64,000 nt of DNA from Squalus acanthias (Eukaryota), in contig CM059448.1 in NCBI GenBank assembly GCA_030390025.1, positions 7,068,001-7,132,000 of the forward strand. The letters are read 5' to 3'. Positions 1 to 64,000 of the stretch are shown one piece after another. Position 1 is the first letter of the stretch, and the number at the start of each line of letters is the position of its first letter. The translations under genes were made by a program, and so were the position numbers. The notes under the pieces are model-generated. The model had not been told where the DNA came from and searched no databases. It saw nothing but the letters and a program-made list of their open reading frames with translations.

Positions 1-1600
1 GGCCACCACCCACACTCTGTCCAGCAGGGGTCATTTTTGTCCCCTCCCTAGTTCCTGAAGCCAACTGTTTGCACCAAAACTGAACGACCAACGTAATTAT
101 TTTTTTTTTTTTTTAGCAAGAGAGGCATTAAGAAGCAACTGCGTTCACCTGATCCGCCATCGGCAGCCCAAATGCGGCAAGGGCTGGGCCCCTCTGCACG
201 GTTCCTGGTGTCTTTCAGTCCTCCCCTTGCTCCTGCGTTTTATTTTCCTTGTTGTTTAGAGGCACGCCTAGGGAACAGATACGTTGTGCAAATTCCCCTG
301 CGGTGATATCATAAATTTCCACTCCAGTGGTATCAACAGGGAGTGGAATTCGCTCGGGAGACACAGGGCCTCGCCCAGCCCTTCAGGGTGGCGCTGGGGT
401 GGAACTCAAATGATGTCACCGCATGGGGCAAATTCAACACAACACCCGTCGCTGCGTGTGTGGCGACACCAGAGGCCTACGAAGCCTGGAGCACAGCAAC
501 AAGAAAAAGAGGACGTCAAGAGTCACCTGGAAGTGTGAGGATCGCTTCTGTTACAACACTTGGGGGGGGCAAATTTTATGTTTCATGCAAAGCCATACTG
601 AACGGGAGGGTAACTTGATTCCTAATTTTCCAGTTATTAATTTTAAATGACTGTTTAAAAAAAAAAATCAAATCAGAACAGCACAAATCGAGTACCATCT
701 TCCAACCTGTCCTCCGGCGGGCAGTGTTAACGCATATTAAAAAAATTCCCCCGATGAGATAGCTCAGCTATACACACTTCCCCTTTAACTGCAATGTCAT
801 GTGTCAGAAAGCACAGTACAGACACGTGGAATAAGCCCTTATTTATAGCACGGGCCGAGAAGAAATGGAAAATTCAGCTCTATTTTTGGCCATGAGACAG
901 AAGGATGCATTAGGAATCAGAGGATTAGAGAATTAGTCTTGCATCAATGGCGTTGAAAAGATTTATGATCGACCATAACATCTATTTTCACCCCTCCTCC
1001 ATCCGTGTCTAATTTTGTTCTTTTCATTCCCCCGCCCCCCACCACCACCACCCCCAACTCCACCCCCCTTCCGAATATTTGTTTGCTTTTAATAGGCAAG
1101 AAGTGAGGACGACATTATCAGGGGAACAGGCTAGGAGGGGCGACTGAGCCTGACACTGAGGCAGCTGAATTAATATCAGGAAAGATTCAGTCATTAACCG
1201 AGGACGCTTCAGTGAGCCATTGACTTTAACTGCGTTAATTCACTCTGTCAGACTCAGTAACTGCTCCCAGCCACTTCGCCCCGTGACGCCATTGTAGGGT
1301 TCATTAAAATATTCCGTCCTCCCCCCCCCTCCCCCAAACAAACTTAACAAAATGGATGTGCAAGTTGATCTCCAATCTTTCAACAAAAGAAGAAAAAAAC
1401 CCGTGACCAATTTACTCCTGGCGGTGCTGACTTTTACTGGCGTACAATCCCACAGGTGCTGGCTGCCCTCCAAATAGTCATCCTTCAAACGTCAGCCTAG
1501 ATTGCGAGTTGTCGGCAGGCTCCACAACTGCAGGAGGCATCACAGGTAAATTCAATCCCATCCTCACTCAAGAGGGACACACACACACACGGACACACCA

Positions 1601-2084
1601 CTTCTTCTTAGGCAGTCCCTCGGAACCGAGGATGACTTGCTTCCACACTAAAAAATGAGTTCGCAGGTGACTGATGAGTCCAATGTGGGACCTGCAGTCT
1701 CTGTCACAGGTGGGGCAGATGGTGGTCGAAGGGGGCGGGGGGGGTGGGGTGCTTGGGTTGACGTGCGCTCCTTGCGCTGCCTGTGCTTGGCTTCCGCTTG
1801 CTCCCGGCGAAGAGACTCGAGGGGTTCGGCGCCTTCCCGGATGCTTCTCCTCCACTTTGTGCGGTCTTGGGCCAGGGATTCCCAGGTGTCGGTGGGGATG
1901 TTACACTTTTTCCAGGAGGCTTTGAGGGTGCCCTCGAAGCGTTTCCTCTGCCCACCTGGGGCTCTCTTGCCGTGTCGGAGCTCCGAGTAGAGAGCTTGTT
2001 TCGGGAGTCTCGTATCGGGCATGCGGACGATGTGGCCCGTCCATCGGAGCTGATCGAGCGTGGTCAACGCTTCGATGCTGGGGA
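1601..2084 (-). mobile_element. RTE-clade (BovB-like) LINE, 3' end fragment
   Basis: ORF 1648..2118 has the RTE ORF2 C-terminus QLRWTGHIVRMPDTRLPKQALYSEL...GGQRKRF...WESLAQDRTKWR; short (AAG)n tail at 1601-1609. Confidence 0.9.
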
Positions 2085-2202
2085 CACACACACGGTAACA
2101 CACGGACACAGTTTCCAACAGGATTCACCATCATATAATTCCTCTCTCTAGCCCAGGGTAGCAGAAGTCAATTGTAGTTGGCAGAGAAGAGGTTAGAATA
2201 CT

Positions 2203-2433
2203 CAGAGAGCGGTTAGAATGTGGAACTCACTACCACGGGTAGTAGTAGAGGTGAAGAGCATAGATGCATTTAAGGGGAAGCTAGATAAACACATGAGGGA
2301 GAAAGGAATAGAAGGATGTATTGATGTGGTTAGATGAAGAAGCGTGGGAGGAGACTCGTGTGGAGCATAAACACCGGCACGGACCAGTGGGGCCCAATGG
2401 CCTGTGTCTGCGCTGTAAGTACTGTGTAATACT
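2203..2433 (+). mobile_element. CR1 LINE 3' end fragment
   Basis: V.RMWNSLP...FKGKLDKHM C-terminus plus GGGCC(C/G)AATGGCCTGT tail; matches 23352 and 24483 copies. Confidence 0.85.
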
Positions 2434-3526
2434 AGGTAGTTTTTGACTGAGATCAGTGCCACAGCAAGCTGTGCAAGATTTCAAGCGTCTGATTGGATCA
2501 TTGGACAATCCCTCAGTTGGTTGGTGATGGGTTGAACTAGGAGACAAGATAGAGAGGACATGGCCTCTCGGTAACTGCACCTTATCACAGCCGAGCTGCA
2601 CCGTGTATTGTCATTAAGGTAACAAGCTAAATGTTGGGAAGAGGCTGTTTCTCGATTGGGTTTGGGACTGACGCACATGCCACCGACTCCCGAGATACAG
2701 ACAGTAGCAACATCAAGCTAAACTGGCAGGATTTGCTAAGGTCACGGGCAGGAAATGCCTGTTTCCTCTCCTGACCTCTCTGGCAAATTTTATTTTGATG
2801 CTCGTGCCAGCTGCGAGAAACCCACGTGTCAGGAGAAAGCAACGGTCTGAGCCCAGTACAACCAAAGCACAGTGCTGTCGACCCGTGTTAATGCCATCTC
2901 GTCTTCCCAATCTCAGCTGGGTCATTGAGGTGGGGGGGATTGGAAGGGAAGTATGGCACTGTGCAATAATCGGGCTTCTGGTCAGGTCAACCTAAAGACC
3001 ATTAGCAACATCTACAGTCATGAGCCTCCCAGGATGGCGGAGAACAACAGCGAGGCTGTAGAGTTGGGAAGGAATCAGCAGGCTGATCGCAGCAATGGAT
3101 TGACACTAGACCACGCCCGTGCTGACACTACAGCACATCCTGGGTTACTTGGGAGTTCTGCTCAAATGAGAAGCCAATATTAAATGCTGTGTAACTGGCA
3201 TCCAGTTACTGCGCCTACACAGGGGCCATTGAGAACAGGTGATGGCAATCCCTGCCATTACCCACTTCACAACCTAATCAGAGATCCAGCTCAAATGGAA
3301 CGAGCGATGACTGACAGCCGTGACATGGATTTGCTGCCAGCTCCAATTAGCTAATTAGCCAGAAGTTACTTTCTAAAAATAGTCGTCCTAAATTTTTTTG
3401 TTGAAAAAAAAATCACAGGGTTTAATGCTGCCACTGAACAGTCAGCACCTGAGAGGTCTGACAAGAGTGACATTCTCAATCAGCCCCGTCCTAATCAATA
3501 GAAACCATCACGGTTTTATTGCATCA

Positions 3527-4121
3527 TTCTTGCTACAATTGGACAGGGCCTTTGGTGAGACCACACCTGGAGTACTGTGCACAGTTCTGGTCTCCTTATC
3601 TGAGGAAGGATATACTTGCCTTGGAGGCGGTGCAACAAAGGTTCACTAGATTGATTCCTGGGATGAGAGGGCTGTCCTATGACGAGAGGTCGTGTAGAAT
3701 GGGCCTATGCTCTCTGGAGTTTAGAAGAATGAGCGGTGATCTCATTGAAACATACAAGATTCTGAGGGGGATTGACCGGGTAGATGCCGAGAGGTTGTTT
3801 CCCCTGGCTGGAGAGTCTAGAACTATGGGGCACAGCCTCAGGATAAGGGGTCGGCCTTTTAAGACTGAGATGAGGAGGAATTTCTTCACTCAGAGGGGGA
3901 TGAATCTTTGGAATTCTCTCCCCGAGGGCTGTGGATGCTGAGTCTTTGAATATATTCAAGACTAAGATCGATAGATTTTTGAACTCTAGGGGAATCAAGG
4001 GATATGGAGATCGGGTGGGAAAGTGGAGTTGAGGTCAAAGATCATTCATGATCTTACTGAATGGTGGAGCAGGCTCGAGGGGCCGTATGGCCGACTCCTG
4101 CTCCTGATTCTTATGTTCTTA
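3527..4121 (+). mobile_element. CR1 LINE 3' fragment
   Basis: ORF 3519..3941 LVRPHLEYCAQFWSPYLRKDILALE...RRNFFTQR...LWNSLP; tail CTCCTGCTCCTGATTCTTATGTTCTT. Confidence 0.93.
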
Positions 4122-4616
4122 TTCCACTTCATGACCACACTGTGTACAATCAGCTCAACTGGGATTGATCCAGGGCAACCTGGACAGAGGTGCCTGGGTA
4201 GTGTAAGGTATCCAGCAAGTATGTTGAAGAGTAAGCAGAATAACATGCTCCTGAGAGTAAAAAGGAACTCCTGGTGTGGCACTGGTCCCAGGTTCAGTCC
4301 CATTGCCACTGCTGAGTAAACTCATTTTGGGGCGCTAAATTGACAGCCCAGTAGCCTTGCCAGAAAATACAAATTAGGTGAGACTTTATCAGAACCTGAA
4401 TCCTTTCTGTAGTGAGAGGTTTCAACTGAGAGTTTTTGGAGCTCGATGCTCATTGCGTCAGGAGTCGCCTGGACCATGGTGAGTATGTGACAGTCTCGTT
4501 GTTTGCTGGACTATGCAACAAGCACATGTCGCTTGCCTCCCAATGACTGCGGCATGGCAAGAAATGTGCACAACGGTGGTCTTGAACTCGAAGAAATGAA
4601 CTGCAAATCTGCTTGG

Positions 4617-6068
4617 ACCTGACTAAACCCACCGCCTGTCCCAACCCACCGCCTGACCCAATCACCGCCTGACCCAATCACCGCCTGTCCCAATCCACCG
4701 CCTGACCCAATCACCGCCTATCCCAACCCACCGCCTGACCCAATCACCGCCTGTCCCAACCCACCGCCTGTCCCAACCCACCGCCTGTCTCAACCCACCG
4801 CCTGTCCCAATCACCGCCTGTCCCAATCACCGCCTGACCCAACCCACCGCCTGTCTCAACCCACCGCCTGACCCAATCACCGCCTGTCCCAATCACCGCC
4901 TGACCCAATCCACCGCCTGTCCCAATCACCGCCTGACCCAATCACCGCCTGACCCAATCACCGCCTGACCCAATCACCGCCTGACCCAATCACCGCCTGA
5001 CCCAACCCACCGCCTGACCCAACCCACCGCCTGACCCAACCCACCGCCTGACCCAATCACCGCCTGACCCAACCCACCGCCTGACCCAAACCCACCGCCT
5101 GTCCCAATCACCGCCTGACCCAAACCCACCGCCTGACCCAATCACCGCCTGACCCAATCACCGCCTGACCCAACCCACCGCCTGACCCAATCACCGCCTG
5201 ACCCAACCCACCGCCTGTCTCAACCCACCGCCTGACCCAACCCACCGCCTGACCCAATCACCGCCTGTCCCAACCCACCGCCTGACCCAACCCACCGCCT
5301 GACCCAATCACCGCCTGTCCCAACCCACCGCCTGACCCAATCACCGCCTGACCCAACCCACCGCCTGTCCCAACCCACCGCCTGACCCAACCCACCGCCT
5401 GTCCCAATCACCGCCTGACCCAACCCACCGCCTGTCCCAATCACCGCCTGACCCAATCACCGCCTGACCCAATCACCGCCTGACCCAATCACCGCCTGAC
5501 CCAACCCACCGCCTGACCCAATCACCGCCTGACCCAATCACCGCCTGACCCAACCCACCGCCTGACCCAATCACCGCCTGACCCAACCCACCGCCTGACC
5601 CAATCACCGCCTGACCCAAACCCACCGCCTGACCAAACCCACCGCCTGTCCCAACCCACCGCCTGACCCAATCCACCGCCTGTCCAAACCCACCGCCTGT
5701 CCAAACCCACCGCCTGTCCCAACCCAATCACCGCCTGACCAAACCCACCGCCTGTCCCAACCCACCGCCTGTCCCAAACCCACCGCCTGACCAAACCCAC
5801 CGCCTGTCCCAACCCACCGCCTGTCCCAAACCCACCGCCTGACCAAACCCACTGCCTGTCCCAACCCACCGCCTGACCCAATCACCGCCTGACCCAATCC
5901 ACCGCCTGTCCCAATCACCGCCTGTCCCAATCCACCGCCTGACCAAATCCACCGCCTGTCCCAAACCCACCGCCTGACCCAATCACCGCCTGACCAAATC
6001 CACCGCCTGTCCCAAACCCACCGCCTGACCCAACCCACCGCCTGTCCCAATCCATCGTCAGACCAAAC
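4617..6068. repeat. Minisatellite, 16-18 bp unit (C/T)CACCGCCTG(A/T)CCCAA, roughly 85 copies
   Basis: Directly visible tandem array with variant units. Confidence 0.97.
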
Positions 6069-6403
6069 CCCCCCCCCCCCGCCATCTGCCCAAACCCTCT
6101 CCAATCCTCCCATCACACCAGCCTGGAGTCTAACGACTGCAAAGACAATTGACAACAAAATGAATGCAAGGCAGAGAGGCAAAAGCATGATGTCAGAGGG
6201 TCAAAAATACATCCTAGTGTGTGTAATACAAGCTTGTATTCAGTCCCCTGCACAGGTTAGAATTAGCTGATCAACAACCGAAAAAACACACAGCGCGCAC
6301 ATCAGCAAGAGCAACCAAACAAAAAAATCAGTCTTTATCACACTTTATTTTATATTCTAAATCCTGGAACCGCTTTGAAATTTCAGACAAAGTTTGTGTT
6401 CTA

Positions 6404-6972
6404 ACAAACGTAGGAACAGGAGGAGGCCATTCAGCCCCTCGAGACTGTTCCGCCTTTCAATGAGATCACGACTTATCTGTATCTTAACAAATCCATCCGC
6501 CTTGGTTCTGTAATCATTAACACCCTTGGCTAGCGAAAATCTATCAATCTCAGTTTTGAAATTTTTAATTGGCCCCCAGCCTCAACAGCATTTTGGGGAG
6601 GAGAGAGTTCCAGATCTCCACTGCCCTTTGTGTGAAGAAGTGCTTCCCGACATCACCCCTGAACGGCCTGGCTCTAATTTTAAGGCTATACCCCCTTGTT
6701 CTGGACTTTCCCCACCAGAGGAAATAGTTTCTATCTACCCTATCAGATTCTTTAATCATCTTCAACACCTCAATCAGATCACCCCTTAATCTTCTATACA
6801 CAAGGATGATACAAGCCTAGTCTATGCAACCAGTCCTCATAATTTAACCTTTTTAGCCCCGGTATCATTCTGGTGAATCTGTGTCGCACCCTCTCCAAGG
6901 CCAATATATCCTTCCTGAGATGCGGAGCCCAGAACTGAATGCAGTTACTCCAGATGGGGTCCAACCAGAGCT
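6404..6972 (-). mobile_element. CR1 LINE 3' fragment
   Basis: ORF 6565..6801 RRLRGDLIEVLKMIK...FFTQRAVEIWNSL; reverse-complement tail at 6404-6450. Confidence 0.9.
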
Positions 6973-7002
6973 TTTTTTTTTGCTCTGGAAAAAGAACAGG
7001 CT

Positions 7003-7275
7003 CTCCTTGTGGCTTGTCCAGGTTAAAGCAGCGAGCAGTTCACACTGGACGGTCCCTCGCTCGCTCCCTGCTCTGTGCTGAGCTAGCTGATTCGAGGAGC
7101 CATCAGCACCGCTTGATCAGAGAGAGGAAAAGAATCAGGTGGGGTTCCTGCTCCAGCCACCCCTGCTGGAAGTAGATGTTGGATAAGGGAGGGATTGGGC
7201 GCAGCCGTGATGGCACTGTGGTCGAATAGCCTGCCGGCACCTCACTGGAAAAGTTGTCACGTGAGAACTGGCCAA
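7003..7275 (+). mobile_element. Old diverged SINE-like family
   Basis: Shares TCTGTGCTGAG.TAGCTGAT, GGTTCCTGCTCC and GGTCGAATAGCCTGCC blocks with 28465, 46135 and 52520. Confidence 0.55.
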
Positions 7276-7469
7276 GAGAGCAGTGACTGACTTTTTCTCT
7301 CCCCCCCCCCCACCCCCCTCCCTTCCCTTTACCTGCTGAGGCCTACTCTAGCACCTGGATGAAGAAAGGCCTAGCATCCAAAACTGGGCCTGTGTAGCTC
7401 AGGTCCGCACTGGGCAGGCTACAGTTTGATGTGTGGTGGCGGACCTTTGCTATCCTACCTAACTGGCTG

Positions 7470-7790
7470 ACCTTCACATGTCAACCTAGGCAGGGAGCAC
7501 TGGCGAGCTATTTGGCCATGGGGGGCATCACCACTGAGCATGATATCCATCTAAACACACACATCCAACAAATACCAATGGATGGCAGTGAGGAGTGGGA
7601 TCCCTAGCTAATTCTCCCTCTCGCTAGCCCAGGGTTGCTGAAGCCAGTAGCAGCAGCCCTCACCACGACCCTAGCTTGAAAGAAAAACTGGCCAACTGCG
7701 CAGCAACTTGGGTTGAGACCTGCAACCTTGCTGGTTCTGCCTGACTCAGTAACATGGCAAGCAGTTCATTCACCCACCGAGCCATCTAGG
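7470..7790 (-). mobile_element. Old diverged SINE-like family, antisense copy
   Basis: Reverse-complement similarity (CCCTCTCGCTAGCCCAGGG, tRNA-like head near 7780) to the 7003/46135 family. Confidence 0.4.
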
Positions 7791-7832
7791 GGCCCCACGG
7801 TCGATCAGAATCTACTCGAGCCTCCTCCCGTC

Positions 7833-8110
7833 TTGTGGGGTAGAGCAAAACTAGAGGCCATCAATATAAGATAGTCACCAAGAAATCCAATAGGGAATTC
7901 AGAAGAAACCTATTTACCCAGAGAGTGGCGAGAATGTGGAACTCGCTACCACAGGGAGTGGTTGAAGGGAATAGTATAGATGCATTTAAGGGGAGGCTGG
8001 ATAAGCATGAGGGAGAAGGGAATAGAGGGTTATACTGATAGAGTAGCATAAACACCAGCATGGACTGGTTGGGCCGAATGGCCTGCTTCTATGCTGTACA
8101 TCCTATGTAG
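7833..8110 (+). mobile_element. CR1 LINE 3' end fragment
   Basis: KTRGHQYKI...EFRRNLFTQRVARMWNSLP; GGGCCGAATGGCCTG tail. Confidence 0.88.
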
Positions 8111-8639
8111 AATCTCCTTGCGGCATCGGATTGCTGCTCCTAATGCAATATTGGAAAGATCCCGCCCAAATCCCATCTTCTTTGAAATACATGCAGGCCC
8201 CGCCCCCCGCCCCCCCCCAAACCCTAGGCTGTCCAACGTGTTCAGTGCTCCATTGTCTGAATCAGGAGTGGTGATATCTGATCATTAAACGTCGACACTG
8301 CCGGTTAAGCCACTTCGCCTGTTTGTTGATCGCTGAGTCACTTGTTGCATGACGAAACCCTTTGACACCAGAATGATTTATTCCACACAGAGACCAACTG
8401 AGAAATCCGTGCTGTCGCCAGGAATTCAGCAAAGTGTGATGGTGGGCGTGAGACATTTCTTTTCCCGTACCGCATCCACTGGAACTGTGCAGCTGTACCA
8501 TTCTAGAGATTCTGTCCTTCCAGACTGGGCTTGTGACTGGAGAGAGCACGGTGAGCAGAATAACACCGGGGTGAAGGAAGGACTGGTGATTACGGGTCTG
8601 CCCCTGGGGGCTGGCGGCAGTCGGAGCAATTTGAGGCAA

Positions 8640-8761
8640 TAAGTTAAAACTGTCTGCCTGTTCCGGTGGTTCAAAGAAACATCACAGATCTCGGTGAAAT
8701 ATTCAGAGAAGAGCAGGAAGTTCTCCCAGTGCCCTGGCCAACATTTCGCCTTCAACCAACC
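8640..8761 (+). mobile_element. Degraded Deu-domain SINE fragment
   Basis: GAAGAGCAGGAAGTTCTCCCAGTGCCCTGGCCAACATTT matches the SINE body at 40075-40125. Confidence 0.65.
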
Positions 8762-9132
8762 ACAATAACTTGCATTTATATAGCGCCTTTAGTGTAGCGA
8801 AACGTCCCAAGGCGCTTCACAGGAGCGCAATCAGACAGAAATTGACACCGAGCCACATCAGGTGATATTAGGGCAGCTGCCCAAATGCTTGGTCAAAGAG
8901 GTAGGGTTTTAAGCAGCGTCTTAAAAGGAGGAAAAAGAGAGGCGAAAAGGTTTAGGGAGGGAATTCCTGAACTTAGGGCCCAGACAGCTGAAGACACGGC
9001 CGTCAATGGTGGAGCGATTAAAATCGGGGATGCGCAAGAGGCCAGAATTGGAGGAGCACAGAGATCCTGGAGGGTTGTAGGGATGGATGGACGAGGTTAC
9101 AGAGACAGGGAGGGATTTGAAAACAAGGATGA
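8762..9132 (-). mobile_element. L2 LINE 3' end fragment
   Basis: ORF 8921..9199 SSNSGLLRIPDFNRSTIDGRVFSCLGPK.RNSLP; L2-type tail ...GGCGCTATATAAATGCAAGTT. Confidence 0.9.
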
Positions 9133-9439
9133 GTGCTTCACACACAAGAAATGTACTACACAACACTGACGTGCACTGGAACAGGTGTGGTTTTCCCACT
9201 CGTATATTGGCCCAGTGGCAGCTGTCACAATATTCCGGTCTGCACTAGATATTGTCTCAGGTTCAGTATCACAGATCACCCCTCGAAAGCAAGCCCCCAT
9301 GTCCCCTACGATCAGGAGTATACTTTTACTGCCCAGTATCTGGTTATACAACAGCATGACCTGGGTCCGGAACAGTAAGACCCCTTGTTGTGTACGCGGG
9401 ATTCTGTGATCTCGTCCATGCCGCACACACTTTTGTTTC

Positions 9440-9870
9440 GGAAGGTTGTGGGGTTCAAGTCCCACTCCAGAGACTTGAGCACAGAAATCTAGTCTGATAC
9501 TCCAGCGCAGTACTGAGGGAGTGCTGCACTGTCGGAGGTGCCGTCTTTTTGGACGAGACATTAAAGCCGAGGCCCTGTCTGCCCTCTCGAGTGGACGTAA
9601 AATATCCCATGGCACTATTTCAAAGAGCTGGGGGAATTCTCCCTGATGTCCTGACCAACATTTATCCCTCAACCATCACCACCAAAACAGATTATCTGTG
9701 CATTATCACATTGCTGTTTGTGGGAGCTTGCTGTGTGCTAATTGGCTGCCGCGTTTCCCACATTACAACAGTAACCACACTTCAAAAAGTATTTAATTGG
9801 CTGTAAAGAGCTTTGGGACATCCTGAGGTTGTGAAAGGCGCTATATAAATGCAAGTCTCTTTCTTTCTTT
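9440..9870 (+). mobile_element. tRNA-derived Deu-domain SINE (SacSINE1-like), slightly 5'-truncated
   Basis: B-box GGTTCAAGTCC, Deu core, L2-like tail. Confidence 0.9.
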
Positions 9871-11087
9871 CATGTTTTAACCAGATGATAAGCAATCTAG
9901 TGAGGTGGGGGCAACATGTAAACCAATAAACTGGTTTATTTTACATGAAATACATGACTGAACAGAGTGCAGTTTACAATGAAATTCAATCTATTTCATG
10001 TCACTATGTAAAATGGAAAATAAGAAAGTACGCCACGCCAACCCCATTAATAAGTTAATCCCATTTTATAGGCAAGCAATCTGTAAAACTGGAGAGAAAA
10101 TGAGACCTCTCTGCCTCATTGTTTTCAAACAGTCAATCTTCAGGCTGCTTTCTCCAGCCAGAGAGAAAGCAAAGCATAACTTTGCCCCAACCCCAGGTCT
10201 ATGTCAAGGATTGGCTCATCATGCTGCCAATAAAACAGCCATCTCAAATTAGGCACCTCCCCCACAGCACACCTGCAGCACTTGTTCAGCTTGGATACCT
10301 GCTGGGCTCAATGAATGAAACCAATTCAACATTACAGATGAGAGTAACTTTTTTTTTTTAAAAAGAAAAAAAGTCATACATTTATATCACAACCTCAGGA
10401 AGTCCCAAAGCGCTTTACTGCCAGTGAGGTGTTGGAATGTGTTAATGAACATCACCTTGAATTGTCACAAACTGATACGGTATAAAAGTTTTAATGGCTA
10501 ACATATTTCTCTTCAGGCTGGCCCATCTGACTCCTAGCCACCCGGTCTTTCAGTGGCTCCAGGCATTTTGCTTTCAAGTTGGAAAAGTATTAACTAAGCG
10601 CATTGGGAAATTTGACTACGTTAAAGGCGCTATATAAATGCAAGTTGGTGCAGGCATTCTGGGAATTAACTCTCTGTATCCTTGAATTTATATTTTAAAA
10701 GGCTTAGTAAATTAAAAGCAAAATCCCTTCCGGGCCAACAGCAGCACTGATCTGGAGGCAAAATTCTCCCATCAATCCACGATACGTAATTTATCAGTGA
10801 ACCTGCAGTGATAACATCACAATCGTTGCTCTCCTTGGGAGAATATTGTGCATCAAGAATGGAGCGTCCGCTGCAGGTGGCTGCACTAATGGATGCCTGC
10901 TGTACGAAATCAGGCAAAAACAGAGTAAAACCCCCTCCATAAAATTAAACCCACGTACATTATTAAAAATAAGTCGAGAAACCAGGGGCGGATTACAAGC
11001 CTGCAATCTAATCTTAGGATTCAGCAAACAGTTATAAACAGTTTGAGTTTCATTAGTACGCACAGACACTGCTAAACAGGAACCACT

Positions 11088-11350
11088 AAAGTAACCAGAT
11101 ACCAGTAATCGGTACAAAGTTATCAGCAGTACAATATAAAAAGTTACCAGGCGGGCACCTGATCAAAACAAATAACCAGCACAAAATAATCAGCTACCAT
11201 TAATTGGTACAATACAAGCGGTTACCAGAAATCAGTACATAACAAAATAACGGTAATCGACACAAAATAACCAGACACCCAACAATTGGGACAAAATGAT
11301 TGGAAACCCAGTAATTGATACAAAACAACAAGGTGCCAGTAATTGGGACA
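11088..11350. repeat. Decayed ~28 bp tandem repeat
   Basis: Recurring AAAATAACCAGATACCAGTAATTGGTAC-like units. Confidence 0.6.
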
Positions 11351-11821
11351 CTGTGACTAGGCGGTGATAAGCAGTTGCAAGCAATCAGTCAACAATGTTT
11401 CTGTGCATCTTTTTTTTCCCCTTGATGTGTGTGTGTGTGTGTGTGCGTGCGGTGGTGTGTGCACGACCTATCTTTGCTACCGTTCCGATCAGCAAGTAGT
11501 CAGGCGTCTGCGGGCTGAATTTATGGAAGGCGTTTGCAGATTCGTCGTCTTTCTTGTTGTATTAAAGCAAAACTATAATAAAAAAAGCAATTAGGGTTGT
11601 GGTGCGAGTCCGCTAACCGACCGTACTGCTCTGCATAGAACAGCAAGCCACCCGGCGAAAGGCATCGTCCGGGCTCCCGAGGACTCTCAGCAACCCACCC
11701 CCACTGGTGGGCGTGCGTGGACAGGATTAGGCTCCATGGTGATGCTGCCTGTGGTCGAAGAGGCTGCCGGCACTCGCCGTCAATGCTCATACGTGAAGAA
11801 CTTGGGTCAGGTGCAAAGTAA

Positions 11822-12722
11822 GGGAAGTAAGCTGTGAGGAAGACACAAAGAGCCTGCAAAGGGATACAGGCAGGTTAAGGGAGTGGGCAATAAAGGCGGC
11901 AGATGGAGTACAATGTGGGGAAATGTGAGGTTATTCACTTTGGTAGGAAGAATAGAAAAACAGAATATTTTTTAAATAGTGAGAAACTATTAAATGTTGG
12001 TGTTCAGAGAGATTTAGGTGTCCTCGTACAGTTAGCATGCAGGTACAGCAAGCAATTAGGAAGGCAAATGGCATGTTGGCCTTTATTACTAGGGGGTTAG
12101 AGTACAAGAGTAAGGAAGTCTTGCTACAATTGTACAGGGTTTTGGTGAGACCACACCTGGAGTACTGCGCACAGTTTTGGTCTCCTTATCCAAGGAAGGA
12201 TATACTTGCCTTAGAGGCAATGCAACAAAGGTTCACTAGACTAATCCCTGGGATGAGAGGGTTGTCCTAGGAGGAGAGATTGAGCAGATTAGGCCTGTAC
12301 TCTTTGGATTTTAGAAGAATGAGAGGAGATCTCATTGAAACATATAACATTCTGAGGGGGATTGACAGGATAGATGCTGAGAGATTGTTTCCCCTGGCTG
12401 GAGAGTCCAGAACTAGGGGGCATAGTCTCAGGATAAGGGGTCGGCCTTTTAAGACTGAGACAAGGAGGAACTTCTTCACTCAGAATGTTGTGAATCTTTG
12501 GAATTCTCTGCCCCAGAGGGCTGTGGATGCTGAGTCGTTGAGTATATTCAAGACCGAGATCGATAGATTCTTGGACTCTAGGGGAATCAAGGGATATGGG
12601 GAGCGAGCAGGAAAGTGGAGTTGAGGTCGTAGATCAGCCATGATCTTATTGAATGGCGGAGCAGGCTCAAGGGGCCCGATGACCTACTCCTGCTCCTAAT
12701 TCATATGTTGTTATGTTCTTAA
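11822..12722 (+). mobile_element. CR1 LINE 3' fragment (~900 bp)
   Basis: ORFs 11903, 12037 and 12280: KCEVIHFG, VRPHLEYC, LWNSLP...GIKGYG; CR1 tail. Confidence 0.95.
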
Positions 12723-13251
12723 ATGTGAAGCAGGTGCCAGAAGAACCAACACCCCAGCAAGAGTCAGCACCTTCTGTACAGGAGCCGAGAAGGTCGAAGG
12801 AGAAACTATTACCAAAATAAAAGCTTTGTATTTGCTGTTTGGATGGGGAAACGGTGCTGTGTAATATCTAAAAACCAGCACACACCAAGGAAAAGGAAGC
12901 AGCGTCTCATTGAAAGGCAGGAGTACAGAAGTAGTCCTTCCCTGGGTAAAGCTCTCTAAATAAAACAAAATTATGGGGAGAGGGGGGGGTTAAAAAAAAG
13001 TATTTTGTGTGACATGAAGGAAGATTTTTATTCTGTTGTGTTTAGCAGGGCATGACATTGCACAAGAAGCTCCCCTCATAAAGATCAGAGGAATTTCAGA
13101 TTTAAAAGCACACATCCTGTGCCCACTAAAGTGCCTGTTTTTGTTTGAATGACAGGTGTGAGCACTGTCCATTCTAAAACAAAGTGCGAGAGAGACAGTC
13201 CACATCAGTGTCCCATAATAACGATCTCCCCCCTCATCGTTTACATAGTTC

Positions 13252-13725
13252 CGAGAGAGAGAGAAAGTAAGTGAGAGAGTGTGGAAAAAGAGAAAGAACA
13301 AAAGAGAGAGTGAAAGAGAGAGAGAGAAAGAGTAAGAGAGAACGAGAGAGGTAGAGTGAGAGAAAGAGTAAGAGAGAACGAGAGAGAGAAAGAGGTAGAG
13401 AGAAAGAGAGTGTAAGAGAGAGAAAGGGTGTAAGAGAGAGAAAGAGTAAGAGAAAGAAAGAGTAAGAGAGAACGAGAGAGAAAGAGGTAGAGAGAAAGAG
13501 AGTGTAAGAGAGAGAAAGGGTGTAAGAGAGAGAAAGAGTAAGAGAAAGAAAGAGTAAGAGAGAACGAGAAAGAGGTAGAGAGAAAGAAAGAGAGAGAGTG
13601 TAAGAGAGAGAAAGGGTGTAAGAGAGAGAAAGAGTAAGAGAAAGAAAGAGTAAGAGAGAATGAGAGAGAAAGAGAGGTAGAGAGAAAGAGAGTGTAAGAG
13701 AGAGATATGTGTCAGAGAGAGAGAG
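13252..13725. repeat. GA-rich polypurine tract with ~92-96 bp higher-order repeat
   Basis: AACG/AATG markers recur at 13377, 13471, 13563 and 13659. Confidence 0.9.
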
Positions 13726-14109
13726 AAAACCCCAAAGAGAGAAAGAAAGGCAGACAGACAGAGATTAAATCCTACCCAGATTCATGGGATGAAATTCTCT
13801 CTCTCAGCTGTGAGGGCGATTTGAGTTTAAGACAGTCTCATCCCAGTTTGAGTGGGCTCGAGTCCACAGTACAGAGCTGTTCACCTTCATGGCCAATCTC
13901 AGTCAAGGAGGCCACAGAGCTGCCTGGTGCAGGAAATGGAAAATTCAGGGCATGCTCTTCAGAGATCAGAGTTGAGCATATTGTCAGGGGCAGAGAGACT
14001 TTTACTCTGCTTCTAACCCATGGTGTACCTGACCTGGGAGGACTCACGGGAGCAGTGTAGACAGAGCTGCACTCTGCATCCAGCCCAGATTGTCATAGAG
14101 CAGTGCAAG

Positions 14110-14240
14110 AGAAATTGTATTTATATAGATTTATCACATCTTCAGGAGTCCCAAAGTGCTCCACAGCCAATGCGGAGTAGAACCCTTCACGAAATGCAGT
14201 CACCGTTGTTATGTAGGCAAACGCAACAGCCAATTTGCTG
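14110..14240 (-). mobile_element. Deu-SINE 3' fragment
   Basis: Reverse complement of SINE tail (GTCCCAAAGTGCT..CAGCCAATG..CAGCCAATTTGC). Confidence 0.65.
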
Positions 14241-14734
14241 TAGGGGGTTCTAAGGAATTGGTCAGACTTAGCAGGGGATTCCCAGAGTCCGACAATATTT
14301 GCATGCCCCCCCCCCCCCCACCCCCCAGAAACGATTGAAAACTGCTGCTGTAAATCACTGTGCAGGGTGGTATTGTCCAGACTTGGACTCGAGTCCCATA
14401 ATCAACTGGCCTTTTCGCCGCAAAGTCCGAGCACGGGATCCGGGGACGGCGTCATTTAAGTCGACAGGATGTACGAGGTCACTCGGGAGTGACTGAATTA
14501 GGGAATGTTTACGCAGTCAACATTGCTTGTGGCAGCGCCCGCTGTAAGTTGGAGGGCTGGCAGTGCACGTTCCACCAACTCGGGCAGGGGAATGAAGGCC
14601 GCTCCACCCTGCCTGTAGACCCCCCTCCTACAAAAGCAGGAGATGGCTGCGTGTTACCTGCGGGCCTGTCCTACCCGCTGGTTGACCTTTTCCAGTTTAA
14701 AATCAATCAGTGGCTGTAGCTGTTCAAAATGAAG

Positions 14735-15710
14735 CACCGGAACGGTTGCGGTGTCTGGAGGTACCACCCTACTGGATGAGACATGAAACCGAGGGCTGGT
14801 CTGCCTGGTCAGGTGGATGTTAAAAAGAAGAAAAAAAATCCCACGGCACTATTCGCAGGGGATGTTCTCCCAATGCCCTGACTTACATTGCTCAGAAACA
14901 GGCAGAGAGGATAAGACACAAACAGAGGGAGACAGACAAACCTGGACACAGAGAACAGGCACAGGGAGTGAGACAAAGAGAAAGTACCTCTCCGGTGGTG
15001 TCAAAGATCCCACAGGCGCTATTTCAAAGAAGAGAGGGGAGTTCTCCCCAGTGTTCTGGTCAATATTTATCACTCAACCAACATCACTCAAACAGGCTAT
15101 CTGGTCATTATCACATTGCTGTTTGTGGGAGCTTGCTGTGCGTAAACTGGCTGCCGCGTTTCCTACATTACAACAGTGAAACATAGAAGATAGGAGCAGC
15201 AGTAGGCCATTCGGCCCCTCGAGCCTGCTCCGCCATTCGATGAGATCATGGCTGATCATCCAAACTCAGTACCCTGTCCCTGCCTTCTCCCCATATCCCT
15301 TGATACCTTTAGCCTCAAGAAATATATCTAACTCATTCTTGAATATATTTAATGACTTGGCCTCAACTACCTTCTGTGGTAGAGAATTCCACAGGTTCAC
15401 CACTCTCTGGGTGAAGAAATTCTTCCTCATTTCTGTCCTAAATGGCTTACCCCTTATCCTTAGATTATGACCCCTGGTTCTGGACTCTCCGACCATCGGG
15501 AACATTCTTCCTGCATCTAGTTTGTCCAGACCTGTCAGAATTTTATATGTTTCGATGAGATCCCCTCTCATTCTTCTAAACTCCAGCGAGTATAAGCCCA
15601 ATCGACCTACAACAGCGACTACACTTCAAAAGTACTTCATTGGCTGTAAAGAGCTTTGGGACGTCCCGAGATTGCGAAAGGCGCGATAGAAATGCTAGTT
15701 CTTTCTTTTA
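14735..15710 (+). mobile_element. Fragmented Deu-SINE(s), interrupted by a CR1 at 15179-15607
   Basis: Deu core at 14735-14885 and 14990-15178; tail resumes at 15608. Confidence 0.8.
15179..15607 (-). mobile_element. CR1 LINE 3' fragment inserted in SINE, with ~11 bp TSD
   Basis: ORF 15266..15601 LEFRRMRGDLIETYKIL...GIKGYGEKAGTGY; flanks TACAACAGTGA / TACAACAGCGA. Confidence 0.93.
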
Positions 15711-15897
15711 CAAGCCCCACGGGGAGAGTTGGAGGTGATTGGGGAGGTGCAGAGATGAACTGCGGACAAGCCATGTTACGATTGTCCTTGCTGTGGGCTC
15801 TGACCTGATCTTCAGTATATTCCAAATCCACTGATCCATTAGCCTCAAAAGCAGAATCAGAAACAGTGTCCACCCTGTCTGTAGACCCTCCTTTATT

Positions 15898-16095
15898 CGT
15901 CAACCAACATCACTAAAACAAGATGATCTGCCCTCATCACATTGCAGTTTGTGGGAGCTTGCTGTGGGTAAATTGGCTGCCGCGTTTCCCTACATTACAA
16001 CAGTGACTACACTCCAAAAAGTACTTCATTGGCTGTGAAGCATGTTGGGACGTCCGGAGGTTGTGAAACTCGCTGTATAAATGCAAGTTCTTTCA
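15898..16095 (+). mobile_element. Deu-SINE 3' half
   Basis: GTTTGTGGGAGCTTGCTGTG...TATAAATGCAAGTT. Confidence 0.85.
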
Positions 16096-16889
16096 TCCTA
16101 AGAGACACGAAGACAGAGACAGAGAGAATTTTTTATCAGGTGTTCGTTTAGAAAATCAGATATACTGAGAAACCATGTAGTGTGGATATATTGAGTGCCT
16201 ATGCAGGCGACGAACAGGAATCCACAGTACTTCTGACTCTGTGGAGCACTGGCTTGCACACCAATTTAAATGAAAGCACACACATTAACACTGCATAGAT
16301 GTGATTTCCCACCACAGTAGCTAAAAAGAAAATGTGCCTACGTAGGACACGGTGGGGGGGGGGGCGGCTCTAAGAGGACCTGAAGAGCTACTGAACCTGG
16401 CTGATGAATGGTTTGGTTTACAGGAGGTGCCCAATGGCTGCTCAGCTCCATGCTGTAAAGTTTCTTACAGGACTGTTTACACAGCACAGCCTCCGAGTGC
16501 CACACTCCAGCTACTCTAGGGAATGGATGTAAAGCCCGTTAGTGTGTAAACTGGCCCGGGAGAGCGGACGGTGCTGCAGCATTGAGCCTGCCTAAAGTTA
16601 TTTTCTACAAGACTTGACAGTGTGTTTCCCCCCCGCCGCCCCCCCCCCCCTCCTCTTCGTTCAGTGCAAATTGGGGCAGAGCACGAGCGTCAAACATGCG
16701 GGGATTGTGCGACCTGGATGAGCTTGAATGGCTCACTGTTTGAACAGCTGAGGCCCGAAAAGTAAGGCTTCACCACAATTCATTCCTTAAAATTGGCTGC
16801 TTATGCCGTCCACTGGTAGCATGCCAGTGATTTCAATACCACTTATAACTGCTACAACTTGCTGCGGAGATGGGCAGGTGCCCACAGCG

Positions 16890-17085
16890 GCCGACATCAC
16901 TAAAAACAGATTATCTGGTCATTATCACGCTGCTGTTTGTGGGAGCTTGCTGTGCGCAGATTGGCTGCCGCGCTTCCTACATTACAATAGTGGCTACACT
17001 TCAAAAAGTACTCGATTGGCTGGAAAGCGCTTTGGACGTCCCGAGGTGGTGAAAGGTGTTATATAAATGTGAGTTCTTTCTTTCC
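16890..17085 (+). mobile_element. Deu-SINE 3' half
   Basis: CAGATTATCTGGTCATTATCAC...ATATAAATG. Confidence 0.85.
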
Positions 17086-17984
17086 TTTACAAGCCCCACA
17101 GGGAGAGTTGGAGGCGATTGGGGAGGTGCGGAGATGAACATAGGACAAGCCATGTTAAGGTTGTCCTTGGCAGTGGGTTCTGACTGTATCTTCAGTATAT
17201 TCCAAATTCACTGACCCGTTAGCCTCAAAAGGAAGAATTAGAAACGGTGACCGGTCCAAAATAGCACAAGACAGAGGCCCCTTTTACAAACACCACCCTC
17301 CACAATCAACCAGACACCGACCCTGGGCTGCACTGAGCCCATTGTCCCACATGGCGAACTCCTCAGCCCTTGAACGCTAGCACCACTGAATGCTGGTTAT
17401 TCCCCGCCAACGTGTGCGCAGGAGGTCCGTATACAAATCGGGGTGTTTTGCCAACAAGCCGTCAGATCGACGCGAAACGTGTTTTCAAATCAGTTCGTTC
17501 CCAAGCTGAAGCCCAAAGAGCAACATTTCACATGCTAACTACCCCATCCAAACGCAACCAGCCCCGAGATACAAACAGCCCGAGTGCACATCAAGGCCTT
17601 CTTAAGAATCCTTTCGCGAACAGATTCTCTTTTGTTCTGCATGAACACCACTCAACTCTCTCCGGCATGTAAATGAGCTTTATGGAAGTGTATCTCGATC
17701 CTGCTCCACTCCCGAGTACATGGTAAGTAAGTGAACCCTGCGAGCTGCTTTCACTCACAGCGCCGTTCCCCTTTTTGCACCCATCAGAGCCTTTTTCAAA
17801 AGAGCTTTTGTGCGGAACTTTGGCTGTTCCCATCAGCTACGATCTCGTAACAGAAGTACAATGCCGGTTTTAGACTGGGTAAGAGAGAGACGGGGAGCAG
17901 TGGCGGCAGTTGGAAGACTGTTGGGATGGTTCAAGGCAGAGGCTGCTCTTTCTGGGAGTCTCCCACTTAACGTTTCTTGAAACT

Positions 17985-18305
17985 CAACCCAATCAAAGCG
18001 GAGCGTTAAAAAGATTCGAGGGGGTAAATACGGAGAAACAATTTCCTCTGCTGGGGGACCATTCCGGGGCGAAATCAGGAAGCACTTTTTCCACGCAATT
18101 AGTAGAAATCTGGAACTCTCTCCCACAAAGGGCTGTGGATCAATTTGAGCTTTCAAGACGGAGAGCGATAGATTTTTTGTTAGGTAAGAGATATCAAGGG
18201 ATATGGAGCAAAGGCAGGAAAGTGGAGTTGAGGTGCAGATCAGCCAGGAATGGCAGAGCAAGCCCGAGGGGCTGAATGGCCTACTCCTGTTCCTAAAGTT
18301 CCTTA
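17985..18305 (+). mobile_element. CR1 LINE 3' end, degraded
   Basis: LVEIWNSLPQRAV in ORF 17910; GGCCTACTCCTGTTCCT tail. Confidence 0.8.
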
Positions 18306-18387
18306 ACACCCCTTTTCACTTTCGATCCCTGTCCCTCCTTTCCTGAAGGCTCAGTGTCTTGCTGGGGTGCGTGGTTCTGCATCCCTC

Positions 18388-18820
18388 CATGATACAGCAC
18401 AGAAAAGGGGGCCATTCGGCCCATCGTGCCTGTGCCGGCTCTTTGGTAGGGCTATTCAATTAATCCCACAGCCCCCCGCTCTTTTCCCCATAGCCCTGTA
18501 AATTTTTTTCCTTCAAGTATTTATCCAATTCCCTTTTGAAAGTTACTATTGAATCTGCTTCCACCGCCCTTTCAGGCAGCGCATTCCAGATCATCACAAC
18601 AACTCGCTGATTCCTCGTGTCGCCTCTGGTTCTTTTGCCAATTGCCTTAAATCTGTGTCCTCTGGGTTACCGACCCCTCAGCCACTGGAAACAGTTTCTC
18701 CTTATTTACTCTCATCAAAACCATTCGTGATTTTGAACACCTCAAGCAAATCTCCGCTCTAAGGAGAACAAACCCAAGAACAAACCCAGCTTCTCCAGTC
18801 TCTCCACATAACCTTGCCCA
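18388..18820 (-). mobile_element. CR1 LINE 3' fragment
   Basis: NKEKLFPVAEGSVT in ORF 18647; tail GGGCCGAATGGCC on minus strand. Confidence 0.85.
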
Positions 18821-19334
18821 AGTGAGCATTCTTCATCTACGAACCAAGACCGGGAGTACAGCAAGCTATTAAACCGCGGCGTGCATCACAAGCATGCCCA
18901 ATCTTGTACGCACCGGCGCATTTACCAGGGTTGGGAATGGCAGCTGGGGAGCATTCCTTAGCCATGGGGCATTGAAGTCATTTGGGGCATGGCCAACCCA
19001 TGTCGCAGCTGAGATCAGCTGACTCCACACAGACCAGGGGATGCAACCCGGAGACCTTCCTGACATAGTGATATCAACTCAACACTTGGCAATCAACTAG
19101 TGCAGTGCAGCTGCCAAATGGACCAACGCCATCCAAGTCATTTTCATCTCGCTGTCCCCAGCTGGTAACAGCCCAAGCCTTTCCAAACTCAGCCACACCC
19201 GGGTCACCCAGATCGACTGTGAAGGGCCAAAAAAGAAAAGAAGAAAGCTTGGCCAGGTGGTGCAGCCAATCACCACTCTAATGTCATATGACACATCAGT
19301 CAGACGCTCTCGCTGCCAACTCTCGGCAGGGGCA

Positions 19335-19890
19335 GTGTGCCAGAGACCCGAGCACACAATCTAGGCCGACACTCCCGGTGCAGTGCTGAGGGAGTGCTAC
19401 ACTGTCAGAGGTACCGTCTTTCGGATGAGATGTTAAACCGAGGCCCAGTACCACCCACTCAGGTGGACGTAAAAGATCCCACAGCCACTATTTTGAAGAA
19501 GAGCAGGGAGTTATCCCCAGTGTCCTGGCCATTATTATACCCTCAAACAACATCACTATAAAACAGGCCAGGCAGCATCTGTGGAGAGAGAAATGTTTCT
19601 CTCTCTCTCTCCACAGATGCTGCCGGCCTGCTGGGTAGTTCCAGCATTGTCTGCTTATGTTTCAGATTTCCAGCATCCGCGGTATTTTGCCTTTGCGTCA
19701 CTAAAAAACAGATTATCCGGTTATTATCACTCTGTCGTTTGTGGGAGCTTGCTGTGCGCAAATTGGCTGCCGCGTTGCCCACATCACAACAGTGACTGCA
19801 CTCCAAAAGTAATTCATTGGCTGTGAAGCGCTTTGGGACGTCGTGAGGTTGTGAAAGGTGCTATATAAATGCAAGTGTCTCATTCTTTAC
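19335..19890 (+). mobile_element. Deu-SINE interrupted by a hairpin element at 19564-19695
   Basis: Deu core GTCTTTCGGATGAGATGTTAAACCGAGG; tail resumes at ~19697. Confidence 0.88.
19564..19695. mobile_element. Short foldback insertion, probably a Penelope-like terminal-repeat remnant
   Basis: Inverted arms CAGGCC(A)GGCAGCATCTGTGGAGAGAGAAA / TTTCTC..CCACAGATGCTGCCGGCCTG; TCACTA(T/A)AAA-like sequence on both sides. Confidence 0.6.
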
Positions 19891-20635
19891 CTCAACTGAG
19901 GAACAGCGTGGGGAAGGGGGGGAGGGAAAAAGAGGGAGAGCGGGCATCTCCCACAAGGAGGAAGGGAGGAAGCAATGACAAGGAATCAAAACCAAAAATT
20001 TTTTTTAAACGGCCTCTCTCCTGCACCTCCTGGCGCGAGATTGGCGAAGGAACGCGATGAGTCACTCGCCCTCCCAGGCAGGAAAGTGGCACCTTGGCCC
20101 AAAAATATTAAACAAAAATTATTAGTAATAACTAAAAACACAAGCCTCTTTTTTTTTTCCCTTTTTCGTTTCACACTCCAAAAATATGATTGTCTAATTA
20201 AAACAAACACCTCGTGCCTCTTGATGCGCCAGCACTGCAACACATGGTGCGCTCTGGAAAGCATCCGGAATATTCCGCACAACTTGGATGACATTTCCTC
20301 AGTTTATGTTTCCCCCCCGACCCCCCCTCACTAACCCACTGCCATTTGTCAACGTGGCGATTCCACTTCCTGGTGCCAAGAAACGGCAATCATCAATAGC
20401 ACACTCTCTCCGAGAGTGGAGCCAGCTCATCGCTGAGAAATCAATTACATTTACAAATGTTTTATACAAAAAAATTATCAATTTTAAAACATTTAATCGA
20501 TCGGTTGCCCAGCCAGCTGGTCAGGACACGGCGTGACAGCGGAAATACTTCAGATTGGGTCAATCAGATCAGGAGTTCAAAGGTCATTGTTGGATCCACC
20601 AAATAAATATAGTGAACGGTAGTTTTTGTAGAGAA

Positions 20636-20786
20636 CGGTAGCATAGTGGTTATGTTACTGGGAGCAGTAATCCAGAGGCCTTGGACTAATAATCCCACCA
20701 CGGCAGCTGGGGAATTTAAATTCAATTAATTGAATAAATCTGGAATAGTATCAGTCCTGAAACTGGCGGATTGTTGTAAAAACTCA
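20636..20786 (+). mobile_element. Second tRNA-derived SINE family, 5' part
   Basis: A-box-like TAGCATAGTGG; GGATTGTTGTAAAAAC overlaps the reverse complement of 44870-44895. Confidence 0.6.
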
Positions 20787-20802
20787 GTGAATCAGATGAG
20801 AC

Positions 20803-20985
20803 GAATAGCAGAGATGCATTGAAGGGGAAGCTGGGTAAACACATGAGGGAGAAAGGAACAGAGGGATATGTTGATGGGGTGAGATGAGGCAGGCTAGGAG
20901 GAGGCTCGTGTGGAGCATTAAACACCGGCACAGGTCCGTTGGGCCGAATGGCCCGTTTCTGTGCTGTAAATACGCTGCAATTCCA
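20803..20985 (+). mobile_element. CR1 LINE tail fragment
   Basis: GAAGGGGAAGCTGGGTAAACACATG...GGGCCGAATGGCCCGTTTCTGTGCTG. Confidence 0.82.
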
Positions 20986-21662
20986 TGCAAGACAGTGAGC
21001 AGGCGGTCGGCTATTCTCCCGCAGTCTGCATCACAGCCGGGCCCGCTTCATCCGATGCTGGCATGTTCCCGCTCGTCAGCGGCAAACCCTGGCTGGTCCA
21101 TTCTTCTCCCTAATCCCTGCCCGGCTCCTGACGTCACCCAGGCCGAGACCAATCAACCGAGCGCAGGCTGGGGATCGTTAATGCAGTTGGTGAAGAAGCA
21201 GTGGCATGGCAGCTGACTGAATATTGATAGACTGTTCAATTTTAAGATTGCGATGGAAGGCGGCAAGGGAGCACTTCCATCCATCCCGCATGAACCCAGA
21301 TCCCCTCACGGGGTGCGGTCAAAAAAGACCATCGGGTGTTTCCGACAAGCACACAGGAAGCTCTCTACAGACACCGTACAGGTAAGACACTGTAGACCAC
21401 GGCTGCAGGCACTTATCAATTAGAGCACTTTCCCCGTCAGTCATCAATCACCGCGGGGGGGGACAACCACCATGTACAGGCCGCCCAATCTCCAGACTCT
21501 CGGAACACATTCTGGTGGCAGCTCATAGCATCATAGAATAGCACAGCGCAGGAGGAGGCCATTGGGCCCATCGCGCCTGCTCCTGCCCCGTTTTTAATGA
21601 AGCTTCAGCCGGGATCAGATGAGGAACCAGGCAGGATTCGGCGATGAGCTCACTGAACGTTT

Positions 21663-22030
21663 AATGCTTCTGTTCCAAAGTTATGACGGGGTTTCACACA
21701 GAGCAGAGGGGCAGAAACTGTTTCCAGTGGCATGGAGGGTCAGTTACCAGAGGACGCAGATTTAAGATCATTGGCAAATTAGCCAGCGGGCGACAGGAGG
21801 AGATTGATTTTTTTTTTTTAAACGCAGCGATTTGTTGTGATCTGGAACGCGCTGCCTGAAAGGGCGGTGGAAGCAGATTCAACAGTAACTTTCAAAAGGG
21901 AATTGGATAAATACTTGAAGGGGGAAAATTTGCAGGGCTGTGGGGAAAGCGCAGGGGGAGCGGGACTCAGAGAGCCGGCACAGGCACGATGGGCCGAATG
22001 GCCTCTTTCTGTGCTGTGTGATTGCACTCT
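21663..22030 (+). mobile_element. CR1 LINE 3' end fragment
   Basis: ORF 21837 IWNALPERAVEADSTVTFKRELDKYLK; CR1 tail. Confidence 0.87.
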
Positions 22031-22589
22031 ACGTATGAAATACCTTGATCCACGATTATAAAATAGATGGATTAAAAGCTCTCCATTAAACTAGCGGAAC
22101 GAGGAATTTTCTATCACCCTGTTAAGTATTCATACATTAATATTCACAAGGCATAATTTGAAGGTTGTTTATAAGGAGATTTGTAACGGATGGGGCATTT
22201 GTAATATCACAGTCTGGTGAACGGGGGGGGCGGGGGGGGGGGGTTGTAACGAAGATCAGTGCTGGTTTCAAGCAGGAGGTTGCCCTGGACGCACACTATG
22301 TAGATATCCCGAGAGTAATTAAGAAAAATTATTTGGTTCCCCTTTTCTGCCCACAGACCACAGGATTGTCCCCACACACTTGTACATGGGAGAAGAATAA
22401 TTACCAGCACACCAGCTGAATGGTCCCCTCCACTTTCAGCCTAAACGTCAATGAGGCTCGAGCAGCCCCCAATCGAAGAGAGAGAGTTCGTCTCCGGGTG
22501 GCAAGAAGTCAACTTGGGTCAATTCCCCAACTATCTGCAGCCAACGGTCTACATAAACCCACCAAGGTTGGAAACACCATGGGTTATAA

Positions 22590-23035
22590 AGAAAGATTTG
22601 CATTCCTATAGCGCCTTTCACGACCGCCAAATGTCCCAAAGCGCTTTACAGCCAATGAAGTACTTTTTTTTTGGGAAGTGTTGTAATGTAGGAATCGCGG
22701 CAGCCAATTTGCACACAGCAAGCTGCCACAAACAGCAATGTAATAACGACCAGATAATGTGTTTTTGTTATGTTGATTGAGGGATAAATATTGGCCCCAG
22801 GACACCGGGGAGAACTCCCCCTGCTCTTCTTCAAAATAGTGAGCCATGGGATCTTTTACACCCAGCTGAGAGAGAGAGAGAGCAGAAGGGGCCTCGGTTT
22901 AACGTCTCAGCACTCCCTCAGCACTGCGCTGGAGTGTCTGCCTGGACTTGTGTGCTCAAGTCTCTGGAGTGGGACTTGAACTCACAACATTCCGACTCAG
23001 TGGCGAGCGTGCTGCCCACTGAGCCACGGCTGACG
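22590..23035 (-). mobile_element. Deu-SINE, near full length with internal deletion
   Basis: Head GTCAGCCGTGGCTCAGTGG at 23015-23035 (minus), tail at 22590. Confidence 0.9.
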
Positions 23036-23179
23036 CTGCTTAGATGCAGATTCCCCAACAATATGGCTTCACCCCTGTTAAACACCCACCCATTGTACCA
23101 ATATGAGTCACTTCTGCTTCATTCATCAACATCCGCAGGAGAAAGGTCCAGAGGAGAGAGGACGGGAATTTTTTTTTTT

Positions 23180-23947
23180 TTTTTACGCAGCGAGTTGTTG
23201 CGATCTGGAATGCACTGCCTGAAGGCGGTGGAAGCAGATTCAATCGTAACTTTCAAAAAGGGAACTGGATAAATACATGAACAGGAAAATTTGCTGGGCT
23301 ATGGGGAAAGAGCAGGGGGAGTGGGACGAATTGGATAGCTCTTTCAAAGAGCTTATATTGAACCTTGGTTAGACCACACTCGAGTGCTGTGCACAGTTCT
23401 GGTCTCCATAGTGCAAAAAGGATATAGAGGCACTGGAGAAGATGCAAAAAAGATTTACAAGGATGATACCAGAACTGAGAGGTTATACCATCAGCAAAGA
23501 CTGAACAGGCTGAGACTCTTTCCTCTAGCAAAGAAACCTAATGGGGTGACCTAATAGAGGTCTTTAAAATTATGAAAGGGTTTAATAGGGTAGATGTAGA
23601 GAAAATGTTTCCACATGTGATGTGGGGTGGGGTGGAGAGAGTTCAAAACTAGGGGCCATAAATATAAGATAGTCAATAATAAATCCAATAGGGAATTCAG
23701 GAGAAACTTCTTGACCCAGAGAGTGGTGAGAATGTGGAACTCGCTACCACAGGGAGTGGCTGAGGTGAATAGCACAGATGCATTTAAGGGGAAGCTGGAT
23801 ACATGCATGAGGGAGAAAGGAATAGGATATGTTGATGGGGTTTCGATGAAGTAGGGGAGAGGAGGCTCGTGTGAAGCAGAAACACCGGCAGGGACCAGTT
23901 GGTCCGAATGGCCTGTTTCGGTGCTGTACATTCTATGTAATTCTATA
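23180..23947 (+). mobile_element. Two abutting CR1 3' fragments (junction ~23352)
   Basis: First: IWNALP..VEADSIVTFK; second: VRPH..CAQFWSP to ORF 23627 KTRGHKYKI...VRMWNSLP plus tail. Confidence 0.88.
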
Positions 23948-24482
23948 CAAAGCATCACTGCAAGACAAACCGAACAGAAAACACTGTGCTGCTAATGTTG
24001 GACCTTTGAACCCATTATTGCTCTCTATTAAAAAAAAATCAATTGTGTGGAAATATTCTTTTAATAGTGTTCCAGGCGCATCAATACAATGGAATCTGAT
24101 TCGCCAAACTCAAAATTGACAGGTTTCCTGTTCTTGAGACACGTGAATGATGTCGCTAATTATCTCACCACATCTGCGCGGGGGGGGGGGGGGGCGTAAA
24201 TGTCTTTTTTCTTACCAAATCAATTGTCCAGCTCAGTGTGACGCATCGACGTACCATAACTGAGCAGCTTAGCAGAGTTTCTGCTGAAATTAAAATGGCT
24301 GGAGATATTAGCACCACCTCTCCATAAGACATAGGCTGTACTACTGCCTTGGGAGTGGTGGGATGTTCAGGAGAAGAAAAGGAATGTTAAGTCAGCACGC
24401 TGCCTGCGGGACACTGCAGGGGGAGAATGGCCTTTCGTGTTTGCCTACATAACAATAGTCCCTGAAAACCATTCAATAGAAT

Positions 24483-25080
24483 TGAAAGGCAGCGAAGTTA
24501 TGTGAAACTAGTATAGAACCTTGGTTAGCTCACTCTTGGAATACTGTGCACAGTTCCATATTACAAAAAGGACATAGAGGCACTGGAGAAGGTGCAAAAA
24601 AGATTTGCAAGGGTGATACCAGAACGAGAGGTTATACCCACTCAGGAAAGAGTGAACAGGCTCGGGCTCTTTTGGCTAGCAAAGAGAAGACAGAGGGGCG
24701 ACCTGATAGCAGTCTTTGAAATTATGAAAGGGTTTCGATAGGGTAGACATAGAGAAGATGTTTCCACTTGCGGGAGGGAGACCAAAACTAGGGGTCATAA
24801 ATATAAGACAGTCACTAATAAATCCAATAAGGAATTCAGGAGAAACTTCTTTACCCAGAGAGTGGTGAGAATGAGGAACTCGCTACCACAGGGAGTGGGT
24901 GAGGTGAATTGAATAGACGTATTTAAGGGGAAACTAGAAAAATACATGAGGGAGAAAGGAATAGAGGATATGCTGATAGTGTTAGATGAAGTAAGGTGGG
25001 AGGAGGCTCGTGTGGAGCAGAAACACCGGCACGGACCAGTTGGGCCGAATGGCCTGTTTCTGTGCTGTAAATTCTATGTA
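24483..25080 (+). mobile_element. CR1 LINE 3' fragment
   Basis: Colinear with 23352-23947; same tail. Confidence 0.9.
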
Positions 25081-25234
25081 GTTATTCACTGTGTGAAGCA
25101 GAGACATTTTGCTAAGACAAGACCTCGTACAAATACAAGTATTTACTTGAATGTGCCAACGTGGCACAAACCAGCTTTCAATCAGCTTGGATTCGGGTTT
25201 CCAAAGAGATCTTCTCCCTGCTCTGCTTATGACA

Positions 25235-25500
25235 ACATTTCCATTCATGCATCGCCATATCGTTTAAAATCACCTTGAAGCGCTTCACACAATGAATTAC
25301 TTCTCTCTTGGAGAGCAGCGGCTGTTATGTCGGCAAACGTGACAGCCATTGTGCGCCAGTAGCATCCCACAAACCACAGCAAGAGAAACGAGCGGCCAAT
25401 CCGTTTGCGGCGAGGGTCGAGGAAGGGATACGGGGCACTGCGCCAGGAGGACGCTCTGCTCTTCTTCAAATGACGCCATGGAATCTTTGACTTCCACACG
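25235..25500 (-). mobile_element. Diverged Deu-SINE fragment
   Basis: CTCTTCTTCAAATGACGCCATGGAATCTTT and GCATCCCACAAACCACAGC resemble antisense SINE body. Confidence 0.6.
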
Positions 25501-25539
25501 TCTCATCCTAAGGATGGTACCTCCACCAATGCAGCACTT

Positions 25540-25835
25540 GTTTTTTCCTTCATTCCTGGGATGTGGGCGTCGCTGGCAAGGCCAGCATTTATTGCCCATC
25601 CCTAATTGCCCTCGAGAAGGTGGTGGTGAGCCGCCTTCTTGAACCGCTGCAGTCCGTGCGGTGAAGGTGCTCCCACAGTGCTGTTAGGATGGAGTCAAGA
25701 TCTTGAACCCAGCGATGATGAAGGAACGGCCGATATACTTCCAAGTCAGGATGGTGTGTGACTTGGAGGCAGGTGGTGGTGATCCTATGCACCTGCTGCC
25801 CTTGTCCTTCTAAGTGGTACAGATCACGGGCTTGG
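25540..25835 (-). mobile_element. 3' end of another non-LTR retrotransposon family (CR1/L2 superclade)
   Basis: Same sequence as 62707 copy; tail GCGACGCCCACATCCCAGGAATGAA. Confidence 0.75.
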
Positions 25836-26243
25836 GTCAGTGGTGCATTGGAAGTGTCCGCCTAGAACATAAACTCGAACCCACAAGCTCCTGGCCCCTG
25901 AGCCAAACTGATGTTCGTGGAAGACGCCCATTTTCCTCTGCGTGATAAAAGCCAAAGGCCTTCTCTTTCTTCTCTTTGATTCTCCACCATCACTCAGCTA
26001 TCCCAAGTGAGCAGCCCACGAACACATCCTAGCTTTTACCTTCAATCGGGGTTTAAATCCGAGGTAGTTCGTGCAGTTTTCTTTTGCTCACCAAGATGTG
26101 CAACATTACTTCTGGGGAATTGGGCACTTATCTATCGAGAGTCAGCTACAAGCACTCACACATCACAGAGAGCACTGAATTCCCTCCAAACTGCCCCAAC
26201 ACTGTCTACGTACAACATTGCATCCGAGGACCTGCCAGGCGAC

Positions 26244-26365
26244 CACCTAACTGCTCCATCCCAAAGACCTGTTGCTCATCAGAACACCTAACTTCTCCTT
26301 CCCGGAGACCTGCTGCCCATCCAACCACCTATCTGCTCCATCCCGGAGACCTGCTGCTCAACAGA
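26244..26365. repeat. 41 bp tandem repeat x3
   Basis: CACCTAACTGCTCCATCCCGGAGACCTGCTGCTCA-like units at 26244, 26285 and 26326. Confidence 0.85.
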
Positions 26366-26749
26366 CTGTCTGGAAAAGGGGATTTTAACCCCTTGTGAAC
26401 TGATTTTAACTTTACTGCTTTTAAATACTGCGCTGTCTTAGTACCTTGCTGTGTCCATTTAACATAGATCTTTAAAATAAATCTGGCCAAATAGTTTTAA
26501 CCTGTACACATTGATCTGACCTTGTGTTACGTTCCACCTTTTGGAAGGAACAGGAGAACACCACGAGCATCCCGTGTATTCTCCAGCGAACAACTTGCCA
26601 TGATTACAGGTTAATTGTTAAACCTGGGCCTGCGAACCCATTGACCCAGCATACAAGGACATGGCATCCAGTTCGTATTGGGGCTCGTTCTGATTGCGGA
26701 AACAACCACCTAGCCGTGAAAGCACGAGGGAAAAGCCCAAACTATGACA

Positions 26750-26990
26750 ATACATAGGAACAGGAGTAGGTCATTAAGCCCCTCGAGCCTGCTCCGCCAT
26801 TCAGTGAGATCATGGCTGATCTACGACCTAACTCCATATACCCGCCTCTGGCCCATATCCCTTAGTACCTTTGGTTAACAGAAAGCTATCAATCTCAAGA
26901 TTTAAAATTAAACAACTGATCTAGCATCAATTGCCGTTTACGGAAGAGAGTTCCAAACTTCTACCACCCTTCGAGTGTAGAAGTGTTTCC
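26750..26990 (-). mobile_element. CR1 LINE 3' end fragment
   Basis: Reverse-complement tail CATAGGAACAGGAGTAGG..GAGCCTGCTCCGCCATTCA. Confidence 0.85.
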
Positions 26991-27954
26991 CAAAATACAA
27001 ACACACTCACTCAACGGGATCCCCCCATCGCCTCCAGACACCCATTGCTTACTGAACATCCTTATACCGGCACCCCTGCTCCGCACCAGAATGCAATGGA
27101 ACTGTGCCAGTTTACATTATCAGAAGATTCAGGGACACTGACTAATGTACGTCACCAAGTTGGAGGCTCACAGAACCTTGTGAAGTGCAGACAGTGATCT
27201 ATTCCAGGTCCTGTTAATGGCTCGGCACTTTCAAAAAAATATATATATTATTGAAACAATTAAACACTGGAAGACAAGGCTTCCTTCAGTTGTGAAACTC
27301 AAGTTACTGCACAATGCGGGGCCAGTTTGAGGGCGAACTTTATGAAATGCATTATTGCTCGCACAGTCTTCAAACCTTCACTACCCAGGCTCACTCTTCA
27401 GACAGTCTCGTGCAGCTCGACAGCCTGAGCGAGCTCTCCCCAGGCTCCATTAAGCTAAGGGGAGCAGGATGGACCAGGCCCAACTACCTGCTCAGGATCT
27501 GGCAACCAGTTGCCATCTACAGGCCCCATGCTGTCTCTCAATAGAGATTTTTTTTTTAAACGCCAAATAATGAATAAAGAACAGAGAGCACAAGAGGGTA
27601 GAAAGAGGCAGCGGCAGAATGGGCAACATCCCATGAAGGACATGTTTGGGTGGGGGGGGGGGGGGGGGGGGAGGAGTAAAACCACAAGGCGCTCAACATA
27701 CGAAGTTCCTCTGTCTGCCACTGTGAAGTAAAATATCAGACAGAGGCACCTCATCAACCTCTTTCATTACTAATATAGCCCCAGCGCAACTACCCCCAGG
27801 GTGCTCCAGCACGCAGTGCCAGAGAGCCAAGAGCCGCATCAACCGTCACCAATTGAGGGGGCATTGGATTGGTACATCCCCTACATGGGAGGGGAAACTG
27901 CCTGTGGAATCACCCGACCCTCCGACACTCGGCCTGCTCAGACCCAATATTCAT

Positions 27955-28393
27955 GCTGAGGACAGATTGAGTAGACTAGGCCTATATTCACTGAGTTTAG
28001 AAGAATGAGAGGTGATCTCATTGAAACATACAAAATTCTTACAGGGCTTGACAGGGTAGATGCAGGGGGGATGTTTCCCCTGGCTGGGGGGGGGGGGGGG
28101 GGTCTAGAACCAGGGGTCACAGTCTCAGAATAAGGGGTCGGCCATTTAGGAGAAATTTCTTCACTCAGAGGGTGGTGAATCTTTGGAATTCTCTACCCCA
28201 GAGGGCTGTGGAGGCTCAGTCGTTGAGTATATTCAAGACAGAGATCGATAGATTTTTGAATATTAAGGGAATCAAAGGATATGGGGATAGTGCAGGAAGG
28301 TGGAATTGAGGTAGAAGATCAGCCATGATCTTATTTGAATGGCGGAGCAGGCTCGAAGGGCCGACTCCTGCTCCTATTTCTTCTGTTCTTATG
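27955..28393 (+). mobile_element. CR1 LINE 3' fragment
   Basis: FRRMRGDLIETYKILTGLDRVDAG..; CR1 tail; contains an expanded G17 run. Confidence 0.9.
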
Positions 28394-28464
28394 TGCTCCA
28401 CCTGAAGAACCCCCCCATTAACAGTCACAAGTTCAGATTAAACCTGCGTCTTATAATTCAGGAG

Positions 28465-28712
28465 GACCCAGGTCTGGTTCCCAGTCGGTGCTGACTTAAC
28501 TGATTCTCAGCTGGGGCGTTGGGAATGGGTGTCACAATTGGCCTCGTCCTTCTTGAACTAGGATAAATAATCAGCATGGTTCCTGCTCCTGATCACCTGC
28601 CAGAACTTACATATGTATCAAAACGGAAAGAGGACTCCACAGTGGAGCAGCATGCCCGCACTCAAGGCTCCCCCCACATGTAGGCTGGCCACGTGAGCGA
28701 GGTACCAGATGT
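28465..28712 (+). mobile_element. Old diverged SINE-like family
   Basis: ACAATTGGCCTC, ATCAGCATGGTTCCTGCTCCTGATC, GAGGTACC blocks shared with 7003, 46135 and 52520. Confidence 0.55.
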
Positions 28713-29349
28713 CAATGGGAGTCATTTTAACTCGGCAGATAGTGTAAAAATAGGTGATATCCAATTGGCCCGCCCATTATACACCTCGCCCAGCTTTAAT
28801 GGAAGGGGGTAAATCGTCGAGGGCGGGTAATTGGATTTGGTCCATCACCCAACGTCACTCAATGCCTTTGGGACAAGGGAAAGAGAAAAGAAAAAAAGAG
28901 ACAGAAATCCGTCAGAAGACCCGCTGGAGAAAGGAAAACACAGGCAGACGGGAGGCCACACATCACACCCACGCCAATAACACAGACCAGAAACTGTGAC
29001 CACTGGCAATGACTTTCCATTCAAACCAAACAAGCTGTAAGAGCCTTTCTCTTAGTCATTCCGTCTGGTCTCCCAGGCCACCTGACTCATCACAGTTTGG
29101 TGGGGGGGGTAGAGCTCTGTCCAATCCAAGCTCACTGAAACATGACACACGAGGGTAAAGGTCGGCACCTCTCAACTCCCCACCCTCTCTACAATTACTC
29201 ACTTGCAATTTAATCAGTCAGGTTTGCTATTGATTTGAGAAAAGATGAGGCAATAATGGTAATGAATGGAGTCAAACAAAAACCAATATTAAAATACTGG
29301 TATCTAAAGATTAAATATATGAAGTTCCTGATTTCCTTTCTCCTTTTAA

Positions 29350-29672
29350 AAATTCATTTTCAAGATGTGGGCATCGCTACAGCAAGGCCAACATTTATTG
29401 CCCATCCCTAGTTGCCCTTGAGAAGGTGGGGGCGGGCCTTCACACGGAGGGTGGTGAATCTTTGGAATTCTCTACCCCAGGGGGCTGTGGAGGCTCAGTC
29501 GTTGAGTATATTCAAGACAGAGATCGATAGATTTTTGAATATTAAGGGAATCAAGGGATATGGAGATCGGGCGGGAAAGTGGAGTTGAGGTCGAAGATCA
29601 GCCATGATCTTATTGAATGGCGGAGCAGGTTCGAGAGGCCGTATGGCCGACTCCTGCTCCTAATTCTTATGT
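29350..29672. mobile_element. Minus-strand LINE tail (29350-29440) joined to plus-strand CR1 3' end (29443-29672)
   Basis: GATGTGGGCATCGCT..ATTGCCCATCCCTA, then GTGAATCTTTGGAATTCTCTACCCCAG and CR1 tail. Confidence 0.82.
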
Positions 29673-29995
29673 TAGCTCCGGCAGAAAATCCCCAAAACCC
29701 GGAAGCGCCAGGGCGAGGGCTCCTGAAGGAATTTCCGCCTCCCGTCCATTGGCGTTATGCTGGGGTCGGGGTCGGGGGGGGTGGAATCCGGGCTGAGGAC
29801 TCCTGTGGATTCAACACGAGAAATTTAAACCGATCTCCCCGTCACTGACTGGCCTCACGGCCCAAAGAATCGGAATGTTCGGTTGCCCAGCAACAAAGCC
29901 CCTCAACCTCGGTGAGCACCAAATTCAGAGGGGGGGGGGGGGGGGGGGGGGGATTCGGGGGAAGAAATAGTTCGCTGCTCCAGTTAAACAATCTC

Positions 29996-30105
29996 GCATT
30001 ACAACAGTGACGACACTTCAAAAGTACTCCATTGGCTGCAAAGTGCTTTGGGACGTCCTGGAGTCTTAAAAAAGGCACGATATAAAAGCAAATTCTTCCT
30101 TGCTT
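29996..30105 (+). mobile_element. Deu-SINE tail fragment
   Basis: ATTACAACAGTGACGACACTTCAAAAGTAC.. Confidence 0.8.
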
Positions 30106-30116
30106 CTTTATCTCAA

Positions 30117-30362
30117 GATGTGGAGATGCTGGTGTTGGACTGGGGTGGACAAATGTGAGAAGTCGCACAACACCAGGTTATAGTCCAACAGTTTTATTTT
30201 AAATCACAAGCTTTCGGAGCGCTGCTCCTTCGTCAGGTTCACCTGAGGAAGGAGCAGCCGCTCCGAAAGCTTGTGATTTCAAATAAAACTGTTGGACTAT
30301 AACCTGGTGTTGTGCGAATTCTCACTTTGTCCACCCCAGTCCAACACTGGCATCTCCGCATC
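30117..30362. mobile_element. Palindromic pair of Penelope-like terminal repeats
   Basis: ~120 bp inverted arms centred near 30239; each arm has a CTGAnGA-stem-GAAA motif followed by an AATAAA. Confidence 0.8.
30239..30276 (+). ncRNA. Minimal type I hammerhead ribozyme motif
   Basis: TCAC-CTGAGGA-A-GGAGC-AGCC-GCTCC-GAAA-GC-TT-GTGA: stem I TCAC/GTGA, core CUGANGA, stem II GGAGC/GCUCC, GAAA, palindromic AGCU stem III, CUU site. Confidence 0.7.
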
Positions 30363-30365
30363 ATA

Positions 30366-30944
30366 ACCTTTATAAAACCATTGGTTTGGCCCCAACTGGA
30401 GTATTGTGTCCAATTCTGGGCACCGCACTTTAGGAAGGATGTGAAGGCCTTAGAGAGGGTGCAGAAAAGATTTGCAAGAATGGTTCCAGGGATGAGGGAC
30501 TTCAGTTACGTGGATCGACTGGAGAAGCTGGGGTTGTTCTCCTTAGAGCAAAGAAGGTCGAGAGGAGATTTGATAGAAGGGTTCAAAATCATGAGGCGTT
30601 GAGACAGAGTAGATCGAGAGAAACTGTTCCCATTGGCGGAAGGGTCGAGAGCCAGACGACACAGATTCAAGGTGATTGACAGAAGAACCCAAAGGCGACA
30701 TGAGGGAAAACGTTTTTACGCAGCAAGTGGTTAGGATCTGGAATGCACTGCCTGAAAGGATGGGGGAGGCAGATTCAATCGTGGCTTTCAAAAGGGAGTT
30801 GGATAAGTACCTGAAGGAAAAAAATTTGCAGGGCTACGGGGAAAGGGCGGGGTGAGTGGGACTCGCTGAAGTGTTCTTGCAGAGAGCGGCACGGGCTCAA
30901 CGGGCCAAAAGGCTTCCTTCTGTGCTGTAACCAGTCTATGATTC
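30366..30944 (+). mobile_element. CR1 LINE 3' fragment
   Basis: ORF 30312 LVWPQLEYCVQFWAPHFRKDVKALERVQKRF...RGDLIE; CR1 tail. Confidence 0.92.
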
Positions 30945-30956
30945 TAACCCTCAACA

Positions 30957-31315
30957 TCCTTGCCTAACAAAAATCTATCAATCTCAGTTTTGAAATTTTC
31001 TATTGACCCCCAGCCTCAACAGCTTTTTGAGGAGAGAGTTCCAGATTTCCACTGCCTCTTGTGTAAAGAAGTGCTTCCTGACATCAACCCTGAACAGCCT
31101 GGCTCAAATTTTAAGGTTTTCCCTCCTCTTTCTAGACTCCAACCCCCCCCCGCCCCCCGTCGCCAGAAGAAATAGTTTCTCTCTATCTACCCTATCAAAT
31201 CCTTTAATCATCTTAAACACCTCAATTAGATCACCCCTTAATCTTCTATACTCAATGGAATGCAAGCCTAGACTAGGCAACCTGCCCTCATAATTTAACC
31301 CCTTTAGCCCCGATG
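30957..31315 (-). mobile_element. CR1 LINE fragment
   Basis: ORF 31104 LGLHSIEYRRLRGDLIEVFKMIKGFDRVDREKLF. Confidence 0.88.
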
Positions 31316-31334
31316 CCATACTGAAGAACTTGCG

Positions 31335-32150
31335 TATACAAATCACCTTACCACAACCTTGAGACGTCTCAAAGTGTTGCACACCAATAGACTACATTTT
31401 GGAAACAACAGCAACAGCCAACTGTGCACAGCAAGGTGCCACAAACAGCATATGAACGAATCATCAATGAATCTATTTTTCTAGCGCTGTTAACTGAGGG
31501 ACGAATGTTGGCCCGGATATTAGGAGAACACCCTGCTCTTCTTTTAGTGTCGCGGGATCTTTTTCGTCCAACCAATCAGACCTCAGAAAGACGGCACCTC
31601 TAACAATGCAGCACTCCCTCAGTACCGCACTGAAGTGTCAGCATTGGATCAATGGTAGCGCTCTCGCCTCGGAGTCAGAAGGCTGTGGATTCAAGTCGCA
31701 CACCAGAGACTTGAGCACGTAATCCAGGCTGACACTCCAGTACAATAACTGTGGGAGCGCTGCACTGTCGGAGGTGCCGTCTTTCGGATGAGACAGTAAA
31801 CCGAGGCCCCGTCTGCCCTCTCAGGCGGACATGGAAGATCGCATGGCGCCAGTGGAAGGAGAGCACGGGAGTTCTACTGGTGCCCTGGCCCAATATTTAT
31901 TTCTCAAGCAACATCACGAAAAAAAAATTGACCATTTACCTCATTTGCTGTTTGTGGGAGCTTGCTGCGCGCAAATTGGCTGCTGGCGTTTCCCTACATT
32001 ACAACAATGACTGCATTTGGAGGTCCTGAAAGGTGATATATAAATGCAAGTTTGTTCTTTCTTTGAAGCATCAGTCTAGATTACGTGCCCACGTTCTGGA
32101 GTAGACCCATAACCTTTGTACTCAGAGGGCAAGGGGGCTACCAGATGATT
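31335..32150 (-). mobile_element. Older antisense Deu-SINE split by a sense Deu-SINE
   Basis: Tail and body at 31335-31640, head at 32065-32150. Confidence 0.7.
31637..32064 (+). mobile_element. Deu-SINE, near full length
   Basis: tRNA head with GGATTCAAGTC, Deu core, tail ATATAAATGCAAG. Confidence 0.9.
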
Positions 32151-32173
32151 CAAGTGAGGGCTTAAATAAATAA

Positions 32174-32389
32174 TGATGCGGAGATGCCGGTGTTGGACTG
32201 GGGTAGACAAATGTGAGAAGTCGCACAACACCAGGTTATAGTCCAACAGCTTTATTTGAAATCACAAGCTTTCAGAGCGCTGCTCCTTCATCTCTTCACT
32301 TCACCTGACGAAGGAGCAGCGCTCCGAAAGCTTGCGATTTCAAATAAAGCTGTTGGACTATAACCTGGTGTTGTGCGACTTCTCACTTG
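32174..32389. mobile_element. Second palindromic Penelope-like terminal-repeat insertion, with 10 bp TSD
   Basis: Same sequence as 30117; AAATAAATAA at 32164-32173 and 32390-32399. Confidence 0.8.
32301..32337 (+). ncRNA. Minimal hammerhead ribozyme motif (stem I mismatch)
   Basis: TCAC-CTGACGA-A-GGAGC-AGC-GCTCC-GAAA-GC-TT-GCGA. Confidence 0.62.
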
Positions 32390-33205
32390 AAATAAATAAC
32401 ACATTGGCATTTTGCAAATCAGGGCCACTGTCCTTTTTTTTAAAAACAAAAGTGAGGTTAAATATCCTCTGGTCTTGCCAAAGCAGTTCCGGAGCCCACA
32501 TTATCTTTTACAGGTTAGGAACCACTGCGTGGTGACAAAACAATTCAGCAATAAAACAGGGTGAAAAGGTCACCCACTTCACAGGTTGGAGGGGGGGGAA
32601 AAAAAACTTAACACGCTCATAATAAAAACGCCACGTCATTCTCGAACACGGACTGGTGCGGAATCGCTGAAAGCACACCCTAGCAACCACCATATCCCAG
32701 AGCGCTTTCAAGTTTCCACAGCCTGTGCCTCCCAAGAAGGGAGCTGCAGATTTTCACTCATTTGTCGTCGTCCCCCCCCGCCCTGACTTTCTGCAACAAC
32801 AGGTTAGCTGCCCCAGGAGTTTCTTTTCAGTGCCGCAACGCGCCCTACACGTCCTGCGTTCTAAAAGGAGAAGGGGAAAAAAATAAAAGTCAACGGCCGC
32901 TTTTTCCCACAGCGGATTATTTACCGTTGAATGACTTTCTAATTTTAGATTTTATTTTTCCACATTGTTATCCGGGCCTGTGTGTAATCTCACTGAGGGA
33001 TTCAAAGCCACACCAGGGTTTACTGACGCTGAGGAACCAGATAGCTGCTCTTGGGTAAACTGTCCCTTCTCCCTCTCAGTAATTGTTTCTTTCCTTTCCT
33101 TTCACTGGCCCTCTTCAGCCCACCAAAAACTTTAATATCCTCTGCGCACTTAAGCATTGAAAGTTTTAAATACAAGCAAATTTCCCCCACCCCCTTCCAA
33201 TATTT

Positions 33206-33551
33206 AGGTCAGAAAATCCCCACAGAAATCATTCTGGACACCAGGCCAGAAAATCCCCACAGAAACACCACACCACAACAGGTCAGCAAATCCCCACAGA
33301 AACATTTTCCCACAACAGGTCAGAAAATCCCCACAGAAACATTTTCCCACACCAGGTCAGAAAATCCCCACAGAAACATTTTCCCACACCAGGCCAGCAA
33401 TCCCCACAGAAACATTTCCCCACACCAGGCCAGCAATCCCCACAGAAACATTTCCCCACACCAGGCCAGCAATCCCCACAGAAACATTTTCCCCACACCA
33501 GGCCAGCAATCCCCACAGAAACATCGCCTCACACCAGGCCAGCAATCCCAT
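33206..33551. repeat. Minisatellite, ~34-36 bp unit, ~10 copies
   Basis: CAGGCCAGCAATCCCCACAGAAACATTTCCCCACAC tandem units. Confidence 0.95.
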
Positions 33552-33868
33552 GGCACCATCCGTGGGCTTCTTACCAGCATTTTCACAACAGGTCACCACC
33601 TTTGGGCACTGTGCCCGTGTGCTTTTTGTACAACGTCTATAGAACGCAGCAGCCAGCATTTGTACATTACACATCAGGATACTTTGCCAACATGACCACA
33701 GGGCCGCACCTGGGCTCCCAGCACAGCAGGGATCACCTGAATCCGATTAACTCACGGAACGCTGGAGTCACATTAACCCTTGGCGGCTTGAGGGGCCCCT
33801 GCAGACTTCAAAAGTACTTTGGCAACATTTTTTTTTTAAATTACTAATACTTTTACGCAGTAGTTCAG

Positions 33869-33994
33869 CGGAAGTGCTGCCATAGTAACCGAGGTCAAAG
33901 GACAACGTGCAAAGTGGCACAAAAGCAAAGGCCAGCTTGGCCAGTCATTGCTCAGACAACAAATCGCTCCATTTTTGAAAGACGACCGGAAGTG
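33869..33994. promoter_or_regulatory. Candidate composite element: ETS + RFX X-box-like + DR1 + ETS
   Basis: CGGAAGTG 33869, GCTGCCATAGTAAC 33876, AGGTCA-A-AGGACA 33892, ACCGGAAGTG 33985; motif match only. Confidence 0.35.
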
Positions 33995-34400
33995 AAAAAA
34001 AAAAATCTATTTTTAATCTTCATACATGTATTTAAAAGGGAGCTGTAATGGACTACCAGTAATCTAGTTGACAGGCTTATTCCCAAACTGCTGAAAGTTA
34101 GACATTCTGTCATACACTTACAAAAGATCAAACCCCCATAAATACATGCTCGGTGTCTACCCGGCTGGCTTTGAATCATATTTAATTATATACTTGTGTG
34201 ATACACGAGCAACATTTGAAGAAACTCTTCAACAATGACGCACCAGGCTTTAAGTGGTTTTTTTTGTGGCACTATTGAGGCCGCTCAGGATTCCAAACGC
34301 AGTAGCGATGGTCAGAGATTAAAAAAATAAATAAAACAGCGTCTTCACGTGGTGGAAAGGTGACAGCTATCTTCCTTCACGAGAGGTCCAACTCCCTAAT

Positions 34401-34775
34401 GAACAACAACAATTCGCATTTATACAGCACCTTTAACATAGTAGAACGCCCCAAGGCACTTCACAGGAGCGTTATGAAGCAAAAATTTGACACATAAGGA
34501 GATATTAGGGCAGATGTCCAAAAGCTTGGTCAAAGAGGTAGGTTTTAAGGAGCATCTTGAAAGAGAGAGAGAGGCGGAGAGGTTTAGGGAGGGAATTCCA
34601 GAGCTCAGAGCCGAGGCAGCTGTAGGCACGGCCACCAATGGTGGAGCGATGAAAAACAGAGATGCTCAAGAGGCCAGAATTAGAGGGGTGCAGATATATC
34701 GGAGGGTTGTGGGGCTGGAGGAGATTACAGAGATAGGGAGGGACAAGAAAGATGAGAATTTTAAAATCGAGGCTC
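34401..34775 (-). mobile_element. L2 LINE 3' end fragment
   Basis: ORF 34505 DFKILI..PPYLCNLL..STIGGRAYSCLG.ELWNSLP; (AAC)n tail. Confidence 0.9.
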
Positions 34776-36379
34776 AATTGACTCAATAACAGAGATATCA
34801 GGTCCATCATCTTGAGAAGAGCTCCGTAGATATATATCTTTTAATTCTTTGCTCCTCTGGTATTCTCCCCCTCTTCCCCCCTGAAGGTGCTCTCTCAAGG
34901 CAACTGCCCTCTACAGTACTGCACCGCAGACAACTGGCAGAGAGAGCAGCCATCCTTGGGATGGAGCCCATGTTGGTCATCACTCTGGTCATGTGACGTC
35001 ACCACAGCATTCAACAGCAACAACCGCCTCGAGTGGTGGGGCACGGACTTACGCCAGGTGATGCTTCATGTGCTGAAAGCCCAACTGTGGAAGCGACACA
35101 CAGATCAGCCACACAGAGGAGAGAGGGCCGCTACGAGCAACCTTTGCAAGTACCTTAGCAGGTAACTAGTGACACAGGGGACGTTGCCAGTGGCTGGAGA
35201 GAAGAGTGCCTGCCTGTGTAGTCCAACACCTTGGCTTTGAAGGCAGAAATGGGAATGGGGTACAAAAATAAATACCATATACACTTTGTGTTTCTGATTT
35301 ATAAAATCCTCAAACACCCCTCCTTGATTGGACTGGAGGCTTGTAGAACATGCCAAGACAATGATTACTCCCAAGATTTAACATTGTACCGAAGTCCACA
35401 GACACTCCAGTTATCATCAGCGTTCATTATACAGGTAGGCAAACACACACACACACACAGTAGGCAAGCACACACAGGTAGTCAAGCACATACACACACA
35501 ATGACAAGGGCACTGCCGTAACGAGTGCTCAGTCCTCAAAGCTGTCCGCTCATCAGTCCGTTCCAGGATATTGCCCTTTTAAGAAACCAGGACGAGCAGA
35601 GTACGTGAGACTGCTACCACATGCACCTGGGTCTGTGCATGAGGAGTTTAAATAACATCCGTTCGAACGGAGTTCAACCGTTTCCCACAGGCCTGTGCTG
35701 CGTGATGGTTACCACAGTCCTGTCGCTGAAGCGCGAGTCTCTCCACTCGCTGTGTCATAGGCTCGGTTTAATGTGCACAGGGCCGGTGTGGGCCGGAGCA
35801 AGGCAGCGACGTCATCTTCATGGATTCGGTTTGAAAAAAAAGACTTCACAGGGAGTGTTCTGTACTCATTACATTTTCACATGTAAAACTGTAGAAAGAA
35901 CGTTCTGTTTTCTCAAAGCTTTGCCGTCAGTACACCTGAAAATATATATTTTCAAAACCAAGTTTTGTGCCCATCAAAAGGGTGAGGGATGTTGGTGCTC
36001 ATTCAGCGGGACACTTGAATTTCAGGTACTCCCAACTGGGGTATCACATGGTTAGATGCAAAGTAAAGCTCCCTCTACTCTGCCCCGACAAGATGTCGCT
36101 TACCCCCCCACCCCACGGCCCCGCCCCCCCACCCCACAGTGTCCCATACCAGCCATCCTGTGGCCACGGAATGAGACTGCCAAATTAGGGCCAGTTCGAT
36201 GCTTAGGGTCCACACTCACTAGCAACTGGGCTGGACGGAGACAAAGTTACCTCATGTCATTGAAAATGATTGAGTGCAGCATAAAGGCAAGAGGGAGAGA
36301 GACAGACACAGAGAAAGAGAGCGAGCAACAGACAGACCTAACAGAGGCAGAAACAGAGAAAGTAACAGACATACAATGT

Positions 36380-36600
36380 CTAGGGGCCAATATTTATCCC
36401 TCAATCAACATCACTAAAACAGATTACCTGGTCATCATCACATTCCTGTTTGTGGGAGCTTGCTGTGCGCAAATCAGCTGCCGCGTTTCCTACATTACAA
36501 CAGTGACTACACTTCAAAAAAAGTACTTCATTGGCTGCAAAGCGCTTTGAGACGCCCTTGAGGTTGTGAAAGGCGCTATAGAAATGCAAGTTCTTTCTTA
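36380..36600 (+). mobile_element. Deu-SINE 3' half
   Basis: GCCAATATTTATCCCTCAATC..GGCGCTATAGAAATGCAAG. Confidence 0.88.
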
Positions 36601-36994
36601 CAAACAGCATCAGAGAGAAAGAGAAACAGACAGCTTGCAGGTTAAAGGTGAAAGGTGAGAGAAGGGTCAACCAGCAGACAAGCTTTTCTTGTATGCCATC
36701 CAGGAGTGTGCGAGAGGCATTAGAAGTCCCTCAGATATGGGAGCAGGAAGCTAGTCTTGGATGTACTGGCGGGGGGGGGGGGGGCGGTGTTTTGCATGAA
36801 AGAGGAACCAGAGCTCATGAGAAGTGTCGTGGAGTTCACCTCCTTATTGTGTGAACTATGGACCCAGCTCCTTCAAACAACCACTGAAAAATTGACCAAA
36901 ACCATGGTCCCCCACGGCACCTCAGTGTATTGTAATTCGTGCAAGTGTAGGACTCTTCGGATTACAAATCTATCCCTCGGGATTTTCACCCGTA

Positions 36995-37097
36995 GAATGA
37001 CTTGCATTTCTATGGCGCCTTTCACCACCACCGAACGTCCCAAAGCGCTTCACAGCCAATGAAGTACTTTTTGAAGTGTAGTCACTGTTGTAATGCA
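36995..37097 (-). mobile_element. Deu-SINE tail fragment
   Basis: Reverse-complement tail. Confidence 0.8.
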
Positions 37098-37298
37098 GCA
37101 CTTCTCCAGGAATTTCCAATCTGAACCCATCCCAACTTTCTATTCTAGTTGCACATCAAATAAAAGGAACAACAATCCTGTGAACACCAAATTATTATTT
37201 ACAGGGGCAGCATCCAGTAAATCGACTTTTTGAACTAATTCATTAAAAGGAGACTCAACTCACCCAAAAGTTCATTCTGAAATAGATTTCACGCAGAA

Positions 37299-38549
37299 CA
37301 TTTAGAAAATCATAATACAATCAAGCAGAGTCAACATGGAAATCGTGTTTGACAAATTTGCTGGAGTTCTTTGAGGATGTAACAAGCAGGGTGGATAAAG
37401 GGGAACCAGTAGAGGTGGTGTATTTGGATTTCCAGAAGGCATTCGATAAGGTGCCACATAAAAGGTTACTGCACAAGATAAGAGCACACGGGGTTGATGG
37501 GTAATATATTAGCATGGATAGAGGATTGGCTAACTAACAGAAAACAGAGAGTCAGGATAAATGGGTAATTTTCAGGTTGGCAATCAGTAACTAGTGGGAT
37601 GCCACAAGGATCAGTGCTGGGGCCTCAACTATTTACAATCTATATTAATGACTTGGATGAAGGGACCGAGTGAACTGTTGCCAAATTTGACGATACAAAG
37701 ATAGGTGGGAAAGCAAGTTGTGAGGAGGACACAAAGAGTCTGCAAAGGGATATAGACAGGTTAAGTGAGTGGGCAAAAATTTGGCAGATGGAGTATAATG
37801 TGGGAAAATGTGAGGTTATCCACTTCGGTAGGAAGAATAAAAAAGCAAAATATTGTTTAAATGGAGACTACAGAATGCTGCGGTACAGAGGGATCTGGGG
37901 GTCCTCATACATGAAACACAAAAAGTTAGCATGCAGGTACAGCAAGTAATTAGGAAGGCAAATGGAATGTTGGCCTTTATTGCATGGGGGCTGGAGTATA
38001 AAAGCAGGGATGTCCTGCTACAACTGTACAGGGTATTGGTGAGACCACACCTGGAGTACTGCGTACAGTTTTGGTCTCCTTATTTAAGGAGGGATATACT
38101 TGCATTGGAGGCAGTTCAGAGAAGGTTCACTAGGTTGATTCTGGAGATGAAGGGGTTGTCTTATGAGGAAAGGTTGAGCAGGTTGGGCCTATACTCATTA
38201 GAGTTTAGAAGAATGAGAGGTGATCTAATTGAAACATAAGATTCTGAGGGGGCTTGACAGGGTAGATGCCGAGAGGATGTTTTCCCTCGTGGGGGAATCT
38301 AGAACTAGGGGGCATAGTTTCAGAATAAGGGGTCGCCCATTTAAAACGGAGATGAGGAGGAATTTCTTCTCTCAGAGGATTGTGAATCTTTGGAATGCTC
38401 TACGCCAGAGAGCTGTGGAGGCGGAGTCATTGAATATATTCAAGACGGAGATAGACAGATTTTTGAACGATAAGGGAGTCAAGGGTTATGGGGAACGGGC
38501 AGGAAAGTGGAGTTGAGGCCAAGATCAGATCAGCCATGATCTTATTGAA
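37299..38549 (+). mobile_element. CR1 LINE, ~1.25 kb, with disrupted reverse transcriptase domain
   Basis: Reads [50 protein letters not shown], then ORFs 37853 and 38229 and tail; frameshifts and stops present. Confidence 0.96.
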
Positions 38550-39851
38550 TGGCGGAGCAGGCTCGAGGGGCCAAATGTCCTACTCCTGCTCCTGATTCTT
38601 ATGTTCTTAAGACTCGCCCCGCCCTTCCCATGGGAACATGGTTGCTTCTTTCTACTTCGCTCCTCCTGCACTAGGACGCAGCTAAACCTGGTGAAATTAT
38701 CCAATAGAGAGCCATGGGGATAAACCCTGGTCACAATGCGAGTCACAGCTGCAGTTCAGTGCACTACTACTCTCTCCGTGAGGAACTTAACCACCATTCC
38801 AGATATACAGGAAAGAGGTGACTGGGAGTGGAGTGCGAGGCTGCAACACCCTCCAGGGCATTGGGTGGCGTCACAAAGAGCAAGACCGGTCGACGAGCAA
38901 CTTCCAAAACGCCACGGGTAGGTTACACCCTTAGGCGCAGCAGTAAACACGCGCAGCCTTTGTGCTGATGATGGGCAGGGAGTGACCGGTAGCTGGAACA
39001 CTTCCGACGCGTGCACCCTCCATTACTGAACTCTCCGTTTCCAAGTTTTCCCGCTACGAGATCTGGTCTCTGTTATCCAGGCTTCCATTCCTGCCAGGAA
39101 GACTTATGTTGTAGGGAGTTCCCGTCACGTGGAAGGACTATCCCTCCTCCCGTCTCTTGTGAAAGTGCTCGCCTGCTATTGGGGTGCGGTTCCGGGTTTG
39201 CTCACCCAAGTGGTCATTCTCCGAGTGTGTGGGGGGGGGGGGGGGCTTATTCTAGCGGGGGAAACGAGGGGGAGGGGGCAATCACAGCCCAGCCCAAACA
39301 CCCACAAGTGCTTTACAGCAAGGGGCCTGGGTGATGATCCGAAGTGATTATAGGGAGACGCTTTCATTGGGATCGGAACAGAGTCATCAAAGCGGCAGCA
39401 GCCGGGGAGTCGGTCCCTGCAGAATGATCTATTTGGCGTCAGGGTTCGGGGGCACCTCAATGTATTACACACAAAAATAAACTTATCCACAGGAAGCAAA
39501 CACTTTGTTCTTCAGACTGCAAAAACATAAATCACTTCTGAAAGAGGAAACGTCTCCTTTTTGCCCTCGGGCTTCAGAAACAAACTCACAACAACGTAAA
39601 ATTAGTCCTGATCCTTTACATCTCGGGAGCAGGTTTAATATGTCTCTGGCGGCGGGTTTAGTGCTGGCGGCCATGACAAGTGGCCAGCAACACCAACATT
39701 ACCGTGACAGATTTGTTAAGGCTGACAGTGTCAGTACAGGTGCTGTTAAAAAACTGTACACACGGCCAGTACAAGTACTGTAAAAGCTGTATGTACAGTG
39801 TCGGGTGGAGGTACTGTAATAGTATGTGTGCAGTCTACAGGTACTGTGCAG

Positions 39852-40312
39852 TGTCAGCCGTGGCTCAGTGGGCAGCACTCTCGCCTCTGAGTCGGAAGGT
39901 CGTGGGCTCGAGTCCCACTCCAGAGACTTGAGCACAAAATCCAGGCTAACACTCCCAGTGCAGTGCTGAGGGAGCGCTGCACTGTCGGAGGCGCCGTCTT
40001 TCAGATGAGACGTTAAACCGAGGCCCCGCCTGCTCTCTCAGGTGGACGTAAAAGATCCCATGGCCACTATTTCGAAGAAGAGCAGGGGAGTTCTCCCCGG
40101 TGTCCTGGGCCAATATTCATCCCTCAGTCAACATCACTCAAACAGATTATCTGGTCTTTATCACGTTGGGAGCTTGCTGTGCGCAAATTGGCTGCCGCGT
40201 TTCCCTACATTACAACAGTGACTACACTTCAAAAGTACCTCATTGGCTGTAAAGCACTTTGGGATGTCCTGAGGTTGTGAAAGACGCTGTATAAATGCAA
40301 GTCTTTCTTTCT
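39852..40312 (+). mobile_element. Deu-SINE (SacSINE1-like), essentially full length
   Basis: A-box TGGCTCAGTGG, B-box GGCTCGAGTCC, Deu core, L2-like tail and TCTT repeats. Confidence 0.93.
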
Positions 40313-40440
40313 GTAATCGTCTTGAAAGGGGTGAGTGGGATCTGCCTTCCACAAGTGAGCACGACATACAGGCCTGGTTCAAGGACTGATTCAGCCCTAT
40401 GCACAACTTGAAATTGAGCGCCGCTGTGTTCTACTGGCTT

Positions 40441-40899
40441 CATAGAGTCATAGAGTCATACAGCACAGAAAGAGGCCCTTCGGCCCATCGTGTCCGCGCC
40501 GGCCATCAAGCCCTATCTATTCTAATCCCATTTTCCAGCACTTGGTCCGTAGCCTTGTATGCTATGGCGTTTCAAATGCTCATCTAAATACTTCTTGAAT
40601 GTTGTGAGGGTTCCTGCCTCTACCACCCTTTCAGGCAGTGAGTTCCAGATTCCAACCACCCTCTGGGTAAAAAAGTTTTCCCTCAAATCCCCTCTAAACC
40701 TCCTGCCCCTTACCTTAAAACTATGCCCCCTGGTTAATGACCCCTCTACTAAGGGGAAAAGTTCCTTTCTATCTACCCTATCTATGCCCCTCATAATTTT
40801 GTACACCTCAATCAGGTCCCCCCCTCAGCCTTCTCTGCTCGAAGGAAAACAACCCCAGCCTGTCCAGTCTTTCTTCATAGCTGAAGCGCTGCAGTCCTG
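40441..40899 (-). mobile_element. CR1 LINE 3' fragment
   Basis: ORF 40522 YKIMRGIDRVDRKELFP..FFTQRVVGIWNSLP; tail repeats CATAGAGT. Confidence 0.92.
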
Positions 40900-41249
40900 G
40901 TCAAACCGTGGGCCCAGAACAAGGTGCCAAAGTGAAGGTTGATTGTACAGGCGAGTAAGTTAGTAGCACAGGAGGGACAGATTCTCCGCGTCATGGGAGC
41001 CGGGGATGGCTGGCAAAATCGTCCCGATCTATTTTAATAACTTCTAAAGTCACCAAGAAGCCATTTTGTTTGTACGGAGATGTGTGCAATCACTATTAGC
41101 TTCCCTCTGTTACAATCTGTGTTTGAAGATTTAGAAGATCAGAAATACGAATGCAAAAGAAATTGCCCAAGGCATGGTTGGGGCGGGGCGTCCTAGGCTT
41201 GACCGATCTTGAGCAGAATAGCCGCAAACCCACCGCCCTTCCCCACACC

Positions 41250-41866
41250 CACGCAACAGCACTGCCGCTCCACCCCCCCCCGTGCAACAGCACTGCACCC
41301 CCCCGTGCAACAGCACTGCAGCTCCACCCCCCGTGCAACAGCACTGCAGCCCCCGCCCCCGCAACAGCACTGCAGCTCCACCCCCCCGTGCAACAGCAGT
41401 GCAGCCCCCCCTGCAACAGCAGTGCAGCCCACCCCCTGCAACAGCACTGCAGCCCCCCCCGTGCAACAGCACTGCAGCCCCCCCCCCCGTGCAACAGCAC
41501 TGCAGCCCCCCGTGCAACAGCACTGCAGCCCCCCCCGTGCAACAGCACTGCAGCCCCCCCCGTGCAACAGCACTGCAGCCCCCCCCCCCGTGCAACAGCA
41601 CTGCAGCCCCCCCCCGTGCAACAGCACTGCAGCCCCCCCCCGTGCTGCAACAGCACTGCAGCCCCCCCCGTGCAACAGCACTGCAGCCCCCCCCCCGTGC
41701 AACAGCAGTGCAGCCCCCCCCCCGTGCAACAGCACTGCAGCCCCCCCCATGCAACAGCACTGCAGCCCCCCCCCGTGCAACAGCACTGCAGCCCCCCCCT
41801 CCGTGCAACAGCACTGCAGTCCCCCCCCCCCCCACCCCACCCACCATGCAACAGCACTGCAGCCCC
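41250..41866. repeat. Minisatellite GTGCAACAGCACTGCAG + variable C-run, ~25 copies
   Basis: Directly visible tandem array. Confidence 0.96.
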
Positions 41867-42319
41867 CAAACCCAGGATCATCGCCGCTTTCTGCCTCACT
41901 CATTCATATCCAGAAAAAAAAAGTCAGCCTCCCACACACCAGCAAAACTGAAATGTATCCAAATATAAAACAAACAATAAGTGACCTTCAGAGAGTCACA
42001 TGGCTTTGGATGCACTGACTGGCCTCCCCTGTACTGGTGTTTCTGTGAATGAAAACTCAAAAACCATTCAGCAACTGCTCCAGTCAACTTTTAACACGAG
42101 ATCATGAGAAACGTGGGCGAATCTCCCCCAAGCAATGACCCCTCATTTTTTTTTTTTGGGAGTGCGGCCCCTTTACCAGCCCTACCCAGGCTGCCCGGAG
42201 TGACTGGCCCGAATTGGCTCCAAGGGCCCGTGGTTTAACCGCTGTACTTATGTACCTGTATACTGTACCCCAACACCAAGTGCTAAAGACAGAAGAAAGA
42301 AAACCTGCCTTTATATAAG

Positions 42320-42424
42320 AAAAGAAAGGGCTCGCATTTCTAAAGCGCCTTTCACAACCTCGGGTTGTCCCAAAACGCTTTACAGCCAATGAAGTACTTT
42401 TGAAGTGTGGTCACTGTTGTAATA
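42320..42424 (-). mobile_element. Deu-SINE tail fragment
   Basis: Reverse-complement tail. Confidence 0.8.
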
Positions 42425-42494
42425 GACCTCAGCCTGTCTGGCAAAAGGTGGGAAGTGGTGCTGCACAGGGCGGTGCAGGGACCACTGTTGATCA

Positions 42495-42902
42495 CCAGTC
42501 ACAACAATGATTTGGACAAGGAATCGGAATTTGCAGTTGACACCAATTTGGGGGTTGGGGTGGGGGGGGGGGCGGTTTGAAGGAAGACTGCGACAAAAGA
42601 CGACGACATTAACAATGTTCCCCGTAATGTTTTTTTTTTGGGCGCGCGGCCCATTCACAGTTTCGCGCACGCACAGACTTTAACACCGCGAACACCGGTC
42701 CCGGGCTGCGCAGGACCCGCAGAGAGCTCCGCAGCCTTTCGGGAACGTTGGGGCATTAATAAACTTGCAGAATTGGCGTGTAATTGGCAAATGAGATAAG
42801 TGTGAGGTGGTGCATTTTGGTAGTAAGAATATGAAGGCCACATCCTGCTTGGAAAATAAGAGTCTAAAAATGGGGCAGAGGAGGCAAAGAGGGAGCTAGG
42901 GG
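42495..42902 (+). mobile_element. Degraded CR1 RT fragment, interrupted by a MITE
   Basis: NDLD..FA.DT.LG..INKLAE..CNWQM..KCEVVHFG..LENKSL..RELG. Confidence 0.7.
42613..42750. mobile_element. hAT-like MITE
   Basis: TIRs CAATGTTCCC / GGGAACGTTG; flanks GACATTAA / GGCATTAA (8 bp-like TSD, 1 nt offset). Confidence 0.65.
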
Positions 42903-42907
42903 AAAAA

Positions 42908-43298
42908 GCAGAAAAAGTTTCTCTATCCACCCCATCAATTCCTTTCAAAATCCTGAAAACCTCAATCAAATCACCCCCTTAATCTTCTCTATTTCAGGGA
43001 ATACAAGCCTAGTTTATGTAATCTCTCCTCATAATCCAATCCTTGGAGCCCTGGTAACATTCTGGTGAATCTGCGCTGCCCTCCTTCCAAGGCCAATATA
43101 TCCTTTCTAAGGTGTGGTGCCCAGAACTGCACACAGTGCTCCAGCTGTGGTCTAACCAGGGCTTTGTAAAGCTGTAGCAAAACGTCCTCCCCTTTTATAT
43201 TCTGGCCCTCTAGTTATAGTTATAAAAGCTAACACTCCATTAGCCAACTTGATTATTTTTTTTGTGCCTGACCACTACGTTTTAGTGATCTGTGCCTA
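42908..43298 (-). mobile_element. CR1 fragment in inverted orientation
   Basis: ORF 42989 LQLYKALVRPQLEHCVQFWAPHLRKDILALE; IEVFRILKGIDGVDRETF. Confidence 0.9.
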
Positions 43299-44649
43299 CA
43301 CTGTACTTACGGATAAGCACACCACTTTATGACTTGTGTGCTCAGCCGGCTTGATGTGTGTTCACTGTGACCAAGATTGCGAGTCAATCTTCCTTCCCCT
43401 TTCCTGCCACCACCCAACCTGGCTCAGCGAGCTCCTTCACCCATGAGATGGCCACGCCTAGCAGTCCAGTCAGGGGGGCTGGTGAAACTTCCAAGCGCTC
43501 GCAGCCGGCTGATTGCACTGTCAAGAAGACAGCCCTCGGTGGAGCCCGAGTTAGAATCAGCGTGACAGAAAATCTGCTCTAAAAATTCAATTGAATCTCC
43601 CTTTAATGAACCGAGCGGCCTTAACTACAGGTGTCACAGCGTCCAAAAAGGTAACGCGTTGTCTCACCCACCGTCTCCTGGACAGTGACTGAAGAGCTCT
43701 CAGAAAGCACTGGAGAGGTTTCACCGACAGTCACTGTAGTCTTGGGGAGTAGCTTTTGTGCAAATGAGAGAAGAGAAACGGAGGAAGGAGGAAAGAGTCA
43801 ATGGGGGGGGTGGGGGGGAAATGGAACTTTACAGAAGGCACCTTGAACTAAAAAGCTGACTTAATGCCAAGATTCTAATCTGTCGTGAAAGGTATTATCC
43901 CCTTCAGGTTTACAGTAGCACCTCTGTTACACAGTATCCGAGTCAAGGTTAGCTGAAACTCTCCTTTTTACTTGTGATGTTGTATAAAATGACAGAAGTG
44001 GATTTTTTTTTTTCTCCCCAGTCTTTCATTCTCTTCAGCACATTATCAGATGTTCTCTCTCTCAATCCCTTCCTTCCCCAGCCGTCAAAGTGAGCAGCGT
44101 GTCTTTGAATGGACAAAACGTCAGCTTATCTCAATGCCATATTGATCCAATAAACAGCCAAAAGTATTTCTTGGCTGCTCAGTTCTCTTTTAATGGATTG
44201 CGAGCTGCCCCTCTCCCAAAATGCCTTTCAGCTGCCGAGAGCTCATTTGAATTGATTTTTTTTTTAAAAAAGACACACACGCGCGCATCTGCGCGTCTCT
44301 CGGTCGGCTTGCGGAGCGCAGGCCTGCCGAGGTCTCGCTGCTCCTGGGCACGGTGCAAGAAAAGGCATCTCACCTGAACCTTCTCTTTCCTCTGGTCTCC
44401 AACCCCTCTCCCCTCGCCGTCCTCCTCTGAGATTTTTATTTTTAATTCGCGCTACTGTTACGAGGCGCCGTTTCGCTGAACTTTCTTCTCTTGCTCCAAG
44501 TGCATCGTCCTGCCTGCCTGCTCTTCCCTCCTCATGATCCAGGGCACCCTTCACCACTCCAGCTAATTCTTAACCGGCACTCGATGGGGGGGGGGGGGGG
44601 GGGGGGGGGCTGCCCACTTTGTACTCGTGTCTCCTTTTTTTAAATTATT

Positions 44650-44902
44650 ATTATTCGTTCATGGGACGTGGGCGTCGCTGGCAAGGTCAGCATCTATTGC
44701 CCATCCCTGGAGAAGGTGGCGGTGGTTACCGCCGAGTGGCTTGCTGGGCCATTTCAGAGGGGCAATCAAGAGTCAACCACATTGCTGCGGGTCTGGAGTC
44801 ACATATAGGCCAGACCGGGTAAAGGCAGCAGATTTCCTTCCCTCCCTAAAAGGGCATTAGCGAACCAGATGGGTTTTTGCGACAATCCGATAGTTTCACG
44901 GT
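44650..44902 (-). mobile_element. Second SINE family, 3' part with LINE-shared tail
   Basis: Tail matches the 62707/25540 LINE tail, but the body is unrelated and overlaps the 20636 element. Confidence 0.65.
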
Positions 44903-44978
44903 TTTGAACTAAAATATGAGTGAATTATTGAACATATATATGCTTCAACCTTTACTCCTTCCTACAATCTTAAACCCT

Positions 44979-45174
44979 GGGGTAGAAATTCCTCTCGGGG
45001 GGGGGGGCGGTGGCACAAAGCGGGCGGTAACCGATTGGTTGCCCATTACACACAGCGCCTGAAATTCAGTTCCATTGCAGTCACTGAAAATAAATGCCAG
45101 GTGCTGCGTATAACGGGCGGCCGATCCGATACCGCGCGTTTTGCCCCACCGCCCCCGAGAGGAATTTCTGCCCC
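44979..45174. mobile_element. Foldback MITE (possibly PIF/Harbinger-derived)
   Basis: ~80 bp imperfect TIRs GGGGTAGAAATTCCTCTCGGGGG / CCCCCGAGAGGAATTTCTGCCCC; no clear TSD. Confidence 0.7.
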
Positions 45175-45404
45175 AATTCTGTTTTATCGCCTCTTCTTTC
45201 CAACTGCGAGTGGCCTGGGTTGACCCGTTCTTCAAGTTTCCCCGTCCACCTTGTGAAAGGGCAGGCCCCGTCTTCCACTCGGGATTTCTTCCCTCTCTTC
45301 CACCACCCCCACCCCCTCCACCTTCGTCTTAGCCAGCCACGCATCCCAAAACTGAAAATGCTGCCCTGTGAGGAAATTGGGGGATGGGAATAATCCTCCC
45401 TGGT

Positions 45405-45531
45405 CATAAGAACATCAGAAATAGGAGCAGGAGTCGGACATTCGGCCCCACCGAGCCTGCCCCGCCATTCAACAAGATCATGGCTAATCATCTACCTCAA
45501 CTCCACCTTCCCGCACTGTCCCCATATCCCT
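45405..45531 (-). mobile_element. CR1 tail fragment
   Basis: CATAAGAACATCAGAAATAGGAGCAGGAGT.. Confidence 0.85.
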
Positions 45532-46134
45532 GGGAGGTCGCTGCCAATTGGTGGCAGAATGCAACACACCGCACTGACCGACAGCCTGAGGGCCCCTTCA
45601 TTACGTAAGCATACAGAATTAGTCAAAAGTACCTTGGACCTCAAGTCAGTGACACCCCACACAAAACGTCGACCTTGTGATCAATTATTTAAACCAGAGA
45701 GACAGCAGGAAAGGTAAAACTGCTCTTGCAGCGTGAAAAATGGCTGCTCTCGGATAATAACCCGGTGAAATCACCTCACAAGATATATTTATTAGCATCT
45801 TGTAGACGACATTTACCAGGTCTGGGGGGGGGGGGGAAATTAATATTATTGCGCATTTTTACAGTGAACCCTGAGGTAACTAAGGAACTACACAAAAATA
45901 AATCTCAGTGAGTGCACTCGTACATAATTTATTTTCTATGCTTAATTATGTGGAGCCTGGGGATAAGGAAGAAGCACTTTGAGACAAGTTTAGACATGTG
46001 CTGTTTTGTCTGAAAGCCAAACCATCCGTGTGAGCTTCTCCAATTCAAAATAAACCCCCCCGCCGACTTAAAAAAAATAAATCACGGTTAAGAATACGCA
46101 CAACAAAATTAAAAGAAGTAGCGCGGTTCCCAGC

Positions 46135-46515
46135 TTCCCCCGAAGCTCAGTGGGTTAAACCTACCACACGGAGAAGCACCGGGGCCCTACAGATCTGGAG
46201 AGGCCCAGTTCCGATCCCTGCTCTGTGCTGGGATAGCTCACCTCGGTTGCGGGCAATGGTGGGCAGGCTTTAACTGGCCTCGGCGGTTTCTTCCATCCTT
46301 GGCTAAGGTGAAGGGCTGTAACTCAACGAATCAGAGATCCCACTCCTGATCCAGTGACCCCCCCCCCCCCCCACGTTGGAAAGTGCCCAAGTGTGGACGA
46401 TGGCCAGGTACAGGATGAAATTCGGCTGTGATGCCCCATCTGGTCGAATAGTACCCCCCGACACTCACTACCCAGGCTCCCACGTGAAGATGGGTGGAGT
46501 ACCTGTCGGTGCTGA
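46135..46515 (+). mobile_element. Old diverged SINE-like family, longest copy
   Basis: tRNA-like head GCTCAGTGGGTTAA..GTTCCGATCCC, TCTGTGCTG, CTCCTGATCCAGTGACCC, GGTCGAATAG. Confidence 0.6.
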
Positions 46516-46516
46516 T

Positions 46517-46800
46517 NNNNNNNNNNNNNNNNNNNNNNNNNNNNNNNNNNNNNNNNNNNNNNNNNNNNNNNNNNNNNNNNNNNNNNNNNNNNNNNNNNNN
46601 NNNNNNNNNNNNNNNNNNNNNNNNNNNNNNNNNNNNNNNNNNNNNNNNNNNNNNNNNNNNNNNNNNNNNNNNNNNNNNNNNNNNNNNNNNNNNNNNNNNN
46701 NNNNNNNNNNNNNNNNNNNNNNNNNNNNNNNNNNNNNNNNNNNNNNNNNNNNNNNNNNNNNNNNNNNNNNNNNNNNNNNNNNNNNNNNNNNNNNNNNNNN
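46517..46800. other. Assembly gap (284 N)
   Basis: Run of N. Confidence 1.
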
Positions 46801-47222
46801 ATATATTGCCTATCACAACCTCAGGACAGCCCAAAGCGCTTTACTGACAATTAAGTCCTTTTTTTTTTAAGTGTAGTCACTGTTGTAATGTAGGAAACGC
46901 AACAGCCAATTTGCGCACAGCAAGCTCCCACAAACAGCACTGTGATAATGACCAGATAATCTGTTTTTGTAATGTTGGTTGAGGGATAAACATTAGCCAG
47001 GACACCGAGGGAAACTCCACTGCTGTTCTTCGAAATAGTGGCCGTGGGATCTTTTACATCCACCCGAGAGAGCAGACGGGGGCCTCGGTTTAACGTCTCA
47101 TCCGAAAGACGGCACCTCCGACAATGCAGCTCTCCCTCAGCACTGCACTGGGAGAGTCAGCCTGGATTTTTGTGCTCGAGTCTCTGGAGTGGGGGCTTGA
47201 ACCCACGACCTTCCGACTCAGG
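46801..47222 (-). mobile_element. Deu-SINE
   Basis: Reverse complement of head, Deu core and tail. Confidence 0.9.
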
Positions 47223-47751
47223 ATCAATCAGTGCCTTCGGCAGTGGAGAAGGAGCGAGAAGGGGGCAGCTCAAGGAGTTGGACACATGTGTGACGATGTC
47301 CATGATGGAATTACACCAGAAGAAGCTACCTGAAGGGCTTTAGGACAACTGGATTTGGACGAGTGCAGCCACAATAACATGGCCGCTGGCACAGGACTGC
47401 GAAACTTGTTAAGCACTGGCAGTTGCGAGTTGCTGTATTGTTATGGAGCGCGCACACCAAAACAGCAAAAAAAGGCAATTAAAATACAGACATGGGGGTA
47501 ATTCCAGCGAGGCCGCCCTCCTCCGGAGCGGAGCCTCACTCGATGGAGCACGAGTCAGAGATAGGGCTACAGGCAATGGCAATCTGATCTCCATATTCCA
47601 ACCCGCACAGCCATCAGCAAGGCTCGGATCTGGAAGCGCAGCCTCACTGAACTTTCCCGAATGAGAGAGGGGGATGGAGACAGAGACAAGAGGGAAACAC
47701 AGAAAAGAGGGAGAGCGAGAAAACAGAGAGGTGGAATGTCAGAGACAGAAA

Positions 47752-48060
47752 TCGGGTTGCCAACTCCGATTAGACATATCCCTGGAGTCCCACCATCCCA
47801 CGGCCAATTGGGGACTGAACAGACTGTTACCTGATTGGATGATTCTTGACTGTCAGTCAAACAGCCGTTTCCCCGCCCCCCCCATCTCAAATATTTTTTA
47901 GAACTAATGAATGAAAGTGTTGATAGAAACAGAAAAAACACAATGTTTTTCAATGCCCTTATGATTTTTCTCCCAGTTTGCTCCAGTTGGCCCAGTGTCC
48001 AGGAGATTAATCTTCAATTCCTGGAGATTCCAGGATAGTCCTGGAGGGTCGGCAACGCTA
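47752..48060. mobile_element. hAT (Tip100-like) non-autonomous DNA transposon
   Basis: Imperfect TIRs TCGGGTTGCCAAC / GTCGGCAACGCTA resembling TAGGGTTGCCA termini. Confidence 0.6.
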
Positions 48061-48066
48061 GGGAGA

Positions 48067-48116
<50 letters not shown>

Positions 48117-48325
48117 ACGCGCGAGAAAGAGAGCGCGCGAGAGATAGAGAGCGCGAAAGAGAGGAAGAGAACCATTGAGAGAAACCAGAAAGGGAAAGAA
48201 TGAATGAGAGAGAGAAAAAGAGAAAGGCGAGAAAGGGAGAAACAAACAAAGAAAAAGATCAAGAAATAGTAAGAGAGAGGGGAAGAACAAAAAGGAGAAA
48301 AAGAAAGAGATAGAGCGAAAGAGAA
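48061..48325. repeat. (GA)n microsatellite and purine-rich tract
   Basis: Directly visible. Confidence 0.93.
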
Positions 48326-49197
48326 CCTGAGGTGAGAAACATGCCATCTGCAGAAACCACATTAGAAACAACTACACAGGCAAAGGAGACAGAGGCCTCG
48401 GAACAAAAAAGAAATCTTGGCCTCCGTTCAAGGATGTAACACACTCGAGAGATTTGGATGACGATCAGAAACCCCTGGAGGGTGTGACAGCCTCTGAACA
48501 CACTCCCAGCCAGCTGTTCCTCTCCGTCTTAAACACCCATCAATCAATGATTGCTCTGTGTGTGACCCACTTCCAAACTTCCTGATCCAGGAATGCTGCT
48601 GGTGAGCTATGCTGGGATCTTACCCAGGCAGGGGGGCTGCCCCACTGTAACTCGGCTCCTAACCGTTTAATCGAGTGGGCATGGCCTGCAGGCCTGAGTT
48701 TTTCTGTCAGCAAAGCTATTCACAAACATCCCAATCGCTTGTTGTTTGTTTTGAAGCTTATTACAGGAGCCAGTGTATGCTTAACGTTTTGATAAGGCTT
48801 TCCGCCAACAAACTCACCCCCCCCCCCCCCCCCACCCACCACCATCCCCTTACCCCACCCCCCTACCAAAAGAGGCCCATTTACAGCAAGGTCTGACTGA
48901 CCACTGTTCTGGCAACGGTCTGCCCTCCTGTACATGTTCGTGACGACACAGGGCACTTTTCTTTTCGAACGCTCAGCTCTCTCGCCGCCGGCTGCATTTC
49001 AAAAAACATAAACTGGCAGACTTGTCCAGCGGTGGCAGAGAACCCCTCCCCCGCCCCCGCCCTCCCACCACCCCCAAAACCCCCACCTTATTATCTGTTT
49101 AGTAGGTTTTCGTGAGCTGCCAGGAGACTGGGACAATGCCACACTCCCAAAAACGGAACCTGCAAAGACTACGGGGCTAGAAAGTGACAATAGTGGA

Positions 49198-49470
49198 AGA
49201 AGAACTCGCATTTCTATCGCGCCATTCACAAAATCAGAACGTCCCAAAGTGCTTTACAGCCAATGAAGTACTTTTTGAAGTGTAGTCACTGTTGTAATGT
49301 GGGAAACGCAGCAGCCGATTTGTGCACAGCAAGCTCCCACAAACAGCAATGTGATGATAACCAGATAATCCTGGTTTTCAGTGATGTTGGTTGAGGGATA
49401 AATATTGGCCCCAGGACACCGGGGAGAACTCCCCTGCTCTTCTTCAAAATAGTGCCGTGGGATCTTCTCC
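49198..49470 (-). mobile_element. Deu-SINE 3' part
   Basis: Reverse-complement tail and body. Confidence 0.88.
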
Positions 49471-49681
49471 ATCTCCAGCAAAGGTGGTTTAAGATTTTGT
49501 TTCATCGGCAACTGCCTCCACAGGGAGGTCTGCAATACTGTATAATTCTGGAAAGACGATAGTTGATTTACCATTGAGAGAGAGAGTCTGGAATATCAGC
49601 ATCACACTGAATCCGCGCTTTCCGCTTTCAAGCAGCGCTCCTGGAGCTTAAATTTAAAATTCTAGAGTTACATTTCTGGCA

Positions 49682-50150
49682 ACAGTGGCTCAGTGGGCTG
49701 CACCCTCGCCTCCGAGTCAGAAGGTTGTGGGTTCAAGTCCCACTCCAGAGACTCGAGCACAAAAATCCAGGCGGACACTCCCAGCGCAGTGCTGAAGGAG
49801 TGTTGCACTGTTGGAGGTGCCGCCTTTCAGATGAGACGTTAAACCGAGGCCCCACCTGCTCTCTCAGGTGGACGTAAAAGAGCCCATGGCCACTATTTCG
49901 AAGAAGAGCAGGGGAGTTCTCCCCGGTGTCCTGGGCCAATATTTATCCCTCAACCAACATCACGAAGACAGATGATCTGGTCATTATCACATTGCTGTTT
50001 GTGGGAGCTTGCTGTGCGCAAATTGGCGGCTGCGTTTCCTACATGACAGCAGTGACTACACTCCGAAAAGTACTTCATTGGCTGTAAAGAGCTTTGGGAC
50101 GTCCGGTGGTCGTGAAAGGCGCTAGAGAAAATGCAAGTCTTTCTTTTATT
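49682..50150 (+). mobile_element. Deu-SINE, full length
   Basis: A-box TGGCTCAGTGG, B-box GGTTCAAGTCC, Deu core, tail. Confidence 0.93.
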
Positions 50151-51480
50151 CGTCAGTTTGTTTTTACACAGCACCTTGAATATGCTGAAACATCCGGAGG
50201 CATTTCATCAGCGACCGCCGACCCATTAAAGAAAGTGGCCGCAATCTCAATGAGGTGGAAGCTTCCGAAGGCAGGGAGAGAGGCGGCGAGGCAGAGGGCC
50301 AGCGCAGACAGTGCGTCGCAACGAGCGAGACCATCGAGACAAAAATGACAGGTGGCACAGTGTGCTTCTGACGTTCACCTTCTCCCAACAAAAAAAAATT
50401 TGCCAACACGCCTTTTCATGATGCGTGCTGTCCCTTGAAATCTCATGCAAAGAATTTTTAAGTACCGTTGAATTGCGATAAGATAAGAATTTCGCTGTGA
50501 AGCGATTGAGAGTTTTTTCTTCGAATATCCATGGCGAATTTTTTCGGCAACTTTCCTCCCTTCTCCGCACCTCAAGGCACAGACTTCCTGCTGGGTGCAG
50601 GCCCACAGGTGCCTCACCCAAGAGGTCATGGTTCAGACGGGAGTCTGGCCAGTCTGTGATCGTTGGCCTCGCAGTCAATCCCAATCCTGTCCTACCCTCC
50701 CCCCCGATATCCACACACATACACACTTCCAATGGGGTGGGGGGGGGGGGGCGGAGCGGAGGGAAAGAGGGTGGGCGAGAGGGGATAGCGGTCAGGAGCA
50801 GAAATCCTGCTCCAATTTTCTTCTTCCTAACTCAGGAGTGCCGAAGCAAAGAATAGGCCCGCCACCGTCAATGGAAAAAATCCTTTGAGCCGACGGGAGC
50901 TCCACAAACCCAACAAAGGCCAAGCATCGAACCCGAGACCTTCCCGGCCTTTCCTATTTAGCGTCACGCGGGGTGGTGCATTCACCAACGGAGGCACACC
51001 AGGAGACGGCTTGCGAGAGACATGCTCTTTTTTTTTAAAGGCGCCGAGAGGGCCTGTTTTACGGCTCCCAACACTGGAGCCCTGCGGCCTCCGGTTGCTT
51101 GGACCTGTCCAGATCCTGGCATTATCCGGCCAGCAGCCAGTCACGAGGCAGCCTGGACTGTGCAACCATCCTGAGAGAGGCCGCTCCCAGCTCCAATGGT
51201 GTCTCATGTAGCAGAATATTTAACAACAAAATTTGAACTCGCCTCTCAATAAATGAGAGAGAACATTTATCATAGCCCGAACACAGCTATTGATTGCTTT
51301 CTGCAATCTCTGTCAAACAGTAAAAGTTCTTCACAGCTCCTCTATTGAGGAGCATTCCAGCCTTGCAACACCTCTCGCAGGACACTACGCAATAAATCAT
51401 ATTTAATTTGCTCTCTTGCATAGCTATTAATCATCCTGGGCTTATTCATTGGTCTGAATTAGAAGAGCGCCCAACATTAT

Positions 51481-52020
51481 CTTCTTAGGCAGTCCCTCGG
51501 AACCGAGGATGACTTGCTTCCACGCTAAGAATGAGTTCTCAGGTGACTGATGAGTCCAATGCGGGACCTACAGTCTCTGTCACGGGTGGGTCAGACGGTG
51601 GTTGAAGGGGCGGGCGGGTGGGGTACTTGGGTTGACGTACGCTCGGCTTCCGCTTGCTCCCGGCGAAGAGACTCGAGGTGTTCGGCGCGTTCCCGGATGC
51701 TTCTCCTCTACTTTGTGCGGTCTTGGGCCAGGGATCCCCAGGTGGTCGGTGGGGATGTTGCACTTTTTCAAGGAGGCTTTGAGGGTGTCCTTGAAGCGTT
51801 TCCTCTGCCCACCTGGGGCTCTCTTGCTGTGTCGGAGCTCCAAGTAGGGCGCTTGTTTTGGGAGTCTCGTATCGGGCATGCGGACGATGTGGCCCGTCCA
51901 TTGGAGCTGATCGAGCGTGGTCAAAGCTTCGATGCTGGGGATGTTGGCCTGAGCGAGAACACGGACGTTGGTGCGCCTATCCTGCCAATGGGTTTGCAGG
52001 ATCTTGCGGAGGCAGCGTTG
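51481..52020 (-). mobile_element. RTE-clade LINE 3' end fragment
   Basis: ORF 51580 QRCLRKILQTHWQDRRTNVRVL..WTGHIVRMPDTRLPKQ; same family as 1601. Confidence 0.92.
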
Positions 52021-52203
52021 AAGCATAAAGGAGGGCGGGTATCACTACTGCTCTGTAGACCAACATTATGGCAAATTCTTGTTCAACGATTCAGTCGTTC
52101 ATGTTTCCTCCGGATCGCTGATGGGGGGAGGGATGGGCCTCGGCTCCCCCCCCGACGAGCTGCATTCACTCCTGTCCTAGCCATACAGCTTCAAAGGGCA
52201 ATT

Positions 52204-52470
52204 CAACACCAGCTTGCATTTATATAGCGCCGTTAACCAAGTAGAACGTCCCATGGCGCTTCACAGGAGCGTTACCGGGCCAAAGGAGGAGACATTAGGA
52301 CAGGTGACCAAACGCTTGGTCAAAGAGTGAAGTTTTAAAGGAGCGTCTAAAAAAGATGGGGACAGAGGTAGAGCTTAGGGTCCAGACAGCTGCAGGCACG
52401 GCCGACAATGGTGAGGCGAAGGAAGCTGGGGACGCACAAGTGGCCAGAGTTGGAGGAACACAGAGTTCCT
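52204..52470 (-). mobile_element. L2 LINE 3' end, deleted
   Basis: CTTGCATTTATATAGCGCC..GCTTGGTCAAAGAG..GCACGGCCG. Confidence 0.82.
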
Positions 52471-52519
52471 CCCGTGGCCTTTTCCTTGATCTTCTACCTT
52501 AACGGAAAACGCTGGAGCT

Positions 52520-52780
52520 TCCCCTCTCCAAGGGCTCAGTGGGTAACAGCGGTGAGTGGCTGGGCCACAGCAGACCAGACGGGTCCCAGGTTAAATTCTG
52601 CGCTGGGTCAGCCGATCCCGGTCAGAGCGGCAGCCAGGCTTCCCGCTCCTGATGGCTAGCTGCGCTAGATCACGCGCGCTGGGCGAAGACAGGAGTGGGA
52701 ACTGGCTGGTGCGACTTCCCTCACAGTCCAACAGCTTGCCCTAAGTGAGAAGAAACGGCCACCTGGCCAAGGTACCAAAA
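52520..52780 (+). mobile_element. Old diverged SINE-like family
   Basis: GGCTCAGTGGGTAA head; GCTCCTGAT; AGGTACC. Confidence 0.5.
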
Positions 52781-52834
52781 GATGGACAAGTATCTGCGAT
52801 CCAAACCCCCCAGAAATAACAAGTGCCTTCAGGA

Positions 52835-53278
52835 GAGAAAGGAAGTCTTGCACTTATCAAACGCCTTTCACAACCTCAGTACGTCCCAAAGCGCTTTACA
52901 TCAAATGAAGTACTTTTTTTTTTTACTGAAGTGTGGTCACTGTTGTAATGTGGGAAACATGGCAGCCAATTTGCGCACAGCAAGCTCCCACAAACAGCAA
53001 TGAGGTAGTGACCAGATTTAGTGATATTGGCCCAGGACACCAGGAAGAACTCCCCTGCTCTTCTTCGAAATAGTGGCCGTGGGATCTTTTATGTCCACCT
53101 GAGGGGGCACCTTGGTTTAACGTCCCATCGGAAAGACGGCACCTCTGACAGTGCAGCACTCCCTCAGCACTGCACTGGAGTGTCAGCCGAGATTTATGTG
53201 CTCAAGTCTCTGGAGTGGGACTTGACCCCACGACCTTCTGACTCAGAGGAGAGGGTGCTAACCACTGAGTCACGGCTA
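52835..53278 (-). mobile_element. Deu-SINE, near full length
   Basis: Head at 53255-53278 (minus), tail at 52840. Confidence 0.9.
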
Positions 53279-53939
53279 AAAAAAAAAAAGCCATGGAAAA
53301 AGGAATTAACAAAACAGGGCGCCAGGGATGATGGCACGAGAAATAAATCCCCTTCTTTTTAAAAACACACAGGACAATGCGACGTTTCAGTGGGATGCAC
53401 TTCCCCTTTAAGATGATGTCACTCTCAAGGAAGCTTTGCATGAATTCCTCGTTTTGCTGGGTGACCTTCAGACTCCAGTCTGCTCGATGGGATGTCTGCT
53501 GCGAGTCGCAGCAAATCCTCACTGGCAAAAAAAAAAGTGAACATTGCTACCAGCGACGGAGCCCTGCATAAACACATCGACAGCAGCCCGTGCCTCAGCT
53601 ACTCGAACATGTATACGATGTTAAAAAGCCGTCGGAATTTGCGCACAGCAAACACTAACAAGCCAAGGATTTCTTTACACAACTGGGGAGATGGGGAACA
53701 GGTCACACTACATGCAAATTTGACTTTAAAAAAAAAATCTACATCTATTCCCAACATTACAGTATCTCATTTCCTCATAGTTCATTCAAAGTGCCCCGTC
53801 ACATGAAATTGATCACATCAGTTTCCCAGCAATGGATGGGCAAAGTCATCACTTCAGCCTGTCCAGAAGTAATGGCTGTTTCCATCACCTGGTTTTCGTC
53901 AGCTTGGGTACACAGACTTCTCAGCGTCAGAAAAGAGCG

Positions 53940-54888
53940 CCAGAGTGGGTCGCACTCTCGCCTCTGGATCAAAAGCCCGTTGCTTCGAGTCCCACTCCAC
54001 GGGACTTCAGCACATAATCTAGGCTGACGCTTCAGTGCAGTTCAGAGGGAGCGATGGACGCACTGTCGGAATAGCCTGCTCAGCTGGACTTATAGGATCC
54101 CGCGGCACTAATTGAGGACTAGCAGGGAATAGGTTTTGGCCAACATTCATCCCTCAACTAACGCCACCCAAAAACTGATTATCTGGCTGTTACCAGATTG
54201 CGGTGTGTGGGATCTTGCTGTGCACAAATTGACTGCCACGTTTCCTTAACCCAACAACAACAACTTTGCATTTATATAGCGTCTTTAACATAGTGAAACG
54301 TCCCACGGCGCTTCACAAGAGCGTTATCAAACAAAATTTGACACCGAGCCACAAAAGGAGATAAGAGGACAGATGATCAAAAGCTTGATCAAAGAGTATT
54401 AAAGACCGTCTTACAGGAGGAGAGAGAGAGGTGGCGAGATTCAGGGAGGGAATTCCAGAGCTTAGGGCCCAGGCAGTTGAAGACACGGCTGCCAATGGTG
54501 GAGCGATTAAAATCGCGGATGCTCGAGGAGGCCAGAATTGGAGGAGCGCAGAGATCCCGGAGGGTTGCAGGGCTGGAGGAGATTACAGAGATAGGGAGGG
54601 GCGAGGCGGTGGAGGGATTTGAAAACAAGGATGAGAATTTTTAAAATCGAGGCGTTGCCGAACCGGAAGCCAATGTAGGTCAGTGAGCAGAGGGGTGATG
54701 ACTGAACGGCAGCAGAGGTTTGTATGAGCTCAGGTTAATGGAGGGTGGAAGATGGAGGCTGGCCCGGAGAGCGTTGGAATAGTCAAGTCTAGAGGTAACA
54801 ACAGTGACGACACTTCAGAATTAATTGGCTGTAAAGCTCTTTGGGATGTCCTGGGAACATGAAAGGCATCATATAAATGCAAATTCTT
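53940..54888 (+). mobile_element. Diverged Deu-SINE split by an L2 insertion
   Basis: Head and body at 53940-54250; tail resumes ACAACAGTGACGACACTTC at ~54798. Confidence 0.75.
54252..54799 (-). mobile_element. L2 LINE 3' fragment
   Basis: FNRSTIGSRVFNCLGPKLWNSLP (ORF 54389); (AAC)n tail. Confidence 0.9.
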
Positions 54889-55267
54889 CCCTTTTAAATT
54901 ACAAACCAATTCAACTGACTCTGGATTCTCGTGCACATGATATGCGGACTACAAAAATAGCTCAACATCTGTCACAGACAGAATGTGCCCGTGAGCTTGG
55001 TGACTGCGTTTCCTTTCTGTCAACACCTCATGCACGTAAGCAACCAAACACCTCGACACGGCTGACTCGCTCTCAGCCGCACGCAGAGGAAGATCCCGGG
55101 TTTGGTCCCTGCTCGGTGCTGAATTGGCCGGTCTCGGGTTGGCGCACTGCAACCAGTGGAGCTGTGGCGTGGGTGGTGGGTGATGCCAGGACCCGATTCA
55201 AACATGAAGGCCCCCCCCCCCCCTCCGCTCCATGATGGAATGCTCTGGCTGACACTCGAGCCTCGAT

Positions 55268-56353
55268 GTTTGGTCTTCCTTATCTGAGAAAGGACAGACG
55301 CGCCTTAGAGGCGGTGCAACGAAGGTTCACTAGATAGATAGATGCAGTTTTGGTCGCCTTATCTGAGGAAGGATGTTCTTGCCATGGAGGGAGTGCAGCG
55401 AAGATTCACCAGACTGATACCTGGGATGGCAGGAATGACGTACGAAGAGAGATTGGGTCGATTAGGCTTATATTCGCTAGAGTTTAGAAGAATGAGAGGG
55501 GATCTCATTGAAACTTATAAAATTCTAACAGGACTAGACAGACTAGATGCAGGAAGGATGTTCCCAATGGCGGGGGAGTCCAGAACCAGGGGTCACAGTC
55601 TAAGGATAAGGGGTAAGCCATTTAGGACTGAGATGAGGAGGAATTTCTTCACCCAGAGAGTGGTGAACCTGTGGAATTCTCTACCACAGAAGGCAGTTGA
55701 GGCCAATTCATTAAATATATTCAAGAAGGAGTTAGATATATTTCTTAAGGCTAAGGGGATCAAGGGATATGGGGAGAAAGCAGGGACAGGGTACTGAATT
55801 TGGATGATCAGCCATGATCTTACTGAATGGCGGAGCAGGCTCGAGGGGCCGAATGGCCTACTCCTGCTCCTATGTTTCTATGATCCCTGGGATGAGAGGG
55901 CTGTCCTACGGGGAGAGATTGAGTAGAATGGGCCTATACTCTCTGGAGTTTAGAAGAATGAGCGGTGATCTCATTGAAACATACAAGATTCTGAGGGGGA
56001 TTGACAGGGTAGATGCTGAGAGGTTGTTTCCCCTGGCTGGAGAGTCTGGAACAAAGCGGCACAGTCTCAGGACAAGGGGTCAGCCATTTAAGACAGAGAT
56101 GAGGAGAAATTTCTTCGCTCAAAGGGTTGTGAATCTTTGAAATTCTCTGCCTCAGAGGGCTGTGGATGCTCAGTTGTTGAGTATATTCAAGGCTGAGATC
56201 GATGGATTTTTGGACTCTAGGGGAATCAAGGGATGTGGAGATCGGGCGGGAAAGTGGAGTTGAGGTCGATGATCAGCCATGATCTTATTGAATGGCGGAG
56301 CAGGCTCAAGGGGCCATATGGCCTACTCCTGCTCCTAATTCTTATGTTCTTAT
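55268..56353 (+). mobile_element. CR1 3' fragment hosting a nested CR1
   Basis: Host reads ..RRFTR (to ~55334), then IPGMRGLSY (from ~55882) to tail. Confidence 0.88.
55342..55880 (+). mobile_element. Nested CR1 3' fragment with uninterrupted ORF
   Basis: ORF 55342..55797 QFWSPYLRKDV...GIKGYGEKAGTGY; same subfamily as 15179. Confidence 0.93.
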
Positions 56354-56819
56354 GTTCACCTCGGTGTGGGGAGTGCGGGGAGGTGGAAGCAGGAGAGACA
56401 CGCCCACGACGATGCCACCGTGATGTCTCGGCAATTTTTTTTTTTTTACAACCGAGTTTCATTTAAATGTCCCGACACTGACTCCTGCCTGAAGCTGGAG
56501 AGCAAATGGACCCAGAAAAGGCTACTGACCAGGGGGGGCAGGGTGGGGAGGGATGGCGAGGAGGGGTTCATAACGACTGCAGTCGAGGGAGGGGGGCTGG
56601 GGGAGATGAAGGCCAGGGCAGAGGGGGACCCCAAGGTTTCCTTGTGGGGTGAGGAGAAGCAGACCTTACTGCTCCTGGCCCGCGAGGAAACCTTAAATTA
56701 AAAAGTGAAAGAGCCAGAACTAACCTGGGCCTCTTCTGGCCGTGATCCAGGCCGTGGTCCCGTACGCTCACAGGGGCGAGGTACGGGAGAGTTGCTGACA
56801 CCCGTAGAAACCCACCACA

Positions 56820-56915
56820 TAAAAAGACTTGCATTTATATAGCGCCTTTCGCAAACTCAGGACGCCCCAAAGCGACTCGCAGCCAATGAAGTACGTTTTA
56901 ATGTGCAGTCACAGT
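56820..56915 (-). mobile_element. Deu-SINE tail fragment
   Basis: Reverse-complement tail. Confidence 0.78.
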
Positions 56916-57775
56916 CAAGCAAGGAAAACATTACGACACGAGTTTGTGCCCTCAGGAGAGGAGAGAGAGCGCGCCCAGGGAAAGATTCGAGACGAGATGG
57001 TCGAAAGCGGCCTCAGGTTTGATGGCACGCGGCACCTGGTATTACAGTAATACCAGCCATTACAGCAAACTAAAGGCTGTGTCATATATAGTTCTAAGCA
57101 CACTCTATAATCCACTGCACTTGAGTGGGCATTTTTGAAAAGTGACTTTGAAAATCCATGGACACCCACTGTGTTGACTCCAATCACTAAGTCACTTTCA
57201 CTACCCACTCCCAATCGACAAATCCTTTGTACAGCATTCAAAACCCGTTTGACACAATCATCCTCTGCGCAACGTGCAATTTTTTATTTTTTAATAAATA
57301 GTACACTGAAGCGAATTAAACGGTAATAACCCAAGCCAAACAGCGCAGAGAGTTCGGGCAAGTCCATTTAAAAAAAAACAAATGACTTAATATTGATTAA
57401 TAATTAAATCGCCCATATTTAAATTCAAGGCCAAAAATTAATATTGAAATTGCCAAGTCGCTTTAAGTAATTGAATAAAATGCTGCATTAAGGGAGGGGC
57501 TTCTCGCTGACTGGCAGGTGTTACCAACTCAGCTTCTGCATCAGCCATCAATGACCTCTCCCACATCTGAAGTCTAACACGTGACCACAGCGAGTTTAAC
57601 AGCAGTAAGACAACGTTGACAGTTTAAGAAAGAAAGTCTTGCATTTATATAGCGCCTTTCATGACCTCAGGACGTCCCAAAGGGCTTTACAGCCAATGAA
57701 GTACTTTTTGAAGTTTAGCCACTGTTGTAATTTAGAGAAATGCGGCAGTCAATGTGCACACAGCAAGATCCCACT

Positions 57776-59960
57776 AACAACAACAACTTTATTTATGTAG
57801 CACCTTTAACATAGTAAAACGTCCCAAGGTGCTTCACAGGAGTATTACAAGACAAAAAATTTGGCACCGAGCCACATAGGAGAAATTAGGACAGGTGATC
57901 AAACGCTTGGTCAAAGAGGTAGGTTTTAAGGAGCGTCTTAAAAGGAGGGAAGAGAGGCGGAGAGGTTTAGGCAGGGAATTCCAGAGCTTAGGGCCTAGGC
58001 AGCTGAAGGCACGGCCACCAATGGTTGAGCGATTATAATCAGGGATGCTCAAGAGGGCAGAATTAGAGGAGCGTAGCTATCTCAGAGGGTGGGTGTCTGA
58101 AGGAGATTACAGAGATAGGGAGGGGCGAGGCCATGGGGGGATTTGAAAACAAGGATGAGAATTTTGAAATCGAGGTGTTGCTCAACTGGGAGCCAATGTA
58201 GGTCAGCGAGCACGGGGGTGATGGGCGAATGGGACTTGGTGCGAGTTAGGACACGGGCAGCTGAGTTTTGGATCACCGCTCACCTCAAGTTTACATAGGG
58301 TAGAACGTGGGAGGTCAGCCAGGAGTGTGTAGGAATAGTCAAGTCTAGAGGTAACAAAGGCATGGATGAGGGTTTCAGCAGCGGATGAGCTGAGGCAAGG
58401 GCGGAGACGGGCGATGTTACAGAGGTGGAAATAGGCGGTCTTAGTTATGCTGCGGATATGTGGTCGGAAGCTCATTTCAGGGTCAAATATGACACCAAGG
58501 TTGCGAACAGTGTGGTTCAGCTTCAGACAGATGTTAGGGAGAGGGATGGAGTCAGTGGCTAGGCAACGGAGTTTGTGGCGGGGACCGAAAACAATGGCTT
58601 CGGTTTTCCCAATATTTAACTGGAGAAAATTTCTGCTCATCCAGAATTGGATGTCGGACAAGCAGCGCGTCAATTTAGAGACCGTGGAGGGGTCGAGAAA
58701 AGTGGTAGTGAGGTAGAGCTGGGTGTTGTCAGCATGCTTATGGAAACTGAACCAGGGGGTCACAGTCTCAGAATAAGGGGTCGGCCATTTAGGACTGAGA
58801 TGAGGAGAAATTTCTTCACTCAGAGGGTGGTGAATCTTTGGAATTCTCTACCCCAGAGGGCTGTGGAGGCTCAGTCGTTGTGTATATACAAGACAGTGAT
58901 CGATAGATTTTTGAATATTAAGGGAATCAAGGGATATGGGGATAGTGCAGGAAAGTGGAGATGAGGTAGAAGATCAGTCATGATCTTATTGAATGGTGGA
59001 ACAGGCTCAAATGGCCTACTCCAGCTCCTATTTCATATGTTATGTTATGTAACTGTCGCTGTGTTTTCGGATGATGTCGCCCAGGGGCAACATGTAGATG
59101 AGAAATAGGAGGGGGCCAAGGATAGATCCTTGGGGGACACCAGAGGTAACGATGCGTGAGCAGGAACAGAAGCCGTTGCAGGTTATTTGCTGGCTTCGAT
59201 TTGATAGATAAGAATGGAACCAGGCAAGTGCAGTCCCACCCAGCTGGGCGATGGTGGAGAGGCGTTGGAGAAGGATGAAGTGGTCAACCGTGTCAAAGGC
59301 TGCAGACAAGTCAAGAAGGACGAGGAGGGATAGTTTACCTTTGTCACAGTCACAAAGGATGTCATTTGTGACTTTGAGGAGAGGCGTTTCGGTACTGTGG
59401 CAAGGGTGGAGGGATTCAAACATGGAGTTGTGGGAAAGATGGGCACGGATTTGGGAGGTGACAACATGTTCAAGGACTTTGGAGAGGAAAGGGAGGTTAG
59501 AGATGGGGCGGTAGTTTGCAAGTACGGAGGGGTCAAGGGTTGGTTTTTTGAGGAGAGGGGTGCTGACTGCAGATTTGAGGGAGAGGGGGACAGTACCTGA
59601 GGAGAGAGAACCTTTAAAAATGTCAGATAACATGGGAGCCAGAAAAGGAAGTTGGGTGGTCAGCAGTTTGGTGGGAATAGGGTCGAGGGAGCAGGAACTG
59701 GGTCTCATGGAAAGATGAGCGCAGAGAGGTCATGAGGGGAGATCGGAGAGAAACTGGAGAAAGATGCAAGTTCAGGGCTAGGGCAGGGGGGAACCTTAGA
59801 AGAAGTTTGGCCCGGTGGGCTAGGGGAAAGAAGGGAAGTGGCAGAGGCAGCTGAACAGATGCTCTCAATCTCAGAGACAAAGAAGTCCATGAGCTCCTCA
59901 CACTTGTTGTCGGAGGTGAGGGTGGAGGAGACAGGGGAGAGGGGTTTAAGAAGATGGTTA
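57776..59960 (-). mobile_element. L2 LINE, ~2.2 kb span, with disrupted RT domain
   Basis: ORF 59040 NYRPISNLPFLSKVLE..LLDLSAAFDTVDH..GVPQGSILGPLLFLIY; ORF 58203 HADNTQLY..LQLNIGKTE..RNLGVIFD; (AAC)n tail. Confidence 0.96.
58751..59050 (+). mobile_element. CR1 3' end inserted into L2
   Basis: GHSLRIRGRPFRTEMRRNFFTQRVVNLWNSLP; AACTG duplicated at 58745 and 59051. Confidence 0.92.
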
Positions 59961-60842
59961 GCAATGTGATAATGACCAGATAATCTGTTTTAGTGATGTT
60001 GATTTAGGGATAAATATTAGCTCCCCTGTTCTTCTTCAAAATAGTGCCATGGGATCTTTTACGTCCACCCGAGGGGGCAGACGGGGCCTCGGTTTAACGT
60101 CTCATCCGAAAGACGGCACCTCTGACAGTGCAGCACTCCCTCAGCACTGCCCTGGAGTGTCAGCCTAGATTTTTGTGCTTAAGTCTCTGGAGTGGGACTT
60201 GAACCCACGACCTTCTGACTCAAGAGCGAGAGAGAGAGAGAGAGCGCGCCACCCACTGAGCCACGGCTGACTCCATCACAACTAAAATGCATTGGACTCG
60301 GGGAAACAATATTTCAATGGAAACACCTCTGGGGAGGTGAAGGGGATTTTGCTGCAAACAGGAGCTTCACCGAGAGGGGACATCGTAAGTTGTAAAAATA
60401 AAAAAAGGGACAAACTCTCTAAGTAGAACACGCAGCCTCTCGCACTGGCCTACTTGCGTTGGATACTGAACCCTTGCTGTATGCAGTGGATCTAGACAGA
60501 CACCCAATAGCAAGGCAGCTATGCTATTACTATGCAGAGATCAGGACTTAGCAAGGGGCCATCTGTAAATGTCAGAATTTTCATAAGAATACCAGGTGTA
60601 CTCAGGGGAGCTAGCGCTCCAAGTCCTCGGCTAGAAATGATCAGTTTTCAATGGTTTCTTTTGAACAGAAGGTCTTTGAGAAGTTGATGAGGGAAGGATA
60701 AGCAAAAGGGCAATCTTTGCACTCGTGTGAAAAGAATGACAATTGTGCTCGTCCCCTAAGTCAGTCAGTCAGCCCCGTGCCAGGAATCCACTTTCTGCCA
60801 CAGCTGTTCAAATGGCTCCAACTATATTTCCAAGTGATCAGT

Positions 60843-61060
60843 AATCTGGAACACGCTGCCTGAAAGGGCGGTGGAAGCAGATTCAATAATAACTTTCCAA
60901 AAGGGAATTGGATAAATACTCGAAGAGGGGAAAAATGTGCAGGGCCGTGGGGGAAAGAGCAGGGGGGGGGGAAGCATGGGACTAATCGGATAACTCTTTC
61001 AAAGAGCCGGTACAGGCACGATGGGCCGAATGGCCTCCTTCTGTGCGGTCTGATTCTATG
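60843..61060 (+). mobile_element. CR1 3' end fragment
   Basis: IWNTLPERAVEADS; GGGCCGAATGGCCTCCTTCTGTG tail. Confidence 0.85.
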
Positions 61061-61335
61061 GTTGTCTGAACTGGAACATGTGCGGTCACCGCAAGCGCAA
61101 AAGTCTTTTTCTTTTAATTTTGGGGAGGGTTGGGGTGAGGGGGTGCTTTCTTCGCACCCCTCTCCTGAAGGGATGGGATCCACGCCCTGCAGGTGGCACT
61201 TCACATCCTGAACCTCCATTATAAATGTGAGCGGCAGCAGGCTATTTGACCTTGAAGAGCATCACAGCAGAGCCCACTCGCCTGCCTCCCTCCCTCTGCC
61301 GACATCCACACATAGGCATTCCCAACTAGACATTG

Positions 61336-61635
61336 ACAACAACCACCACCACCAGCATTTCTATAGCGCCTTTAACGTAGTAAAACGTCCCAAGGCGCTT
61401 CACAGGAACGATTATCAAATAAAATTTGACACCGAGCCACATAAGGAGATATTAGGACAGGTGACCAAAAGCTCGGTCAAAGAGGTAAGGTTTAAGGAAC
61501 GTCTTAAAAGGAGGAGAGAGGCGGAGAGGTTTAGGGAGGGAATTCCAGAGCTCAGGGCCTGGGCAGCTGAAGGCACGGCCGCCAATAGTGGAGCGATTAA
61601 AATCGGGGATGCGCAAGAGGCCAGAATTGGAGAAG
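61336..61635 (-). mobile_element. L2 LINE 3' end fragment
   Basis: ORF 61452 SNSGLLRIPDFNRSTIGGRAFSC..LWNSLP. Confidence 0.9.
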
Positions 61636-62706
61636 CAGCGAGAACCTTGGCTGGCTACTAACCCCACCCCTTAACTAAGGGGCAGTGCACCAATTGTAAG
61701 TCCCCCAATTGCTGCCCAGCCAAAAAATCAGCTAACTCAGCACAGACCAGTCAGTGATCAAGCTCAGAGGCCTTCCTGCCCCGTACGGCTCAGAGACGGA
61801 GAACCTCACGTCTACATCACTGGGGAAGCTCCAAGTCGGTCAAAGTTGATCCATAATATCTACTCTACAAGAGTCTAATTCAATAAGTGCCGTGTGTACA
61901 CTCCCTGCTAGCTCCTCGTTAATCCGAACTGGGCTATGAGCAAACACTAGGTGCGGACCGACACCCAGGGCGGTTGCTAAAACCAAACTGCGTTAATTCG
62001 CACCTTATCGATTCAAATTAAACTTACGTTTCTCTGGGGAGTGGGGGGGAAATCGGAGGCTATAGATTTCCTACAGATTTGGTTCAATACTAGATGTACT
62101 GAAGGCGCGTGCACATAAAATCACATTTACTGTACTGAATGTCTGACAAAATCCCTCCCCCCCCCCGGCAAACCCTGCTATTGGCAGGTGACAGTCGCTA
62201 CATCAGAACTCCCCAAGTTGGCAGGCGTTAATAGGGATCCAGTCTTCAAAAGGAGTCACTATTCAGAGCTATTGACTAACTGCTGCAAGTTTACGCAAGG
62301 CCTGCGCTCCAACATCGAAGGATAAGGACCCCCTTTTGAAGGAGATCCCCGCACAGACCAGCTCCAACTCAACCAGTAACTGTATGCTCTCAACACTTCA
62401 GGGCGTATTTGGATTTATACTCCAATCGCCACTATTTCTCCTGTGTTTTTTTTCCAACAGGAGCTATTTTCAAAGTTTGATTAAAGTGGTTACATTATAT
62501 ATTTCTCCTCCACCTCCAGCGTTCCCAAAAGACGCCGACTCTTCGCGGTTACGGTTCGCTCTGGATCCTCGCCCGAGTTGCCAGCTTTTCACATGCAAGT
62601 CCGGATGGCGAGAGGTGGCAGGCCATTCCCACTGTGGAGGGCACGAGATCCTGCCCTTAGCCAATGCCTGCACGAAAGGCTCTTTCTAACATGGGTGGGG
62701 GTGTTC

Positions 62707-63055
62707 TTTTTTATTCGTTCCTGGGATGTGGGCGTCGCTGGCAAGGCCAGCTTTCATTGCCTATCCCTAATTGCCCTCGAGAAGGTGGTGGTGGTGAGCC
62801 GCCTTCTTGAACCGCTGCAGTCCGTGTGGTGAAGGTACTCCCACAGTGCTGTTAGAGAGTTCCAGGATTTTGACGATGAAGGATCGGCGATATATTTCCA
62901 AGTCAGGATGGTGTGTGACTTGGAGGGGAACTTGGAGGTGGTGGTGTTCCAACGCACCTGCTGCCCTTGTCTTTCTAGGTGGTAGAGGCCGTGGGTTTGG
63001 GAGGTGCTGCTGATGAAGCCTTGGCGAGTTGCTGCAGTGCATCTTGTAGACTGTG
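62707..63055 (-). mobile_element. Non-LTR retrotransposon 3' end (CR1/L2 superclade)
   Basis: ORFs 62754 and 62767: YKMHCSNSPRL..SKSWNSL..GLQRFKKAAHHH. Confidence 0.8.
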
Positions 63056-63167
63056 GGCTCTGTGCCTTCACCTTTATATCTCAATTTTTTTTAAAATCTC
63101 AAAAAAGGAGTCAAGAGTTGCCGGAGCTCCACCTCAACATTGTGTATCGATCTATAAGGCTTATAGT

Positions 63168-63340
63168 TTTTTTTTTAATTCGTTCATGGGATGTGGGTGT
63201 CGCTGGAAAGGCCAGCTTTCATTGCCTATCCCTAATTGCCCTCGAGAAGGTGGTGGTGGTGAGCCGCCTTCTTGAACCGCTGCAGTCTGTGTGGTGAAGG
63301 TGCTCCCACAGTGCTGTTAGGGAGGGAGTGCCAGGATTTC
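63168..63340 (-). mobile_element. Shorter copy of the same LINE 3' end
   Basis: Near-identical to 62707-62870. Confidence 0.8.
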
Positions 63341-63651
63341 AGGGTGTCTTGAAAACAATCAGGAGCAGCAATCCTGGGTGATTCTTTTTCTCTCTCTCCC
63401 ACCCCCACCAGCGGAGGACGATGAGGTGAATTGCAGTGCGGCTGCTGCTGCCTCGGAGATCAGTTAACTCGAGCAGAATTAAATCTGGAACCTGCTTGGT
63501 CTGCAAGACCCAGGAACATACCAGACAGCGAGTGTACCGACTAACCGAACCACTGGAGCTGTGCATGCATAGGTTTTTCTTTATATAAAATCACACCTAG
63601 AGGGTGATGCAATATTCTAAAATCCCTGGCACAGACTGGCAAACACCAAGG

Positions 63652-64000
63652 CAAAGTAGAGGAATTTTACTGCAATTATATAGGGTCCTGGTGAGACCAC
63701 ACCTGGAGTATTGTGTACAGTTTTGGTCTCCTTACCTAAGGAAGGATATACTTGCCATAGAGGGAGTGCAACGAAGGTTCACCAGACTGGTTCCTGGGAT
63801 GGGGGGATTGTCCTATGAGGAGAGATTGAGTAGACTAGGCCTATATTCACTAGAGTTTAGAAGAATGAGAGGTGATCTCTCATTCTTACAGGGCTGGACA
63901 GGGTAGCTGCAGGGAGGGTGTTTCCCCTGGCTGGGGAGTCTAGAACACGGGGTCACAGTCTCAGAATAAGGGGTCGGCCATTTAGGACTGAGATGAGGAG
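63652..64000 (+). mobile_element. CR1 fragment running off the window end
   Basis: ORF 63604 LLQLYRVLVRPHLEYCVQFWSPYLRKDILAIE. Confidence 0.93.

Follow-up and report, generated by a model that had tools for sequence, protein, structure and literature searches.

We read the palindrome at positions 30117-30362 of the window (the whole stretch of 64,000 nucleotides of Squalus acanthias DNA analyzed here) as two head-to-head, 5'-truncated copies of the pseudo-LTR (pLTR) of a Penelope-like retrotransposon, likely formed when both nicked strands of a target primed near the front of the element RNA, and this particular copy as a likely inert fusion (probability roughly 0.8). The 246-base stretch matches its own reverse complement at 93%, its arms (30117-30238 and 30241-30362) are 92-96% complementary, and its predicted fold has an energy of -220 kcal/mol, so that the palindrome is far beyond chance. 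Each strand carries a hammerhead core, a 5-bp stem II, a GAAA box, a palindromic four-base stem III position and an AATAAA hexamer. The component features are the following.

30115..30239, minus strand: left arm, a 5'-truncated pLTR copy with a long, tailed end, spanning about -122 to +2 with respect to the start codon of the element; 94% by blastn to the full-length copy L063
30239..30364, plus strand: right arm, a 5'-truncated pLTR copy (about -125 to +2) with a long, tailed end; 92% by blastn to L063
30204..30240, minus strand: minimal hammerhead motif of type I with a 3-nt loop, its stem I shortened by the junction to 2 bp and its cut predicted after 30208 (sequence, motif scan, alignment, folding)
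30239..30276, plus strand: minimal hammerhead motif of type I with stems I and II of 4 and 5 bp, a 4-nt loop and a cut predicted after 30272 (sequence, motif scan, alignment, pair counts)
30193..30198, minus strand: AATAAA of the left arm (sequence)
30282..30287, plus strand: AATAAA of the right-arm pLTR (sequence; kept across subfamilies)
30237..30242, no strand: head-to-head junction with a 1-base arm overlap, 2 and 5 bases upstream of the two cores (arm mapping)
30115..30155, minus strand: tail of the left arm, about -39 to +2 (blastn to L063, comparison of ends in the family)
30325..30364, plus strand: tail of the right arm, the second tail being an anomaly of this copy (comparison of ends in the family)

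In the plus-strand motif, stem I pairs 30239-30242 with 30273-30276, the core begins at 30243 and stem II pairs 30251-30255 with 30260-30264, while the core of the minus-strand motif runs downwards from 30236. The sequence, its self-complementarity and a motif scan all confirm the palindrome and both motifs where the sequence-only reading had placed them. That reading had also given a stem I of 4 bp on the plus strand and about 2 bp on the minus strand, as found here in the sequence and by folding, and the plus-strand cut predicted after 30272 agrees with its own. The AATAAA of the pLTR, judging from its sequence, is likely the polyadenylation signal of the element.

Each arm corresponds to the last ~125 bases of the pLTR, directly before the start codon. 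The repeat is very abundant, a 23-mer of the arm having 59,215 exact matches in the genome (29,720 + 29,495) and its reversed control none. A genome search gave 3,805 candidates, 40 of which were scored, and in one match the arm continued into the start of an open reading frame (ORF). Searching with this piece yielded 1,104 candidates; 30 loci were examined for an open frame and in three of them the 527 codons in view were all open. Twelve of the loci were fetched and revealed pLTR-ORF-pLTR units; in three of these, L061, L062 and L063, the ORF is 896, 888 and 891 aa long, and L063 is a monomer of 3,132 bases. The 891 aa protein is a single ORF with a reverse transcriptase (RT) domain (RVT_1, E 2.8e-9) and a DKG motif in its sequence. 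EN+ Penelope-like elements have a C-terminal GIY-YIG endonuclease with a CCHH motif. For the C-terminus of the dogfish protein, the nearest Atlas clusters (score 0.96) carry GIY-YIG (PF01541) in 23-31% of their members and two cysteines precede the YIG motif; residues 710-891 had no match in Pfam and none among solved GIY-YIG structures. A C-x4-C-x2-C linker is present in all three proteins, and the available text of PMC8557442 assigns a CX2-5CxxC linker between RT and endonuclease (EN) to Neptune and Nematis, not to Penelope/Poseidon. The family also has pLTRs flanking the ORF, a tail of 30-40 bp and an inverted 5'-truncated copy. The Penelope origin proposed from the letters of the window is upheld by this linkage of the repeat to an ORF with an RT and a putative GIY-YIG C-terminus elsewhere in the genome. 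The accompanying statement that no Penelope ORF lies in the window also stood, as blastn of the window against the full-length copy recovered only pLTR pieces and a 43-base match resembling the 3' UTR, and the one RT match among the window ORFs scanned does not match that copy.

Two further features of the full-length element deserve mention. Just past the stop codon, L063 carries on the minus strand (1545-1470) a decayed second hammerhead-like motif, with the start of the core, a 5-bp stem and a broken GAAA box. It is fixed in the 3' UTR of several subfamilies, a related piece matches the window at 19604-19646, and it is possibly a relic pLTR of another family. Within the pLTR, a word resembling a splice donor coincides with the hammerhead cut site, and a branch point, a pyrimidine tract and an AG are found in the tail region (window 30273-30339; pLTR about -91 to -24). 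Splicing of a candidate intron between the cut site and about -24 would deprive the 5' pLTR of its AATAAA; among the 15 joints listed, out of 29 on a pLTR-ORF stretch in three contig runs that we guess to be RNA and one likely DNA run, none supports this candidate.

How the family inserts can be seen in a sample of 60 regions, unselected for structure, that include 98 of the first 100 matches on one contig (C1, 5 Mb of it). It contains 42 head-to-head insertions, 41 of them distinct (L160 and L161 are one insertion duplicated), with lengths from 130 to 2,575 bases. All 42 combine a long and a short end, that is, one arm ends near the start codon and the other about 38 bases earlier (mostly 30-45), and 40 are flanked by a target duplication of 9-17 bp (mode 12-13), compared with 1 in 172 mismatched-flank controls. 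The claim that the termini are inverted was borne out, head-to-head pLTR ends being common in the family. Pooling all loci (n = 98, about half of them selected: 25 events on the short end and 25 on likeness to the window copy, together with the 38 of the 42 C1 events retained by a stricter duplicate and edge filter) gave 96 long+short, two long+long and no short+short events, with a duplication in 93 of the 96 and in neither of the two. The inner ends cluster. Among the 116 of 126 arms that could be placed (ends past about 134 bases being pooled at that limit), 39 fall within 5 bases of an initiator-like A at about -127 from the start codon, a rate of 0.061 per base, as against 0.002-0.003 in the preceding 45 bases. 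A TATA-like box lies 30-31 bases upstream of the initiator-like motif and is kept in diverged subfamilies (assessed by eye and from consensus matches only). The hammerhead cut site was checked for a similar accumulation and showed none, only 2 of the 116 arms ending there.

At the base that follows AATAAA, the two arms of an insertion are the same in 82 of 85 pairs, where 33.7 would be expected if they were independent, whereas in the main subfamilies agreement at the stem II loop falls to 42 of 55, against 65 of 68 at the polyA-adjacent site (Fisher p = 0.002). This pattern suggests that the 3' part came from a single RNA and that either exchange or RT error affected the hammerhead core; the low agreement at the loop is not accounted for by a simple one-RNA model and counts against the mechanism set out below.

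These patterns can be accommodated by a mechanism that we consider moderately probable. The endonuclease would make a staggered cut in the target, priming would take place at the start codon on one target strand and ~38 bases upstream of it on the other, and both cDNAs would extend to the RNA 5' end at the TATA/initiator-like site. Without a jump of either cDNA to the RNA 3' end, short homologies would join the two into a palindrome of ~200 bases. A more detailed version, tentative and falling somewhat short of even odds, would have an RT-endonuclease dimer cutting with a stagger of 12-13 bp and making obligatory use of both RNA start sites, one per strand. The ~200-base palindromes would then be double strong-stop products whose transfer to the RNA 3' end failed, the cDNAs halting, as retroviral strong-stop DNA does, at the transcription start, and template exchange would be concentrated in the hammerhead core, upstream of the cut site. 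L1 twin priming is the obvious analogue of double priming. In vitro, an anole element cuts both target strands and extends them, starting reverse transcription at two internal RNA sites between which the tail lies, according to the available text of PMC11167929; this precedent is of Poseidon type and its sites are found within the ORF, at 111-118 bases, rather than at the start codon, which weakens its support. A Drosophila Penelope promoter is TATA-less (PMC2377424), which also counts against a start at a TATA/initiator site.

Self-priming or fold-back, offered for head-to-head copies in the accessible part of PMC3846280, would have the first cDNA or an antisense transcript serve as the template of the second arm, with endonuclease resolution setting the short end. 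It would yield one long and one short end and a high identity between arms such as the 82 of 85 found at one site. Moreover, identical central junctions were found at different insertion sites (L143 660-1020 and L145 675-1016; L153 663-978 and L160 648-953), so that templates containing a junction do exist, which again counts in its favor. We nevertheless regard it as quite unlikely for the family. By a hand count, the short-ended arm extends more than 20 bases further upstream than the long-ended one in 12 of 42 events (for example L111, L128, L139 and L164), and fold-back cannot explain these because a copy of the long arm cannot reach beyond it. It is also at odds with the 13 of 55 pairs that differ at the stem II loop and with the piling up of inner ends at a promoter-like site of the sense strand. 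The junction shared by L143 and L145 occurs with long and short ends swapped, so some palindromes appear to have templated new insertions.

Such recurrence (two junctions, two sites each) and the thousands of ~210-base palindromes that match the window copy would also fit a separate family of non-autonomous mobile elements, similar to MITEs or retrozymes, copied as a unit. This is highly improbable, since the central junctions differ between nearly all short copies, the family version of the window copy's centre has only 16 exact matches genome-wide and lengths span the whole range given above. Neither tandem arrays of units nor a fixed internal sequence copied as a unit was found.

The palindrome at 30117-30362 departs from the pattern of the family. 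Instead of the single tail and target-site duplication expected of a primary insertion, this copy has two long ends, two tails and no target duplication, the best repeat between its flanks being 6 bases (chance level, with none of at least 7). Its flanks are the following.

29997..30113, plus strand: left flank, a dispersed repeat that we take to be SINE-like, represented by its 3' end and ending in a tail rich in T and C (74 blastn matches among the fetched loci and the window, most of them ending at 30050-30110)
30363..30930 (right boundary approximate), plus strand: right flank, a LINE-like repeat in which this insertion point is a recurrent target (39 genome matches of the target beside a short arm; junctions)

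The two flanks are unrelated to each other, and the upstream part of the LINE-like repeat, present in the canonical insertions there, is missing to the left of the window copy. This repeat has two recurrent target sites about 40 bases apart (L209-L238, L007, L147, L152, L164, L236), and L236 was hit at both. The arms of the window copy differ at four sites that vary in the family, including position -39, at which the arms agree in 30 of 32 canonical pairs and disagree in both long+long copies. By these variants, the two arms stem from different templates. The only other long+long copy seen (L002, 1501-1758) likewise has mismatched arms and no target duplication.

Since both its arms are long and of different templates, and its flanks are unrelated and lack a duplication, the window copy is probably a fusion of two insertions. 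Recombination between two palindromes, in which their short arms and the intervening DNA were lost, would be its probable origin. An exchange with the neighboring copy at 32.2 kb was considered and rejected, given that this copy keeps its own target duplication. Two gap-pattern searches for the reciprocal product (22 + 39 matches) gave no match on the contig of the window and no short+short event among the 52 of the 61 matches examined, nor was the pre-fusion allele found in the gap-pattern and target-site matches. Alternatively, a single insertion might have been primed on both strands at the long site from two distant nicks, with deletion of the DNA between them. Both junctions do resemble normal long-arm junctions and 3 of the 96 long+short events are likewise devoid of a detectable duplication, but none of the 42 unselected events is long+long and both long+long copies disagree between arms where 30 of 32 single events agree, so we find a single event unlikely.

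The hammerhead itself, judging from its pairing, is conserved in the element: 95.6% of 90 cells are paired and two-sided changes are found in 2 of 9 pairs, among 10 hand-picked rows of subfamilies and the window. The motif has the core boxes, an extra base after position 9, the G10.1-C11.1 pair, palindromic positions 15.2-16.2 and both stems I and II. This anatomy and the pair counts bear out the earlier assignment to minimal type I with palindromic stem III positions. The search with Rfam hammerhead models that had been suggested along with it gave no match up to E = 10 in 29000-31500, and for this reason the call of a ribozyme rests on motif anatomy and covariation. A mir-1597 precursor, at 38.5 bits against a gathering score of 93 in Rfam, was dismissed as a matter of hairpin shape only.

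Within the palindrome the ribozyme fold is predicted to be strongly disfavored. Every transcript of it carries one hammerhead, not two, preceded by its own complement, and forcing the ribozyme fold costs 52 (plus) or 49 (minus) kcal/mol relative to the hairpin; it is still 45-47 kcal/mol worse in transcripts stopped 10 bases past the cut site, as compared with a cost of 1.5 kcal/mol in the plus arm alone. The AATAAA is paired inside the same predicted stem. Any transcript of the palindrome would very probably fold as a hairpin without self-cleavage. The long hairpin expected by the sequence-only reading, if the site is transcribed, is thereby supported by fold prediction, and its orientation-independent cassette for cleavage/termination is not, as the ribozyme fold is disfavored by about 50 kcal/mol.

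A host use of the palindrome as such a cassette, for RNA cleavage, termination or as a double-stranded RNA substrate in either orientation, seems extremely improbable to us. Both cores and both AATAAA hexamers are intact, and a 120-bp hairpin, if transcribed, would be a plausible substrate of ADAR or Dicer. Yet intact motifs are expected in a copy differing by about 6-8% from the full-length one, and tens of thousands of like copies exist, the palindrome belonging to a large set of comparable products of insertion whose junctions are individual. To the folding energies can be added that a single minimal hammerhead showed no cleavage in vitro (available text of PMC4209133) and that the anole hammerhead needed the protein of the element (available text of PMC11167929).

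Most of these traits have counterparts in known systems. EN+ Penelope-like insertions have been described with an inverted 5'-truncated copy and a one-sided tail of 30-40 bp (PMC8557442; Pen2a_Av in PMC3846280, both in their accessible portions). The dogfish family resembles them in its head-to-head inverted pLTRs, tail at one end, target duplication and TATA and initiator-like pLTR motifs, but differs from those described there in that an insertion is often just two pLTR pieces of ~100-130 bases. The one-tail rule holds in all 42 unselected dogfish events, unlike in the window copy. The core boxes, the extra base before stem II, the G-C first pair of stem II, the palindromic stem III positions and the 4-bp stem I are all shared with the minimal hammerheads of metazoan Penelope-like elements (PMC4209133, as far as its available text goes), although stem II has 5 bp in the window motif and 7-8 bp in the Schistosoma families. 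The same text describes pairs of hammerheads on opposite strands, 100-700 bp apart. The two motifs of the window abut instead, and each is consequently sequestered by the other arm.

PAc, a Poseidon element of Anolis carolinensis, offers further parallels in the accessible text of PMC11167929: two fixed 3' ends bounding the tail and a hammerhead near the start codon. The hammerhead of PAc cleaves only with protein and is dispensable for insertion in vitro, and in the dogfish too the uncut RNA seems to be the template, given how few arms end at the cut site. The two differ in the linker, which in the dogfish ORF is that of Neptune/Nematis, and in the position of the ends (-38 and +2 in the dogfish, +111 to +118 in PAc), and the accessible text on PAc contains no model of the inverted copy. 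Non-LTR retrozymes, in the available text of 10.64898/2026.07.22.740005, are similarly short, pLTR-related, hammerhead-bearing and non-coding; they form head-to-tail tandem arrays, whereas the dogfish palindrome is head-to-head with a variable center.

The remainder of the window holds another member of the family, absent from the earlier annotation, with its junction at a 4-base shared word.

32164..32399, no strand: second, canonical copy with a long left arm and a short right arm (element 32174-32389) and a 10-bp target duplication at 32164-32173 and 32390-32399 (inverted-repeat search, blastn, comparison of ends)

To look for a host gene context, domains were scanned in 138 of the 182 window ORFs of at least 90 aa, and all that emerged was an RT fragment at 59040-59729 on the minus strand (RVT_1, E 8.7e-17), presumably from an L2/CR1-like LINE by its motifs. 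A 41-base inverted repeat at 31583-31788 lies, we assume, around the tRNA-like head of a SINE-like element, and a tandem array of a ~31-base unit occupies 33200-33500 and beyond.

Both the head-to-head layout and the type of ribozyme are already published. By titles and opening lines of abstracts, and outside repeat databases and closed-access papers, no publication was found that describes the dogfish family or a strong-stop reading with one site per strand. What is added here is the family statistics only, which suggest that reverse transcription primed by the two target strands begins at two fixed RNA sites and runs off at the predicted transcription start. The locus itself is transposon debris of small importance, the family being somewhat more important. 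The available text of PMC8557442 calls it an open question by what route Penelope-like elements acquire inverted and tandem ends, and the young copies of the dogfish family, which number in the tens of thousands and have exact target duplications, constitute a large natural record that predicts the two priming sites, the stagger and the stop site. These predictions are testable with the existing in vitro assay on the intact ORFs. If many of the palindromes sit in transcripts, the family would also be a large source of perfect double-stranded RNA in the dogfish genome.
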